Assembly (NCBI GenBank): GCA_049515895.1
Contig: JBEKTQ010000011.1
Location: 30,147 to 94,146, forward strand
Reading direction: 5' to 3'
Origin: Candidatus Bathyarchaeia archaeon
GTDB taxonomy: Archaea > Thermoproteota > Bathyarchaeia > Bathyarchaeales > Bathycorpusculaceae
DNA: 64,000 nucleotides
Numbering within the stretch: position 1 is the stretch's first letter; each line of letters begins with the position of its first letter. This document shows positions 1 through 64,000 of this stretch, piece after piece. Under the pieces are notes generated by a model, which did no database searches, was not told where the DNA came from, and saw only the letters and a program-made list of their open reading frames with translations. The position numbers and the translations under genes were made by a program.

Positions 1-2
1 CT

Positions 3-455
3 AGGACCGGTAACGCCAAATTCGTTGCTGAAACAGTCGCGGCTGAGCTTGGATCTGACATCGAAGAAGTCGTGGACCTGAAGAAACGCGGGGGCAAGCT
101 GGGTTGGGTGTCGGCGGGTCGCGACGCGTCAGGTGGAAAGTGTACTCAGATCGCTCCAACAACCAAAGATCCTAAAGATTATGATCTTGTCATCGTTGGG
201 ACTCCAGTTTGGGCTTGGGGTCCAAGCTGCGCAATAAGAACCTACTTGGGCAATCATGACCTTTCGGGGAAAAGGGTGGCCCTGTTCTTTACGCTTGACA
301 ATAATCTGCGTCAAGCAGTGGAGAGAACCAAGGCTCTGATGCCTAATTCACTGTTTGCAGGCGAACTCGCCTTGAAGAAAGCTTTAGAAAACAAGGAAGA
401 AACCGAAGAGGAAATTGCCGCCTGGTGCAACACCCTAAAAACAGCTCAGCCATGA
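3..455 (+). CDS. Flavodoxin-like protein (5' end cut by window edge)
   Basis: Frame is open from base 3: RTGNAKFVAETVAAELG (S/R-T-G-N FMN phosphate loop), then YDLVIVGTPVW and GKRVALF. Confidence 0.85.
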   Translation, partial: RTGNAKFVAETVAAELGSDIEEVVDLKKRGGKLGWVSAGRDASGGKCTQIAPTTKDPKDYDLVIVGTPVWAWGPSCAIRTYLGNHDLSGKRVALFFTLDNNLRQAVERTKALMPNSLFAGELALKKALENKEETEEEIAAWCNTLKTAQP

Positions 456-663
456 TTCTTCTACATAAGGCAGCGCCAAGTTAACGCTCATGGCTGTTCC
501 CAAATCATTTTGCTCATGTATCCGATACTTCTCGCTTATTGATTGTTTATGTATACGGTTGCATGAACCATTTGAAGCCTGGTCGCAATTTATGATTCTC
601 CCCAATCTCTTCTCAGGAAAGTTAACCTTATCAAGCAGGAGAACAATTAATTATTGACCATCT

Positions 664-1161
664 ATGAAAGCGTACATGACTCTTTCCTGCAAAAAGGGTG
701 CTTTTAACACGGTCTTGGATGATTTAATAAAATTGAATCTTTCCAAGAAAGACGTCTTCTTACTTTTTGGTCCAGTTGACATTCTCGTCCAATTGCGCTT
801 CAAAGACATTGACGAATTCATCAATAAATGGTTCAACCCAATTAGAACGATAACTCCTCAAGAACCGATGATTGAGAAAACGCAAACTCTTATCGTCATT
901 TCAGAAGGCAAACCATTCACTGAGGAGCCATATGCTTTCCTGTTCCTCAACACTCAGCCCAGGAACCTTGAACAGGTCCAACGAGAGCTTCAAAGGATCC
1001 CTAACGTTCTGTCGGCTGACACGGTCTTCGGACCCTATGACGTTATATGCGCTATTAGAGCAAACGACAAGGAAGACCTAAAAAGAGTTATTTCTCAAAT
1101 ACAAAATGAAGTCTCAAATATCCAGGGAACAGTAACCGCAATCGTCGCTTCGCTATACTAA
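664..1161 (+). CDS. Tandem Lrp/AsnC ligand-binding (RAM) domain protein without HTH
   Basis: Two repeats: LLFGPVDILVQL...KTQTLIVI and TVFGPYDVICAI...GTVTAIV. No N-terminal HTH. Confidence 0.75.
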   Translation: MKAYMTLSCKKGAFNTVLDDLIKLNLSKKDVFLLFGPVDILVQLRFKDIDEFINKWFNPIRTITPQEPMIEKTQTLIVISEGKPFTEEPYAFLFLNTQPRNLEQVQRELQRIPNVLSADTVFGPYDVICAIRANDKEDLKRVISQIQNEVSNIQGTVTAIVASLY

Positions 1162-1259
1162 GCTCTACGACTTTTTCAGCCCACACTCCAACAAAAAGGC
1201 AGGCTAACTTACTACGAACTAATAAATCAGGACCACACATGCGCGCATATTTGCATTCT

Positions 1260-1275
1260 AAAAAACAAAAAAAAA
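1260..1275 (-). terminator. Probable oligo-T terminator after the CBS gene
   Basis: A-run AAAAAACAAAAAAAAA on + strand reads as a T-tract on - strand about 12 nt after the stop at 1288. Confidence 0.45.
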
Positions 1276-1287
1276 GGGAGATAGAGA

Positions 1288-2127
1288 TTATTTTGCGTAA
1301 GCCTCGACGATATCGCGTGCTGTTATAATTCCTACGAACTTGTCGTCTTTGACGATTGGCAATCTCCTAATGTGCTTTAACGCCATTGTTGCAGCAGCTC
1401 TGTGAACGCTTGTGCCGGCAGGAATCGTGATTAGAGGTCGGGAGCATTCTGGTCCTACCTGTACAAACAACGCTCTTCCTTTGGCCAAGAAAGATGTGAG
1501 CAAATCCCGTTCAGTGAAAATCCCATATGGCTCTCCTTTCTGGGTAATTATGACGCTGCCGATGCGCTGTCTACCCATCATGCCGCCTATGCTGATAACG
1601 GATGTTTCTTCGGGAGCAGTGACAAGTTCTCTGGTCATGAAGTCATCAACTTTGGCCTCGGTTTCAGGTACCTCAGGCAAACTCTTGATTAGATCCGAAG
1701 CAGTTATGATTCCTACAAGAGTTCCAGCGTCAAACACCGCAAGTCTACTTTTCTTATTAATCATCAGCTGGGCAACTTCTTTTATCTGAGCCGTGACGGA
1801 AACACCAGATAGTGGATATGACATCACATCCTCCACTTTTTCATCCCTTAGAAACAGGCCAAGCGCTAGAACCTTACTTAACAAATCGCGTTCAGTAACT
1901 ATCCCTACAGGCGTTCGGTACTTCTCCACAATTAGACTGCCAACATGCTTTTCACCCATGACACGAGCCGCTTCATTGAGCAGAGTTTCTGGAGTTGTGG
2001 TCACGACATTTTGGCTCATTAACTCCTTCGCCATTCGATAACGCGGCAAGTTCCGCTTATACTGCTCATAGGCATTATCGACTACACCCGGCAACGTCCT
2101 TCTGGATTCTTCTTGAGGTGTCGCCAA
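1288..2127 (-). CDS. Four-CBS-domain protein
   Basis: Repeated CBS motifs VGIVTERDLL, LVGIITASDL, YGIFTERDLL, FVGIITARDI. TTG start. Confidence 0.9.
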   Translation of the reverse strand: MATPQEESRRTLPGVVDNAYEQYKRNLPRYRMAKELMSQNVVTTTPETLLNEAARVMGEKHVGSLIVEKYRTPVGIVTERDLLSKVLALGLFLRDEKVEDVMSYPLSGVSVTAQIKEVAQLMINKKSRLAVFDAGTLVGIITASDLIKSLPEVPETEAKVDDFMTRELVTAPEETSVISIGGMMGRQRIGSVIITQKGEPYGIFTERDLLTSFLAKGRALFVQVGPECSRPLITIPAGTSVHRAAATMALKHIRRLPIVKDDKFVGIITARDIVEAYAK

Positions 2128-2342
2128 AAAAATCCCTCAAGATAAAGAATGGACGAAAGGCCTAATTAAGCTTCCACATAACATTATCATGCTGACTTGA
2201 AATGCACAATTGAAATTACAATCCGATGAAGAATGCTGTCTGATTTCAAAAGAACATGCCTATACGAAAAATCAGACTTTTTTTGGTCGTCATCCTCGAC
2301 GATGAAAGCGAGAGTGCATTTCCTTTTCTGATATCTGAGATT

Positions 2343-2579
2343 TTAGTCTCTTTTCATGTAGTCAAGAATGGTGTGCCTCGTCAAGAACATCAAGTAGGTT
2401 GCCGCATAAAACATGCAGAAAAACTCTATTGAAGAAGTTACACGATTAACCTCTATGCCATAAAAGGCTCCTGAAATGTTTACGTTGTAGAAAACAAGTA
2501 GCCCAAGAAAAACTGCACCTGCTAAGCATGACAGCCCAATTCCGTGAAACAAGATTCTTAAAACTATCCCAATTTTCAT
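2343..2579 (-). CDS. Small membrane protein (2 TM), unknown function
   Basis: 78-aa ORF with ATG start and two hydrophobic stretches. TATA-like TTTTATAG at ~2703-2710 on - strand. Confidence 0.6.
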   Translation of the reverse strand: MKIGIVLRILFHGIGLSCLAGAVFLGLLVFYNVNISGAFYGIEVNRVTSSIEFFCMFYAATYLMFLTRHTILDYMKRD

Positions 2580-2904
2580 GATTTGTCCACATCCAGTTTC
2601 ATAATCGTAACTGCCGGTTTCTCATCCGGAGTCAAGGCCGCAATTGCTGCTATCACTTCCTTTCTCGAAGAGCCTTGCCTCCAAAAAACAATTGCACTAT
2701 TTACTATAAAACCCTTGCATTATCGGTAATCTTGACTAACTCTTCATCACAACCCCTTTCACCTGAAACGCATCATTGTTAGACAAATGGTTCATAACTC
2801 AAGGCGCCTTGGAACCTTTAGAAACAATATTTTGGGGATGTTTTTGGTTTTCCACCTGCAATATTTATCTAAAAGAACGCTGAATGTTAAGGCTGGAGAC
2901 TTTA

Positions 2905-4257
2905 ATGGCGCTAGATAAGTTGGGTTCTTCTTTAACCGATGCTATAAAGAAACTGTTTAAAGCTGGTATAGTGGACGAAGCTACAGTGAAAGAACTCGTC
3001 CGCGACATACAGCGGGCGCTGCTTCAAGCAGACGTCAACGTCCAACTTGTCCTAGACATCTCCAAGCGCATAGAGGAACGCGCCCTAAAAGAGAAAGTTC
3101 CTCCCGGCATCTCAAGACGCGAGCACGTCATAAAAGTAGTCTATGAAGAGCTCACCCGTTTCGTGGGCGACAAGCCTGTACCAATCAAAATGGAGCCAGG
3201 TAAAAGAAAAATCATCATGCTTGTCGGCATCCAAGGCTCAGGCAAAACCACGCAAGCATCCAAACTGGCAAGGTACTACCAGAAGAGAGGCTTAAAGCCC
3301 GCGCTGATCTGCGCTGACACTTATCGTCCAGGCGCATTTGCTCAACTTCAGCAACTAGCAAACAGAATAAACATGCCTATTTACGGAGACATCAAATGCA
3401 AAGACCCAGTGAAAGTTGTCCGGGAAGGCTTAAAACAATTCATAGGTAAAGACCTCATAATCGTCGATACCGCAGGTAGGCACAAGGAGGAGAAAGACCT
3501 GATTAAAGAAATGAAGGATCTTGAGAAGAGCATCAAGCCCGACGAGGTCATAATGGTTATCGATGGAACAATCGGTCAGCAAGCACTCATTCAAGCAAAA
3601 ACATTTCACGAAGCAACACCCATAGGCGCAATCATAGTGACAAAGCTTGACGGCTCCTCGCGTGGCGGCGGTGCATTGTCAGCGGTTGCTGCAACAGGCG
3701 CCCCCATAAAGTTTATCGGTACAGGCGAAAAAATCGAAGACATTGAGCCTTTTATTCCCTCACGTTTCGTCGGTAGACTCTTAGGCATGGGCGACTTAGA
3801 AACGCTTCTGGAAAAGGTACACGACGCCGAGATCAAAGTTCCAGAGAAGAAAGCTAAAGAAATCCTCAGCGGCAAATTCACCTTGACAGACATGTACGAG
3901 CAGTTCCAAGCAGTTAAAAAAATGGGGCCGTTCAGCAAAGTTCTTAAAATGCTGCCGGGCATGTCATCTGCTAACGTGCCGCAAGAAATGCTCAACTCGG
4001 CTGAGGGCCGCCTTGACAAATGGGGCGTTATAATTCAATCCATGACGCCTGAAGAAAGGGAAAACCCAAAACTGCTTAGCTCCTCAAGGGCAAGACGGGT
4101 GGCGCGCGGTTCGGGAACAGCTGAAAAAGACGTCAAAGATCTGCTCAAACAGTACGTTATGATGCGCAAAATGCTAAAGATGATGAAACGCAAGAAAAAA
4201 CTGCCCTTTGGGCTCGGCGGGAAAGGCGGCATGCCGGCTAACTTTCCAGTAGGCTAA
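2905..4257 (+). CDS. srp54: Signal recognition particle protein SRP54
   Basis: GIQGSGKTT, DTYRPGA, DTAGRH, TKLDG and Met-rich M domain with RVARGSG. ATG 2905 follows GGAG (alternative start 2884). Confidence 0.97.
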   Translation: MALDKLGSSLTDAIKKLFKAGIVDEATVKELVRDIQRALLQADVNVQLVLDISKRIEERALKEKVPPGISRREHVIKVVYEELTRFVGDKPVPIKMEPGKRKIIMLVGIQGSGKTTQASKLARYYQKRGLKPALICADTYRPGAFAQLQQLANRINMPIYGDIKCKDPVKVVREGLKQFIGKDLIIVDTAGRHKEEKDLIKEMKDLEKSIKPDEVIMVIDGTIGQQALIQAKTFHEATPIGAIIVTKLDGSSRGGGALSAVAATGAPIKFIGTGEKIEDIEPFIPSRFVGRLLGMGDLETLLEKVHDAEIKVPEKKAKEILSGKFTLTDMYEQFQAVKKMGPFSKVLKMLPGMSSANVPQEMLNSAEGRLDKWGVIIQSMTPEERENPKLLSSSRARRVARGSGTAEKDVKDLLKQYVMMRKMLKMMKRKKKLPFGLGGKGGMPANFPVG

Positions 4258-4262
4258 GCGAC

Positions 4263-5597
4263 ATGGATGTTCTGGAAAAAGCGCTTGAACTTCTCAGCAA
4301 ATATCCTCTTTGCGATCACTGTCTTGGCAGGCAATTCGCTTTGCTGGGGTATTGCATGGAAAACAACATTCGGGGTAGGGCGTTAAAAGTCACCTTAACG
4401 CTGCAAGCTAATGACCTTGCGAGAGAAGGCAACCCCAACGGCGTTCGGCAGCTTAAACTTTTGGCGGCCAATGGCTTTTCAAAAGAAGCTCAAGAAACCC
4501 TAAAGCATCTTAAAAAACGCGTCGCTAAAGTCTCCGATGAACCGAAGTGTTATCTCTGTGAAGGCAAATTCAAGCTTGTTGACAAGTTAACCGAGAAATC
4601 TGCAGCCGCCCTGCAGGGCTACGAATTTGCTACATACCTTGTGGGTATCGAGTTGCCTGTTAAGGTTGAGGAACGCGAAGACGAGTTTAAGGCTTCATTA
4701 AACCTTGGCTACAGCGAAAGTATCAAGCATGAATTCGGACGACTATTCGGCAAAGCCCTTGGTGTGTGCTCAGGCAAAGAGGCAGATTACTTAAAGCCTG
4801 ACATAGTCGCAGTTATCAACCCTTTCCTTGAAAAAATTAGCATTCAAGTTAATCCTCTTTTCGTCGCTGGCAGATACCGTAAACTCGTAAGGGACATTCC
4901 GCAGTCGAAATGGTTCTGTTCAAGTTGCCGTGGAAAGGGGTGCCCGAAGTGCGGGGGAACCGGCAAACTGTATCCTGAATCGGTCGAGGAGTTGTCTTCC
5001 AAGCCACTGCTGGAAGCAGCTCAGGGTGAAAAAACCGCGTTTCATGCTTCTGGTCGCGAGGACATTGATGCTAGGATGCTGGGAAATGGACGCCCATTCG
5101 TTATCGAGATTTCAAGGCCAAAGAAACGGTTTATTGACTTGAAGGACATGGAAGCCAAAATCAACGAGGGCGCAACAGGGAAGGTTCAGGTTTCACGGTT
5201 ACGTTTTGTCAACAAAGACGTGGTTAGGCGTCTCAAAAAAGGTGAGGGTTCGCAAAAAAAGTATCGACTACTGGCTGAGTTTGAAAAAGAGGTTTCTGAA
5301 GAGGATTTGTGCATATTGGAAGAAAAGCTCAGCGGTGTCTTGATCAGGCAGCAGACGCCGCTTCGTGTTGTGCATAGAAGGGCGGATTTGATCCGAGAAA
5401 GGTACATATATAAGCTTAAAGTTAAGAAGGTGTCGCTTAAGAGGTCTCTGATGGAAATTCAATGTCAAGGCGGCCTCTACGTTAAAGAGTTGGTGTCTGG
5501 AGATGAAGGAAGAACAAACCCGAATGTTTCGGATCTGCTTGGAAACAGAGCGAAGACGCTTAAGCTTGACGTTTTAAGAGTTATGACGGATAATTAG
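4263..5597 (+). CDS. pus10: tRNA pseudouridine(54/55) synthase Pus10
   Basis: LCDHCLGRQF, GRYRKLVRDIPQSKW, catalytic HASGREDIDARMLG, QQTPLRVVHRR, GGLYVKELVSGDEGRT. Confidence 0.95.
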   Translation: MDVLEKALELLSKYPLCDHCLGRQFALLGYCMENNIRGRALKVTLTLQANDLAREGNPNGVRQLKLLAANGFSKEAQETLKHLKKRVAKVSDEPKCYLCEGKFKLVDKLTEKSAAALQGYEFATYLVGIELPVKVEEREDEFKASLNLGYSESIKHEFGRLFGKALGVCSGKEADYLKPDIVAVINPFLEKISIQVNPLFVAGRYRKLVRDIPQSKWFCSSCRGKGCPKCGGTGKLYPESVEELSSKPLLEAAQGEKTAFHASGREDIDARMLGNGRPFVIEISRPKKRFIDLKDMEAKINEGATGKVQVSRLRFVNKDVVRRLKKGEGSQKKYRLLAEFEKEVSEEDLCILEEKLSGVLIRQQTPLRVVHRRADLIRERYIYKLKVKKVSLKRSLMEIQCQGGLYVKELVSGDEGRTNPNVSDLLGNRAKTLKLDVLRVMTDN

Positions 5598-5612
5598 CAA
5601 GGTGAAATTTGA

Positions 5613-5918
5613 ATGAGAGGTTCAAAAGGTTATTACGCTGGCACCCGCAGCCTGCTGAAAAAGCCAAATAGGGAAAAAGGAAAACCGAAAATCAGAAAGA
5701 TTCTCCAAGCCTACCCGGCTGGTTCTCAAGTGATAATAAAGATGGATTCCAGTACACAGAAGAGTATGCCGCATAAACGTTTCCACGGGAAAATAGGAAC
5801 GGTTAAAGAAAAACGTGGCCGTGGGTATGTAGTTGTTGTGCCTCAAGGCAACAGCATCAAAGAAATAATCGTTCGCAGTGAACATTTAGAACCGTATATG
5901 GGCAGTGGAACAGAATGA
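5613..5918 (+). CDS. rpl21e: 50S ribosomal protein L21e
   Basis: SKGY..GTR, MPHKRFHGKIG, VRSEHL. GGTGA SD upstream. Usual pus10-L21e-rpoF context. Confidence 0.95.
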   Translation: MRGSKGYYAGTRSLLKKPNREKGKPKIRKILQAYPAGSQVIIKMDSSTQKSMPHKRFHGKIGTVKEKRGRGYVVVVPQGNSIKEIIVRSEHLEPYMGSGTE

Positions 5919-6253
5919 GCAAAAGAGAAGTGAGCGAAAGCCGCTTGACGTTGCCGCAAGTGAAGAAACTTTTAGAAACCATAGGCGAAGAAAACTTGGA
6001 TCAGTTTCAACGTCGAACGCTGGATTATGCGAACAAGTTCTCTAAGGTTGATCCTGTGAAGGCGGAAGAGCTCTTGCAGGTGCTTGTAAAGGAATACGAA
6101 ATTGACGAGGCTGAGGCGATACAAATCATAAATTGCATGCCTGAATCAGTTGACGAATTACGTGTTTTCTTAGCTGGTGGCCGGAAGATTATAGAGACCA
6201 CAAAACTACGGGCAATCGTTGAACTTTTGAGTGAGAATAGGATTTTGAAGTAG
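5915..6253 (+). CDS. rpoF: RNA polymerase subunit F (Rpo4)
   Basis: QRRTLDYANKFSK, QIINCMPESVDELRVF. ATGA overlap with rpl21e. Confidence 0.92.
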   Translation: MSKREVSESRLTLPQVKKLLETIGEENLDQFQRRTLDYANKFSKVDPVKAEELLQVLVKEYEIDEAEAIQIINCMPESVDELRVFLAGGRKIIETTKLRAIVELLSENRILK

Positions 6254-6315
6254 CCTAGACGGCTAAGTATTTTTAAGCAGTAAGCACAATAAACTAATGG
6301 ACTTAGTGACTACTA

Positions 6316-6882
6316 ATGGAAAAGCGGTATGAAGAGTACGCTTACGTACTAGATTTCTTGTCACATGGTAAGCCTGGGTTCCGTCCAACTGGGCGAGCAG
6401 GCTACAGGGCAGGAGCATTAATCCAGTCTGTTGGGGAAGAATTCTTTACCCTTTTGGAGGCTTTGGTAAAGGAGGGTTTAATGTTGAAGCCAGGTGACCG
6501 AGTGTACGTAGGAAAAGATTCACGCTCGGAGGTTACATACATTATAGGACGCGTTAGTTTCGATGAATTGACCGCATCAGCCAAAGCGGAGCTTCCAAGT
6601 GTGATAAATCGCATTGTCCTGAACAGAGAGAAATGGTTTGTGAACTTCTTCAATACCGCGCGAGCAGTTACCCCTCGCATGCATGCTTTGGAACTTGTTC
6701 CTGGCATCGGCAAAAAGTACATGTGGCAAGTCATAAACGAACGAACCCGAAAGCCCTTCGAAAGTTTTGAAGACTTGCAGAAGCGAACTGAGCTGCCTAA
6801 TCCTGTTAAATTGATTACTAAACGGGTTATGGAAGAACTTGAAGGTGACAGCAAGTATCGATTGTTCACGCGGGCGCAGTAA
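6316..6882 (+). CDS. DUF655 / COG1491 predicted RNA-binding protein (OB + HhH)
   Basis: EEYAYVLDFL, GEEFFTLLE, HALELVPGIGKK. Conserved position between rpoF and ksgA. Confidence 0.9.
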   Translation: MEKRYEEYAYVLDFLSHGKPGFRPTGRAGYRAGALIQSVGEEFFTLLEALVKEGLMLKPGDRVYVGKDSRSEVTYIIGRVSFDELTASAKAELPSVINRIVLNREKWFVNFFNTARAVTPRMHALELVPGIGKKYMWQVINERTRKPFESFEDLQKRTELPNPVKLITKRVMEELEGDSKYRLFTRAQ

Positions 6883-6892
6883 GGCATAGCGG

Positions 6893-7711
6893 ATGAGTCT
6901 TGAAGAAACGAAGCGGTTGCTTCGAACCTATCGAATCTCCCCGAACAAACTTCTGGGACAAAATTTCATGGTTGAGCCCTCTATCTACAGCAAGCTGTGC
7001 GCTTATGCCTCGCTTGACTTTTCGGATGTGGTGTTGGATGCTGGAGCGGGCTTCGGTTCCTTAAGCCTTTTTCTCGCTGATAAGTGCAAGGCTGTAATTG
7101 CAGTCGAAAAAGACCCGCAAGTTGCATCGGCGCTTCGTGATCGGGTCAAAGGCATTGGAAATGTGACAGTTTTAGAAGGAGATGTGTTGAAGGTTGTGTT
7201 GCCTGAATTTAATAAAGTCGTGGCGATCCCCCCTTATTGTATTTCCACTCATCTTGTAGCATGGCTTGTTGAACGCAAAATGGATTGCGCTGTGATTATT
7301 GTTCAAAAAGAATTCGCCAAGAAACTTAACGCTGCGCCAGGGAGCGGGGATTATGGCTGGTTAACTGTCCAGATGTTCTTGCACGCAGAGGTTCAACTCT
7401 TTGACTCGGTTCCTAAAGGAATGTTTTTCCCTGAGCCGAAAGTTGATTCAGTAATCGTTCGCATTAAGCCTTGGAACAAAAGACGTTTTGAATTGATGGA
7501 CGAAAAGTTTTTCACGCAAGTTACTAAGTGGCTTTTTACTCAGCGTAACAAAAAGTTAAGTAAAGCACTTGCACCGTTTTTGAAGACTAACCTGCACCTA
7601 AGTAGACAAGAGGCGGAAAAGATAGCTGCTGCAATACCGTTTCATGATAAACGCCCAAGAGAGCTGACCCCTGAACAGTTTGGAGAATTAGCAAATGAAA
7701 TCCGCCATTAA
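6893..7711 (+). CDS. rsmA: 16S rRNA adenine dimethyltransferase KsgA/RsmA/Dim1
   Basis: LGQNF, GAGFG, VEKD, QKEFA, FFPEPKVDS, FTQRNK. Motif IV reads IPPY. Confidence 0.9.
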   Translation: MSLEETKRLLRTYRISPNKLLGQNFMVEPSIYSKLCAYASLDFSDVVLDAGAGFGSLSLFLADKCKAVIAVEKDPQVASALRDRVKGIGNVTVLEGDVLKVVLPEFNKVVAIPPYCISTHLVAWLVERKMDCAVIIVQKEFAKKLNAAPGSGDYGWLTVQMFLHAEVQLFDSVPKGMFFPEPKVDSVIVRIKPWNKRRFELMDEKFFTQVTKWLFTQRNKKLSKALAPFLKTNLHLSRQEAEKIAAAIPFHDKRPRELTPEQFGELANEIRH

Positions 7712-8309
7712 GAGAACGCACTTCAACAGACACATTTTTGATATCTCGGAAAACGTTTACGAGCCAGCTGAGGACTCTTTTCTTTTTGCTGAAAATTTGG
7801 AAGTGAAAAAAGGCGAGCAAGTGCTCGATGTTGGTACTGGCTGTGGCATCCTTGGTATATTGGCGGCAGAAAAAGGTGCTGCAGTCCTCGCTGTTGACCC
7901 AAATCCCTATGCCATTCGTTGCGCAAGAGAAAATTCAAAGCTTAACAATGTGGACGGCAAGATGGCTTTCCTCCAAGCTGACCTTTTTACGGCTTTGAAT
8001 GAGAAAGTGAGGTTTGATTTGATCCTCTTTAACGCACCGTATCTTCCGGCAGATTCGCAGGAAGCTGAAACTTGGATTGGACGCTCATGGGCTGGAGGCG
8101 CTAACGGACGCCAAGTTATCGACCGCTTTATTTTTCAAGTTCAACCACACCTGAAAACCGGCGGTCGGGTTCTTTTAATGCAATCGTCGCTTGCTAACGT
8201 TGAAGAGACAATTTGTAAATTTGGTGTGCATCAGCTGGCGGCCAGAGTTAAGGCGGAACGTAAACTTCCGTTCTTTGAGACTTTGGCTCTTATCGAAGCC
8301 AAGACTTAA
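7695..8309 (+). CDS. hemK: HemK2/Mtq2-family release-factor glutamine methyltransferase
   Basis: VYEPAEDSFL, DVGTGCG, FNAPYLP, WAGGANGRQVIDRF, PFFETL. Confidence 0.88.
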   Translation: MKSAIKRTHFNRHIFDISENVYEPAEDSFLFAENLEVKKGEQVLDVGTGCGILGILAAEKGAAVLAVDPNPYAIRCARENSKLNNVDGKMAFLQADLFTALNEKVRFDLILFNAPYLPADSQEAETWIGRSWAGGANGRQVIDRFIFQVQPHLKTGGRVLLMQSSLANVEETICKFGVHQLAARVKAERKLPFFETLALIEAKT

Positions 8310-8381
8310 CCCTTACGCATTTGTTAGTCTGTGAAAAGCAAATAAAGGGTGTTGTGCATTGGTTATTTCGGTGATTGCAAT

Positions 8382-8711
8382 ATGACGATTTGGTTTTACG
8401 TTAAAACAAGCGATGATCCAAAAGTTGTCGGAGAAGTTGTATGCGCCTTTAATTTTGAGCAAGGCGAACATCCCCAGGACCAGTATTCTTGGCTTTTGGA
8501 GCCTGGCAGAGATGAGCCTGGCTACTGGGAAATCAGAGGAAAATACGCAGTTCTAAAAGACCTCACCGAAATCGGCATCGTTTACAGAATCGGCGATAGC
8601 ATAGTTTTCGCGGAAATTGAGGATTACTTAGCACCTGATTTTCTAGATCCTCTGATAACAAAATACGGTTTTGATAACGTGAAGTGGATCGTCGTTCCGG
8701 GAAGACGTTAA
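8382..8711 (+). CDS. Hypothetical protein
   Basis: 109-aa ORF with GGTGA SD 7 nt before ATG 8382 and globular composition. No family recognised. Confidence 0.65.
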   Translation: MTIWFYVKTSDDPKVVGEVVCAFNFEQGEHPQDQYSWLLEPGRDEPGYWEIRGKYAVLKDLTEIGIVYRIGDSIVFAEIEDYLAPDFLDPLITKYGFDNVKWIVVPGRR

Positions 8712-8734
8712 AACCACTTCTCACATTTTTTGCT

Positions 8735-9262
8735 TCAAATCGCGCGCAATTGCTTTGCCACCAAGAGAGCGGCTGCTCGAGCGATTATTGAGACACCTAC
8801 TAGTATGATTATTGCCGCCCAGAATTGAAACCACATGTTTAGTTGCTGACTTTGGGCTAACGTGCTTTTCATATTTGCAAGGTTGCTTAACATATAGGCG
8901 GCGCCGAACCAGAAAACCACGCTTCCGACGGTTTGAGCTGTTCTTCTTATTCGAGACCCATTCGCAAGATGCATTGCTAAGACCAGGATTTCCAAGACCC
9001 CGATGCCTAACGCGAATTGAAAAACAGCCGAATAAACTCCAGTGTAGGCTGCGGGCATGGCTGGTGCCGGCAATTGAATTGTGGTGTTTGCAACGCGGGC
9101 GATTATGAAATCGTTACCGAAGTCTTTTATTTTTGGCCAAAGATTTTGGTTTATTACAAAAACAATTCCGATCAAAATGAAGAATAAACCGGTGGAAACC
9201 GCAACTATTAATCTTTCCCCGAATAGTCTGCGACCCGAATAACCTGAAGTTTTTTCATTCAT
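8735..9262 (-). CDS. Hypothetical membrane protein (4 TM)
   Basis: 175-aa ORF with four hydrophobic segments, divergent from the zinc-ribbon gene. Confidence 0.75.
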   Translation of the reverse strand: MNEKTSGYSGRRLFGERLIVAVSTGLFFILIGIVFVINQNLWPKIKDFGNDFIIARVANTTIQLPAPAMPAAYTGVYSAVFQFALGIGVLEILVLAMHLANGSRIRRTAQTVGSVVFWFGAAYMLSNLANMKSTLAQSQQLNMWFQFWAAIIILVGVSIIARAAALLVAKQLRAI

Positions 9263-9380
9263 TTTTTGTCCCGTTTATTATTTCTGCTATTTTGGATTTA
9301 ACTTTTGTTTTTTCCAATTCGGAAAGAGTGAATGTTTTATATACTATAACATTCTAAATGAAAAATACTGAGTGATTCCT

Positions 9381-9779
9381 ATGTCGTATTGCCCAAAATG
9401 CGGTAATAAGGTGGACGAAACAATGGCTTTCTGCCCCCGATGCGGCGCTTCATTAAAGGCGGCCACCACATCGCAAGCTGATCAAACAACGCAAGGATAC
9501 GGATATCGATATGAGCGGCACGAGAAAGATAACGAGAAAGCTGAAAAACATGGCGAAAAACACGAGAAGGCTGGAGGAGGCTACGGGTTCTTAGTTGCCG
9601 GTATCTTGATAGTCTTGTTAGGTTCGCTTGCATACATAAATGCTACCACCAACGTGTTCAGCGGCCTTAGTGGTCCAGTTGCCTCGGCGATTGTTTTAGT
9701 TGCAATTGGCATTCTAATATTGCTCGCAGGTCTCTACTACTATTCGAGAAGTAGACGTAGAAATCCAGCTCCTACTTAA
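9381..9779 (+). CDS. Zinc-ribbon membrane protein (2 TM)
   Basis: YCPKCG...FCPRCG ribbon, charged EKH-repeat linker, two TM helices, basic tail. Confidence 0.82.
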   Translation: MSYCPKCGNKVDETMAFCPRCGASLKAATTSQADQTTQGYGYRYERHEKDNEKAEKHGEKHEKAGGGYGFLVAGILIVLLGSLAYINATTNVFSGLSGPVASAIVLVAIGILILLAGLYYYSRSRRRNPAPT

Positions 9780-10912
9780 AGTTGCCAACCAAAAAGCAAC
9801 CTGTAAAGCCTATGTTCGACAATCGTTGAAAGTCTTCGTCTTCCCAACACCCGAAAATAGTTCTTCCCAGCAGCCTCTATAAGGTCGCCGATGTCGTAGC
9901 GGGGTAGCATGGTTGATGAAATGATCAGCCGACCCCATTCGCCTCTTTTGAGCTCATGAAGCATTTTAGTTCCTTTTTTGGTCTGAACCTCGAAGAGGTA
10001 AGTGTCATAGTTTGGTGTTACATAAGGCAGATCATCAAGTTGCTGACCAAAAACGCCTTCTGTTGCCGTGTACATTTCCACTATGGGTGCTAATCCGAAA
10101 TATTTTCTAAGCAAAGGAGCGTACTTGAATTGAATTTTTGGTACGCTAGTGCAAAACAACGCCTTGAACTTCCATAAGTCTCCTGGCATTTTCTCGTGTT
10201 TCTTCTTGACGTACCTGGCGAAGGCCAAGATTACCGGCGTTACACCCATGGTCGCAGTAACATTATGGTCTAACGCTTTTTGATAGGCTAACTCGAATCT
10301 TCTCTCCCAATCAGCTTTGCCTATTCCAGAGCCAAGCTGGTCAATCTCTTCTTGACGTGGGAGCAAGCTCACGCGATCAAACATCGGGTTTACTTTAGCG
10401 TAGGTTCCTGAACTGTAACCGTATGTCTCTTCCCTGTCTTGCGTTGTCATTCTGTGAACGCTAGAAGGAAAATTCAGGTTTAAAATGTCCCCGCTAAAGA
10501 CGTCGAAATTCTCTGTTCTTACTGCATTATGCACTAGCGCTCTGGCTCCACAGGAAAATATTTGTTTTAGGTGAGTTTTGGTGGCGGGTAGGACTTTGGA
10601 TGCCCCTGTTGAACCCCTAGTCATCACCCAGCATTCAGGCGACTCAGACAGGAGCGTTTGATATTTTCCTTCTCTGACTTTGGCTATGTAAGGCAATAGT
10701 TCTTGGTAATTCACTATGGGAAAACTTGATTGGTACTGAGTGATTCCGCTAATTTCGTTGGCTTGAAAAATGGCTCCATACTCGGTCTTGCCATATTCTT
10801 TCAGAAGCGTCAGAAGGACTTTTTCTTGGGCTTCTTGTGGGTTTTTCAGCGATTCGTACCACGGACCAATTATTGTCTGAAGGAGACTAAGACCGCTTTC
10901 GTCAATAGACAT
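9776..10912 (-). CDS. GH3-family (ANL superfamily) acyl-adenylating protein, short form
   Basis: PQEAQEKVL..LL....TEYG, P-loop MTRGSTGASKVLP, EMYTATEG, PRYDIGDL, LGRR. Confidence 0.8.
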   Translation of the reverse strand: MSIDESGLSLLQTIIGPWYESLKNPQEAQEKVLLTLLKEYGKTEYGAIFQANEISGITQYQSSFPIVNYQELLPYIAKVREGKYQTLLSESPECWVMTRGSTGASKVLPATKTHLKQIFSCGARALVHNAVRTENFDVFSGDILNLNFPSSVHRMTTQDREETYGYSSGTYAKVNPMFDRVSLLPRQEEIDQLGSGIGKADWERRFELAYQKALDHNVTATMGVTPVILAFARYVKKKHEKMPGDLWKFKALFCTSVPKIQFKYAPLLRKYFGLAPIVEMYTATEGVFGQQLDDLPYVTPNYDTYLFEVQTKKGTKMLHELKRGEWGRLIISSTMLPRYDIGDLIEAAGKNYFRVLGRRRLSTIVEHRLYRLLFGWQL

Positions 10913-11103
10913 TGTCTGCTGCCTTTACTCAGAATATTTTTGTCTCCTCATATTTGTGATTTTTGTAAGTTTCTAAATTGGAAAAAGTCATCGGTTTCAG
11001 GCGGGTTATTTGATTCCAAACGAGAACGCTTGGGACTTTGCCTTTAGGCCTATTCCTGTCAGTCTAAGCTTACAAAGACTTGTACAATCCGTTGGGTGAT
11101 CAC

Positions 11104-11589
11104 TTATTGCTTGTCGTATTTTTCCACTTCATTGTTTATAATGGTTAAGTCGACACATGCTTGCTTGAACATTTGTATTGTATCAGCATCGGCATGGTAG
11201 CGTTTTTCGCAAACAACCCGTTTTATGCCTGCGTTAATTATAATCATGGCGCAGGTTCGACATGGCGTCATTTTGCAGAAAAGTGTTGCTCCTTCAAGAG
11301 GTATCCCAAACCGTGCTGCTTGAATGATTGCGTTTTGCTCCGCGTGAAGCGTGCGAACACAGTGTTGGGTAACATTGTCGTTGCTGTCGAAGACTTTACG
11401 CATGTCATGGCCTATTTCGTCGCAATGGGGCAAACCAGCAGGAGCACCGACGTACCCAGTGGTCATGATTCGTTTGTCTTTAACTATTACGCAACCGCTT
11501 CTTCCGCGGTCGCATGTTGCACGTCTAGCGACGGCTTCGCATAAGTCTAAAAAATATCTATCCCAATTAGGTCTTGAATTGCTCTCCAA
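11104..11589 (-). CDS. dCMP deaminase (ComEB/MafB19-like CMP/dCMP deaminase family)
   Basis: RPNWDRYF, RATCDR, HAEQNAI, PCRTC zinc motif. Confidence 0.9.
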   Translation of the reverse strand: MESNSRPNWDRYFLDLCEAVARRATCDRGRSGCVIVKDKRIMTTGYVGAPAGLPHCDEIGHDMRKVFDSNDNVTQHCVRTLHAEQNAIIQAARFGIPLEGATLFCKMTPCRTCAMIIINAGIKRVVCEKRYHADADTIQMFKQACVDLTIINNEVEKYDKQ

Positions 11590-11653
11590 CTTTTTAGCCT
11601 CAAGCAGTTTTAGACAAATATCTCCTCATAACGAATTAATAAATTATCTGACA

Positions 11654-12958
11654 TTAAACCGTTAGTTTTTGGTAAATGTGGATTTCCCTGCCAACCTTAT
11701 GGCGGTCGTCAACCTCAACCAAAGAATCAAGTTCCGACAACTCTTCAACTCCTTCCAGCTTCTCTGAAAACATTTCTTTAGCAAATGGCCGCACTCTCTT
11801 AAATCCAACGTCCTTAAGTCTCTCGTCTATAGGCATCGTCACAGCTTGCCCGGAACGGGTTACAATATAAGGCGTCACAAGCACCAATCGCCCACCTGTT
11901 TTCAGCACTCGATAAGCTTCCTCCGCAAAGCCAAAATATAGGGGCTCAAGCTTTTGAATAATTTTTAAAGCGTAGGGCCCAGTTGGTACTTGTCGCAAGG
12001 CTGGACCTAAATCAGGCTCTGTCACTATGCAATCCACAGTCTCCTGCCCAATTTTCAGAGCCAACTTGCTTACGTCTCCCTGCAAGACCCTAAAGTCTGC
12101 GCCTTCAATGTTGTACTCTCTCTGCAGCCACTCAAGATTCTCGCTAGTCGCTTTTACGCACCACGAATTGGCATCGACACCAACGACTGCAGCCTTCGTT
12201 AGGAGCGCTTCTTGAAGAATTGTGCCTACGCCGCAGAATGGGTCAAGCAAAACTTTCTTTGACGTGCAGGCGGACAAGTTAACCATTATTCGGGCTAATC
12301 TTGGAGGCATCGCAAAGATTCTTCTCTGGTTAGGCTTGTAAATATCTCTTTTTTGGAACTCGAAGGGGTTGTGAACGGAGACCGTTGTTCCCACCCAAGT
12401 TTGCTCTCTGCCTACGCACAATAACACTTCTGCTTGGTTTTCAACCAGCTTTTTCTTTAGAACTTCAACATGACTTAGTTGCGGTAACCTTCTATCTTTC
12501 GAAAAACCCATGAACCTTGATTTCTTGCCACAACTGGCCAGTTCATCCTTCACGGTGCTTCCGATAAACCGCTGGATAACTCCAGATTGGGGGCGGAGGG
12601 TTTTGTCAGAGGCGTAGACGCTAACTCCGAAAAACACCTTCCTGGAAGACTTTGCCATTGCATCAACCAGACCGCTTGAGCCCAGCGCAGCGGCTATCTG
12701 TGACTGGGTTTGCTTGTTTCTTTCACAAAAAGCTTGCTTTGCAATCTGCGTTTCAAACTCTGTTTTTGCCAGGCCGATTTTTATTGTTCCGCCTAAATCT
12801 TCTATGGCTATGCTGATTTCTGGTTTTAGGTCGAGTGCAAAAAACTCTTTCGAAAAAAAATGTACATCAAACTTTATTTCTTTGGCATTAAGGTAAGCGA
12901 GAATCTCCGCTAGTGAAAGTTTCCAGTTTTTTCCGGAGATAAATAGTCTTGTTAGCAT
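11654..12958 (-). CDS. Trm11/TrmG10-like tRNA (guanine-N2) methyltransferase
   Basis: LFISGKNWKLSLAE, LGGTIKIG, PPRLARIMVNL, DPFCGVGTILQEA. Motif IV reads TEPDLG. Confidence 0.75.
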   Translation of the reverse strand: MLTRLFISGKNWKLSLAEILAYLNAKEIKFDVHFFSKEFFALDLKPEISIAIEDLGGTIKIGLAKTEFETQIAKQAFCERNKQTQSQIAAALGSSGLVDAMAKSSRKVFFGVSVYASDKTLRPQSGVIQRFIGSTVKDELASCGKKSRFMGFSKDRRLPQLSHVEVLKKKLVENQAEVLLCVGREQTWVGTTVSVHNPFEFQKRDIYKPNQRRIFAMPPRLARIMVNLSACTSKKVLLDPFCGVGTILQEALLTKAAVVGVDANSWCVKATSENLEWLQREYNIEGADFRVLQGDVSKLALKIGQETVDCIVTEPDLGPALRQVPTGPYALKIIQKLEPLYFGFAEEAYRVLKTGGRLVLVTPYIVTRSGQAVTMPIDERLKDVGFKRVRPFAKEMFSEKLEGVEELSELDSLVEVDDRHKVGREIHIYQKLTV

Positions 12959-13123
12959 TCGTTAATGAAAAAGTTAACTAAGTATATAAGAAATGGCGCG
13001 CTTTTTGTCAAGAAAGCCTTTCTAATGTAAATGATTATGCGTTAATATTAACGGAATTGTTAAGCTCGGATTTGCAAATCGTTTAAATACCGCTGGGAGC
13101 GTTAGCTAAAAAGGGATACTTTC

Positions 13124-13666
13124 ATGCATGCGCGAAATTACAGGCACGTGAAGAACCGAGCGTACACACGAAAAGAATACGCTAGAGGTTTTCCGCCACC
13201 AAAAATAGTGAAATTCACCATGGGTGATACTAAGGCAACCTTTGAAATCCAGGGTCAGCTTATCGCTACGGAACGAGCTCAGATACGCCATAGTGCTTTG
13301 GAAGCAGCGCGCGTGGCTACAAACCGCGTCTTAATGGATAAACTCATAAATGATTACCTCATGGTTGTTCATCCATATCCGCACATCATCCTGAGAGAAA
13401 ACAAGATGATTTTCGGCGCTCACGCTGACCGACTCCAGCAGGGAATGAGACGTTCCTTCGGAACAGCGATTGGCACTGCGGCAAAGGTAGAGGTGGGGCA
13501 ACCCATTATTACCGTCAAAGTGAAAGCTGGAGCTGAGGAAACAGCCAAAGAATCCCTTAAAAGAGGCAGCGCAAAACTTCCCATCCCTTGCAAGATAGTC
13601 ATCTCCAAGATTGAAGCTTCTCCAGATGTAACTGAGAAGGAACAACCGGAGACGGAGACGCCTTGA
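13124..13666 (+). CDS. rpl10e: 50S ribosomal protein L10e (uL16)
   Basis: YTRKEY, QIRHSALEAAR, LRENKMIFGAHADRLQQGMR.SFG, KLP. Confidence 0.96.
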   Translation: MHARNYRHVKNRAYTRKEYARGFPPPKIVKFTMGDTKATFEIQGQLIATERAQIRHSALEAARVATNRVLMDKLINDYLMVVHPYPHIILRENKMIFGAHADRLQQGMRRSFGTAIGTAAKVEVGQPIITVKVKAGAEETAKESLKRGSAKLPIPCKIVISKIEASPDVTEKEQPETETP

Positions 13667-16092
13667 GCGCAAAAGGGAAAGAACTGGTTTTATGGTTTGA
13701 TGATGTAAGAAATACTGATGTTCATCTTGTTGGCGGAAAAAACGCCAGCCTCGGCGAAATGATTAGTGTAGGATTGCCTGTTCCTCCCGGTTTTGCGGTA
13801 ACAGCTTATTCTTATGAAAAGTATATTCAAGAAAAGAACATAGCTGAGGAAATTTACAAAATAATAAATGAAACCGTTACAAACCCGAATGACCCCAAAC
13901 AGTACGATGTAGCATCCAAAAAAATACGGGAACTTATCGAAAAAACTCCAATGCCTAAAGATATCGAAAATGCTATACGATCCGCCTATAAACAATTAAA
14001 CCAGCGGCTCGAGCTGAAAGATGTTTTTGTTGCGGTACGGTCAAGCGCTACAGCCGAAGATTTGCCTGACGCGTCCTTTGCAGGTCAGCAGGAAACTTTC
14101 CTGAACGTTAAGGGACCCGATGACCTTATAGGCAAAGTAGTGAAGTGCTGGTCAAGTCTGTTTACGCCAAGAGCTATCTTTTATCGAACCGAGAAAGGCT
14201 TTGCGCATGAGAAAGTCTTCATAAGTGTTGGGGTTCAAAAAATGGTCAATTCTGGCTGTGCCGGCGTCATGTTTACCATAAACCCTGTTACCGGAGATCA
14301 AAATGAAATTGTTATTGAGGGTAACTATGGTTTAGGGGAAACAGTAGTTTCAGGCGTAGTTAACCCAGACGACTTTGTTATTGATAAGGCTACGTTGAAG
14401 ATTAAGGATAGAAGAATTGCCCGTAAAACAATTGAATACATTCGTGATCCAACGACAGGTAAAACGGTGCACTTAGACGTGCCAGTGGATAAGCAGAAAG
14501 TTACCTGCATAACCGATGAAGAAATCTCAACGCTTGCAAAACTCGCAAAGCGGATTGAAGGTCATTATGGAAAACCCATGGATATTGAATGGGCAATTGA
14601 CCAAGACCTGTCTTTTCCACAGAATATGTTCATAGTTCAAGCTCGTCCAGAAACAGTTTGGGGTTCAAAAACAATGGAAACACCAGTTAAAGAACAAAAT
14701 GTCCAAGAAGCCTTAAAAGTAGCAGTCAGAGGCATTTCGGCTGGAAGAAAAGGTTACGGCGCAGGCATGGCAAAAGTTGTCCTAAATACTGACGACGCAA
14801 ACAAAATAATGCGCAAAGGAGATATTCTTGTGACAGGCATGACTGACCCTGACTTTGTGCCATTCATGAAAATGGCAAGTGCTATAGTAACCGACAAAGG
14901 GGGAGTCACGTCGCACGCAGCAATTGTGAGCCGCGAACTTAGCATTCCATGTGTGGTAGGTACAGAAACAGCTACTCAAGTAATGAAAACAGGTAAAGAA
15001 TATACAGTGGATTCAAGAAACGGCATAGTTTACGAAGGCATAATGACCCAAGCCATTCAACCGGCAGTCACATCAAATGGGCCAGCTATGGGTATGCAAG
15101 CAACAGAGACAGCTCCAGTAACTGCCACGAAAATATATATGAATTTAGGTGTTCCAGAAAAAATTGAAGATTACAAAAACCTACCCTTCGAAGGCATCGG
15201 ATTGATGCGTATCGAATTCATTTTAGCCAGCGCAATAGGTCAGCACCCAATGATGTTTGTCGAAACAGGTAAGAGCCAAGAATTCATAGACAAACTTGCC
15301 GAAGGCATGGCAACCGTTGCTCGAGCAATACAGCCTCGACCCGTTGTGGTGCGATTAAGCGACTTTAAAACCAATGAGTACCGAGGCTTAAAAGGCGGAG
15401 AAAAATACGAAATAGTCGAAGAAAACCCAATGCTCGGTTGGAGAGGCTGCAGTCGATACATAAGCAAATGGTACGTCGAAGCCTTCCGGCTTGAATGCAA
15501 AGCCATCAAGAAATGCCGAACAGAATGGGGTCTTAAAAACGTCTATGCCATGCTTCCTATGGTTCGGACTCTTTGGGAAGCCAAGAAAGTCCTCGAAATT
15601 ATGAAGGAAGAAGGTCTAGAGCGAACCCGCGACTTCAAAATATGGTTTATGGCTGAAACGCCGTCCATAGCAATAATGGCTGACGAATTCTCTAAGCTGG
15701 TCGACGGCTTCTCAATAGGCTCAAACGACATGACTCAAGGCATACTTATGATTGACCGCGACTCCGAACGCTTAGGTCAAATGGGCTACTTCGACGAAAG
15801 AGACCCAGCTGTAAAAAGAATAATTGCACACCTCATCAAAGTGGCTCACGAAAACGGATGTACTGTGTCAATCTGCGGTGAAGGGCCATCAAATCTTCCA
15901 GACTTCGCAGAATTCCTCGTTCGCGCGGGAATTGATAGCATTTCCGTAAACAACGATGCTCTAGTAGTTACAAGAAAAAATGTTGCCAGTATAGAACAAA
16001 AGATAATTCTTGAACGGCTTGCTGAACAAGCCGCTATAGCTCGCGGTCAACCTCTTAAAAAGCCAACACAAGACTGGGAATGGCCACGCTAG
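13663..16092 (+). CDS. ppsA: Phosphoenolpyruvate synthase
   Basis: VGGKNASLGEM, AVRSSATAEDLPDASFAGQQET, QARPETV, phospho-His GGVTSHAAIVSRE, EENPMLGWRG, SIGSND, SICG. Confidence 0.96.
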   Translation: MSAKGKELVLWFDDVRNTDVHLVGGKNASLGEMISVGLPVPPGFAVTAYSYEKYIQEKNIAEEIYKIINETVTNPNDPKQYDVASKKIRELIEKTPMPKDIENAIRSAYKQLNQRLELKDVFVAVRSSATAEDLPDASFAGQQETFLNVKGPDDLIGKVVKCWSSLFTPRAIFYRTEKGFAHEKVFISVGVQKMVNSGCAGVMFTINPVTGDQNEIVIEGNYGLGETVVSGVVNPDDFVIDKATLKIKDRRIARKTIEYIRDPTTGKTVHLDVPVDKQKVTCITDEEISTLAKLAKRIEGHYGKPMDIEWAIDQDLSFPQNMFIVQARPETVWGSKTMETPVKEQNVQEALKVAVRGISAGRKGYGAGMAKVVLNTDDANKIMRKGDILVTGMTDPDFVPFMKMASAIVTDKGGVTSHAAIVSRELSIPCVVGTETATQVMKTGKEYTVDSRNGIVYEGIMTQAIQPAVTSNGPAMGMQATETAPVTATKIYMNLGVPEKIEDYKNLPFEGIGLMRIEFILASAIGQHPMMFVETGKSQEFIDKLAEGMATVARAIQPRPVVVRLSDFKTNEYRGLKGGEKYEIVEENPMLGWRGCSRYISKWYVEAFRLECKAIKKCRTEWGLKNVYAMLPMVRTLWEAKKVLEIMKEEGLERTRDFKIWFMAETPSIAIMADEFSKLVDGFSIGSNDMTQGILMIDRDSERLGQMGYFDERDPAVKRIIAHLIKVAHENGCTVSICGEGPSNLPDFAEFLVRAGIDSISVNNDALVVTRKNVASIEQKIILERLAEQAAIARGQPLKKPTQDWEWPR

Positions 16093-16178
16093 CATCAAAA
16101 ATTCTCAAGCAACTTTGTAGCCTTTGTTTTCTTTTCTCTTCAGTTTTCTTTTTTACCTCCTCGCGGTCGGCGTAAAGT

Positions 16179-17180
16179 ATGAAAACGTTTGATTTTGAAG
16201 AAGAAAGAATAAAACGAGAGATTACGAAACTTGGCGCCAAACGGGTCCTACTTCAACTACCAGAAGGACTAAAACCTGACGGCCCACATCTAGCTGAAAT
16301 TGTAGAGAAAGCTGGTGCCCTTCCCATAATTTCCGCTGACCCATGCTACGGCGCCTGCGACATCGCGATCGATGAAGCGGAAAGTTTGGGCGTGGATTTG
16401 ATAGTGCATTTTGGGCACTCAAAACTTCTGGTTCATGAGAGGGTTCCGACAATTTGCATCGAGACAAGAGCAACCGCACCAGTCAATAAGGCTGTGGAGC
16501 AGGCCTTGCCACTTTTAAGTAATTACGTTAAAATCGGTTTAGCTACTTCAGTGCAGCATCTGCAAGCGCTAACCCAAGCCAGAGAAATCTTAACCAAAGC
16601 TGGAAAAACAGTGACAATCGGCGACAGCGGGCAAATGAGTTACCCCGGTCAAGTCTTGGGCTGCAATTACAGCAATGCTAAATCAATTGCGGATGAAGTG
16701 GATGCTTTTCTATTTATAGGCGGAGGCTTGTTCCATGCATTAGGCGTAGCATTGAACACTTCTAAACCAACCGTGGTTGCAGACCCATACGATAACAGGG
16801 CTTTCTCGATCGATGATGAAGCCCAGAAAATCATCAAGCAACGCTGGGCGAGCATTGAAGAAGCCCGAAACGCAAAGAACTTCGGTGTCCTAATTGGCTT
16901 AAAGCCGGGGCAAAAAAAGATTGATCAAGCCTTGAGAATTAAGGATTTGGCGCAAAAGCACGGGGGGACTGCATTTCTGTTCGCCGCAAAGGAAATTACC
17001 CCAGAAACATTCTTGGAGTTTCCATCCATCGACGCATATGTTAACACAGCTTGCCCAAGAATAAGTCTAGATGCTCCGAGCAAGTTTTCAAAACCCGTTT
17101 TGACTGTTAACGAGTTTATGGTAGTTGTTGGCGAATCTTCATGGGAAAACATGCTCAAACAAGGATTATTCGAAAGCTAG
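16179..17180 (+). CDS. dph2: Diphthamide biosynthesis enzyme Dph2
   Basis: LQLPEGLK, PCYGACD, HFGH, GQVLGC, GGGLFH, NTACPRI (three Fe-S cysteines). Confidence 0.95.
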   Translation: MKTFDFEEERIKREITKLGAKRVLLQLPEGLKPDGPHLAEIVEKAGALPIISADPCYGACDIAIDEAESLGVDLIVHFGHSKLLVHERVPTICIETRATAPVNKAVEQALPLLSNYVKIGLATSVQHLQALTQAREILTKAGKTVTIGDSGQMSYPGQVLGCNYSNAKSIADEVDAFLFIGGGLFHALGVALNTSKPTVVADPYDNRAFSIDDEAQKIIKQRWASIEEARNAKNFGVLIGLKPGQKKIDQALRIKDLAQKHGGTAFLFAAKEITPETFLEFPSIDAYVNTACPRISLDAPSKFSKPVLTVNEFMVVVGESSWENMLKQGLFES

Positions 17181-17842
17181 AGTTAGAGCGGTTTCTCTCA
17201 AAAATTGCTCCTCAGCCCTGTCCTCAATCCCATCTTGAACAATACACTATTTCAGAACCAGTTGCTGCAGCCACACTTTACCTCGCTGCCTACACAAATA
17301 ACGATGTTATTGGAAAGGCTGTTTTGGATTTAGGCTGCGGAACAGGCAGGCTTTCCTTAGGCGCCGCATACATTGGAGCTGAGGAAGTTGTCGGTATTGA
17401 CATCGATAAGCGAGCTATTGAATCTGCCATTGAAAACTCAAGGAAAGTCTGTTTGCCAGGGAAAATTCAATGGATCGTGGGCGACATCCAATCTGTTGTA
17501 GGCAGATTTGACACGGTCTTGCAGAATCCGCCTTTCGGAGTGCAAACTCGCGAAGCTGACAGGGCATTCTTAGTCAAAGCATTAGAGTCAGCAAATTCTG
17601 TTTACTCCCTTCACAACCATCCAGAAACCGATAATCGACTGATTAGGCAGCTCAAAGCAAGGGGCGGATTCTTGCAAGTTCAGCCATCTCCCTTCTTGGA
17701 AAGGTTTGTCACCAAACATGATGGCGCTGTAAAAGCGGTTTACGCAATGCTCATGACGATTCCGCGACTTTTTGATTTCCATACAAAGACCAGACATGTT
17801 TTTATCGTTGACTTGTACGTGATTGAAGCGTCAAAACGTTAA
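17141..17842 (+). CDS. METTL5-family (COG2263) RNA methyltransferase
   Basis: LEQY, DLGCGTGRL, QNPPFG..READRAFL, FDFH. Usual dph2-csl4 context. Confidence 0.88.
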   Translation: MGKHAQTRIIRKLELERFLSKIAPQPCPQSHLEQYTISEPVAAATLYLAAYTNNDVIGKAVLDLGCGTGRLSLGAAYIGAEEVVGIDIDKRAIESAIENSRKVCLPGKIQWIVGDIQSVVGRFDTVLQNPPFGVQTREADRAFLVKALESANSVYSLHNHPETDNRLIRQLKARGGFLQVQPSPFLERFVTKHDGAVKAVYAMLMTIPRLFDFHTKTRHVFIVDLYVIEASKR

Positions 17843-17986
17843 CAAATCTATAGGCAATCATCCCGGAATTAACTTGGTATATCAATCAAAAGGTTTATTG
17901 ATAAGATTAGAAACTAAGCATATGCGTTTATCAAATAGCCCGTTCAACTTGTTTAAAAGTAAATAATGAGTAAAAGGGAAACTGTC

Positions 17987-18568
17987 ATGAGTCTAAAGTC
18001 ACCTCAACAAAAAAGTGGTCATTTAGTTGTGCCTGGCGAACGCTTAGGCGTTATTGAAGAATTTATTCCAGACTCGGGAACCTACGTTAAAGACGGCGTC
18101 ATCTTTTCCAAAATTGTAGGTCGCTCATTGGTTGATCTACAGAACAAACGCGTTTCTGTTTACCCCGCATCTGAAGGCGCTGTCGTGCCGAAACTTTCAG
18201 GCACGATCTTGGGGCAAGTGGGTAATGCTCAATCCGACAACGTTTTGGTAAGGATTTTTAAAGTGGGAAACAAAAAGATTTCAGGCGAGTTCGGCGGTAT
18301 TCTTCACATTTCCGACGTTTCGGACAGATATGTCACATCGATGAACGACGTTTGCAAGCCTGGAGACATCATTAGGGCTAAGGTGATTAGTGAAAAAAAC
18401 CGCATCTTCCACCTAACAACGAACGACAAGAATTTAGGAGTATTAGATGCTTTCTGCTCTCGATGCGGGAGCCTGCTTGAACCAGAACGATATGAACTGC
18501 GTTGTCCAAAATGCGGTAACATTGAAAGCCGTAAAATGGCCCCTGACTACGGGAAGGAAGCTCTATAA
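17987..18568 (+). CDS. csl4: Exosome RNA-binding subunit Csl4
   Basis: VVPGERLGVIEEF, GDIIRAKV, LGV..FCSRCG...CPKCGNIESRK (alternative start 17966). Confidence 0.94.
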   Translation: MSLKSPQQKSGHLVVPGERLGVIEEFIPDSGTYVKDGVIFSKIVGRSLVDLQNKRVSVYPASEGAVVPKLSGTILGQVGNAQSDNVLVRIFKVGNKKISGEFGGILHISDVSDRYVTSMNDVCKPGDIIRAKVISEKNRIFHLTTNDKNLGVLDAFCSRCGSLLEPERYELRCPKCGNIESRKMAPDYGKEAL

Positions 18569-18584
18569 AGAGGATTGAGTCGGG

Positions 18585-18866
18585 TTGAAAATTAACGTTG
18601 TTAAGAAATCCGGGAACGAACTGAAAATAGAAATCGTAGGCGGAAGCCACGGGCTTTGCAACTTGCTAACAAAGCGACTCCTAGAGGATAAAACCGTGGA
18701 CTTTGCAGGCTACGATGTGCCGCACCCTTTAGCTTCAAGTCCTAATATCTACCTAAGGATGAAGGGGAAAACTAAGCCCGAAGAAGCGTTGCTTAGAGCG
18801 GTTGAGAAAGTTCGAGGCGCGAACGACGCTTTCGCCAAAGAGCTAGACCGCGCTCTCAAAGCATAG
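18585..18866 (+). CDS. rpoL: RNA polymerase subunit L (Rpo11)
   Basis: SHGLCNLL, VDFAGYDVPHPL. TTG start. Confidence 0.93.
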   Translation: MKINVVKKSGNELKIEIVGGSHGLCNLLTKRLLEDKTVDFAGYDVPHPLASSPNIYLRMKGKTKPEEALLRAVEKVRGANDAFAKELDRALKA

Positions 18867-19051
18867 TTTGTATCCGTTTTTATTCTTTTCAGTGATTTCC
18901 CGCAAATTGAACAAGTTTCCTCGCTTTTTTCAGGGTGTTAACTGAGGCGATTTTCCCATTTTAGCGATTGAATTGTTTGGCGTGCAAGGGTCTGATTTTC
19001 TAGTTTTAGTTTAAAAGCGGAGTAGTGTATTATTTAGTTTCGGGGAATGTT

Positions 19052-19630
19052 TTGGAGCCACAAAGATTTCGAGTGATAAAACCTGAAATCCGGATCCTCG
19101 GAGTTGACGACGGCCATTTTGTTCCTCACACAGAGGGTATGGCTATTGTTGTGGGCGTTGTTTTCCGAGGTGGCAGTTCAGTCGACGGCGTCATGCATAC
19201 TCATGTGGCAATAGACGGTTTCGACGCTAATGAAAAGTTAACTATTATGATTAACAGTTCGCCTCATCGCAAACAGTTACGTTTGGTGATGTTAAATGGC
19301 ATAACGTTTGCTGGCTTCAATGTCGTAGATATTAAAAGGCTCAACATTGACACAAAACTTCCTATTATTGCGCTAACCCGTGAAAAGCCCGATTTAGAAG
19401 CAGTTCGCAAAGCGCTAAGTAATTTGCCTAATAGCGAGGAGCGTTGGAACAAGGTTCTTGCCGCCGGCCAAATCCATGAATTGTGCTGCTTCGGCATAAA
19501 GATTTACATTGAGTTAGCTGGAATTTCATTGATTGATGCTAAAGAAATTATTGAGACGACTTCAACAAACAGCAGTTTCCCTGAACCGCTCCGCGTCGCG
19601 CATATTATCGCTTCTGGAGTTAGTCTCTGA
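19052..19630 (+). CDS. DUF99 / COG1628 EndoV-like protein
   Basis: RILGVDDG, LNGITFAGFNVVD, PEPLRVAHIIASG (alternative GTG start 19025). Confidence 0.88.
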   Translation: MEPQRFRVIKPEIRILGVDDGHFVPHTEGMAIVVGVVFRGGSSVDGVMHTHVAIDGFDANEKLTIMINSSPHRKQLRLVMLNGITFAGFNVVDIKRLNIDTKLPIIALTREKPDLEAVRKALSNLPNSEERWNKVLAAGQIHELCCFGIKIYIELAGISLIDAKEIIETTSTNSSFPEPLRVAHIIASGVSL

Positions 19631-19711
19631 ATTCGCGTGACTTGGAAAAGGTTTAAAAGGTACATTGCTAAGGGAATCAAAAACGGATGCGTATATTGGA
19701 GTTCGGGAAAT

Positions 19712-20062
19712 ATGGAATTCTGCCCTAAATGCGGTTCTCGTCTTGAGCCAAAGAAATCCAAGGCTGGGAAAGAGGCTTCTTTAGTTCTTGTTTGCCCTAA
19801 ATGCGGATATAGAAAGCCAGAAGCTGGCGAAAAAATTGAAGTGGCACCGAAAGTTATCCAACATACCCCTCAACAATTTGTCGCCGTAATTGGAAAAGAA
19901 GAACAGAAACTCAGTACACTGCCGACCGTGCGAATTGAATGTCCAAGATGCGGAAATAACTCGGCTTATGTATGGCAGGTGCAAACCCGAGGCGCAGATG
20001 AATCTTCAACCCAGTTCCTACGCTGCACCAAATGCAGCTACACCTTCAGAGAATACAGCTAA
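19712..20062 (+). CDS. tfs: Transcription factor S (TFS)
   Basis: MEFCPKCG...CPKCG and CPRCG...QTRGADE..TQFLRCTKC (acidic ADE hairpin intact). Confidence 0.95.
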   Translation: MEFCPKCGSRLEPKKSKAGKEASLVLVCPKCGYRKPEAGEKIEVAPKVIQHTPQQFVAVIGKEEQKLSTLPTVRIECPRCGNNSAYVWQVQTRGADESSTQFLRCTKCSYTFREYS

Positions 20063-20256
20063 AGGCTCTTTCGCCGTTTTTCCTTCTTTTATGGAACCTA
20101 ATTAAGCACTCAAATTATTCCTCATTGATTTCTTGCTTTCTATGTTATCAAGCGCATTTTTTGGGGCTGGCGTATGGCAATTTTTATTAGCTAAAAGCGT
20201 AATCACAAGCTATATAACTTTACAGTAATATGCAATAGGCGAGGTAGAGAAGTAAC

Positions 20257-21012
20257 ATGTTCAAGCTTAAAGTGTCCGATGCTAAACTCCTAAGAGACAT
20301 GGCTACAGCCATCTCAATCCTAGTTGACGAAGCGACCTTCAAAATCGATCCTGAAGGCATTAAACTTCGAGCCATGGATCCCTCTCGGGTAGCCATGATT
20401 GATTTTGAATGGCCAAAATCCATCTTTCAAGAATACACATCCACAGAACCAGCTAAAATATGCCTTAACATCAGCGAACTACTTAAACTTCTCAAACGCG
20501 CAGGAAAAGACGAGGCTGTGGAATTATCTCTCGACGACAAAACTGGACGGTTGCTGGTAACGATAACTGGTAAGTACAACAGAAACTTCACCATGCCAAC
20601 CTTAGAAGCCTCAGAGGAAGAAGTGCCGACTCCAAAAATAACCTTCAATGTCAAAGCTAAAACCACAACACAAGGCTTAAGCCAAGCAATCGAAGACGCG
20701 CAGTTGGTAAGCGACCACGTTCGCATCGAAGCGGAACCCGAAAAGCTAACACTAAGCGCTTCAGGCGACCTAATGGGTGCAACCATAACTTTGCAGAAAG
20801 GCACAGATGCGCTGCTTGATTTGGAAGTTAAGGAAAACGCGAAAGCGACTTTCAGCTTAAGTTACCTGTCCGAAATCATAAAGGCCGCTTCAGCAACGTC
20901 GGAGATTGCAACGCTTGAATTCTCAACCGACATGCCAGTGAAAATAGACTTTCAGCAAACAAAAGAGGGAAAACTGACTTTCTTCTTAGCGCCAAGAATA
21001 GAAACCGAATAA
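20257..21012 (+). CDS. pcn: DNA sliding clamp PCNA
   Basis: LVDEATF, RAMDPSRVAMI, FSLSYL, FFLAPRIE. Confidence 0.97.
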   Translation: MFKLKVSDAKLLRDMATAISILVDEATFKIDPEGIKLRAMDPSRVAMIDFEWPKSIFQEYTSTEPAKICLNISELLKLLKRAGKDEAVELSLDDKTGRLLVTITGKYNRNFTMPTLEASEEEVPTPKITFNVKAKTTTQGLSQAIEDAQLVSDHVRIEAEPEKLTLSASGDLMGATITLQKGTDALLDLEVKENAKATFSLSYLSEIIKAASATSEIATLEFSTDMPVKIDFQQTKEGKLTFFLAPRIETE

Positions 21013-21013
21013 C

Positions 21014-22060
21014 GTGACTGTATTGCAAGTTGAATCGGCGGGATTCACCAAGAGCGATTTGGCGAAATATCCTTTTTTAAAAGAAACCGCCGAGTACATT
21101 AAACCTTTAGGCTTGCAAATAGACGATCTGGCAAGCATGGGCACCGAGCTTGTAAAGCGTGCGGAAGAAAGAGTTAACGAAGCGTTAATTGACCGACGCA
21201 TTACCCGAAACACAAAAAGAATGGAAATCGAAATCCCTTCCTTCCCGCTTGCGCTGCTGATTGTTATAGCAACCGAAAACACATTTATTAAAAAAAGGTA
21301 CGCGTTGGCAGAGGCTAAGCAGGCATCCAGCGATTTGATTCTGGAGCAAAAAGAAAAAATCCTCAAAGTAGCTCGCGATTTTGATTGGAAAATAAAGTTC
21401 GCTAAGGAAAGCGCTGACTCACCTCTAGATTTTTTCATCAGTTTTGCAGATTACTTAAGAAACTCAGCGCACCTGCATGATAAAAAGTGGAAATTAATCA
21501 ACAGCATACTGTCCCATGGTAACGTTTACCTAAACAAAAGAGACGTCGTTAGGCTCCTGGAAGAAGAAATCCGCAGACGTATTGAGAAAAGATTGGACGT
21601 TAAACTGCAAAAGTGCCCAGAAGAACTGGGGATAATAGCTGAACGAGTGAAAAAACTTGCTTCTGAAGTTATTGGAACGATGGAGACCGAAGAATTACCG
21701 AAAGTTGTTGTTCAATCGGCTTATCCACCCTGCGTTATGGTTCTGATGGAAACTGCCAAGTCGAATCATCACCTATCGCATATTGAACGGTTTACGTTAA
21801 CCTCCTTCCTGGTTAACATCGGGCTGTCGTCTGAAAATGTGAATGAATTATTCAAAACCTTCTCGGATTACAATGAAAGGTTAACTCGCTACCAAATCGA
21901 ACATATCGCGGGTGAAAGAGGTTCGGCAACACGTTACATTCCCCCTCAATGCTCCCTCCTGCAAACGCACGGAGTATGCAAAAACAGGGATGATTTGTGC
22001 CGCCGTATCTATCATCCGCTAAGGTATTATAAACTCAAGCAAAAGCTTGCTTTACAATAA
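21014..22060 (+). CDS. priL: DNA primase large subunit
   Basis: DLAKYPFL, RYALAEAK, Fe-S domain YPPCV...LSHIERF...YQIEHIAG...PPQC..LQTHGVC....LC....HPL.YY. Confidence 0.93.
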   Translation: MTVLQVESAGFTKSDLAKYPFLKETAEYIKPLGLQIDDLASMGTELVKRAEERVNEALIDRRITRNTKRMEIEIPSFPLALLIVIATENTFIKKRYALAEAKQASSDLILEQKEKILKVARDFDWKIKFAKESADSPLDFFISFADYLRNSAHLHDKKWKLINSILSHGNVYLNKRDVVRLLEEEIRRRIEKRLDVKLQKCPEELGIIAERVKKLASEVIGTMETEELPKVVVQSAYPPCVMVLMETAKSNHHLSHIERFTLTSFLVNIGLSSENVNELFKTFSDYNERLTRYQIEHIAGERGSATRYIPPQCSLLQTHGVCKNRDDLCRRIYHPLRYYKLKQKLALQ

Positions 22061-22108
22061 TTGCTCAAGATTTATATGTTCACTTTAACTAAAGTGAGGT
22101 AGAGTCAT

Positions 22109-22852
22109 ATGCGTTATCAGTTAATTGGAGATGAGGTGCAGGACGCAGAAATCGGGGTAATCCTACCTACTTTTAGAGAAGCCGAAAATATTTCCAAATT
22201 AATTGATGACATCGAGAGCTTAAAGCTAAAAAGCACTATCCTCGTGATTGACGACTCAAGCCCCGATAAAACAGCGGAAATCGTACAGGAGAAACAATGC
22301 AAATATAGCAACATCCTGCTTTGTCTTCGACCTAAAAAAAGCGGGTTAGGAACCGCAATAACCGATGGCTTTAAGTTCTTCTTGAACTCAAAGTCGTCTC
22401 CAAAATACATATTTACGATGGATGCTGACTACTCGCATAACCCCAAAGACATACCGCAACTTCTGTCTACAATGATCGAAACTGAATGCGGAATAGTTAT
22501 CGGCAGCAGGTACATCAAAGGCGGACATATTACAAATTGGCCTTTCACTAGAAAAATAATTAGCCGCGCTGCCAATTTCATAGCCAAGTTTTCACTCGGA
22601 TTAAAACCCCACGATTGCACGAGCGGCTTCCGTTGTTACTCCGCAAAGTTTCTAAGCGCAACTATCAGCAACTTGCACAGCCACACTTACGAGATTCAAA
22701 TAGAAACCATAAGGCAGGCTCATTTGAGGAAGTTCGACGTCAAGGAAAATCCAATTTTATTCGTTAACCGAAAAAGCGGAAAATCCAAGTTAAGTTGGAC
22801 TGAAATCCACAGCTATATTACTTACACTTTAAAGGCAATTTCACGTTCCTAA
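22109..22852 (+). CDS. GT2 polyprenol-phosphate glycosyltransferase (DPM1-like)
   Basis: LPTFREAENI, IDDSSPDKT, MDADYSH.P, GSRY, DCTSGFR, R..GKSKL. Confidence 0.88.
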   Translation: MRYQLIGDEVQDAEIGVILPTFREAENISKLIDDIESLKLKSTILVIDDSSPDKTAEIVQEKQCKYSNILLCLRPKKSGLGTAITDGFKFFLNSKSSPKYIFTMDADYSHNPKDIPQLLSTMIETECGIVIGSRYIKGGHITNWPFTRKIISRAANFIAKFSLGLKPHDCTSGFRCYSAKFLSATISNLHSHTYEIQIETIRQAHLRKFDVKENPILFVNRKSGKSKLSWTEIHSYITYTLKAISRS

Positions 22853-22903
22853 GCTTTTCCTAAGTCAGATAGTGACCTTTTTTGTGTTAAGGTATATTAC
22901 TAC

Positions 22904-24607
22904 ATGTTTGTAGCTCTAAATCATAGGCGAACATGCTTGGCTAAGCGCTCCAGCACTTGGATTCTTCTTTTTTCAGCCATGCTTTTCATAGCGCTGAGCA
23001 TAACCCTTGCTACAATTAGCCTATACCCAATTCCAATTAAAGGCAGCGTCCAAACCCATGTCTTAATCAACGATACTTTCCAGTTGTCTCCCAACGAAAC
23101 CTACAGGCAAGGTCTGGGTTCTTTTTACGGCGGCGAAAATATTACTATTAAAGTGCAGTCGTCCCCCTCATTCCAGAAAAACTTTTCACTCATGCTTCCC
23201 TTGTCAAATGACATTCTTTTAATTAAGACTGGCACGTCTTATAATTCCACCCAGCCAAACTTAACGTACTCATTCCTCGCAAGCCCTGACTATTACGATG
23301 CCGTTTTTACTTCTGCTTCGTCAAACTCTGGAACAATACATTTACAAGTGTTTGAGCAAAAACCAAAAACTTTCTACCAGAATTCGTGGCTAACTGAGCC
23401 CTCAGAAATATTGTTCATAGTAAGCTTGGTAGTAGCAATCCTGTTATTGTTAAAAATGGTTTTGTACAGCCTCCCGGTGCCTAACCATATTCCGTCAATA
23501 AGCAAGAAAGCCCGAAAATGGCTCTTAGCGCTACTCTTGTTCGGGTTGGTAGTTTGGCTTTTTATTCTTGCAATTAATTCAGGCCCTCTTGCAACTTTTG
23601 AAAACTGGTACACTGATAACGCTCGAGATTCTTATTCTTCTATTCTGTTTCTTAAAGATGGGTTTTCAGTTTTCAGTCAACCCTTAGGTAAACTTGCAAG
23701 CCTCGACAACTCAAACTACAAGTATGTAACGTGGCCACAAATGCCCCACCTATACCCGCTAGGTAGCGTTCTGTTGTTCTTACCTTTCGGTGTACTTATC
23801 CAAAACGGCTTTAATTCAACCGTTTTATTTAAAATTGAAATAGCCTTGTTCTTGGTAGTTGCTACAGCGTGTGTTTATTTTTTCCTGAAGGTTTTCGTGA
23901 AGAAAGACATGACTTTGATTCTAAAGCTTCTTGGCGTTTACATCATATATGTAACATTGGTAGCTTACGCAGCCGACGGTATGTTTGAATCAGTCGCTTT
24001 CCTTTTCGCCCTGTTCGCCGTATACATGTTCATAACTGAACGCTATGACTACTTTTTCTTACTTGTAACAATTTCAACGTTTTTCAAATATGAGGCAGCC
24101 ATTTTTCTTTTTCCTCTAATCATTGTCGGCTTGATAAGACTTGTTCAGAAAAACAACTTACGGCGCCTGTTGAAGAATAAAGCCATCGTAGCCGGCCTGA
24201 TTCTTGGATTAGTAAGCATATTCACTGCTTACTTGAGTGCTCCTTACCTCCTGTCGGGAAACTCGCAATTGATTATGAATGGCATAAACGCTTTTTCATC
24301 TAACACTCATATCGCTTGGGTTAACCAGTCTTTCTTTGTTCTCCTAACGCTTGGAGCAACCATAAGCTACGCCGTCTACATGCTCAACAAAAACAGCCTT
24401 CTTTCTTTATCAGCGCTTTTTCTGCTTCTGCCAAGCTTCTTGATGCCTTACATCCAAAACTGGTATTTCCCCTTCATTTTTGTGTATGCGCTTATTCCCC
24501 AACAGAAAAAAGAGCTCAACGTAACCGTGTTCTGGCTGGGCTTCATGATTACTATACTGGCGTATTCAGGAACCAATTTCCAGCTGCTCATCCAGTACTT
24601 CCACTAA
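22904..24607 (+). CDS. Multi-pass membrane protein, putative GT-C glycosyltransferase with an extracellular N-terminal domain
   Basis: About 12 TM segments, luminal WYTD loop, YPLG, DGMFE, KYEA and NWY motifs reminiscent of GT87/GT-C. Directly follows the DPM1-like gene. Confidence 0.6.
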   Translation: MFVALNHRRTCLAKRSSTWILLFSAMLFIALSITLATISLYPIPIKGSVQTHVLINDTFQLSPNETYRQGLGSFYGGENITIKVQSSPSFQKNFSLMLPLSNDILLIKTGTSYNSTQPNLTYSFLASPDYYDAVFTSASSNSGTIHLQVFEQKPKTFYQNSWLTEPSEILFIVSLVVAILLLLKMVLYSLPVPNHIPSISKKARKWLLALLLFGLVVWLFILAINSGPLATFENWYTDNARDSYSSILFLKDGFSVFSQPLGKLASLDNSNYKYVTWPQMPHLYPLGSVLLFLPFGVLIQNGFNSTVLFKIEIALFLVVATACVYFFLKVFVKKDMTLILKLLGVYIIYVTLVAYAADGMFESVAFLFALFAVYMFITERYDYFFLLVTISTFFKYEAAIFLFPLIIVGLIRLVQKNNLRRLLKNKAIVAGLILGLVSIFTAYLSAPYLLSGNSQLIMNGINAFSSNTHIAWVNQSFFVLLTLGATISYAVYMLNKNSLLSLSALFLLLPSFLMPYIQNWYFPFIFVYALIPQQKKELNVTVFWLGFMITILAYSGTNFQLLIQYFH

Positions 24608-24749
24608 ATCTTCCTAGGCAACGCTGCTAACCCCTTTTGGTTAGATGATGCATCAACCGTTGGTGCAACATGCAAATCAGCTCCTCTTCAGCGTACACAA
24701 ATAAATTCATGCACATAATCAATATATCAACAGTTGTTGAGGTGGGGAC

Positions 24750-25979
24750 TTGGAGGCTTCTATGGATTTCGTTTTCCAAAAATTCTGCGAGTATTACAGA
24801 GACCCCTCCAACGTAATTCCCGCCCCGATTTTTGCTGAGCAGAGAGAATTCGGCTACCTGACGTTTAAAGAGCGGTTCATGGTCAGGCACAAACGATTCA
24901 GTGGCATAGCCAGCTTAAGGTCCGCTCTCATCCAAACAGTTCCATCCAACGTTTACCATTCTTGTGCTTACTACGAAAACCCAAATTTTGACATGGACAA
25001 AAAAGGCTGGTTAGGAGCCGACCTGGTCTTCGACATAGACGCCGACCACATCCCGAGCCCCTGCAATAAAATTCACGATGAATTCATCTGCGCCAAATGC
25101 GGTTTCAGCGGCCGAGGCATAACCCCGGAAGTTTGCCCTGCCTGCGAAGGAACGAAATTCGCCACCAAAACGTGGCCCTGCGAACTCTGCATACAATCCG
25201 CCAGAGAAGAAACAGCCAAACTGGTCGACATGCTGAGCAATGATTTTGGTTTTTCCCTTGATGAGTTGCATGTGTTTTTTTCTGGGCACAGAGGATATCA
25301 TGTGCATGTTGAAGATGAAGCTGTACGCTCGCTGGATGCTATGGCAAGAAAGGAAATAGTAGATTACGTCACAGGATTGGGCTTAGCCGCGCTTGATAAG
25401 GAATCACAAGAGAAGCGGGGAAGACGAAAGCAGAGCGCCAAAAAATTTAATTTGCATAATTTCGGCTGGAATAAGCGCCTTAAAACTGGCATGGAAAATT
25501 TTCTTCTAACTGCAACCAAAGACGACCTTAAAAACGCAGGCTTAAGGAATCCTGCTCTTTTGAAAAATAAAGACGCGATTATCAAACGGGCTATTACTGA
25601 TGGTCGATGGGAAAGCATAAACGACGTTAGCATTCAGACTTGGCTCAAACTCGCCGCGTACGTGAAGGATTTGCAGTCGTCGAAGATCGACACCGTTGTC
25701 ACCACGGATGTTCACCGTTTAATCAGGATGGCCGGTACCTTGCATGGGAAAACGGGATTAAAGAAAGTAGAGTTTCCAGCAAAAAACTTGCAGGATTTTG
25801 ACCCGTTTTCTGGAGCGGTAGCTTTTAAAAAGGGGAACGTAAAAGTGTTGGTCTCTGATGCGCCAGAGTTCAAGATGGGCGGGCAAACGTTTGGTCCATA
25901 CAGAAACGAGACCAAAGAGTTACCTGTTGCCGCGGCGGTCATGCTTATCTGCAAGGGACGGGCTAAGGTGGCAGACTAA
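24750..25979 (+). CDS. priS: DNA primase small (catalytic) subunit
   Basis: QREFG, YHSCAYY, GADLVFDIDADH, FSGHRGYHVH, IDTVVTTDVHRLIR..GTLHGKTG. Confidence 0.95.
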   Translation: MEASMDFVFQKFCEYYRDPSNVIPAPIFAEQREFGYLTFKERFMVRHKRFSGIASLRSALIQTVPSNVYHSCAYYENPNFDMDKKGWLGADLVFDIDADHIPSPCNKIHDEFICAKCGFSGRGITPEVCPACEGTKFATKTWPCELCIQSAREETAKLVDMLSNDFGFSLDELHVFFSGHRGYHVHVEDEAVRSLDAMARKEIVDYVTGLGLAALDKESQEKRGRRKQSAKKFNLHNFGWNKRLKTGMENFLLTATKDDLKNAGLRNPALLKNKDAIIKRAITDGRWESINDVSIQTWLKLAAYVKDLQSSKIDTVVTTDVHRLIRMAGTLHGKTGLKKVEFPAKNLQDFDPFSGAVAFKKGNVKVLVSDAPEFKMGGQTFGPYRNETKELPVAAAVMLICKGRAKVAD

Positions 25980-26563
25980 TGTATAATGAACTTTACATGG
26001 CATGGCTAAGAGAAGTGGACGAGGATTCGCTCGGGGGCTTACCGCGTGATTTTTACGTCAAAATAGCCGATTACCTAAAACGCATAAGGGAAGAAAACAG
26101 GCTGCCTGACAAAAAATCTGTAAAGGTAAGCTTGCTTGACCATGAAGCCAATAACGTGGCACTCATGCTCGAAGAGTTGCTTTGGGCAAGATACAAAAAA
26201 CTGTTGAAGAAAATCAGCCAAAACCAAACCTTGCCGTCTGAACTGCTAACGGTTGAAGAGGCGAAGATGTGTGAAAGCTTTGCAGCTTTCGCGGGTGCAT
26301 ACCAGAAGTTTACAAAGGACTTACTGCAAGGCCAAATAAGCCAAAGTGGTAGCCAAGCGCTTCGCCAAACCGAGACTAAAGCGGAAGTTGAAGTTAGTCA
26401 TAAACGGGTGACGTTAAGGTTCATAAAGAATATTCCAGCGATTATGGGCGCCGACATGAAATCTTATGGTCCTTTTCTGGTCGAGGACGTTGCTTCCGTG
26501 CCGGCTGAGAATGCCACCATTTTGGTTAAACAGGGTTTGGCGGTGTTGGTTGAGGTTTCTTAA
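25979..26563 (+). CDS. gins15: GINS subunit Gins15/Gins51
   Basis: Helical A domain (LPRDFY, RYKKLL, LTVEE) plus C-terminal B domain (IPAIMGADMKSYGPFLVEDVASVP.ENA..LV). Follows priS. Confidence 0.85.
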   Translation: MYNELYMAWLREVDEDSLGGLPRDFYVKIADYLKRIREENRLPDKKSVKVSLLDHEANNVALMLEELLWARYKKLLKKISQNQTLPSELLTVEEAKMCESFAAFAGAYQKFTKDLLQGQISQSGSQALRQTETKAEVEVSHKRVTLRFIKNIPAIMGADMKSYGPFLVEDVASVPAENATILVKQGLAVLVEVS

Positions 26564-27584
26564 GGGCTTTATCGGATTTTCCAATTTTTAGTTTTCGCCA
26601 CAGACCTTGGGTAGCGAAAATGATTAGTGGATAACACATTATCCAAATTATCGAGTAGAGGGGGCCATAATAAAAGTGGAAATCTTGCACTTGTGTTGAG
26701 TTTACCCCATACTGCATGCCGATGTTGAAGATGGTGACTATCCTGAGCACGTTTATGAAGTAGGTGACGACTACCCCAGTCGCAAAGTATCCTGCTTTAG
26801 CCTTCCAAGAGATGTGTATCTGCTGGAGAAACACTAAAACCACTGCCGTGAAAATTAGGAAACTTTCGATGCCAGCGCAGGGCCAAGCAATTGAGAATTT
26901 AGCCGTTCCTAAGGGTCCCGTGGCTTGCAGGGTTGGCATCCCATTTACTGTCTTTAGGGAAGTGATGCATCCCATCCAGTTCAGTGTTTTAGCGGCAAGT
27001 ATAGCGGTGGTCGGGACTAATATTTGAAATGGGGTAAATGCTCCGTAAGGAAAAACGTTGTCGATGGTGTATATGACTCCAACTAACCCTGCAAATATTC
27101 CTGGCAAGGCTAGGCCAGCCAGACCTTTTTTGCCGAAATAGAATAACGCGATAAAACAGAAGAGAACTGAAAAAACGAGGTACTCAAGCGACAGCGGCAT
27201 GGAATCGTAGAAGGCAACTCCTGCCTGCTGAGACCATTTTGCTATGGCACCGTTTAGTCCAAGATAATACTCAGAAATCACGTAAATTGTGGGAAGCAGC
27301 AACGCCACACTGAAAGCGACAAGCTTCGTAACACTTTGTTTATTCATTTTTGGTTTGAAGGTATCCCAGCTAAGGATAAATTCAAGTGCCACGAGCCAAA
27401 TGAAGAATAGCTGGAAGGTTCTGCCCTTCCACATTAACTGAAAGGACGACTGAGCATTAACCTGAAGGTAAGGGTCAGAGGGGTTCAATATGAATAGCAA
27501 AGCCATTGGCACAGCAAATGCTATGAGTGGCAACAGCTTAGCAATGGCATCCGTGTGCTCACTTATTTTTGAAAAAACTTGCAT
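26526..27584 (-). CDS. Archaeosortase/exosortase-family protein (thaumarchaeosortase-like)
   Basis: Multi-TM. Cys-Arg-His triad motifs WPCAGIES, INVLRI, FHFYYG. N-terminal WKGRTFQLFFIWL. Confidence 0.85.
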   Translation of the reverse strand: MQVFSKISEHTDAIAKLLPLIAFAVPMALLFILNPSDPYLQVNAQSSFQLMWKGRTFQLFFIWLVALEFILSWDTFKPKMNKQSVTKLVAFSVALLLPTIYVISEYYLGLNGAIAKWSQQAGVAFYDSMPLSLEYLVFSVLFCFIALFYFGKKGLAGLALPGIFAGLVGVIYTIDNVFPYGAFTPFQILVPTTAILAAKTLNWMGCITSLKTVNGMPTLQATGPLGTAKFSIAWPCAGIESFLIFTAVVLVFLQQIHISWKAKAGYFATGVVVTYFINVLRIVTIFNIGMQYGVNSTQVQDFHFYYGPLYSIIWIMCYPLIIFATQGLWRKLKIGKSDKALKKPQPTPPNPV

Positions 27585-27794
27585 TGCCGCATTACTCGCA
27601 TGTACATAACCTTAAAATTGGGTTAGGTTTAAAAAGAATGTGCCTTTTCATAAAACACCTGCATATCAAGCGATTGATGCAGAAAAACCAATCGGCCAGC
27701 AATGGTCCAATTCGGCTACGCTTTATTGCGGCGGAAAGGTGAAAAAGTATAAGAATGCGGATGTTCCTTCTATGCAAAGCTGGTAGTGAATAAC

Positions 27795-28070
27795 GTGAAT
27801 GTTCCTAAAGAGGTTAAAACCTACTGTCCAAAATGTAAAGTGCACCAAATTCACACCGTAACGCTTTACAAGCCAGGGAAGCGAAGAGCCCTAGCCAAGG
27901 GTGAACGCCACCATGAAAGAGAAAAGGAGGGTTATGGCGGACAAAAATATCCGTTGCAAAGGGAATTCGCGAAAACAACAAAAAAACAAACCCTGCGCCT
28001 TAAATGCAAGGTTTGCAATTACATGAGGCATAAAGACGGTATCCGTCTCAGAAAATTAAATATACAATAA
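27795..28070 (+). CDS. rpl44e: 50S ribosomal protein L44e (eL42)
   Basis: [29 protein letters not shown]. Confidence 0.96.
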
Positions 28071-28087
28071 TTATGGAGAGAAAAGAT

Positions 28088-28285
28088 ATGACTGAATGGA
28101 GTAAACTTATTCCGAAACCGCGAAGCATCTTCCTCAGAGTTAAATGCTCAAAATGCGGCAATGAACAACTAGTCTTTAGCAATGCTGTTAACAAAGTAAA
28201 CTGCAACGTGTGCGGAGTAACACTTGCTGAGCCAACTGGGGGAAGAGCAAAGATTAATGGTGATGTGCAAGCCATTCTCGAATAG
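28088..28285 (+). CDS. rps27e: 30S ribosomal protein S27e
   Basis: [21 protein letters not shown]...[14 protein letters not shown]. Confidence 0.96.
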
Positions 28286-28299
28286 GGATGGCGAAATGA

Positions 28300-28491
28300 A
28301 TGGCTGAGCGTAAGCCCGAGTGGCCTGAAGCCGGCGACTTGGTTATTGTCACGGTAGAATCCGTCACCGATTATGGCGCTTACGTTAAATTTGACGAATT
28401 CGACAAACGTTGGTTGCTTCACACATCCCAAGACACTGTGACAACCGTCTCAAAAGCAGGCGGAGAAAGCACTTTCAGAAGGGAAAAATAA
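28300..28491 (+). pseudogene. eif2a: Translation initiation factor aIF2-alpha, internally deleted (63 aa)
   Basis: N-terminus WPEAGDLVIVTVESVTDYGAYVK.DE is the aIF2a S1 start. It joins directly to a C-terminus-like SKAGGESTFRREK. Located at the canonical site between rps27e and nop10. Confidence 0.85.
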
Positions 28492-28659
28492 TTGGTGTGG
28501 CAACTCCGCAAATGCGTAAACTGCAGCAAGTACACTCTGAAAAAAGATAGTTGCCCTTACTGCGGCGGACCCGTTAGGATTCCGCATCCAGCAAAGTTTT
28601 CCCCAGATGATAAATATCTTAAATACCGTATGGCAATGAAAAGGAGTTGTGCAGAATGA
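28492..28659 (+). CDS. nop10: H/ACA RNP protein Nop10 (not in ORF track)
   Basis: Translated by hand from TTG 28492: MVWQLRKCVNCSKYTLKKDSCPYCGGPVRIPHPAKFSPDDKYLKYRMAMKRSCAE. Confidence 0.95.
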   Translation: MVWQLRKCVNCSKYTLKKDSCPYCGGPVRIPHPAKFSPDDKYLKYRMAMKRSCAE

Positions 28660-29426
28660 AAGAAACATACCTTAAACAGTTCGCTGAAATCCAGCCCAAC
28701 AACCCGATTCTAATCGAAGGTCTCCCAGGATTGGGGCTTGTGGGCAAAATCGCACTCCGCTACATGGTTAAACAATTGAAACCCAAAAAAGTAGCATATC
28801 TTTACTCGCCGCATTTTCCATACTTCGTCTTAGTCAACAAGAAGGGAAACGTTCGCCTCTTAAGGGGAGTATTTTACTATCATAAGAATCCAAATGGAAA
28901 TGACTTGATTCTGTTCACAGGCGACAGCCAATCACAAACAATCGAAGGACAATACGAAATCGCCGATCAAATTCTTGCCTTCTCAGAAAAGTACAACGTA
29001 AAAACAATCGCGACAATCGGCGGCTACCGAATGGAACCCACAGAAAAACCCAAAGTCTTTATCGCGGCAACATCTCAAGAAATCCTGGACAAAGCCCTAC
29101 GCGCAGGCGCAACACTTAGCACTTCAGGAAGCCCCATCGTTGGAACAGCTGGATTAATTCTTGGTCTAGCAAAATTCAAAAAAATAGGGGCTCTTTGCCT
29201 GCTCGGCGAAACGCGCGGTTACTTGCCTGACCCGCTCTCTGCAAAAAGCGTGCTTGAGGTCCTGAAGTCCACGTTTAACTTCGACTTAGACCTCGCGGGA
29301 TTAGACGAGGAAATTGCTCGAGCTGAAACAATGGTGACTCGCCTCCAGCAGATCGAAGAGAAACGGGCTCTTGAAGCTGAACAAACCCGAAAAGAAGATG
29401 ACAAAAAGACCACTTACATTTCTTAA
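28656..29426 (+). CDS. PAC2-family proteasome assembly chaperone (COG2047)
   Basis: LIEGLPGLGLVGK, LYSPHFP, TGDSQ, IVG.AGL.LG, CLLGET.GY..DP..AK. ATGA overlap with nop10. Confidence 0.9.
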   Translation: MKETYLKQFAEIQPNNPILIEGLPGLGLVGKIALRYMVKQLKPKKVAYLYSPHFPYFVLVNKKGNVRLLRGVFYYHKNPNGNDLILFTGDSQSQTIEGQYEIADQILAFSEKYNVKTIATIGGYRMEPTEKPKVFIAATSQEILDKALRAGATLSTSGSPIVGTAGLILGLAKFKKIGALCLLGETRGYLPDPLSAKSVLEVLKSTFNFDLDLAGLDEEIARAETMVTRLQQIEEKRALEAEQTRKEDDKKTTYIS

Positions 29427-29575
29427 GCCAAACTTTTCTTTATTACATCCACGATTTTCTGTATGCTGTTTCGCGTCACGAAAGATGAAGCTTTGATAAT
29501 GAGAGTCATCTGATTATTTCCGGCTTTATTCCTGTAATAATTAAGACTTGCTTCGTTGCTTGCTACGGTCCTTTT

Positions 29576-31612
29576 CTATGTTTTCTTTAGGCATCCTTCC
29601 CTTGGCTCGTAGATTGTTCCTTCACGTAGCAGTTGGCTTATCATGCGTTCGACTTCGCCTCTTGGAATCTTGTTTTTCGTTTCCAACTCGTTGACAAGAG
29701 CGTCTTTCTCAACTATTCCCGTCACCTTTTCCATACTCATCAGCGTCGATAGCACAATGGAGAGCCTGTCTCGGATGCTTTTGGGTCTACCAGTCATTAT
29801 CAAGTCAATATCCATCTTGTACGACGATAAGTCAATCCCGACTTCTTCCAGAGATTTCCTCATGATGGAAATAGCAGCGCCCGCGTCTTCAGCAGTAACT
29901 TCCCTCCGTAGCGCCACCCGAGCTCGGGCTTCTGAAAGGCGAATAAGCGACTCAAGCTGGCGCGCAGTTATCGCCACGGGTGAGCCTTCTGTTTCGCTTG
30001 CTGAACGCATGGCTAAGTAAAAGTCGCTAAGCTGTTTTAACGCCTCGTCTGTAAGCACAGGCTTAATCCCCTTGGCGTAGCTGACATATTTCCGGAGCAA
30101 CTCAGCATCAACTTGCGCCTCAACTGGGCTAGCTCCCCTTCGATGGAGCTCCAAAATGTGCCTAGACATTTTGCCATCAGACTCCTTGTTGGGCACGTCG
30201 CGAAGAACGAAAATTAAATCAAACCGTGAGAGAATGGTTACTGGCAACGGAACGTTCTCAGCAACGGTGCGGTTAGGCTCATATCTTCCCAAAGAAGGGT
30301 TAGCAGCTGCCAACACTGCCGTCCGAGCGTTTAATGTGGCGACAATTCCGCCTTTTGCAACCGAAACTGTGTGCTGTTCCATCGCCTCGTGGATAGCCAC
30401 TCGGTCTTCAGGACGCATTTTGTCCATTTCGTCGATGCAAGCTATTCCTTTGTCAGCTAGCACCAAAGCGCCTGCTTCCAGACTCATGCTTCCGCCTTTC
30501 TCCCTTACTACTGCTGCGGTTAAGCCAGCGGCTGTGGTTCCCCTTCCCGAAGTGTACAGTCCACGGGGCGCTATTCTAGCCACGTACTGAAGAAGCTGCG
30601 ATTTGGCGGTTCCGGGATCTCCAATGAGTAAGATGTTCGGTTCTCCTCTTATGCTTACATCGGGCAGAGTTTTTGAGACTCCCCCGAAGAGCAGGTACAT
30701 TATTGCTTCTTTGATGTGTTCGTAGCCGAAGATTGAGGGTGCGATGGAATCCCTGATTTTCCTGTGCACCCACGGGTCTTTCGAAAGGGCGTGGATTTTT
30801 TCTTCTTCTTCAGGGGTAGGCGGAGAAGTTTCAGGTTCTTTGCCCAGCAATTCGACTGAGTTAGCGTCAAGTTGAAGGATAAAAGTTCGAAGTTTTCCCA
30901 TCCCCATCAGAGAAGGCGCGAAGGCATGCACAATGCCAACTATAGAAACGTGGTCTCCTGGTCTGGCAACGTCGACGATGTCGTCGCCCACTGTCTTCAC
31001 GGCTAAAGTGCGCGGTAACTGCCCTGGCGGCAAGTCTTCGGGTTTTTCCTGTAAACGCAGGTCTTGTGAGTCTATAAAGGTGGATTCTTCCTGGACGAAT
31101 TCGAATGGGCCGTCTCTTCCGCAGTCAGGTGCAATGCATACGGCTGGCGCTTTCAGAAACTGCCCGGTTTGCTCGACCATGTTCATGGTTCCGCAACGTT
31201 TGCATTTGAATGCTCCTTGTAGAACCATGGGTCTCACAGGTGTGGCTCTCACAACTATACCTTCAATCATTACAAGCTTGGTCATCTGTTTTGACCCGAG
31301 TTTTCGAAGTTGTTCCTTGCCGAGGAGCTGCACAATTCTTATGATTATCTTCTCTATTTTTTCGGCATATTCAGCGTCTTCTATGCGAAGTTGCTCATAA
31401 GCGCCTTTTCCAGCATGCTGCAAATACTCTTCAGGCCTGTTCAGCAGTTGTTCCGCGAGCGCTTGGTCGAAGCTGTAGAGTTCTTCAAAATCGATTGTTA
31501 TCGAGTTTTTCCCGGTGATAGCTAACTGCCCGATTCTTTGACGGTACTTTTCCCTCTTAAAAAACTCCTGAAAACGCTGCTGAGGATCAATAGTTAATTG
31601 CTCGTTAGCCAT
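29576..31612 (-). CDS. mcm: Replicative helicase MCM
   Basis: CKRC..C...C zinc motif, GDPGTAKSQ, ACIDEMDKM, SRFDL, TARQLE, C-terminal WH domain. No intein. Confidence 0.98.
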   Translation of the reverse strand: MANEQLTIDPQQRFQEFFKREKYRQRIGQLAITGKNSITIDFEELYSFDQALAEQLLNRPEEYLQHAGKGAYEQLRIEDAEYAEKIEKIIIRIVQLLGKEQLRKLGSKQMTKLVMIEGIVVRATPVRPMVLQGAFKCKRCGTMNMVEQTGQFLKAPAVCIAPDCGRDGPFEFVQEESTFIDSQDLRLQEKPEDLPPGQLPRTLAVKTVGDDIVDVARPGDHVSIVGIVHAFAPSLMGMGKLRTFILQLDANSVELLGKEPETSPPTPEEEEKIHALSKDPWVHRKIRDSIAPSIFGYEHIKEAIMYLLFGGVSKTLPDVSIRGEPNILLIGDPGTAKSQLLQYVARIAPRGLYTSGRGTTAAGLTAAVVREKGGSMSLEAGALVLADKGIACIDEMDKMRPEDRVAIHEAMEQHTVSVAKGGIVATLNARTAVLAAANPSLGRYEPNRTVAENVPLPVTILSRFDLIFVLRDVPNKESDGKMSRHILELHRRGASPVEAQVDAELLRKYVSYAKGIKPVLTDEALKQLSDFYLAMRSASETEGSPVAITARQLESLIRLSEARARVALRREVTAEDAGAAISIMRKSLEEVGIDLSSYKMDIDLIMTGRPKSIRDRLSIVLSTLMSMEKVTGIVEKDALVNELETKNKIPRGEVERMISQLLREGTIYEPREGCLKKT

Positions 31613-31614
31613 CT

Positions 31615-32166
31615 TTACTTGTCACCCTCCGCTTCCAATATTTTGGCTTTCCATTCAGAAATAATTTTGACAAGCTGCTCATAGAGGATTTTTTCTTCGT
31701 TTGACAGCTTTTTAATAACCTGTTCACTTTGTCCCGGCGCAGCAGAAAGCGCAACGATCTTTTTCAGCCGGGAATTCACCACGTCTTTTGCGAGATGCTG
31801 CGTTTTTTGGTACTCGCTTATTTTTTCAGGCTGAGTGGCTTCTTGTTTTAGGATCACAAGGTAGCGTCTAAGTTTAGGGTAGAAATCGTCTGGCAACTCG
31901 GAGATTTGCCCTGGAATCTGTACGCCTTCTCTCCACTGCACCTTAAACAGTTTAGTTGTGTCTAATATGTCCTCTTCGCGAAAATGAATCATTCCAGCGC
32001 TGCATAGCTCTTTTGCGACCCAAAAATAAACTTCATACTCGTTTCCCTCATCAAAGGGGCCAACCGTTAAACCTGCAAGCTTGATCTCAGGACAGTTCCT
32101 GTTAGCAACAATTCTGACTAGGGAGTTCTCGTAACAAAAATCCAACGTGCAAATTTTAGCTGCCAA
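31615..32166 (-). CDS. gins23: GINS subunit Gins23
   Basis: N-terminal B domain (EVYFWVAKEL) then A domain (LPDDFY, RLKKIV, LSNEEK). Immediately upstream of mcm. Confidence 0.85.
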   Translation of the reverse strand: MAAKICTLDFCYENSLVRIVANRNCPEIKLAGLTVGPFDEGNEYEVYFWVAKELCSAGMIHFREEDILDTTKLFKVQWREGVQIPGQISELPDDFYPKLRRYLVILKQEATQPEKISEYQKTQHLAKDVVNSRLKKIVALSAAPGQSEQVIKKLSNEEKILYEQLVKIISEWKAKILEAEGDK

Positions 32167-32299
32167 ACCCTTCTTCCTCCCTCAGTCCCGATTACTTATC
32201 CCTTTGTGGGATTCAAGAGATATGCAGATAGCCGTTTTAAAGATTTTCATTCAAAAAACAAATACAAAAAGAAGGTCTCCGCAGCAATGAATAAGTGGT

Positions 32300-33550
32300 T
32301 TAAGGCCATAATCCAAGCGTTTTTATTGCGTTTGCCACCCTGCCGACTCCCAGCATCAACGCTCCCGTGCGCATGTCGCTCTCTTCCCTCTCAGCCAGAG
32401 CGACTACGTCGTTGAAGGCTTTAGTCATTTTTTCCTCAAGTTTGCTGTTGACCGTTTCCAGCGTCCATTGCTCGCGCGTCAAGTTTTGCACCCACTCAAA
32501 GTAACTAACGGTCACTCCACCACTGTTAGCAAGTATGTCGGGGATTAAGCAAATCTCTTTCTCATACAGTACTTTGTCCGCCTCAGGCGTTGTCGGTCCG
32601 TTCGCGGCTTCAGCAACCATTTTTGCCTTTATTTTGTCCGCGTTTTTACAGGTAATCTGGTTCTCGAGCGCTGCTGGAATGAGTACGTCGCAGGGCAACT
32701 CGAGCAGTTCCGCGTTGGTTATGTTTTTGGATTCTTTGTAGTTTTGCACGGATCCAGTTTTTTCTTTGTGCGCTAGAACGTCTGGAATGTTTAATCCGTC
32801 TGACGCGTAGATGCCTCCAGTTGAGTCGCTGACAGCTATTACTTTGGCGCCTATTTCTTGAGCTGCAGCCGCCGCGTGGTAACCGACGTTGCCAAAGCCT
32901 TGAATGGCTATCGGGGCGTTTTTGAGTTTAAGGCTGTTGTTTTCGGCAGCTTGTTTTACGCAGTGGATTACACCTCTTCCTGTAGCTTCGGTTCTGCCCC
33001 ATGAACCGCCGATTTCAACTGGTTTGCCCGTGGCGCTTTCGGGTATGCTGTAGCCTTTCAGTTGGCTGTAAGTGTCCATTATCCAAGCCATGGTTTGTGC
33101 GTCAGTGTACATGTCCGGAGCGGGGATGTCGCGGTGCGGACCCAAATACTCAGCGATTAAGCTGACGTACCTTCTGGTCAACCGTTCAAGCTCATGCCTG
33201 CTCATCTTTTTTGTGTCGACAACTATGCCACCTTTGGCTCCTCCGAACGGAATGTTTGCGATGGCGCATTTCCAAGTCATTAACATCGCCAAAGCGGTAA
33301 CATCGTCAATCGTGACGGTTGGACTGTAGCGCATCCCTCCCTTGAACGGTCCGCGTGCGTCCCAATGCTGAACTCGAACACCGCTGAAAACTCCGACGAC
33401 CCCGTTATCCATGCGTATGTCGATGCTTACGCTGATCGATCGCTTTGGCAGGCTAAGCATCCTGCATATGCCTGGGTCTAATTGGAGTTTTTTGGTTGCC
33501 AGTTTAAGTTGGGATAATGCTACGTTTAATGTTGCATGTTCTTCAGCCAT
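32300..33550 (-). CDS. gdhA: Glutamate dehydrogenase
   Basis: GPFKGGMRY, MTWKCA...PFGGAKGG, DIPAPD, TGKP, QGFGNVG, AANGP, NSGGVTVSYFEW. Confidence 0.95.
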   Translation of the reverse strand: MAEEHATLNVALSQLKLATKKLQLDPGICRMLSLPKRSISVSIDIRMDNGVVGVFSGVRVQHWDARGPFKGGMRYSPTVTIDDVTALAMLMTWKCAIANIPFGGAKGGIVVDTKKMSRHELERLTRRYVSLIAEYLGPHRDIPAPDMYTDAQTMAWIMDTYSQLKGYSIPESATGKPVEIGGSWGRTEATGRGVIHCVKQAAENNSLKLKNAPIAIQGFGNVGYHAAAAAQEIGAKVIAVSDSTGGIYASDGLNIPDVLAHKEKTGSVQNYKESKNITNAELLELPCDVLIPAALENQITCKNADKIKAKMVAEAANGPTTPEADKVLYEKEICLIPDILANSGGVTVSYFEWVQNLTREQWTLETVNSKLEEKMTKAFNDVVALAEREESDMRTGALMLGVGRVANAIKTLGLWP

Positions 33551-33732
33551 AAAATCAAGCCTTCTGCAACAGTGTGTTAATCAGGAATAGCTAGATAAAC
33601 TTGCCTTCGTTCATTTTTTGTGTGCTGGGTTGATGCTATCGTATACGGCTCTCTGGTGTGCTGTATAAATTGAAAAAGAGAATTTTTGTAGTTTTATTAT
33701 TTAAATCAAATCAAAAGCATGTTGGTGCTGAC

Positions 33733-33867
33733 TTATTTGAGTCCTTTATCACTGAATATTTCCAAGAAACCTTTCATTTTCCAGTAAGTATCCAAAAACT
33801 CTAAGCCGCGAGGCGTTGCGAAACAGAACGTTTGTTCCTCTGTACATCGGTGAATCTCAATAAATGG
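33733..33867 (-). pseudogene. Probable C-terminal remnant of a winged-helix regulator
   Basis: Hand translation PFIEIHRCTEEQTFCFATPRGLEFLDTYWKMKGFLEIFSDKGLK* resembles the T-x-K/R-G-x-E-F-L end of archaeal wHTH proteins. In-frame TGA directly upstream and no start codon before the motif. Confidence 0.4.
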
Positions 33868-34084
33868 TCAGTTCACAGTTGGTAAATACAAAAAGTACAC
33901 ACACAATAAGTTACTATTTGGGCGACACGAACTTTATTCGTGGAGAGACCCTTGCGACAGGAAATTTCGGCCAGCTGACCTATTAAACAAGTTATATGAT
34001 CCTAAAATAGCTTAATTCTTCAAGCCAAACTTGTTGAAAACCGATTTTAAACCTCTCTTTTGGCGCTAAAACAAGCGAAAGAAC

Positions 34085-34429
34085 TTAGAATTCATCAATG
34101 TATTCTTCGAATTGTTTTCTGTCCCTGAGGCATTGTGCGCAGATGCAGCTCAAAGGAAGGTTTTTGGTCGTGCATAAGTCGATGTATTTGCAGTCGACGC
34201 ATGAGAACTCTTTTCTACATCTGGTGCAGCTTTGGAGGAAAACCACTTCAGTACCCAGAATGCCTGCGATTGCGTCCATGAGTTTTTCGATGTTGTTGCA
34301 ATCTTTTATCGAAAAGACTCCTCGCTCCCGGTTGTAATCGAGACCCAAATTCATCAAGGTGATGAATTTTTCTCTCTCTACCCTTGGAAGCTTGAAACCC
34401 TTCGGGTTTAAAACAGTCACTAACTCCAC
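34085..34429 (-). CDS. Hypothetical protein with Cys-rich C-terminus
   Basis: CTRC, CVDC, C, CICAQC cluster. Starts 5 nt after the rfcL stop. Confidence 0.75.
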   Translation of the reverse strand: MELVTVLNPKGFKLPRVEREKFITLMNLGLDYNRERGVFSIKDCNNIEKLMDAIAGILGTEVVFLQSCTRCRKEFSCVDCKYIDLCTTKNLPLSCICAQCLRDRKQFEEYIDEF

Positions 34430-34434
34430 TCCCT

Positions 34435-35676
34435 TTAGTACCTGTTCATTTTAACGAGGAAGTCTACCTCTTCGGGTGTGAAGTTAAACCAGGATGCCAG
34501 CGAGCTTGGTTTTTGCGATTGAAGCAGAGTTTTGATGTAGGGAACGAAGTCGTGTTTTGCTTTTTCGTGGGAAACGTGGCATCGAACTCCTATTTTGCCG
34601 CAAATGGCGTCAAGCATCGACCTTTTGCCTTTAGTCCAAAAAAGAGTGATAATGCGTATTGGCGGCCTGATGAATTCGAAGGGTCGGTATGACTGAGGCG
34701 CAACTGCAGCCGCTTGTGACATGGAGTTGAAAAAGTACCTTAGAAGATGCCAATTTTCTGTTCCGATCCTTCCGCGGTAAACGTCGGCTTGAGAGACGAA
34801 ATCATAAGCGACAGCAAGCTCAACTGGGTTCGTGTACCGCTTCGGCAGATTGTCGCTTACCGACATCAAAAGCTCATCGTAATCTACGTTTGATCGGCTA
34901 AGCAAAGTTGAGGCTTCAAGGATAGATTTTGCGGAAAAATACCCTCGCAGCGTTTCATCCATGCTGATGTCTCTGTTTCTTGAACTCAACCCCATTGTGT
35001 CTTGAAGCGTCAGGACATGGTTTTCTTCGCTGAGGCTTTGCAAATCGTTTATGGCTGAACGCACATCCCCCCTGCTGTTCTGGGCGATGTGTTCGAGCGC
35101 TTCAAACTCGGCTTTGACATGTTCCAGCAAACAGATTTTCTGTAGCAAAGCGATGAGAAGCGGTATCCTTATTTGCTGAAAACGTATGAGCAAACAAACT
35201 TTTTTCAAAGGTCTAAGCTTGTCTATGTCCGGGTCGTTTGCAGCCATAATAACTGGCACTTGAGATTTCTCAACGATTTCAATTATAGCGCTTACTCCTC
35301 CCCTGTCTTCGTTGCCTGCAATGCCGTCGACTTCGTCGAGAAAAAGAATGTTGCCTTTGCTTTGTGTTGAAGTTGAGAAATGGTCCAGGGCAAGGTATGA
35401 GGTGGCCGGTTTGGCGACGGCGTTGATGGCTTTTTCTGACCGAGTGTCGCTGGCGTTCATTTCAATGACGGTGAACCCGAACTCTTTTGCAGCCGCGTTA
35501 ACCAGAGCTGTTTTTCCAACTCCGGGCGGTCCGTAAAGAAGGACCGCTTTTTTGGTTTTGCTTTTGCGCTTGCCTTTTATCCACTCAACAAATGTGGCTT
35601 TCGCTTCTTCATTTCCTATTATGTCTTCTATCTTTTGGGGGCGATATTTTTCAACCCATAAAATGTCATTTTTCAT
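34435..35676 (-). CDS. rfcL: Replication factor C large subunit
   Basis: WVEKYRP, GPPGVGKT, EMNASDTR, LDEVDG, GDVRSAINDLQ, AD...GRI...W.L.RY. Confidence 0.93.
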   Translation of the reverse strand: MKNDILWVEKYRPQKIEDIIGNEEAKATFVEWIKGKRKSKTKKAVLLYGPPGVGKTALVNAAAKEFGFTVIEMNASDTRSEKAINAVAKPATSYLALDHFSTSTQSKGNILFLDEVDGIAGNEDRGGVSAIIEIVEKSQVPVIMAANDPDIDKLRPLKKVCLLIRFQQIRIPLLIALLQKICLLEHVKAEFEALEHIAQNSRGDVRSAINDLQSLSEENHVLTLQDTMGLSSRNRDISMDETLRGYFSAKSILEASTLLSRSNVDYDELLMSVSDNLPKRYTNPVELAVAYDFVSQADVYRGRIGTENWHLLRYFFNSMSQAAAVAPQSYRPFEFIRPPIRIITLFWTKGKRSMLDAICGKIGVRCHVSHEKAKHDFVPYIKTLLQSQKPSSLASWFNFTPEEVDFLVKMNRY

Positions 35677-36670
35677 AGGTTTCCATTATGCCTCTGCCAA
35701 ATTTAGCGAATTGCGCAAGCATCGCGCTAAGCTGAATGTCGCTGTTTGCGCCTTGCGTTAGACGGTAATCGTATTCGCCGATCACGTTTGAGATTTCCGC
35801 TTTTTGTTCAGGCGTTAAATCTGACATCTTGAAGATTTCCCGTTGCACTTGCCGTACTATTTCTGAGCCTGAGAACCCATAGGAACCCATTATCTCATAC
35901 ATCTTTTTCCTAGCTTCCATGAAGTCGCCGAACAAAGCTTTCCTGATCATCTGCTGGACTTGCGCTGGGCTGGCTTCCCCGATGACGAGGGAAACTGTTT
36001 TCTCATCCACAACTCCGTCTTTGTAGGCTGCAGCCGTCTGTAATGCGTTTATGGCGTGCCGGAGGTCGCCTTCGGAGAAATCCACTATTCTTTCGGCTGC
36101 TTCAGGCGTCAGCTTTACATTTTCTTTTTTAGCCAAGCACTCAAGATGTTCCTTCATCGCTTGCTTGTCAAGCCTTGAAAAACGGAAGATGGCACATCGG
36201 CTCTGTATAGGCTCAATTATCTTGCTGGATTGGTTGCAGATAAGAATGAATCTTGATGTTCGGGAACCAGTCTCCATTATTCTTCTCAGCGCTGTCTGGG
36301 CTGGACCAGTCATCTGGTCACACTCATCTAGGATAATCAAGGAAAAGGGTACGTTTTCAAAGCCTGAACGGCTGTAACGTGAGAAATCCTTTATTCTTTC
36401 CCGCACGGTATCGATGCCTCTTTCGTCGGATGCGTTGAGTTCCAAGGTGAAGCTTTTCCAGTTGGGTCCAAAAAGTTCGTGTGCGATGCAGAGGGCAAGG
36501 GTGGTTTTGCCTGTGCCTGGTATGCCTGCGAACATTAGGTGGGGCATTGTCTTCGGGTTTTTCATGAAAGCTTTGAGGCTTTCCACGATGTCGTGTAAGT
36601 CGACGACTTCGGTGAGGTTTTTCGGTCGGTACTTTTCGACCCACATAAGTGCTTCTTCGTTAACTGCCAT
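35666..36670 (-). CDS. rfcS: Replication factor C small subunit
   Basis: WVEKYRP, GIPGTGKTT, ELNASDERGID, LDECD, QSRC, GDLRHAIN. No intein. Confidence 0.96.
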   Translation of the reverse strand: MAVNEEALMWVEKYRPKNLTEVVDLHDIVESLKAFMKNPKTMPHLMFAGIPGTGKTTLALCIAHELFGPNWKSFTLELNASDERGIDTVRERIKDFSRYSRSGFENVPFSLIILDECDQMTGPAQTALRRIMETGSRTSRFILICNQSSKIIEPIQSRCAIFRFSRLDKQAMKEHLECLAKKENVKLTPEAAERIVDFSEGDLRHAINALQTAAAYKDGVVDEKTVSLVIGEASPAQVQQMIRKALFGDFMEARKKMYEIMGSYGFSGSEIVRQVQREIFKMSDLTPEQKAEISNVIGEYDYRLTQGANSDIQLSAMLAQFAKFGRGIMETYEK

Positions 36671-36777
36671 TAAGTAAACACCTTTCACAACAAATTATAC
36701 ACTAAGGTGTTGGAACTTACGCATTTAAATTTTCCCCAGCGATTTTCACTTGCCGGGCAAAACGTTTCAAGGTGCCC

Positions 36778-37110
36778 TCAGCCGATTTTGCTGCCTTCAG
36801 CAATATCTTTCTCGGGCATAAGCACCGTAACATTGTCTTCGCTGTCTTCGGCAGCTAAAATCATGCACTGCGATTCGATGCCCGCCAAAACACGTCTCTG
36901 GAGATTCAAAAGGAAAACGCATTTCTTGCCAACCAAATGCTCAGGCGCATAATATTTTAGCAATCCAGCAACTGCCTGCCTCTTCCCAGACCCGAAATCA
37001 ACTGTCAATTTGATGAGTTTCTTTGAGTTGGGAATCTGTGAAGCTTCGATTATCTTTCCTACCCGCAGGTCAAGTTTTTGGAACTCGGCGAATGATATTT
37101 CTTCAGCCAA
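36778..37110 (-). CDS. Stand-alone tRNA-binding OB domain (Trbp111/CsaA/MetRS C-terminal type)
   Basis: ISFAEFQKLDLRVGKI, KLTVDFG, LNL..R.LAGIESQ.MILAA. Confidence 0.88.
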   Translation of the reverse strand: MAEEISFAEFQKLDLRVGKIIEASQIPNSKKLIKLTVDFGSGKRQAVAGLLKYYAPEHLVGKKCVFLLNLQRRVLAGIESQCMILAAEDSEDNVTVLMPEKDIAEGSKIG

Positions 37111-37134
37111 ATCTTTTCACGCTCCATCGATAGT

Positions 37135-37824
37135 TCACTTTTCATCGATATTTACTTTGCTTTCAGAGTTCAACCTGTTTTTTTCTCTCGTGGCTATCCT
37201 GTGAGCTTGCAAGGTTGGCTCAGGGATTCGAGTTTTAGAGCAGTGTTCAACAATTTTGATCGCTGTTTCAAGAGAAACCATGTTACCAATGCTCACAAAA
37301 ATGGGTTTTGAACAAGCCTTTGTGGTCACTACCGCGCCGATAACTTCTTCCTTATCAACCAAAAATGTTTGTCCGTTCATTTTTACTGGTTGACCGACTA
37401 ACCGACTTTTTGCGGCCCCTATTGTCGGTTTTCCAAGGGCAAGTCCAAGGTGGCTTGCAAATCCGCATCTATACGGGTGTGCCCATCCTTGCGCGTCAAC
37501 GAGGAAGACGTCAGGTTGAATCTTCAATTTCTTAATTGTTGCCATTGCAGACGGGATTTCCCTAAAGGATAGCAAAGTCGGGATATACGGCATTCTTACA
37601 TGGCAGGTTGCAACTTGAGACTCCAAGACTTTCAAGGATTCATAATCCAAAACCGCTACGGCACCGACTCCAACGTCACCTACGTATGAAACGTCGACGC
37701 CAGCGACCGTTTTAATTTGCAGCGGCAATTTGTCTTCCAAAACTATCTTCTTTGATAGGCGAAGCTGAGTTTTATGTGCCTTTATTATAGAGAAGTTCTT
37801 CGTTAACCTGCATGGTTGACTCAA
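37135..37824 (-). CDS. nfi: Endonuclease V
   Basis: AGVDVSY, PYIPTLLSFRE, VDAQG.AHP...G.ASHLG, GAAKS, SIGN, RIPEPT..AH. Confidence 0.93.
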   Translation of the reverse strand: MSQPCRLTKNFSIIKAHKTQLRLSKKIVLEDKLPLQIKTVAGVDVSYVGDVGVGAVAVLDYESLKVLESQVATCHVRMPYIPTLLSFREIPSAMATIKKLKIQPDVFLVDAQGWAHPYRCGFASHLGLALGKPTIGAAKSRLVGQPVKMNGQTFLVDKEEVIGAVVTTKACSKPIFVSIGNMVSLETAIKIVEHCSKTRIPEPTLQAHRIATREKNRLNSESKVNIDEK

Positions 37825-38492
37825 AGCTTAACCTTTCGTGGCTTGCGTTTGGCTGTTGGCCTTGTTGTTTCAAACTTTTTTAGTTGGTCTTCTAGGGATT
37901 TTCTGCGGATTTCAAGCGTGACGTCTCCTCTTGTTGTTTCGATTATTCTTCGTGCAATGTCGGATTTGTGTCTGAGTCCTGGTACAAGCATGTAGGCCTC
38001 GTCGAGAGCCAAGAGTTGGATGAAGACTTGATCCATGATTTCAAGGCATTCTTCACCTTTCTTGACTTCTCCTTCCCGCAAGTTATCAAGCGCTAAACGC
38101 CTGTATTCGCCTACCACATCGGCTAAACCAAGAACATAGTCAACCGAGGGAACATTAATTTCTGCAGGAGCAACAAAACGCGACTCCTTAACTAAAGCCA
38201 GAAAAATACGTGCTTCCGCATACTCTTGAAGCGTCGCGCTAAACATGCCGCCGTAAATAATCTCAGGATAATCCTTTGACAGTGTCTGAAGGCTTGAAAT
38301 TCTGTCCTTCGCTTCCGCGATAAATTTTTCAGCTTCAGAGTATTTTTTCTGGTGTATTAATAGAATTGCTTGTTTGGATAGGCTTGTTGCTTTTCGCATG
38401 CTCTCATGCGTTTCTTCACGAACATTGTTTTTTTGCATGAGCTCATTTCTTACTTCTTGAAGAACATTTTCCAAAGAGTGCAAAGGCATCAC
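37821..38492 (-). CDS. Translin/TRAX (C3PO-like) family protein
   Basis: RE.....R.....S...I..IH, QEYAEA, YVLGLADVVGEYRR, LRHKSD. Confidence 0.88.
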   Translation of the reverse strand: MMPLHSLENVLQEVRNELMQKNNVREETHESMRKATSLSKQAILLIHQKKYSEAEKFIAEAKDRISSLQTLSKDYPEIIYGGMFSATLQEYAEARIFLALVKESRFVAPAEINVPSVDYVLGLADVVGEYRRLALDNLREGEVKKGEECLEIMDQVFIQLLALDEAYMLVPGLRHKSDIARRIIETTRGDVTLEIRRKSLEDQLKKFETTRPTAKRKPRKVKL

Positions 38493-38568
38493 TAAATGAA
38501 ATGAATTGTTTCGTAGTTTATTTCAATTTCCTTAAGATAAAAAGCTGTAAGGTTGCTCAAGCGTCAGC

Positions 38569-38737
38569 TCATTTCTCAATCAGAACTTTGCTGTTTCCCA
38601 ACGCGAAGCTTACTTTAACAAATCTTGAAGTGGTTACCTTGAACGGGAACATGCTGTCTTCCGCTAAGTCTTTAGGCAGGTATACCATGGACTTGCCGTC
38701 CTTTCTCCTGAATAGGCGTCCCTTTCCTTCTTACCAT
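38569..38737 (-). pseudogene. Small AbrB-like beta-hairpin protein with frameshift after codon 2 (not in ORF track)
   Basis: ATG GTA A|GAA GGA AAG...; the shifted frame gives EGKGRLFRRKDGKSMVYLPKDLAEDSMFPFKVTTSRFVKVSFALGNSKVLIEK*. TATA-like CTTAAATA upstream on - strand. Confidence 0.55.
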
Positions 38738-38825
38738 ACAAACTACCGCTTGGCAGTTAATCCATAAGGAAAAAAAAATAGCTATTTAAGTTTTGTCAGG
38801 TGAGCCTGCCCCAAATAGGCACGAT

Positions 38826-39788
38826 TCAGTTACCTCCGACTTGGATTGGCTTTTTCAGCTTGCTTAGTAGTACGACTCTGCTTTCCGGTGCTTCGTTAAT
38901 AATCATGTAACCCGTCTTCTCCGCTAGTTGCTTAGCAAAATCCACGACCTCCCCGTGCGTGGGCATGCGTTCAAAACCTAACCGCAGGTTTGAGAAACCG
39001 ATATGCATGTAGGCTTTTGCTTCAATGTAGGTCGGGTTGGCTTTCTCAACGAGTTTCGCGTACTCTTCTATGCGATTCATGTTTAGCTCTTTAACCAGTG
39101 TTGTTCGCAAAACCGTGGGGCACCGAAAGCTCTGCAGCAAGACAAGGGTTTCATTCAATTTTGCCCATGCACTCGGAAATTCTGGTCGGCAAACCAGCTT
39201 GTACACTTGCTCGTTTGGTGCGCATACTGAAATGTATAGTTGAGTGGGTTCTTTGCTGAGTTTAGAGAGTTTGGTGGGGAGGGTTCCGTTGGTTACGAGG
39301 AAAGTGGTTAAACCCTTCTGGTGAAAAGTTCGGATTAGCTCTCCAAGTGGTTCATAAAGCGTCGGTTCCCCAGTCAAGCTTATGGCAACCTGTTTCGGCG
39401 TCAGAGCTTCTTGGAATTTGCGCCAGTTCGCTTTTGTGTTCCCTTTGTACCCAGTTAAAATCTTTTCCTGCGCTTCAAAACATCCCTCAACAATCGATTC
39501 TGGGGAGTCTACTTTCGGAATTTTCGTTTCGTCCCAAGTAACTTGCAAGTCGCCGCTTTGCGCTCTCCAACAGAACAAGCATTGTTGGGTACAGTAGTAC
39601 AGGCTCGGCGTCATTTGGATGCATCTGTGCGATTTTATCCCGTAAAACTTCTCTTTATAGCAGGCTCTGCCGTTAACTATGGATTCGTAGAGCCACTTGC
39701 ACCTTTTAACCGCTGAGTGACTGCCCACCAAATGGTATTTTTGCTTCTTCAGGGCACTTGAAAGCATGATTGTAGTGTTTTCTTCCAA
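38826..39788 (-). CDS. taw1: Radical SAM 4-demethylwyosine synthase Tyw1/Taw1
   Basis: HSAVKRCKW, CYKEKFYGIKSHRCIQMTP, CTQQCLFCWR, AISLTGEPT, EAKAYM.IG, SRVVL. Confidence 0.95.
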   Translation of the reverse strand: MEENTTIMLSSALKKQKYHLVGSHSAVKRCKWLYESIVNGRACYKEKFYGIKSHRCIQMTPSLYYCTQQCLFCWRAQSGDLQVTWDETKIPKVDSPESIVEGCFEAQEKILTGYKGNTKANWRKFQEALTPKQVAISLTGEPTLYEPLGELIRTFHQKGLTTFLVTNGTLPTKLSKLSKEPTQLYISVCAPNEQVYKLVCRPEFPSAWAKLNETLVLLQSFRCPTVLRTTLVKELNMNRIEEYAKLVEKANPTYIEAKAYMHIGFSNLRLGFERMPTHGEVVDFAKQLAEKTGYMIINEAPESRVVLLSKLKKPIQVGGN

Positions 39789-40001
39789 CTCTTCACCGAA
39801 ATTAAGGTTACAAATAGAAAGTTCATTCTTTTAAGAATCCTGTTGCATGTGGTCACTTTTGAGCTTGAATCTCAGGTGATCTTGTTTGACTATGATGTGC
39901 CTTTTATTCGCGAGTTAAACGGCAAAGTTTAAAATCATCTCTTAATTAATCATGAGTCAATTACGGATGAGGGTACCTATCTTTCGGGAGAGCAGAGAGG
40001 T

Positions 40002-42149
40002 TTGAATAAAAAGATTATTTCAGCTGTCATCTTGATCTTTATGTCACTAGCGGTTGCTCTTACGCCCTTCGCTAATGTGCTGGGGCAAAATACTCAACTT
40101 GGTGTGAGCATTATACAGGTAGTTCCTGCGTCCGAAGCGAATTCACTCATCCAAGTTGCTAGTGTGTACAACGGATCGGCTGGTCAACCTTTTAACGTTA
40201 AGGGAACCATTTACTCCAGCAATGGTACCTACAACATAATAATGGGTAATACGATTGTTTCAAGTGGCACAGCTCAAGGATACTATGTTAACACTAACTT
40301 CACGGTTCCCCAACTTCCAGGCGGAGACTACAACTTCCTGATTGAAGACATCAAGCAAGGAAACTTGAACTCTACTGGTTCTACACCTGAGCAATTCTTA
40401 ATCACACCTGGCTACTCCGTAACGCCAGCCAGTTCATACAATCAGGAAGACAGCGTCGTAGGATTGACCGTCAGCATCACCGGAGGCAACTCTGGTCTAA
40501 GCTATGCAGCTAATATTACTGTTGTCCTTCCAAGTCCGCTTAACGGTAACTTCTCAGATTTGGTGACATTGGTTGCTAATCAAATTGGAACCGCATCTGC
40601 TCAAATTAACTTCCCAAGCGGCAACTTTCAATCGGGTGACTCACTACAGTTAAATGGTGTACCACCTACAGATTTTGCCGGCAATTATACGTTATATTTC
40701 AACATGACTCAAGCTTTAGCAAGTAACCAGTTTTCGGTGGGTTTCCTTGATACAACGACGTATCATAGGGGCCAAACCGCGGTAATAGCAGCGAAAGGTT
40801 ACACGGCTGGGCAGACTGCAACGTTCAGCGTTGCCAACGTGGCAACTGGTGAAAGCCTTACCTCCTTCCCAGTAACGGCTGACGCCAGCGGTATAGTGAG
40901 TAGAACATGGATAGTTCCCACAAGCTCAGCTGTAGGAAGCTACAAAGCAACAATCACCACTACTAGTGGCAACGCGAAATTGCTGCCAGATTCGCAGACT
41001 TTCTTGATTGTCGGGTACTCCGTCACTATCACAACATTAAACCTTGACGGCCAAGTAGTCCCCAACATACTCGTAAAAGTCCAAGATCAATACGCCAACA
41101 CATCATACAACAGCACAAGTGGTATCAACGGCTTGGCAAACTTCAAGTTGGAAGCTGGCCCCTACCTATTGACTGCCTCTTTTAAAGGTGTTAATATCGG
41201 GCAAACTAACATAACAGTTAGCGGCGCAGGGAACTTTAACTTCCCCTGTCAACTAGCTGACCTTTTGATTAGGGTTCAAAACGAAAATGGAACTGCAATG
41301 CCCTTCGTGAACTTAGCCATCAGCTACCAGTATAGTTCTTCTCAAACTGCGAACATCTCGGCTCAAACGGGTGTTTCAGGGACATACACCTTGAACTCAA
41401 CGTTAACTGGAATAAGCTACACCATTCAGGGTTCAATTTATGGTCAAGTGTTCAACTCAGGCAATGAAACCCTAAGCAACCTTCCGGCACAAGCCATCTA
41501 CCAATATGTGGTAATTTGTCCAACGGAGCAATTGGCAATCAACGTCGTAGGTTACAATAATGCTCCGATCTCTGGTGCAAGTATAAGACTCGTTGAATTA
41601 ACCAATGGCTTGTTCTACACCGCCACGACGGACAATTCAGGGACAGCTACTGCATCGCTTACCTTTGGAATATACAATCTTCAAATATTCCAAAACGGCA
41701 TTCTCCTCAACGAGACAACCGTGAAAGCTTTCAGTGCCGGCCAATACGGAGTACGTTGCACTCTATACGGCATTCAAGTCGCCGTGTCGGTTGTGGATTA
41801 TTTTGGTTCACCAATTTCAAACGCTAATGTCACCGTGAATGGGCCATCATCAGAACGATACTCCGCGATGACCTCAGGAAACGGAAAGGCCACTTTCAGT
41901 AACGTTATCGGTGGCAACTTGCAGATAGTCGCATTTGCCAAAGGCGCTGAAAGCAGCTATCAAGCTGTATCCCTAACAGTTGACCAGCCAACTTCTGTCC
42001 AAATAAAAATGAGCGGGTATGTAACCCTCGGATCACTCTTGATACCTACGACTGCACTGTTAACCTTAATCTTGATAGTAGTAGCGATAATCCTGCTGGT
42101 CATCGTTGAAATCTTCCTGCGAAGAAGGCGCCGTGTCACCGAAGTTTAA
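40002..42149 (+). CDS. Secreted, membrane-anchored surface protein with repeated beta-sandwich (carboxypeptidase-regulatory-like) domains
   Basis: Signal peptide; repeats V..NLDGQVVPNILV, VQNENGTAMPFVNL, VVGYNNAPISGASI, VVDYFGSPISNANV; many N-x-S/T sequons; C-terminal TM followed by RRRRR. Confidence 0.82.
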   Translation: MNKKIISAVILIFMSLAVALTPFANVLGQNTQLGVSIIQVVPASEANSLIQVASVYNGSAGQPFNVKGTIYSSNGTYNIIMGNTIVSSGTAQGYYVNTNFTVPQLPGGDYNFLIEDIKQGNLNSTGSTPEQFLITPGYSVTPASSYNQEDSVVGLTVSITGGNSGLSYAANITVVLPSPLNGNFSDLVTLVANQIGTASAQINFPSGNFQSGDSLQLNGVPPTDFAGNYTLYFNMTQALASNQFSVGFLDTTTYHRGQTAVIAAKGYTAGQTATFSVANVATGESLTSFPVTADASGIVSRTWIVPTSSAVGSYKATITTTSGNAKLLPDSQTFLIVGYSVTITTLNLDGQVVPNILVKVQDQYANTSYNSTSGINGLANFKLEAGPYLLTASFKGVNIGQTNITVSGAGNFNFPCQLADLLIRVQNENGTAMPFVNLAISYQYSSSQTANISAQTGVSGTYTLNSTLTGISYTIQGSIYGQVFNSGNETLSNLPAQAIYQYVVICPTEQLAINVVGYNNAPISGASIRLVELTNGLFYTATTDNSGTATASLTFGIYNLQIFQNGILLNETTVKAFSAGQYGVRCTLYGIQVAVSVVDYFGSPISNANVTVNGPSSERYSAMTSGNGKATFSNVIGGNLQIVAFAKGAESSYQAVSLTVDQPTSVQIKMSGYVTLGSLLIPTTALLTLILIVVAIILLVIVEIFLRRRRRVTEV

Positions 42150-42253
42150 GTCCGATTTCACCCTTGATAAGAAAAAAGTTTATATCTTTTCCAAAGAACA
42201 TAAAAGAAACAGGACAAAACAACAGCAACAAACTATTTTGATTTGACGTTGAG

Positions 42254-42553
42254 GTGTATCTATTGGCTCAATCAAAAGCTTGTTCTCCAACATGCAGCGC
42301 TTTTAAGTGCGGCAAAAACTCCGCTTTCAACCGGCGAGACTCCGTTTGGTGCAAATGGACCGAGGAACTGTGCGATGTCGCTGACTGCACTTACTCCATG
42401 TGCGTCAAAAGGCGGTTGCTACCGAGAGGAGTTTGCGGCGAAACCGTCAAACGGCAAACAGTTGAGAAAGACTTAGACGATGCCTTCTTCAGTGAAGCAA
42501 TACCGATTAAAGGAAAAGCTTTGCGCAAACTTGGGGACAAAGAAATATACTAA
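42254..42553 (+). CDS. Cys-rich hypothetical protein
   Basis: 8 Cys (CSPTC..FKC..WC..C..C..C..C). TATA TTTATAT at ~42179-42185. Convergent with rpoP. Confidence 0.72.
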   Translation: MYLLAQSKACSPTCSAFKCGKNSAFNRRDSVWCKWTEELCDVADCTYSMCVKRRLLPRGVCGETVKRQTVEKDLDDAFFSEAIPIKGKALRKLGDKEIY

Positions 42554-42609
42554 GATGGCGAAAAAAACGATAAAATGAGTTACTCGTGCCTAAACACGAG
42601 TATCCCCTC

Positions 42610-42771
42610 TTATTTTGACTGGACACGTTTAACTACAGGCGGCTTGATTTTCTTCAGGATCCTATACCCGCAGATTATGCATTTTGTCTCTCCGCCACGT
42701 AGGTCTAATTCTTCAGACGGTACTCTTGCCCCGCATCTCATGCACTCATAAACAATTCCTGATTTTTCCAT
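42610..42771 (-). CDS. rpoP: RNA polymerase subunit P (Rpo12) (not in ORF track)
   Basis: Hand translation MEKSGIVYECMRCGARVPSEELDLRGGETKCIICGYRILKKIKPPVVKRVQSK. GGAGAGG SD upstream. Confidence 0.93.
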   Translation of the reverse strand: MEKSGIVYECMRCGARVPSEELDLRGGETKCIICGYRILKKIKPPVVKRVQSK

Positions 42772-42849
42772 TGGAAACGCCTCTCCTACAAAGAAAAGTA
42801 TTTGCTTTTAAAGGTTTTCCAAATAAATTGTCTTTAAGAGGATAACTAG

Positions 42850-43716
42850 TTGAGACGCAGGCTTAAGGAAAAATTATCTGCCAGTATCTCACCCAAAGAG
42901 TTGAAGTACCTATACAACTCTTTCGACATAATAGGTGACATTGCAATCCTCAAAATAGCAAATGATGATGTCACCATTGCTGAAGCTGTGGCTAAACAAA
43001 TAATGGCTATCCACAGAAGTGTAAAAACTGTTTTCGTACAGACCAGTCCAATCATGGGGGATTTCAGGGTTAGAGAGCTAAAGCTGGTGGCGGGGGAAGG
43101 CAAAACAACCTGCAAATACAGGGAATCGGGCTGCGTGTTCGCCGTAGACGTTGAAAAATGTTATTTTTCGCCTCGACTTTCGTATGAGCGAGCACGAATT
43201 GCACGGCTTGTCAAAAGCGGCGAGACCGTAGTAAACATGTTTGCTGGAGTCGGGTGTTTCAGCGTAATAATCGCCAAAACCATGCCGCAGAGCAAGGTGT
43301 TCTCAATTGATGTTAACCCAACAGCATTCAATTACATGAAAGAGAACGTTAAGATCAACCGCGTTTATGGTAAAGTAACTCTATTGCTTGGCGACTCAAA
43401 AGACGTAATCAAAGCACAGTTGCAGGGCAAAGCTGATCGTGTACTGATGCCTCTACCTGAAAAAGCCCTTGAATATCTAGCATATGCAGTTTTGGCGCTC
43501 AAGCCATCCGGCGGCTGGGTGCACTTCTATGATTTCCAGCATGCAACGGGAAAAGAAAACCCTGTTGATAAAACAAAGCAGAATGTGGCCAAAAAACTCG
43601 ACAGCTTAGGGATTGGCTACAGTTTTCCTTTCTCTCGTGTAGTTCGAAGCACAGGTCCCAACTGGTACCAAACCGCACTGGATATCCAAGTCAATAATGT
43701 GCCAAGCAAGTTTTAA
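42850..43716 (+). CDS. Trm5/Taw2 (Met-10) family tRNA G37 modification enzyme
   Basis: FDIIGDIAI, G.FRVREL, YFSPRLSYER.R, NMFAGVG.F, ADRVLMPLP, GGWVHFY. Confidence 0.88.
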   Translation: MRRRLKEKLSASISPKELKYLYNSFDIIGDIAILKIANDDVTIAEAVAKQIMAIHRSVKTVFVQTSPIMGDFRVRELKLVAGEGKTTCKYRESGCVFAVDVEKCYFSPRLSYERARIARLVKSGETVVNMFAGVGCFSVIIAKTMPQSKVFSIDVNPTAFNYMKENVKINRVYGKVTLLLGDSKDVIKAQLQGKADRVLMPLPEKALEYLAYAVLALKPSGGWVHFYDFQHATGKENPVDKTKQNVAKKLDSLGIGYSFPFSRVVRSTGPNWYQTALDIQVNNVPSKF

Positions 43717-43752
43717 TAGCCTAGACATCAACTATTTGTTTTGTGATGGAGA

Positions 43753-44022
43753 TTGAAGCGTAAACTTATGGATATTTTGGCTTGCCCGATAGACAAGTAT
43801 CATCCCCTTGAACTCCATGTGTTCGAGGAGAAAGAAGAAATCGTAGAAGGTCTCATTGTCTGCCCGAAATGCCTACGCTGGTACCCGATAAGAGACGAAA
43901 TTCCCGAGATGCTCCCCGACGAACTTCGAAAAGAAACTGAAGACCTGCCCTTCTTAAAGAAATGGAAGGCAAAAGTTCCTGAGAAAATAGTCACCGAAGG
44001 AAAACCCTTCAGTTTAAAGTAG
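43753..44022 (+). CDS. trm112: Trm112-family methyltransferase activator
   Basis: LMDILACP.DK..L.L......I.EG.IVCPKC.RWYPI.D.IP.MLP. Confidence 0.9.
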   Translation: MKRKLMDILACPIDKYHPLELHVFEEKEEIVEGLIVCPKCLRWYPIRDEIPEMLPDELRKETEDLPFLKKWKAKVPEKIVTEGKPFSLK

Positions 44023-44026
44023 TTTC

Positions 44027-44977
44027 TTATCTTTTCAGGTTTACTGCCCTGTTCTTGGCTGAAGATTGCATGGCGGCTTCAGCGATTTCCAAGGCTTTAA
44101 CGCCGTCTTCTCCAGTTATGAGCGGCTTTTTCTTTTCAGTTATGCATTCAGCAAAATGTTGAAGTTCGCATTTAAGTGGTTCCTGGAATGGGTATCGTGG
44201 CTGCAAAGTTTCTTTTTGCTGTTCAATCCACATGTCTTGAGTGATATAATCTAGCCTCATTATGGCGTCGCTTCCCGTCACAGTTAAAGTGCGAGTTTTA
44301 TACGGTGTCAGCCAGTTGGATTCTATGAAAGCGCTTTCTCTGTTTTTGTATGTGAGCATTATGTGCGCGTAGTCTTCGAATTTGCGGTGTCTCATGCTTC
44401 CCATCTTCGCATAAACTGTGATTGGGTCCTGCTTGGAAATGAATCTCATGACGTCTATGTCGTGTATCGCTGTGTCCTTAACGACCCCGACGTCACCTAT
44501 ACGCTCAGGCCACTGTGAAACACGTTTCGCGGTGGCGCAGACTAAATCGCCGATTTTTCTTTTCTCAACTGCTTCACGGATAACCTGCAAGCCAGGTATA
44601 AACCTCATCAAGAAACCAACCGTTAAGACAAGACCGTTTTGCTCTGCTATCGCGCAAAGCCTTTCTGCCTGTTTCTTGTTGGTGGCCATGGGTTTTTCAA
44701 CCAGAACATGTTTGCCTGCTCTTAACCCTTTGAGGGCTTCTTTAGCTAGGACCGTTGACCATGTGCAGATGCTTATGGCTTCTATTTCCTTGTTTTTTAG
44801 CATGCGTGAGCTGTTGGTGTAAGCTTTTACACCATACTGGTCAGCGATGGCTTTTGCTCTTTCTTGGTCAACGTCACAAATTGCTATCAGTTCGGTTGAA
44901 GGCAACTCCTTGTAGATTCGGGCGTGGTTTTTTCCCCAGAAACCTGTGCCGATTACTGCAACACCAATTTTTCTCAT
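44027..44977 (-). CDS. Gfo/Idh/MocA oxidoreductase (UDP-sugar 3-dehydrogenase-like)
   Basis: VIGTGFWGKNHAR, HVLVEKP, DVGVVKDTAIHDID, NWLTP.K.R. Confidence 0.88.
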   Translation of the reverse strand: MRKIGVAVIGTGFWGKNHARIYKELPSTELIAICDVDQERAKAIADQYGVKAYTNSSRMLKNKEIEAISICTWSTVLAKEALKGLRAGKHVLVEKPMATNKKQAERLCAIAEQNGLVLTVGFLMRFIPGLQVIREAVEKRKIGDLVCATAKRVSQWPERIGDVGVVKDTAIHDIDVMRFISKQDPITVYAKMGSMRHRKFEDYAHIMLTYKNRESAFIESNWLTPYKTRTLTVTGSDAIMRLDYITQDMWIEQQKETLQPRYPFQEPLKCELQHFAECITEKKKPLITGEDGVKALEIAEAAMQSSAKNRAVNLKR

Positions 44978-44979
44978 TT

Positions 44980-46317
44980 TTACCCTGTTCCTTTTCCTAA
45001 TCCACGGTATATGAAGCCTTCTGCCTCTACTGCCTGGCGCTCGAAAGCACCTGCCAAATCCACGATGGCTGAAGGCATCTTGGTCATCGCTTTAAGCTTC
45101 CTTAAGTTCAGGTGTCTAACCTGTTCTTCACCCGTCAATATTACTATGCCATCAACGCCTTCCACAGCCTCATTTAAGCTGGTCTTCAGATCCCCTAATT
45201 CTATCGTGCTCCCTTTTGAGCTTGGGTCATAGAGGCTGGCTTTAGCGCCTTTCAGCGATAATAATTGGGCAAAAGCCACTGCGGTTGTGCTTGGGTTAAC
45301 CGTGCCTAAAACCGCAATTTTCGCTCTTCTCAACGTTTTGTTGCAACTTCGCAAGGCATCCTGCGTCAGATTAACCGCGTGTTTAACCATTTCCTCGTTT
45401 ATCTGCCTGGCTAATTTTGGCAGTCTAAGCTTGACATCAAGGTTCTCCGCGCTTTCAAGAAGCAGATAAGCTTCACTCATGTTTTCTTCGTCGTTGGTTG
45501 TGGGCCAAAAGCTCCGGTCATTGAACTCCAACAGTTTAGAAACTTTGAAGTAATCAGTGTTTGCACTTTCGCAGAAAACAGCCAATTCACTTGCCAAAGC
45601 CGTGTTCACATCCTGCCTTGCTGCTGCAAAAAGCGTCATTATTTCGGCTGTCTTCACGTCGTCTATTTGCTTTACATTCTTCGCGACTGTTTTCATCAAG
45701 TTAAGAGCCGCATCCTGGCCAGTTTTTCCTACTACAGCAACCTTCAAGTCCAAATCTGCGAATGGCTCAACAAACTGCTTGACTTGTGCGTTGTGGATCG
45801 GAATGTACGCTAAAACGAAATCTTGACCCGCTTTCAATCCTGACGTGTTCTCCAACGTTTCTTTCATAATTCCTCCAATAGACCCTAAACCAGCGACTTC
45901 ACCGTAAATAACTATCGTGCCAGGGTGCAGTGCCGCACCAACTTGCTTTAGAGTGTTTAATACTTCTGAATAATCCATTTTTTTCTTGTCGTCAACTTTC
46001 GGAGGGACAGTAACAATCACCGTGTCGCTACGAGAAACAGCCTTTTTTAATTCGCTTGTAACGTTTAACTGACCAGAATTGATCAGGCTTTTCATTTTGA
46101 CTTCAATTTCAAGTTGCCTGAAAGGTGTTTTTCCTTTCGCTAACTTTTTTACAACGCTCGGATCGGCATCTGAACAAGACACTTTGAAACCGGCTTGAGC
46201 AAAGGCGTACGAATACAGAATTCCCTTCCGCCCGCATCCTATAACGCAGGCTAAATATTTTGAACGCTTCTCAATCGTGTCAATCTCGTCTGGTCTCAAG
46301 TTCAGAAGGTTGGGCAT
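44980..46317 (-). CDS. UDP-glucose/GDP-mannose dehydrogenase-family homolog, catalytically degenerate
   Basis: Fold-level matches VIGCGRKG, LENTSGLKAGQDF, DVN.ALA.ELA..C, ARQINEEM, KIAVLG, YDP, IVD, YRGLG. Lacks ST, PER, K..EN and GGHC motifs. Confidence 0.75.
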   Translation of the reverse strand: MPNLLNLRPDEIDTIEKRSKYLACVIGCGRKGILYSYAFAQAGFKVSCSDADPSVVKKLAKGKTPFRQLEIEVKMKSLINSGQLNVTSELKKAVSRSDTVIVTVPPKVDDKKKMDYSEVLNTLKQVGAALHPGTIVIYGEVAGLGSIGGIMKETLENTSGLKAGQDFVLAYIPIHNAQVKQFVEPFADLDLKVAVVGKTGQDAALNLMKTVAKNVKQIDDVKTAEIMTLFAAARQDVNTALASELAVFCESANTDYFKVSKLLEFNDRSFWPTTNDEENMSEAYLLLESAENLDVKLRLPKLARQINEEMVKHAVNLTQDALRSCNKTLRRAKIAVLGTVNPSTTAVAFAQLLSLKGAKASLYDPSSKGSTIELGDLKTSLNEAVEGVDGIVILTGEEQVRHLNLRKLKAMTKMPSAIVDLAGAFERQAVEAEGFIYRGLGKGTG

Positions 46318-46347
46318 TCGCCGGTTTTCTCCAGGGCAACAAACTTG

Positions 46348-47715
46348 CTAAAGAGTTTTCAGGGTTTTTTCAAGCCTTGAACTGTAGTCTTTAACTAGCT
46401 TTAATGCTTTTTCTTGGTTTTTTGCCTCAGCGTACAGCCTGAACACGGGTTCTGTCCCGCTTGGTCTGATTAGAATGGCGCTCCCGTCGCTGAACCAGAT
46501 CTTAACTCCATCAATGGTGCTTATGTTTTCGCCTTTCACTTGCTCGAGCAGTTTCTGCAAAAGAACTTCTTTCTTCTCATCTGGGCAATCAATCTTTCCT
46601 TTCTCGATAAAGTATTGGGGTTGCTCAGCTACAAGAGCCGATAGTTTCAGTCCAGTTTGAGCCATTGTGTCAAGGAGCAAAGCGGTGGTCATTGCCCCGT
46701 CTCGAACGGCTTGGTGTGGACCATAGAAGATTCCGCCGTTTTCTTCTCCGCCCAATTTGGCATCCAACTCTTTCATTTTCTGCGAAACAGTGACGCTTCC
46801 AACTTTGGTCCAGATCAACTCGCCCTTGTAAGCTTCCACTGTATCCTTGATCAGCGTTGAAGAGCTCACAGGAGTGACGATTTTTGCGCCTGGGTTTTTT
46901 GCAAGAAATTGTTTTATAACTATCGCAAAAGTTTTGTCTCCCATGTAAATTGTTCCGTTCTGGTCGACAAAAATTGATCGGTCAGCGTCCCCGTCAAAGG
47001 CTACGCCAATGTCTGCTCCGATTGCTTTTACAGTTGCAGATAAATCGGTGAGGTTCTCAGGTCTGGGTTCAGGCATTCTTCCAGGGAAGGTACCATCGAT
47101 GTTGGCGTTGATGCTGGTTACTTTGCAGCCAAGTTCCCTGAGCAATTGCGGTCCCGTCAAGCCTCCAACACTATTAGCGGCGTCTACAACAACATGGTAG
47201 TGTTTTTCCGCAATTTTCTGCAGATTGACATGTTTTTTTATCGCCCGCACGTACTCATCGTTGATTCCAGGCTGATCCTGCACCGTGCCAAGCTTATCCC
47301 ATTCTGCGTAAACAATCTTGTTATCAAAGTAAATGTTCTCTATTTCGACTTCTTGCTCATGGGAAGTCTCAATCCCGTCGCTCCAAATAACCTTAATACC
47401 GTTGTATTCAGGCGGGTTATGCGAAGCCGTAATTATTACGCCGCCGTCCATCTTGTGATTTTTGACAGCGAACTGCAAGGCAGGAGTAGGCGCCATTCCA
47501 GCGAAGAACACGTGGCATCCTGTGGCAGTTAAACCTGAAATAACAGCTTTAGATAGCATACTGCCACTTGTTCTAGCGTCATGCCCAACAAGCAGGTTCT
47601 TTCTTCCGAAAAAAGTTCCAATAGCACAGCCGACTTTTATCGCCATTTCAGGAGTCAACTCAACGTTGACCAAACCTCGAATGCCGTTGGTTCCAAAAAG
47701 TTTTCTTTCGCTCAT
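46348..47715 (-). CDS. Phosphohexomutase (phosphoglucosamine mutase / PMM-PGM)
   Basis: LFGTNGIRG, ITASHNP, FDGDADR, GGEENGG, RPSGTEP. Confidence 0.93.
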   Translation of the reverse strand: MSERKLFGTNGIRGLVNVELTPEMAIKVGCAIGTFFGRKNLLVGHDARTSGSMLSKAVISGLTATGCHVFFAGMAPTPALQFAVKNHKMDGGVIITASHNPPEYNGIKVIWSDGIETSHEQEVEIENIYFDNKIVYAEWDKLGTVQDQPGINDEYVRAIKKHVNLQKIAEKHYHVVVDAANSVGGLTGPQLLRELGCKVTSINANIDGTFPGRMPEPRPENLTDLSATVKAIGADIGVAFDGDADRSIFVDQNGTIYMGDKTFAIVIKQFLAKNPGAKIVTPVSSSTLIKDTVEAYKGELIWTKVGSVTVSQKMKELDAKLGGEENGGIFYGPHQAVRDGAMTTALLLDTMAQTGLKLSALVAEQPQYFIEKGKIDCPDEKKEVLLQKLLEQVKGENISTIDGVKIWFSDGSAILIRPSGTEPVFRLYAEAKNQEKALKLVKDYSSRLEKTLKTL

Positions 47716-47748
47716 AAATCTCACTTCATTTTTTATTTAATAGTTAAT

Positions 47749-48825
47749 CTAGGGTTTTATAATGTTTTCAGCCACTTCTTTAGCGGGGCAAACGGAAGAA
47801 GCGTGCGAAATATGTAGGTTATCTTTGATTTTTGCGTGGTCGCCTATTATGCAGCCTTTGCTTAGCGTAACTTGTTTACCGATATGTGCCCCTTCCCCGA
47901 TTATCGTCCCATCAATAGCAGAGAAATCGCCGATTGTTGCAAATGGAAAAACCACCGAGTTGCTTATTTTCACGTTTTTACCGACTTGGACGTTTTTCCC
48001 CAGGATTGCATATGGACCAATAACTGATTTTTCATCTATTGAAACACCCTGGTCGAAGGAAACGGGGTTCTTTAACTCAAAGTTTTTTGGATTTACTTGC
48101 TTTCGGCTGCTAGCTAAAGTGTCAAGTATTGCTTTGTTAGTTTGCAGGTACTCTTCAGGTTTGCCTATGTCAATCCACAAGCCGTTGACAAAGTGACCAT
48201 ATAGCTTTCCCTCTGCTGCAAGTTTTGGGAAAACCTCTCGTTCCATTGAAACAGCTCTTCCCAAAGGAATGTAATCAAAGACTTCAGGACTTAGAACGTA
48301 CACTCCCGCGTTTATGAAGTTGCTTGGTGCTTTATTTTTCGGCGGCTTTTCAATGAACCTTTTTATAAGGCAGCCATTTCCCATTTCAGCAACCCCGTAC
48401 CTTGACGGGTCTTCCACTTTGCATAGGGCAATTGTGGCGGAGCCGCCAGTTTTCATGTGGGCGTTGTACAATTCCTTGTAACTTAAATCTGCAAAAATGT
48501 CGCCATTCAAAACAATAAACGGTTCATCACGACCCAAGAGCCTTTCAGCTTTTTTTACCGGTCCCGCTGTTCCTAACGGCATCCTCGGTGGATCGACAGA
48601 AAACCGAACCTTCAAACCATGCCTACGCGGGTGCTGCTGCCTTATGTAAAATTGAGTAAGGGCGTTGATTCCTAGTATAGCTTCTTCGCAGTCGTTTTTT
48701 GCCAGCTTCTCAAAAATCCACTCCAGCAATGGCTTGTTAACTATTGGGAAAAGAGTTTTAGGTCTAGAACAACTTAACGGGCGGAGTCTTGTTGCGAAGC
48801 CACCTGCCAAGATCAACGCTTTCAG
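47749..48825 (-). CDS. NDP-sugar pyrophosphorylase (mannose-1-P guanylyltransferase/GlmU-like)
   Basis: LAGGFATRLRPL...PK, LGTAG, LNGD, FIEKP, WIDIG, hexapeptide-repeat tail. The probable start is CTG 48825 (MKALILAGG); the track start is TTG 48816. Confidence 0.9.
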   Translation of the reverse strand: MKALILAGGFATRLRPLSCSRPKTLFPIVNKPLLEWIFEKLAKNDCEEAILGINALTQFYIRQQHPRRHGLKVRFSVDPPRMPLGTAGPVKKAERLLGRDEPFIVLNGDIFADLSYKELYNAHMKTGGSATIALCKVEDPSRYGVAEMGNGCLIKRFIEKPPKNKAPSNFINAGVYVLSPEVFDYIPLGRAVSMEREVFPKLAAEGKLYGHFVNGLWIDIGKPEEYLQTNKAILDTLASSRKQVNPKNFELKNPVSFDQGVSIDEKSVIGPYAILGKNVQVGKNVKISNSVVFPFATIGDFSAIDGTIIGEGAHIGKQVTLSKGCIIGDHAKIKDNLHISHASSVCPAKEVAENIIKP

Positions 48826-48888
48826 TGAGAGTCACCTTTGTGTTAGTAATGTATGATTGTTTTTAATATAAACCGTTATGGAAGTTTT

Positions 48889-50439
48889 TTATTCCCATTC
48901 AATAGTTGCTGGCGGTTTGTGGGTTATATCGTAGACGACGCGAGTAACCTGCGGAATCTCGTTTGAAATTCGGGTTGAAATCTTCTCAAGTATGGAATAT
49001 GGGATTTGAGCGAAGTTGGCCGTCATGGCTTCTTGGCTTTCCATCGCTCGAACTGCAACCACATACCCATAGGCTCTCGAATCACCCTTCACGCCTGTTG
49101 CTTTAGTGTCAGTTAAAACGGCAAAGTACTGCCATAAGTGTTCTGCTAACTCGTTTTTCTCGATTTCTTGGCGGACGATGGCGTCAGCTTTCTTGGTAAT
49201 ACTCACTTTTTCGGGCGTCAATTCGCCAATTATTCGAACTGCCAAGCCTGGTCCTGGGAAAGGTTGTCGATTGACCAGTTCCTTGGGTAACCCTAGCATT
49301 TTGGCAACTTTACGCACCTCGTCCTTGTAGAGGTCGCGAAGTGGTTCAACAATTTTTTTGAACTTGATGTTTTTCGGAATTCCTGCTACGTTGTGATGGG
49401 TCTTTATCAACTCTGAGTTCTTTCGGTAGCCTGATTCGATTCTGTCGGGGTATATCGTCCCTTGGAGTAAGTATTGTGCACCCGATTTTTCAGCGACTTC
49501 CTCAAAAACCCTGATGAACTCTTCCCCAATTGCCTTGCGTTTTATCTCGGGGTCAATTACGCCTTTAAGTTTTTTCATAAAACGTTCTTGCGCGTTCGCC
49601 ATGACAAAGTTTATCGGTAACTTCTGGAATGTCTCGCGGACAGCTTCAGGTTCTCCTTCACGCATGAACCCGTGGTCAACAAAAACCGCCGTTAATTTAT
49701 CGCCGATTGCTTGCGCCGCAAGCGCGGTGGCGACGCTTGAATCTATCCCTCCGCTTAACCCAATTATGGCTCTGCTACTGCCGATTTCAGATTTGATTTC
49801 CGCAACCATTTTTTCTATTATATCTTCCATCTGCCAGTTAGGCTGGCACTTGCAAACTTGAAAGATAAAGTTGTGCAACATGCGCATCCCGTTTTCAGTG
49901 TGAATAACTTCGGGGTGCCATTGTAACCCATAAATAGGCTTACTCTTATGCCTGAACGCGGCAACAGGACAACTTTCGGTGTGCGCCAACTCTTCAAATT
50001 CCGGCGGCAATGAAAAAACCGTGTCGCCGTGACTCATCCAAACTTTTTCTTTTCCGCTTAACCCTTCCAAGACGCCAACTGGCTTGTCGATGGATACTTG
50101 TGTAGTTCCGTATTCTTTACATGTTGCCAGCTCCACTTTGCCTTTGGTTAACTGGGCTAGAAGCTGGTGACCATAGCACAAGCCTAGAATTGGGAGATTC
50201 AACTCTAAAATGCGCGGGTTAATTTTAGGTGCGTTTGGTTCGTAAACGCTTGACGGTCCGCCTGAAAGAATTAGGCCTTTGACATTGAATTTTTCATCTA
50301 GCGCCTTCACTTCTTCCGGTGATATGTCATAGGCGACTATTTCTGAGTAAACACCGTTCTCTCTGATTCTTCTGCCTATGAGATGGCAGTATTGCCCTCC
50401 AAAGTCCAGGACCAGTATGGTGTCATATTTTGCTTGCAT
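48889..50439 (-). CDS. guaA: GMP synthase (fused glutaminase + ATP pyrophosphatase)
   Basis: LDFGGQY, GLCYGHQ, QWHPEV, SGGIDS, QGTIYPD.IES, RQPFPGPGL, KPPATIEWE. Confidence 0.97.
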   Translation of the reverse strand: MQAKYDTILVLDFGGQYCHLIGRRIRENGVYSEIVAYDISPEEVKALDEKFNVKGLILSGGPSSVYEPNAPKINPRILELNLPILGLCYGHQLLAQLTKGKVELATCKEYGTTQVSIDKPVGVLEGLSGKEKVWMSHGDTVFSLPPEFEELAHTESCPVAAFRHKSKPIYGLQWHPEVIHTENGMRMLHNFIFQVCKCQPNWQMEDIIEKMVAEIKSEIGSSRAIIGLSGGIDSSVATALAAQAIGDKLTAVFVDHGFMREGEPEAVRETFQKLPINFVMANAQERFMKKLKGVIDPEIKRKAIGEEFIRVFEEVAEKSGAQYLLQGTIYPDRIESGYRKNSELIKTHHNVAGIPKNIKFKKIVEPLRDLYKDEVRKVAKMLGLPKELVNRQPFPGPGLAVRIIGELTPEKVSITKKADAIVRQEIEKNELAEHLWQYFAVLTDTKATGVKGDSRAYGYVVAVRAMESQEAMTANFAQIPYSILEKISTRISNEIPQVTRVVYDITHKPPATIEWE

Positions 50440-50664
50440 GTTGGCGAGTCAAACTATTGGGGTTTAAGCTAGTAATTTAAGATTGCTATCTGTTTATCGT
50501 CAAAGCCCAGAGCTGCAAAGCTTTTCAAGGAGTGTTTTCTCCTTAATGTTTCATTCATTGAGTGAGGCAGGAAACTAAACTTTTATTAACATAATCGTAT
50601 GATAATCAAAATAACGTTTCATAAACAAGGGTTTAGTTGAAAAAACGTGCAGAATGGTGTCATC

Positions 50665-51108
50665 ATGGAACTAAATGAAACTGACCAAAAAATTCTTAAA
50701 AGCCTTTTAGAAGATGCAAGGTTTTCGAGCAGGCAAATTGCAAAAAACGTAGGCGTATCTGTCGGGACTGTTCTTTCAAGAATCAAAAAGATGGAAGATG
50801 AAGGCCTCATCAAAGGATACTCTGTTATAATAGATCATGAAAAGCTGGGTTACCAATTGACTGTGGTAACTGAAATTACCGTTTCCAAAGGCAAGCTTGT
50901 GGAAACTGAGAATGAAATAGCTAAAATATCGAACGTGTGCAGCGTATATGACGTTACAGGTTTAACGGACGCCATTATCGTTGCAAAGTTTAAAAGCAGA
51001 GAAGACCTTGGGCACTTCACGAAGAGATTGCTTGCGCTTCCCTTCATTGAGCGTACAAACACGCATGTAGTTTTAGCTACGGTGAAAGAAAACTTTCGAC
51101 TGCTCTAA
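50665..51108 (+). CDS. Lrp/AsnC family transcriptional regulator
   Basis: D.KIL..L.EDAR.S.RQIAK.VGVS..TV..RIKKME.EG.IKGY, VYDVTG..D, RTNTHVVL. Confidence 0.93.
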   Translation: MELNETDQKILKSLLEDARFSSRQIAKNVGVSVGTVLSRIKKMEDEGLIKGYSVIIDHEKLGYQLTVVTEITVSKGKLVETENEIAKISNVCSVYDVTGLTDAIIVAKFKSREDLGHFTKRLLALPFIERTNTHVVLATVKENFRLL

Positions 51109-51123
51109 TTTACCCTGTTTTTT

Positions 51124-52179
51124 TTAATCTGGGTTCTCTTTTTTGTAGTTCTGCTGTGGCTCGGCAATGGTTATTTTAGTTCCTGAAGCTACAGGTGAAG
51201 TTATCCAGACGTTTCCGCCTATGACAACGTTGTCTCCGATTATTGCGTTGGGACCCAGAATCGTCGCTCCTGAATAGATAATTACGTTGTTTCCGATTGT
51301 CGGGTGCCTTTTTCTTCCTTTGATGATGTTACCTTCATCATCTTTCAGAAAACTCAGGGCGCCCAAGGTTACGCCTTGGTAAAGTTTAACATTGTCGCCT
51401 ATTTCAGTTGTTTCGCCAATAACTACTCCCGTTCCATGATCAATGAAGAAGTTATTGCCTATCCTTGCGCCTGGGTGAATATCGATACCTGTCAGGGAGT
51501 GAATGTGCTCACTCATTATTCTGGGAATCAAGGGTACTCCGTCAAGGTAAAGTTCGTGAGCTATCCTGTAAGTTGTAATCGCCAGTACGCATGGGTAACT
51601 TAAGATCACTTCATCCGTGCTCACAGCTGCCGGGTCTCCCTCGTAAGCAGCTTGGATGTCACCGCTTAACATAGACCTTATTTCAGGCAGTTTTTGAAGA
51701 AGGTCTTTAACAACAACGTCCGCGCGTTTTTGGCATACGTCCTGGGGGCACGTCTGAACTTTCCTGCAGATGTACTTTAGGCTTTTTTCAACTTCGCCTG
51801 TAAGTCTAGTGTAAACTGAGGTTAGCTTGCTGCCAAGATGGTACTCAATGTTGGCTTTAGTGACCTCTTCCTTGCCTAAGTAGCCAGGAAAAAGAATCGT
51901 AAACAAATCTTCTAACACTTCAACAACTATTTCTTTAGATGGCAGATCTCGCCCAGTAAGATGATCCATACCGCCGAACTTTTGATAGTTAGCCGTCATC
52001 TCATTTACTATTTTTGGTAAGCCTTTCTCGACCCAGCCCTTCTCCACCTTGTAGTGGTTACTCATGAGTACATCCAGCGCTCGCTCGGGGCTCCATGAGC
52101 CATCTTCCATTTTCTTTGCTGCTTGTCCTGCCTCTTTGGGATTTGACTGTTTAGTTTTTGTTACCATTTTTCTTTCCAC
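51124..52179 (-). CDS. cysE: Serine O-acetyltransferase (EpsC-type CysE)
   Basis: AAYEGDPAA, YRIAHELY, TGIDIHPGA.IG..FFIDHGTGVVIGET, LYQGVTLG, KRHPTIG. Confidence 0.92.
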   Translation of the reverse strand: MERKMVTKTKQSNPKEAGQAAKKMEDGSWSPERALDVLMSNHYKVEKGWVEKGLPKIVNEMTANYQKFGGMDHLTGRDLPSKEIVVEVLEDLFTILFPGYLGKEEVTKANIEYHLGSKLTSVYTRLTGEVEKSLKYICRKVQTCPQDVCQKRADVVVKDLLQKLPEIRSMLSGDIQAAYEGDPAAVSTDEVILSYPCVLAITTYRIAHELYLDGVPLIPRIMSEHIHSLTGIDIHPGARIGNNFFIDHGTGVVIGETTEIGDNVKLYQGVTLGALSFLKDDEGNIIKGRKRHPTIGNNVIIYSGATILGPNAIIGDNVVIGGNVWITSPVASGTKITIAEPQQNYKKENPD

Positions 52180-52201
52180 CTTTCATATGTTTAAATAGGC
52201 A

Positions 52202-53152
52202 TTATAAAAACGTTGGAGTCTGTGTTGCTGGTTCTTGGAATAAGACAGTGCTGAGGTAACGTTCGCCTGTGTCCGGCAGAATGATGACTATGAGTTTGCC
52301 TTTGTTTTCTGCTCGTTTAGCGACTTCAAGCGCCGCGTATGTTGCTGCGCCTGAGGATATTCCTACAAGTAAGCCTTCCTTTAGGGCTAGTTGCCTCGCT
52401 GTCTTGATGGCGTCATCATCTGTTACTTTGCATATTTCATCCACTAAATCAAGTTTTAGCACGTCGGGTTTGAAGCCTGCGCCTATCCCTTGGATCTTGT
52501 GCGGTCCCTTCTGGCCGCCGCTCAGCACTGGCGAAGCGGCTGGTTCAACAGCTACGGCCTTAAAAGCTGGTTTGAGCGGTTTTATGTATTGCGCGATGCC
52601 CGTTATTGTGCCGCCTGTGCCTACACCCGCGACTAATATGTCTACTTTGCCGTCGGTGTCACTCCAGATTTCCGGTCCTGTGGTTTCCCAGTGAACTTTC
52701 GGGTTCGCAAGGTTCTTGAACTGCTGTGGCACGAAGCTGTTAGGTGTTTGCGTAGCTATTTCCTCGGCTTTTTTGATTGCCCCGCCCATGCCTTCTGGTC
52801 CCGGGGTGAGGACGAGTTGTGCGCCGTAGGCTTTGAGTAAGTTGCGTCGTTCTATGCTCATGGTTTCGGGCATGGTGAGTATTAGCTTGTAGCCTTTTAC
52901 GGCTGCTACCATGGCTAAGCCGATGCCTGTGTTGCCGCTTGTCGGTTCAATGATGGTTGTGCCTGGTTTGATTAGGCCTTGTTTTTCTGCTTCAGCAATC
53001 ATGCTTTGGCATATGCGGTCTTTGACGCTTCCTCCTGGATTTCTTGATTCCATTTTGCCGACGACTGTGGCGTTTATGCCTTCGGCTATGCGATTTAGGC
53101 GTATTAATGGTGTTTTGCCTATCGTTTCTAACACGTTATTGTTTATTTTCAT
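52202..53152 (-). CDS. cysK: Cysteine synthase A
   Basis: [52 protein letters not shown]. Confidence 0.96.
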
Positions 53153-53167
53153 GTGACATCGCCCATT

Positions 53168-53184
53168 TTATAACAATGTTATAA
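53168..53184. promoter_or_regulatory. Palindromic operator upstream of cysK
   Basis: TTATAAC-AAT-GTTATAA with perfect 7-bp arms, between the TATA box (TTTAAATA on - strand, 53196-53203) and the cysK ATG (53152). Confidence 0.7.
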
Positions 53185-53245
53185 TTTTGCATTGTTATTT
53201 AAAGCCTTTATGGTACCTAAACGAAACCTACTCCAACGGTCTTTA

Positions 53246-53560
53246 CTACTTGCAGCAAAAAGACGCGCAAAGTTTACAAAAATCCACAGTGGCCTCATCC
53301 GACGTAATCTCTTTGTTAGCGAGGCGTTTAGCCGTCTGGCTCGCCATCGCCTGAACCTTTGGAACTATGTCTCCCAGTTGCTCCATGCCCTTGGTTGCCC
53401 TTTTCGAATTGATGTACTGACTTATTGCTGCTTGAGTTGTCCCCAGCCTTTTCGCTGCGTCAACCTGAGTGAGATTGTAAGTGTTGATGAGTTCTTTTGC
53501 AACAAGTGACCTGAAAAGCGGAACTACATATTTTCCGATGGCTTCGCATCTAGGATTCAT
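53246..53560 (-). CDS. COG2522-type HTH transcriptional regulator, Cys-rich
   Basis: PRCE..GKYVVP.FRSLVAKEL...YNLTQVDAAKRLGTTQAAISQY...KRA. C-terminal FCKLCASFCCK. Confidence 0.85.
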   Translation of the reverse strand: MNPRCEAIGKYVVPLFRSLVAKELINTYNLTQVDAAKRLGTTQAAISQYINSKRATKGMEQLGDIVPKVQAMASQTAKRLANKEITSDEATVDFCKLCASFCCK

Positions 53561-53571
53561 ATGCTTCAAAG

Positions 53572-53586
53572 TATAACACGTTTATA
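53572..53586. promoter_or_regulatory. Second operator copy, upstream of the COG2522 regulator
   Basis: TATAAC-ACG-TTTATA (1 mismatch), between TATA-like TTTTATAA (- strand, 53588-53595) and ATG 53560. Confidence 0.6.
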
Positions 53587-53609
53587 GTTATAAAATTGTT
53601 TTCCCTACG

Positions 53610-54164
53610 CTAAATCATCCTTAGCAAGTCAGCCTTAGTGATTATGCCCGCAACCTTGCCTTTTCGGGAAATCAGTACGGCGGAGTAAACCTGCAAAAGG
53701 TCAGAAATCAAGCTCAAAGGCGCATCCTCTCCCACCTGCGGAAACGCTTCTTCCATGATTTCTCCCGTGGCAATGTGTGAAATTTGGGCTAAATCTTTTC
53801 CATCTAGAATTTGACGCAAGATCGTCTTCTCTGATATGCTGCCGACCGATTGCTTTCCTTCAAAAACAGGGAGTTGAGAATACCCATGGGTCTTCATTAG
53901 TTCAACGACCTTAGCCAAAGGCTCGTTTCGTTGAACGCTGATGACTTCGGTTTGGAACATTTTGCCTGCTTGGAGCTTGGTTTTAGATTCTAGTTTCTCT
54001 AGGGTTTCGAAGATTGTTTTTACTTTTGTGTAGGAGGAGTCGATTTTTCCAGCTTCCAGTTTTGCGATTAGAGATTGGCTGACGCCTGCCATCTTTGCCA
54101 GTTCGGTCTGTTTTAGGCCGAGTTGGTGTCTTTTTTTGGCTATGTCAGTTAGTGCTGGCAGCAT
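53610..54164 (-). CDS. XRE-HTH + CBS-pair transcriptional regulator (COG3620)
   Basis: [50 protein letters not shown]. Confidence 0.92.
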
Positions 54165-54224
54165 GGTTGTATAGGCTTTTGTTCGGGTAATTATTCTTTT
54201 TGGAATAAAAAACGCAAAAACACC

Positions 54225-54239
54225 TATAACACCGTTATT
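54225..54239. promoter_or_regulatory. Third operator copy, upstream of metY
   Basis: TATAAC-ACC-GTTATT (1 mismatch), 37-51 nt upstream of the metY ATG (54276). Confidence 0.6.
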
Positions 54240-54275
54240 TTATGTATTCTACAAAACAAACAACAGGCAACAAAC

Positions 54276-55577
54276 ATGACAAAAAGAAAATTAGACACAA
54301 TAGCCGTCCACGCTGGACAAGAAACACCCGACCCGGCGACTGGCGCGAGAGCTGTTCCCATCTACCAGACCGCTTCGTATGTCTTCAAGAGCACGGAACA
54401 TGCAGCAAACCTTTTTGCATTAAAAGAATTAGGAAACATTTACTCTCGCATGACCAACCCAACCGTCGACGTTTTCGAAAAACGTGTTGCAGCAATCGAA
54501 GGCGGAACAGGCGCATTAGCCACAGCGTCGGGGCAAGCAGCCATCTCCTTGGCGTTGTTAACGATCACTCAAGTAGGCGACGAAATAGTTTCCGCCAACA
54601 ACCTGTACGGCGGCACCTACGAGCTCTTCCACTACACTTTTCCAAAGCTCGGCAGAAAAGTTAAATTTGTTGACTCGACCAAACCCGAAGAATTCCAGAA
54701 AGCCATTACAAGCAAAACCCGCGCCATTTACGCTGAAACCATTGGCAACCCCAAACTTGACGTGCCAGATTTCGAAGCAATCGCAAAAATTGCTCACGCC
54801 GCAGGGATCCCCTTCGTCGTTGACAACACAGTCGGCGTCGGTTTAGTATCCCCCATAGAATTCGGTGCAGACATAACTGTCCTCTCAGCGACGAAATACA
54901 TCGGAGGACACGGCTCAAGCATCGGAGGAGTAATAGTTGACGGCGGCAAATTCAAGTGGAACAACGGCAAATTCCCAGAATTCACCGAGCCAGACCCATC
55001 GTATCACGGCATAAAATATTGGGACACATTCAGCAACTTTCCTGGATTAGGCAACGTCGCCTTCATTTTCAAAGCAAGAGTGCAACTTTTGCGAGACATC
55101 GGACCGGCTCTGAGCCCATTCAACGCGTTTCTCTTCATTGAAGGACTTGAGACGCTGCCTTTGCGGCAAAGAAAGCATTCCGAAAACGCGCTCAAAGTCG
55201 CCGAGTTCCTAAAGAAGCATCCATTAGTCAACTGGATGAACTATCCCGGATTAAAAGATCATCCAAGCCATGAACTGGCAGAGAAATACTTTAAAGGCAA
55301 TTACGGCGGCATAATCGGCTTCGGAATAAAGGGTGGATTAAAAAATGGGAAACGCCTAATTGAATCCGTCAAGTTGTTCTCCCACCTGGCAAACATCGGT
55401 GACACGAAAAGCCTAATAATTCACCCCGCTTCAACAACGCATCAGCAATTAACGCCTCAAGAACAAGTCGCAACGGGAGTCACCGAGGATTACATCAGAC
55501 TGTCGATAGGCATCGAAGACCCACAAGACATTATAGAAGATTTAGAACAAGCGCTGAAATTATCAGCCGAACCTTAA
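54276..55577 (+). CDS. metY: O-acetylhomoserine sulfhydrylase
   Basis: [65 protein letters not shown]. Confidence 0.95.
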
Positions 55578-55596
55578 ACTAATCAACCCTTTATTT

Positions 55597-56757
55597 TTGG
55601 AGGCAGAACAGCTCATTACAACAAAAATCCTCGAAAAATCCCAACCTCAGTGCACCTATACTTTTGGATTCCCGCCAGACGAGTTGACCTTGGAATCAGG
55701 CGAAACGTTCGGTCCACTAACACTTGCCTATCAAACCTACGGCGAACTTAACACGGAAAAATCCAATGCAATTCTGGTTTTGCATGCGTTAAGCGGTGAT
55801 GCTAATGTAGCAGGGCAGGACGGTTGGTGGAGCAACCTAATCGGTCAAGGCAAAGGCATCGACACCGACAAGTACTTCGTTATATGCAGCAACATCTTCG
55901 GCGGTTGCAGAGGCTCCACAGGCCCTTCTTCAATCAACCCTAAAACGGGTAAACCATACGGTATCGATTTCCCATTGATAACTATCGGAGACATGGTTAA
56001 TGCGCAGCGTCACCTCATTGACCACTTAGGCATCCAAAAGCTTTTGGCAGTAATCGGGGGCTCCATGGGAGGCATGCAAGTTCTGCAGTGGCTGGTTTCT
56101 TACCCTCAGAGAATCCGAGCCGCCATACCAATTGCAACGACGATGAAGCATACTCCGCAGCAGATAGCTTTCAACGAGGTTGGCAGGCAAGCGGTTATGG
56201 CTGACCCTAACTGGCGAAACGGCAACTACTATGGCCACAGCATCCCTGCTAGAGGACTAGCTATTGCAAGAATGATTGGGCACATAACCTACATGAGTGA
56301 TGCTTCGATGACTGAGAAGTTCGGTCGAAAATTCAAGTCAGAGAAAGCCCCATTCAAGTTCGGCGCAGATTTCGAAGTTGAAGGTTACCTGCGGAACCGA
56401 GGCGACAATTTCGTTAAGAGATTCGACCCAAACAGCTACCTCTACATAACCAAAGCCATAGACTACTTTAACATCTTAAACGGGCACAGCCTCGGCGACA
56501 TTTTTAGGGGATTACAGGCAAAAGTGTTAGTTCTCGCGTTTAAGTCGGATTGGCTCTACCCAGCGTACCAGTCGCAAGAGATAGTTAAGGCTTGCAAACT
56601 GGCAGGAGTTGACGCAAGCTACTGTGAATTAAACTCAAATTATGGTCATGATGCTTTCCTTCTCGAAATCGAGCAGGAGGCGCATTTAGTTGGCAACTTC
56701 TTGAAGAGCGTTATTAACAACAGAAAGGAGGAAAGCAACGATTACTCGAGCAGCTAG
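55597..56757 (+). CDS. metX: Homoserine O-acetyltransferase
   Basis: YQTYGELN, LHALSGD, GSTGP, GGSMGGMQ, SDWLYP, YGHDAFLLE. Confidence 0.95.
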   Translation: MEAEQLITTKILEKSQPQCTYTFGFPPDELTLESGETFGPLTLAYQTYGELNTEKSNAILVLHALSGDANVAGQDGWWSNLIGQGKGIDTDKYFVICSNIFGGCRGSTGPSSINPKTGKPYGIDFPLITIGDMVNAQRHLIDHLGIQKLLAVIGGSMGGMQVLQWLVSYPQRIRAAIPIATTMKHTPQQIAFNEVGRQAVMADPNWRNGNYYGHSIPARGLAIARMIGHITYMSDASMTEKFGRKFKSEKAPFKFGADFEVEGYLRNRGDNFVKRFDPNSYLYITKAIDYFNILNGHSLGDIFRGLQAKVLVLAFKSDWLYPAYQSQEIVKACKLAGVDASYCELNSNYGHDAFLLEIEQEAHLVGNFLKSVINNRKEESNDYSSS

Positions 56758-57343
56758 CAGAATCGAATATAACGTCTTCGCTCAATGGATTTCTGACGGC
56801 GCATCCGTGTTGGACCTCGGCTGCGGAGATGGCGAACTCTTGCAGTTCTTGATACGGGAAAAGAAAGTGCGTGCCCAAGGCATCGAACTCCAAGAACAGG
56901 CTATTCTACGATGTGTCGCCGAAGGATTAAGCGTCTTTCAACAAGACATAGACACCGGGCTCTCTGAATACATCGACAACTCATTCGACTGCGTCATCTT
57001 AAACCAAACCCTCCAACAAGTAAGAAAGCCAGACTTCGCGCTCCACGAAGCCCTTCGAGTAGGCAAAAAAACAATTGTAGGCATTCCCAACTTCGCACAT
57101 TACAAAGCTAGGGCAAGAATTTTCTTCAAAGGCCGGGTTCCCATAACTCCCTCTCTTCCCTTCCAATGGTATGACACGCCTAACCTTCATTTCCTTAGCT
57201 TAAACGATTTTATGGATTACTGCAAAAACAAAAGCATCCAGGTTGAACGTTCGTTCTTCAAATCAGATAATAAGCAAGTGAAGTTCTTGCCGAACCTCTT
57301 TGGGGAATATGGCTTCTTTTTACTCACCAAAAACCGGCCATAA
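56738..57343 (+). CDS. metW: Methionine biosynthesis protein MetW
   Basis: RIEY....WI..GASVLDLGCGDG.LL, FDCVILNQTLQ, PNFAHY..R, LP.QWYDTPNLH, PNLF. The N-terminus extends upstream of the track start (56807) to ACG 56738. Confidence 0.88.
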   Translation, partial: TITRAASRIEYNVFAQWISDGASVLDLGCGDGELLQFLIREKKVRAQGIELQEQAILRCVAEGLSVFQQDIDTGLSEYIDNSFDCVILNQTLQQVRKPDFALHEALRVGKKTIVGIPNFAHYKARARIFFKGRVPITPSLPFQWYDTPNLHFLSLNDFMDYCKNKSIQVERSFFKSDNKQVKFLPNLFGEYGFFLLTKNRP

Positions 57344-57393
57344 ACTCTGTTTTTAAACCTCTATTTTGACCACCAAGCATTTAATTTCACGGT

Positions 57394-57407
57394 AAAGCCT
57401 TTAAATG
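57394..57407 (+). promoter_or_regulatory. Probable BRE/TATA promoter of tRNA-Leu
   Basis: AAAGCC-TTTAAATG about 55 nt upstream of the tRNA 5' end. Confidence 0.5.
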
Positions 57408-57461
57408 TCATAGCGAATTCTATATTTCGCACCAGCCTCAAATAGCGACGAAAAAGTGTTT

Positions 57462-57546
57462 GCGGAGGTCGCCCAGCATGGCCAAAGGCGTAGGACTGAG
57501 GCTCCTATCCCGCAGGGGTTCGTGGGTTCAAATCCCACCCTCCGCA
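57462..57546 (+). tRNA. tRNA-Leu (GAG), intronless, CCA not encoded
   Basis: Acceptor GCGGAGG/CCTCCGC + discriminator A; anticodon arm TAGGA-CTGAGGC-TCCTA; long variable arm; T arm GTGGG-TTCAAAT-CCCAC; followed by a T-tract. Confidence 0.95.
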
Positions 57547-57763
57547 CTTTTCTCCTTTTGCCAATGTGAGCTTGAATATTGCTTTTTACAGCAAATAATG
57601 CTTGAAAATCCGAGAAAATATTTCGCGCTAAAACGGTTAACAGCTAACGCCATTGAACTTGAACCCTTTTGGGCTCGCTTCCTCGCGAGTCCGACTCATG
57701 CAACACTAGCGCGCTAATAAAGTTTAAATCTTGGAAACGAGCCCAAACAAATATGCGTAGGAG

Positions 57764-58132
57764 ATGAAAAAAATGGCATCATTACAGAAGAAAAATTTGA
57801 GTTCTCCCGATGAGACAAGAACGTTCGATAAAGGAAAAATTGAAGTAGTGAACGTTGGCGATTTCAAGTTTGGGCGTTCTACGTTTCAGCCAGGATGGAA
57901 GTGGTCTACATCCGTAAAACCTATCGTGAAAACCAGCAGTTGCCAGGTCCATCATGTAGGATACGTTATGTCTGGAAGATTGGAAACGGTGATGGATGAT
58001 GGGAAAAAAATTACGTTCGGTCCAGGTGATGCGTTTGATATCCCTCCTGGTCATGACGGATGGGTTGTCGGAAATGAGCCCGTTGTTTTCCTCGATTTCA
58101 TGGGCGCCGCAGAATACGCCAAGAAAAAATGA
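57764..58132 (+). CDS. Cupin-domain protein
   Basis: PDE.R.F.KG, FQPGWKWS..VKP, CQVHH.GY..SG, IPPGHD.WVVG.EP. Confidence 0.88.
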   Translation: MKKMASLQKKNLSSPDETRTFDKGKIEVVNVGDFKFGRSTFQPGWKWSTSVKPIVKTSSCQVHHVGYVMSGRLETVMDDGKKITFGPGDAFDIPPGHDGWVVGNEPVVFLDFMGAAEYAKKK

Positions 58133-58334
58133 TCATAAAATCACATTCTTGCCCTATACTTTTTTTCTCTAATCTCACGTGCACCCACAAGACTCAGGCA
58201 TCCTTATTCAGTCAACCCTCTTATTCAAGCGCGCGCACTGTTACCGATTTGTATTGAACATAAAACTGCTTCTCTCATACCTTCCTTTCATTCTTCGATA
58301 AATTTAATATATTCTAACCGTGTAACAGGCATTT

Positions 58335-58870
58335 ATGCTAAAAAAGGTCAAAGCACTCATTCTCACCGCAGATAAGTTCGAGGACATGGAGTTTTTCTTT
58401 CCATATTTCCGGTTACTCGACGAAGGATTAGAGGTCGATGTAGCCGCCCCTAAGAAAGGACATATTGAAGGAGAACACGGTTATGGATTCGAAGTCGAAA
58501 AGACCTTTGACGATGCTCACCCTGAAGATTATGATCTATTGTTGCTGGCGGTTCGCCAGATGGAGCCCCGTCGGTGGTTAGAAAGGACACTCGTGCCCAG
58601 ACTATTGCTAAGTCTTTTTTCAATTCCAATAAACCTGTTTCTTCAATCTGTCATGGCCCTTGGCTTTTGGCTTCCTCAGGACTAGTAAAAGGAAGACACT
58701 TGACTTCTTATTGGCATGACGGCGTTCCAGAGGACATAAAGAAAGCAGGCGGCATATATGAGGATAAAGAAGTAGTTGTCGATGGTAACCTTGTCACGTC
58801 ACGTTACCCTGGGGACTTACCCGCATTTATGCGAGAAACAATACGAATGGTCAACAGGATCAAAAAGTAG
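58335..58870 (+). pseudogene. pfpI: PfpI/DJ-1 family protein split by a frameshift near 58545
   Basis: Frame 1: ADKFEDMEF..PY.RL...DYDLLL. The shifted frame resumes GGSPDGAP...SICHGPWLL...GRHLTSY...VVVDGNLVTSRYPGDL. Junction TTG TTG CT|GGC GGT lacks at least one base of the P-G-G motif. Confidence 0.8.
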
Positions 58871-59151
58871 CTTAATAGCGAAAAACACAGTAGTGAAGTA
58901 ATAAGGGGCTAGCGGCGCGCGCAAAAAAAGACTTTGCGAATGCTGCGGCAAAACCTTCAGAGCAACATTAGACAAAAAGAAAATATAGCCTTCTAAAAAA
59001 ATCAAGCCTTCTTCTCTTTTCTTTCAGAAAACACAAAGTATATTGGGAATTTTATAGTAGAATATTTTGGGGGTATTTGATCAGTGATGCTTTCCCGCGA
59101 TCATAGGTCAAATTCTCTTGACAGCAGTTATTAGTAGGAGAAGATATTATT

Positions 59152-59652
59152 TTGGGAAAACGTGTTTTAGACATTGTTGATTCGCTTCGATTGAGAATTA
59201 TACGGTTAACCAAGCCAAGAGAGCGAGAAATTAACATCGACGTGTTTGCTAATCCTGAAAAGTACTTACTACGGTTGCCAATAGAAAAAATCGTTGCTGA
59301 CACAAAAGTCGACCCGGAAGCCATAGAGATGTACAAGAAGAAGATCGAAAACGGGGAGAAAATTGCACCCTTAATCGTTGTTAAGCATCCTAAATTTGAT
59401 GTATACGCAGTTTTAGATGGTCATCACAGGTACTACGCACTTTTAGAGTTAGGAAAGAAAGAAGTTGATTGTGCCCTGGCCGGTGATTTCTCTAGCGTAG
59501 TGTTTTACATGACTGAGCAAGGTTATTTTCAACCAAAACCGGAAACCAAGGAAGAAAATCAAAAAAAGATTATCCATTTACACGAAAATCTTCAGGATTT
59601 TCTTCACAATTTTTTGAAAGATCCCCACAAAGCTAAATCTCCTAATAAGTAA
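59152..59652 (+). CDS. Stand-alone ParB/Sulfiredoxin-like domain protein
   Basis: LPIEKI, PLIVVKH...YAVLDGHHRYYA..ELG. Confidence 0.78.
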   Translation: MGKRVLDIVDSLRLRIIRLTKPREREINIDVFANPEKYLLRLPIEKIVADTKVDPEAIEMYKKKIENGEKIAPLIVVKHPKFDVYAVLDGHHRYYALLELGKKEVDCALAGDFSSVVFYMTEQGYFQPKPETKEENQKKIIHLHENLQDFLHNFLKDPHKAKSPNK

Positions 59653-59800
59653 AAATCAAATTGAGGCTTCTTTAAACGAAAATTAGACCTGTAGTCGAGC
59701 TTTTTTCAGTAGGTGTGCAAGCACATTTTAGCTAGGTTTCACAACCGCGTCATAGATTGGAAGACAATTTAAATTCAACAATTGCCAATAGTTGGTTTTG

Positions 59801-61273
59801 ATGTCTAAAACTGAGCGCAAATCCCAACTTACCCTATTTGATGTAACAAATCTAGTGGTTGGAGCCATAATCGGAGCTGATATATACGTAGCTTCTGCCT
59901 TAGGTGCAGGCCTGCTAGGGCCTTTTTCATTGGTTGCTTGGGTAGTGGCTGGAGTAATAGCCATAGTGATTGCTTTGTGTTTTGCTCAGTGTTCTGCCTT
60001 GCTTCCCAAGGTTGGTGGGCCGTATGCATACGCACGTGCGGCATGGGGTCCTTTTGCAGGTTTTATTGTCGGTTGGTCTCTTTGGCTAGCGGAATGGATA
60101 TCCCTGGCAGTTTTTCCAGTGGCTTTCACTCAGTACTTGATGTTTTTTTTGCCGGGTCTCAATTGGATTTCTCAAGTCATCGTACGGGTGTTATTTGTTG
60201 TCTTTCTCATAGTTACAAATGTTGTCGGGGTCAGGGCTGCAGGAAGAACAAACGACATACTTACATTAGTTAAACTTGTTCCGCTGGCTTTCTTCGCTGT
60301 AATTGGCTTACTTTTCATGGTCTTTAATGTAACTTCGGTAACAGCGAATTTTTCTCCGTTTTCTCCTTTTGGCATTGGCAGTTTTGGGGCGGCTCTTGTA
60401 TTGATATTCTGGGCTTACGCAGGCTTTGAAATTTCAACAATACCGGCAAATGACATACAAGATCCGGGTAAAACAGTTCCCAAGGCAATAATACTTGGAA
60501 TCTCAATCGTAACCGTATTCTATTTGGTAACAAACATTGTGCTTTTTGGAGTAAGACCTTGGAGTTTATTGGCTCTAGATAAGGCACCTCTGACTGCCGC
60601 GACCGGAGCAATTCTAGTTTCAAACCCAACATGGGCTCTGATCGGCGTAATTATAGTGGGAGTTGGAGCCTTAATTTCGGTTTCTGGTTCTGACGAGTCA
60701 GGAATGATTGGGACTTCGAGATTGGGGTATGCTCTGGCTGCTGACGGTCTTTTTCCCAAAGTTTTCGCTCGAATTCACCCAAGGTTTAAGACGCCTTACT
60801 TGGGAATAATCATTTCAGCAGTTACTGCGCTTGTAGCAGCGCTTTTTGGCAATCTAAGTGTGCTTATAGCGACTTCTGTGTTTTTCATGGCAGTTGCTTA
60901 TGCGGCGACAAGTGCGTCAACCTTTTTCTTACAACGCAAAGATACTAAAACTCATTTTAGCCTTAGAAGCTTGTTTATTCCAATTCTTGGAGTTATCTTT
61001 TCTGTATACCTGATTACACAGTGTAACTTTACCCAAATTGCATTGGGTCTAATCCTGCTTTTTGTGGGAGTCCCTATATACATTAAATATTCGCCTAAGA
61101 AAGAAATTGCTGAACTTAAAGAGGCTTTAATGTCTCCAGAGGCAATCTTGAAAAGAGCACGCGCTCAAGAGGATAGGTTTCTGGCTAATGTTCTAAAGCA
61201 CATTAAAATTTTCTATAGAAGAAGAATTGGAAAGAAACAGGCAACGGACTTAACTGAGCAGGTTGAAGCGTAA
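59801..61273 (+). CDS. APC-family amino acid permease
   Basis: GAIIGADIY, PKVGG.Y.Y, FWAYAGFE, SRL.YALA.DGLFP..FA.IHP.FKTP. About 12 TM. Confidence 0.92.
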   Translation: MSKTERKSQLTLFDVTNLVVGAIIGADIYVASALGAGLLGPFSLVAWVVAGVIAIVIALCFAQCSALLPKVGGPYAYARAAWGPFAGFIVGWSLWLAEWISLAVFPVAFTQYLMFFLPGLNWISQVIVRVLFVVFLIVTNVVGVRAAGRTNDILTLVKLVPLAFFAVIGLLFMVFNVTSVTANFSPFSPFGIGSFGAALVLIFWAYAGFEISTIPANDIQDPGKTVPKAIILGISIVTVFYLVTNIVLFGVRPWSLLALDKAPLTAATGAILVSNPTWALIGVIIVGVGALISVSGSDESGMIGTSRLGYALAADGLFPKVFARIHPRFKTPYLGIIISAVTALVAALFGNLSVLIATSVFFMAVAYAATSASTFFLQRKDTKTHFSLRSLFIPILGVIFSVYLITQCNFTQIALGLILLFVGVPIYIKYSPKKEIAELKEALMSPEAILKRARAQEDRFLANVLKHIKIFYRRRIGKKQATDLTEQVEA

Positions 61274-61379
61274 CCCGTCAACATTGATGATGGCAATTTT
61301 GTTGCTTAGGTAACTTGCTACTTCGGACAAAAAACTTTAACTTAGTTCGATCGATAATTGAATTAGGGTTCCCAAATGG

Positions 61380-62729
61380 TTGGGAAATATTATGAAGCAA
61401 AATGTCACAAATGAGGATATTAAGCGTTTTTCAGCTTCTTTCGATAGCGATCCTAAGAATCTTCTTGCTTTGAACGCGGTTACACGGAACGGTATTGCAG
61501 ATGTGGCTTTGAGTCGAAAAGAAGTCGATCGAATTAACTACACATTCAGTAATCTCATAGAGTCACCAGAGGCTACTAATCAAGAGCGGTCAGGGAGGTG
61601 TTGGTTATTCTCCGGGCTTAGTCTCCTTTCTCTGGAAGCTATGAAAAAGTTGAATCTTCAGACTTTTGAACTCTCCGAGGTCTATCAGATGTTCTGGGAT
61701 AAGTTGGAGAAGGCGAATTATTTCCTTGAGAACATAATTGAGACCAGGGATGAGCCATTGGACAGTCGGATGATTTTGGCTCTTCTCTCTGATCCGCTTT
61801 CCGATGGTGGACAATGGGATATGTTTGTGAATCTCGTGGATAAGTACGGGGTTGTTCCAAAGTCTCTTATGCCAGAGACATTTAGTAGCAGCGATTCTGA
61901 TTCTATGAACACTCTTCTAGTTTCCAAGTTGAGAGAATACGCGAAGCTGCTTAGGGATATGTATGCTAAGGGTTCTTCTGCTGAGGAGTTGCGAAAGTCA
62001 AAGTGCGAGTTACTTGAGGAGTTCTATCGAATGCTTGCAATTCACTTGGGGAAGCCTCCGCGCGATTTTTACTGGGAGTGGCGAGACAAAGAGAAAGTAT
62101 TCCACAGGGAGGGTGTTATGACTCCCAGAGAGTTCTACAAGAAGTATGTGGATGTTGATCTTGATGGCTTAGTTTGTCTAATAAACGCCCCGACCAAGGA
62201 CAAGCCCTTTAATAAAATCTATACAGTGAAATATCTTGGTAATGTCATCGGTGGACGCGCAGTTCGTTACTTAAACGTTGATTTGGAGACATTGAAGAAA
62301 GCTGCTGTCGATATGATAAGGGGTAACCATGCCGTTTGGTTTGGTTGTGACGTTGGCCAGATGCTTGAAACGGAGATGGGCGCGATGGATTTGAACGTTT
62401 ATGATTATAACATCGTTTACGGAATAGACTTTAAGCTAGATAAGGCTGGAAGATTGGAATACAGGAATAGCGAGATGACACATGCAATGGTCCTTACGGG
62501 TGTGGATCTTGATGAGAAAGGAAAACCGAGAAAATGGCGCGTTGAAAACAGTTGGGGGGCAATGATTGGGGACAGAGGTTATATGTATATGATGGATGAG
62601 TGGTTCGACGAATACGTGTTTGAAATAACTGTTAGAAAAGAATACCTCTCTCCAGAGCTCTTGAGTGTTCTTTGCACAGAACCTGTTGTTCTTCAGCCTT
62701 GGGATCCTATGGGCGGATTAGCAAAGTAA
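61380..62729 (+). CDS. pepC: Aminopeptidase C / bleomycin hydrolase (peptidase C1B)
   Basis: TNQERSGRCWLF, FWDKLEKAN, DGGQW, WFGCDV, MTHAM, VENSWG, PWDPMG.LA (alternative ATG 61392). Confidence 0.95.
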   Translation: MGNIMKQNVTNEDIKRFSASFDSDPKNLLALNAVTRNGIADVALSRKEVDRINYTFSNLIESPEATNQERSGRCWLFSGLSLLSLEAMKKLNLQTFELSEVYQMFWDKLEKANYFLENIIETRDEPLDSRMILALLSDPLSDGGQWDMFVNLVDKYGVVPKSLMPETFSSSDSDSMNTLLVSKLREYAKLLRDMYAKGSSAEELRKSKCELLEEFYRMLAIHLGKPPRDFYWEWRDKEKVFHREGVMTPREFYKKYVDVDLDGLVCLINAPTKDKPFNKIYTVKYLGNVIGGRAVRYLNVDLETLKKAAVDMIRGNHAVWFGCDVGQMLETEMGAMDLNVYDYNIVYGIDFKLDKAGRLEYRNSEMTHAMVLTGVDLDEKGKPRKWRVENSWGAMIGDRGYMYMMDEWFDEYVFEITVRKEYLSPELLSVLCTEPVVLQPWDPMGGLAK

Positions 62730-63214
62730 AATTGAATTGTTCAACTTATAGCTACTTCTTCTAATTCGCCATTTTTCATTTGAAAGACAGCTAGTTTTCC
62801 ATCAGTTAATGGTTACACTAGTCAAATTGCATCATCCGGAGAGATTCGAACTCTCTTGAAGCAGTTCATAAGCCTTTTTTGCCGGTAAACTAAGGCGCGC
62901 GCGTGAAAAGCCCGTAAAATTTGGGAAAAAATCATGTAGAAATAAAAAGTCTTCAAGCAATAAAATATTTTGTTGCAAATGATAGTCTCGTTCATACCTT
63001 AACAACTTAGGTTTATTTTGGCTTTAGACTTAGCTTAACGTTGACCTCAACAGTATATTCTTTTTTATTTTCTGCAACCGCTCAGTCACGTCAATATATT
63101 TCTCAGGCATTCAATTACACCTCCCAAAACGCAATACACGTAACAATTAATTAGCGGTTCTTAAGACTATGTGACTGTGAACTAACAGCAACCAAACCTT
63201 GGTGGATACTTAAC

Positions 63215-63550
63215 TCAATTTTGGTTTGTTTTCAATTGATTTCTTATGATGATGAAAAGCGCCAAAAGGAGCAGTGCGCCAATGACGCCTGAGGTGATGC
63301 CTGTGATGTACCAAGCTTTCCACGCAGGCATGAAAGTCATGAGGTACTTCAGTGACCCGATGAGAATAAATAGGGAAGCAGATCCTATGAATGAAATTAC
63401 CAGGGAAACCAAGATGCTAATAATTATGCTTGTTATGAGAAGTTTTTTGAGGCGTTTCTTAAGGGCGCCCTGCTGTTCATGTACATATTCTTTTATAACG
63501 GCTTTTATCTCATTGAAGAAAGATTCGATAATTTCCTTTATTGTGGGCAA
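63215..63550 (-). CDS. Small membrane protein (holin-like/YqjE-type topology)
   Basis: Amphipathic N-terminus followed by two TM helices. GGAG SD before TTG start. Confidence 0.6.
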   Translation of the reverse strand: MPTIKEIIESFFNEIKAVIKEYVHEQQGALKKRLKKLLITSIIISILVSLVISFIGSASLFILIGSLKYLMTFMPAWKAWYITGITSGVIGALLLLALFIIIRNQLKTNQN

Positions 63551-63743
63551 TTAATTCTTACTCCTTCGTCAAAAGAGAGCAATCCCGTGACAGGTTTAAA
63601 TGTTAATGCGGTTCCTAAATATAAGAATCAAACTCAAAAAACAAAATAGACTCTCTTTAAAGCAACGGGCTCGTTGTTGGTGCGAGATACCAGTCACATA
63701 CGCTTAATAAAATCGCAGAGGCACTAGTGTATAGTGAAATTTT

Positions 63744-63908
63744 ATGAGCGGAGAAGAAGTTAAAGGCAAACTCAAAAAGGATGAGGGTAAAATCCGCGAA
63801 GGCGCGGCTAAAATTACTGGCAACACAGGTCAAATAATTAAGGGCGAAGCTGAGAAAGTAAAAGGGAAAATCGAAGAGGACGTAGGCAAAGCCAAAAGAA
63901 AACTCTAA
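63744..63908 (+). CDS. CsbD-like stress protein (not in ORF track)
   Basis: Hand translation MSGEEVKGKLKKDEGKIREGAAKITGNTGQIIKGEAEKVKGKIEEDVGKAKRKL fits the CsbD pattern KG....GK.KE..G..TG......G. Confidence 0.8.
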   Translation: MSGEEVKGKLKKDEGKIREGAAKITGNTGQIIKGEAEKVKGKIEEDVGKAKRKL

Positions 63909-64000
63909 CAAAACGCCAGCTGTTCAACGCCTCTATAATAAGCCGAAATAAGTTGTCAAGAAAACGAAAATACTTCAGCAACTATTAAGCGGATAACGTG

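What the first reader, a model, noticed from the sequence alone, without database searches (positions are those of the whole stretch)
28300..28491. aIF2-alpha collapsed to 63 aa by an apparent in-frame internal deletion, with signs of drift
Seen: at the canonical rps27e-aIF2a-nop10 slot, the ORF has the first ~43 residues of the S1 domain joined (CAC ACA TCC|CAA GAC) to ~20 residues that look like the native C-terminus (QDTVTTVSKAGGESTFRREK). nop10 starts on the next base. Known: archaeal aIF2a is about 260-270 aa, and its domain 3 binds aIF2-gamma and helps hold initiator tRNA, so this product should not work as normal aIF2a. Usually conserved S1 positions also differ (KLDE->KFDE, GLLH->WLLH, HIS->HTS). 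Inference: clustered non-conservative changes fit real loss under relaxed selection better than a simple collapsed assembly. The lineage may initiate translation without an alpha subunit or use a relocated copy. The in-frame remnant may persist to keep translational coupling to nop10.
Basis: partly seen in the sequence, partly recalled or inferred. Interest (0 to 1): 0.8.

Follow-up and report, generated by a model that had tools for sequence, protein, structure and literature searches.

The report
Eroded aIF2-alpha relic kept before nop10
The 63-codon reading frame is the shrunken leftover of an old translation-factor gene whose job has passed to a second full-length copy elsewhere in the genome, and it seems to survive only because ribosomes must read through it to reach the next gene, nop10.

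Summary
ORF 28300..28491 (63 aa) lies between rps27e and nop10 and equals residues 1-43 plus 242-261 of the slot-type aIF2-alpha of sister species; 198 codons are missing. It is not a misassembly: contigs from other runs, one from an independent study, bridge the junction.

The organism has not lost the alpha subunit. A 262-aa paralogue "B" with S1 and EIF_2_alpha domains sits on contig C19, evolves under dN/dS 0.06, and aIF2 beta and gamma are present.

In 101 sampled genomes of this Bathyarchaeia genus, 45 keep a full-size slot gene and 56 carry relics of 14-94 codons with different breakpoints. All 50 reduced-slot genomes with an off-slot copy, and none of the six without, are reasonably complete.

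Relic peptides drift (dN/dS 0.56, against 0.05 for the same region of intact genes). Yet 45 of 56 stay in frame, and all 56 terminate within -13..+28 nt of nop10's start, usually TTG. The best reading is a gene relic retained as a translated spacer ORF that couples translation into nop10. Coupling is inferred, not shown.

The parts
27786..28070 (+). rpl44e (ribosomal protein L44e), first gene of the LSIN cluster
   Evidence: ORF. Pfam Ribosomal_L44, E 1.8e-25.
28073..28285 (+). rps27e (ribosomal protein S27e). It starts 2 nt after the rpl44e stop.
   Evidence: ORF. Pfam Ribosomal_S27e, E 3.6e-21.
28286..28299 (+). 14-nt spacer GGATGGCGAAATGA between the rps27e stop and the relic start. It holds a purine-rich motif of the GGGATGA/GAGATGA type that occupies the place of GGAGG/GAGGTGA-like motifs in species with an intact slot gene.
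   Evidence: Sequence. Spacers of all sampled slots. 16S 3' end ..GGATCACCTCCT in three genus members. Shine-Dalgarno function is inferred.
28300..28428 (+). 5' part of the relic: codons 1-43, corresponding to residues 1-43 of slot-type aIF2-alpha (first half of the S1 domain)
   Evidence: Alignment. tblastn. Pfam S1 partial and sub-threshold, profile positions 2-35 of 74.
28429..28491 (+). 3' part of the relic: codons 44-63 plus the TAA stop, corresponding to residues 242-261 (C-terminal tail) of slot-type aIF2-alpha
   Evidence: Alignment. The C-terminal ..FRREK motif and the TTCAGAAGGGA anchor are found in 55 of 56 reduced and 45 of 45 full-size slots.
28477..28482 (+). AGAAGG inside the relic's last codons, 9 nt before nop10's TTG. 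It matches 5 of 6 positions of the AGGAGG complement of the 16S 3' end and is a candidate Shine-Dalgarno element for nop10.
   Evidence: Function is inferred.
28492..28659 (+). nop10 with a TTG start directly abutting the relic's TAA stop (0-nt spacing)
   Evidence: Pfam Nop10p, E 2e-24. Junction tabulation.
28656..29426 (+). PAC2-family gene. A probable ATG start at 28656 overlaps the nop10 stop (ATGA). The ORF listing gives an upstream TTG at 28647.
   Evidence: Pfam PAC2, E 1.9e-43. Relatives align from residues 3-5 of the longer ORF.

Best explanation
The 63-codon ORF is a relic of the ancestral aIF2-alpha gene (copy A) at its canonical place in the rpl44e-rps27e-aIF2a-nop10 cluster of a Bathyarchaeia genome. 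An old paralogue (copy B, on contig C19) now supplies the alpha subunit, so A became dispensable and lost its internal 198 codons. The relic no longer works as a protein. It is kept as a short translated ORF, with its own start signals and a stop that abuts the weak TTG start of nop10. Ribosomes that read through it can then terminate and re-initiate on nop10, or unfold an AGAAGG Shine-Dalgarno-like element inside its last codons, and continue into the overlapping PAC2 gene. Shown: the relic status, the intact paralogue, relaxed peptide constraint, and recurrent preservation of the frame, both ends and the stop position across species. Inferred: that translation of the relic is what drives nop10 expression.
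For: Relic status and paralogue:
- The relic equals A residues 1-43 plus 242-261.
- B is 262 aa with S1 (E 2.9e-11) and EIF_2_alpha (E 6.8e-25) domains. Its dN/dS is 0.063 over 6 pairs. aIF2 gamma and beta are present.
- In closed genomes A and B lie on one chromosome, for example G003, so B is not contamination.
- Gene tree of 68 proteins: all 17 B copies form one clade (FastTree support 1.0) drawn as sister to the genus's 44 A copies, with 7 same-order outgroups outside.

Genus survey, 101 genomes including G000:
- 45 slots are full-size and 56 are reduced to 59-300 nt.
- An off-slot EIF_2_alpha copy is found in 50 of the 56 reduced genomes. The 6 without one are 52-75% complete.

Peptide constraint:
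- Relic dN/dS is 0.56 (middle 0.60), against 0.093 for rps27e+nop10 in the same pairs, 0.047 for codons 7-43 of intact A, and 0.078 for whole A.

Frame and ends:
- 45 of 56 relics read openly from the ancestral start to the ancestral ..FRREK stop.
- Of 27 distinct start-anchor to end-anchor distances, 20 are multiples of 3 (binomial P 1.8e-5). Five of the other 7 lie 1-2 nt from an in-frame sister value.
- Breakpoints differ between relics, for example 1-43+242-261, 1-60+242-261, 1-44+212-261 and 1-40+250-261. In-frame loss therefore recurred.
- All 56 ORFs end between -13 and +28 nt of nop10's start. In a simulation, 51% of single frameshifts would end more than 20 nt upstream.
- nop10 starts with TTG in 48 of 55 parsed relic slots, and in 43 the stop abuts it directly.

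Context:
- No Rfam family, no unusual RNA fold (z -0.65) and no terminator inside the cluster.
Against: - There is no expression or ribosome-profiling evidence. No RNA run was listed.
- 11 of 56 relics are frameshifted or degenerate, and five lack ATG at the ancestral start. Four of those have an upstream in-frame ATG; G102 has none. Strict in-frame translation is therefore dispensable in some lineages.
- In all three frames a stop lies near nop10 (0, -13, +28), which weakens the case that frame itself is what is selected.
- The AGAAGG motif could allow de novo initiation at nop10 without any coupling. Conservation of the 3' end would then need no translated relic.
- Relic dN/dS is 0.56, not 1, so some constraint remains unexplained. 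Conditioning on open frames may also bias it.
- The frame statistics treat distinct lengths as events, on a 1.5-kb FastTree flank tree that is poorly resolved. A Fitch count gives only 21-25 of 35 changes as multiples of 3.
- G069 keeps a full-size but multiply frameshifted A. If real, that would break coupling, but it may be long-read indel error.
Confidence: 0.62

Rival explanations
1. The ORF is a plain decaying pseudogene with no role of its own. Only the nucleotides at its two ends are constrained, because they carry the start region after rps27e and the Shine-Dalgarno-like element and start context of nop10. The open frame is a leftover that has not yet been destroyed.
For: - Peptide constraint is strongly relaxed.
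- Relics shrink to 14 codons, and 11 of 56 are frameshifted or degenerate.
- AGAAGG lies 9 nt before the TTG and matches the anti-SD in 5 of 6 positions.
- Synonymous divergence is lower at the relic's ends (pS 0.08-0.10) than in the middle (0.18), as expected for nucleotide-level constraint.
Against: - Frame is preserved far above one third: 20 of 27 distinct lengths, P 1.8e-5. This holds across independent breakpoints.
- No relic ORF ends more than 13 nt upstream of nop10, although about half of simulated frameshifts would.
- The start codon and upstream purine motif are kept in 51 of 56 relics.
Confidence: 0.28
2. The relic encodes a functional micro-protein, for example a half S1 domain plus the C-terminal tail, that still binds RNA or an aIF2 partner.
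For: The ORF is open with start signals. dN/dS of 0.56 is below 1. The N-terminal 30 residues look conserved in the longer relics.
Against: - Relic lengths range from 14 to 94 codons with different retained segments.
- Constraint is about 12-fold weaker than on the same codons of intact genes.
- The S1 match covers only profile positions 2-35 of 74 and is sub-threshold.
- The shortest relics keep only about 6 residues from each end.
Confidence: 0.05
3. The short gene is an assembly collapse, and the real genome carries a full-length slot gene.
For: The window comes from a metagenome-assembled genome of 53 contigs with 4.87% estimated contamination.
Against: - A 572-nt contig in runs X1 and X2 (possible sources) spans 28016-28587 with 0 differences.
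- A 172-nt contig from X4, a different study, spans 28335-28506 with 1 difference and no gap. No joints were reported.
- 55 other species' assemblies, several of them single-contig, carry relics at the same slot.
- The relic differs from B at 28% of the first 122 nt, so it is not a chimera of B.
Confidence: 0.01
4. The lineage has lost the alpha subunit and initiates with aIF2 beta and gamma only.
For: The slot gene is destroyed.
Against: - A full-length B copy with both domains is present and under purifying selection.
- All 62 high-quality genomes of the genus sample have an EIF_2_alpha domain match.
Confidence: 0.01

Closest known systems
Canonical archaeal aIF2-alpha in the LSIN cluster (L44E-S27E-aIF2alpha-Nop10; Berthon et al. 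2008, PMC2643942; passages read)
   Same: Same genomic slot and neighbours, including PriS and Gins51 upstream and MCM and a GINS subunit nearby. Same first 43 and last 20 residues.
   Different: It lacks residues 44-241: half of the S1 domain, the whole helical domain and most of the gamma-binding domain 3. There is no EIF_2_alpha Pfam match. [quoted passage not shown] Here the 'I' is eroded in 56 of 101 sampled genomes of one genus.
[quoted passage not shown] 2019, PMC6728339, abstract read; Huber et al. 2023, PMC10666635, abstract and section 7 read)
   Same: Co-directional ORFs with stop and start abutting or overlapping, spacing -1 to +2 nt. An SD-like motif lies inside the upstream ORF's 3' end. 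A very short upstream ORF tail is enough: the minimal relics have 14 codons, compared with the published 15 nt.
   Different: The upstream partner is not a functional gene but the remnant of one. Coupling here is inferred from comparative genomics only. The commonest junction is TAA|TTG with 0-nt spacing, rather than the ATGA or TGATG overlaps emphasised in those papers.
Reciprocal (differential) loss after gene duplication
   Same: The genus holds an A clade and a B clade. In the sample, 18 genomes show only A, 27 show both (one with A broken) and 50 show only B.
   Different: The lost copy does not vanish. It leaves an ORF-shaped scar whose ends, frame and stop position are kept.
Upstream or leader ORFs that control a downstream cistron (general concept, recalled)
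   Same: A short, poorly conserved peptide ORF whose translation, not its product, would matter for the next gene.
   Different: Its origin is erosion of an essential-gene paralogue. There is no evidence of regulatory stalling or attenuation.

Membership tests
Functional aIF2-alpha (archaeal/eukaryotic IF2 alpha subunit) | Complete S1 (OB-fold) domain | tested here: not met
   Pfam S1 scores 14 bits against a cut-off of 22, E 0.067, and matches only profile positions 2-35 of 74.
Functional aIF2-alpha (archaeal/eukaryotic IF2 alpha subunit) | EIF_2_alpha domain (PF07541: helical domain and the start of domain 3) | tested here: not met
   No match in the relic. Residues 44-241 are absent. The own-genome search with PF07541 hits only C19.
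Functional aIF2-alpha (archaeal/eukaryotic IF2 alpha subunit) | Length of about 260 aa under purifying selection | tested here: not met
   63 aa. Relic dN/dS is 0.56, against 0.05-0.08 for intact copies.
Functional aIF2-alpha (archaeal/eukaryotic IF2 alpha subunit) | Position between rps27e and nop10 (LSIN cluster) | tested here: met
   Cluster definition from PMC2643942.
Gene relic (pseudogene by internal deletion) | Homology to both ends of an intact parent gene at the orthologous locus | tested here: met
   Relic residues 1-43 and 44-63 align to residues 1-43 and 242-261 of intact slot genes in sister species.
Gene relic (pseudogene by internal deletion) | Relaxed constraint on the encoded peptide | tested here: met
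   dN/dS 0.56 (17 pairs) against 0.093 for flanks and 0.047 for the same codons in intact genes.
Gene relic (pseudogene by internal deletion) | The function is supplied by another intact copy | tested here: met
   B on C19. 50 of 56 reduced-slot genomes have an off-slot copy, and the other 6 are 52-75% complete.
Termination-reinitiation coupled ORF pair | Co-directional ORFs with an overlap or very short stop-start distance | tested here: met
   TAA at 28489-28491 and TTG at 28492. 0-nt spacing in 43 of 55 parsed relic slots, and all relic ORFs end within -13..+28 nt.
Termination-reinitiation coupled ORF pair | The upstream ORF is translated (start codon plus initiation signal) | tested here: inconclusive
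   ATG at the ancestral start in 51 of 56 relics, and a purine-rich GGGATGA/GAGATGA motif after the rps27e stop. There are no expression data.
Termination-reinitiation coupled ORF pair | Downstream translation depends on upstream translation | not testable with these tools
   This needs reporter assays or ribosome profiling. Only comparative support is available: frame and stop-position conservation.

The most novel reading that the evidence does not exclude
In this Bathyarchaeia genus the remains of a superseded essential gene have been recruited as dedicated coupling ORFs. Selection has repeatedly trimmed the old aIF2-alpha gene in frame, down to as few as 14 codons, while keeping its start, its last codons and its stop against nop10's TTG start. 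The relics would then be natural minimal termination-reinitiation elements. The dozens of species would form a ready-made deletion series showing what an archaeal ribosome needs in order to re-initiate.
Probability: 0.55. Interest if true: 0.65.

Novelty: new variant of a known kind. Interest (0 to 1): 0.55.

Why it matters
The finding bears on three questions.

- **The LSIN cluster.** The rpl44e-rps27e-aIF2alpha-nop10 cluster has been described as almost universally conserved in archaea (PMC2643942). Here it can lose its aIF2-alpha member once a paralogue exists. That argues against an obligatory cis-linkage of aIF2-alpha with the other three genes.
- **An unreported duplication.** The data document an old aIF2-alpha duplication with reciprocal loss inside one uncultured genus. 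My four literature searches found no report of it.
- **Translational coupling in an uncultivated lineage.** The relics form a natural in-frame deletion series of 14 to 94 codons across more than 50 species. This gives comparative evidence, and a design template for reporters, on translational coupling in a lineage where no genetics exists.

There is also a practical point. Annotation pipelines will either call these ORFs truncated aIF2-alpha or hypothetical proteins, or miss them. Completeness tools may also mis-score the marker.

Tried and rejected
- **Assembly artefact:** rejected.
- **Loss of the alpha subunit:** rejected.
- **ncRNA or structured RNA in the relic:** the Rfam E-value scan of 27600-29000 gave only one chance-level hit elsewhere (rnk leader, E 0.25). 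The fold z-score was -0.65.
- **Internal promoter or terminator:** only consensus-level sigma-70-type matches, which do not apply to archaea, and no terminator in the cluster.
- **RNA evidence:** no RNA holder was listed for the stretch, so nothing can be said on expression.
- **16S rRNA of G000:** a typed primer-site motif found nothing and RF01959 found none in G000. The high-GC small contigs gave only 5S hits. I therefore used the 16S 3' ends of three closed genus members.
- **Fitch parsimony on relic lengths:** it gave implausible reconstructions, such as lengths growing from 27 to 199. I report it only as a conservative bound.
- **Flank control for pair L084-L131:** it is mis-registered (pN 0.22), which inflates the flank dN/dS. 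I left it in, so 0.093 is an upper estimate.
- **First-pass regex for 'in frame' (labels):** it wrongly marked G057 as shifted. I corrected this by eye.
- **Eleven full-size slots parsed as 'ATA, -4':** I read these as TAG-T-TTG (+1) from the strings.
- **B copies with an internal stop (G115, G086) or short open frame (G088):** each has one or two single-base frameshifts in otherwise 80-95% identical genes. I treat these, and the multiply shifted A of G069, as possible long-read indel errors and cannot decide.
- **Not used:** Structure prediction, complex prediction, the search for homologous proteins and the atlas search, because the question did not need them.

Full report
**1. Observation**

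The window carries rpl44e (27786..28070), rps27e (28073..28285), a 63-codon ORF (28300..28491), nop10 (28492..28659, TTG start on the base after the ORF's TAA) and a PAC2-family gene. The PAC2 gene's probable ATG at 28656 overlaps the nop10 stop as ATGA. DNA primase PriS and Gins51 lie upstream, and MCM and a second GINS subunit lie downstream on the other strand. This is the PPsG-LSIN neighbourhood described by Berthon et al. 2008 (PMC2643942, passages read).

Aligned to the intact slot gene of a sister species, the 63 residues are residues 1-43 followed directly by residues 242-261. The junction is TCC|CAA at 28428/28429, and 198 codons are missing.

**2. Not an artefact**

Contigs assembled independently from public runs bridge the junction.
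- A 572-nt contig in X1 and X2 covers 28016-28587 with no difference. These runs may be the source sample.
- A 172-nt contig from X4, a different study, covers 28335-28506 with one difference and no gap.
- No joints were reported.

The same kind of relic also occurs in 55 other species' assemblies (section 4).

**3. The alpha subunit is not lost**

- A search of the whole genome with PF07541 finds one full gene at C19:20406-21191. It is 262 aa with S1 and EIF_2_alpha domains.
- I call it copy B. It shares only 72% DNA identity with the relic over the first 122 nt, so it is an old paralogue, not a recent transposition of the slot gene.
- B evolves under dN/dS 0.063 over six pairs.
- aIF2-gamma (C1) and aIF2-beta (C25) are present.
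- In closed genomes of the genus the slot and B lie on the same chromosome, for example G003. B is therefore a resident gene.
- Named relatives of B are Bathyarchaeia MAGs.

**4. The genus-wide picture**

I located nop10 in 101 genomes of the genus, a draw from a larger group that includes G000. I fetched all 101 slots.

| Slot state | Genomes | Off-slot copy with EIF_2_alpha domain |
|---|---|---|
| Full-size, intact A (795-812 nt spacer) | 44 | 26 have one, 18 have none |
| Full-size, multiply frameshifted A (G069) | 1 | has one |
| Reduced (59-300 nt spacer) | 56 | 50 have at least one, 6 have none |

- The spacer is measured from the rps27e stop to the nop10 start.
- The six reduced-slot genomes without an off-slot copy are 52-75% complete.
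- All 62 high-quality genomes have at least one copy.
- In a tree of 44 A, 17 B and 7 same-order outgroup proteins, all B copies form one clade (FastTree support 1.0). That clade is drawn as sister to the genus's A copies and sits on a long stem. This fits a duplication at or before the base of the sampled genus followed by reciprocal loss. A long-branch effect cannot be excluded.

**5. How the relics evolve**

Relics range from 14 to 94 codons. Their retained segments differ:
- G000 keeps residues 1-43 + 242-261.
- G051 keeps 1-60 + 242-261.
- G115 keeps 1-48 + 242-261.
- G096 keeps 1-44 + 212-261.
- G092 keeps 1-40 + 250-261.
- G053 keeps 1-6 + 254-261.

On a tree from 1.5 kb of flanking genes, reduced slots fall in several separate places among full-size ones. 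Erosion was therefore repeated and partly independent.

The peptide is nearly free to change:

| Sequence set | dN/dS |
|---|---|
| Relics, 17 sister pairs | 0.56 |
| Relics, middle only | 0.60 |
| rps27e + nop10, same pairs | 0.093 |
| Intact A, codons 7-43 | 0.047 |
| Intact A, whole gene | 0.078 |

Four features are nevertheless kept:
- **(a) Start.** The ancestral start is ATG in 51 of 56 relics. It is preceded by a purine-rich motif in the place of GGAGG/GAGGTGA-like motifs of intact genes.
- **(b) 3' end.** The last roughly 21 nt (TTTAGAAGGGAAAAATAA type) are found in 55 of 56 reduced and 45 of 45 full-size slots.
- **(c) Frame.** 45 of 56 relics are open from the ancestral start to the ancestral stop. 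Of 27 distinct anchor-to-anchor lengths, 20 are multiples of three (P 1.8e-5). Five of the seven others lie 1-2 nt from an in-frame sister value, which suggests secondary small frameshifts. A deliberately crude Fitch count gives 21-25 of 35 changes as multiples of three.
- **(d) Stop position.** All 56 ORFs end between -13 and +28 nt of nop10's start. About 51% of simulated single frameshifts, and 62% for the window's relic, would end more than 20 nt upstream.

**6. Mechanism proposed**

- nop10 starts with TTG in 48 of 55 parsed relic slots. In 43 of them the stop abuts it with 0-nt spacing. Intact slots show TTG or GTG at -1 to +2.
- The 16S 3' end of three genus members is ..GGATCACCTCCT. 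AGAAGG at 28477-28482, 9 nt before the TTG, is therefore a 5-of-6 Shine-Dalgarno-like match.
- Huber et al. showed in Haloferax and E. coli that termination-reinitiation coupling needs overlaps or very short distances and is almost lost at about 20 nt. The last 15 nt of the upstream gene suffice (abstracts; section 7).
- Taken together, the relic most likely persists as a translated spacer ORF that delivers terminating ribosomes to nop10's weak start, or keeps its SD accessible. Through the ATGA overlap this would also feed PAC2.
- The relic status and the paralogue are shown. The coupling is inferred.

**7. Evidence against and open points**

- Eleven relics are shifted or degenerate.
- One relic (G102) has no evident start.
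- Every frame has a stop near nop10.
- The SD-like motif might suffice for de novo initiation.
- dN/dS is 0.56 rather than 1.
- No expression data exist.
- The counts rest on related species and a weak tree.
- The rival 'plain pseudogene with constrained ends' keeps about a quarter of the probability.

**8. Comparison and novelty**

As a protein the ORF fails every defining test of aIF2-alpha except its location. It is a gene relic. Functionally it resembles the upstream partner of a termination-reinitiation pair.

My four literature searches returned no report of an aIF2-alpha duplication in Bathyarchaeia, or of gene relics kept as coupling ORFs. They used these terms:
- aIF2 / alpha subunit / paralog / archaea;
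- termination-reinitiation / translational coupling / archaea;
- Bathyarchaeia / translation initiation factor / duplication / paralog;
- translational coupling / gene remnant / pseudogene / in-frame deletion.

The library is partial and supplements were closed. I rate the finding a new variant of known kinds (pseudogene relic; translational coupling), of moderate-to-good interest.

Noticed in passing
window 26526..27584 (-): A 352-aa membrane protein with a weak Exosortase_EpsH match (E 1.6e-7; archaeosortase-like) sits on the opposite strand between Gins51 and rpl44e. It interrupts the PriS-Gins51 / LSIN supercluster.
   Followed up: partly
G000 contigs C48, C50-C53 (loci L133-L137): Five small contigs (2.7-3.7 kb) have 55-60% G+C, against 40-46% for the rest of the genome. 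Only 5S rRNA matches were found, on C50. No 16S rRNA is present in G000. These contigs may be binned contamination.
   Followed up: partly
L221 (G115), L222 (G086), L223 (G088); slot L097 (G069): In three relic-bearing genomes the only full-length aIF2-alpha (B) has one or two single-base frameshifts in an otherwise 80-95% identical gene. G069 keeps a full-size slot gene with several frame switches beside an intact B. These are either long-read indel errors or decay caught in the act.
   Followed up: partly
G060 (C8:27604-27930 and C9:18731-19057): One reduced-slot genome shows two off-slot full-length copies. Its estimated contamination is 6%, so this may be a mixed bin or a further duplication.
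   Followed up: no
G081:C17:173658-173817 and G023:C1:99469-99628: In two relic-bearing genomes the nop10 match itself carries an internal stop and is split into two pieces. I did not examine whether this is sequencing error or real damage.
   Followed up: no
slots L050, L054, L058, L062, L084 and others: In the clade with the shortest relics, the rps27e-relic spacer reads GAGATGAACAGCAAA-ATG. An extra in-frame ATG four codons upstream extends the relic (MNSK-MAERK...). In other clades the same ATG opens a two-codon mini-ORF closed by TAA or TGA.
   Followed up: no
window 28656..28659: nop10 and the PAC2-family gene overlap by ATGA. The spacings along the cluster are rpl44e to rps27e 2 nt, rps27e to relic 14 nt, relic to nop10 0 nt, and nop10 to PAC2 -4 nt. 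The whole string looks built for translational coupling.
   Followed up: partly
L001 (G000:C19) around 1141..1929: Copy B sits between a ribosomal protein L35Ae gene (opposite strand) plus a small treble-clef zinc-finger gene on one side, and an unassigned 128-aa ORF that overlaps its 3' end plus a PadR-type regulator on the other. I did not check whether this context is conserved.
   Followed up: no
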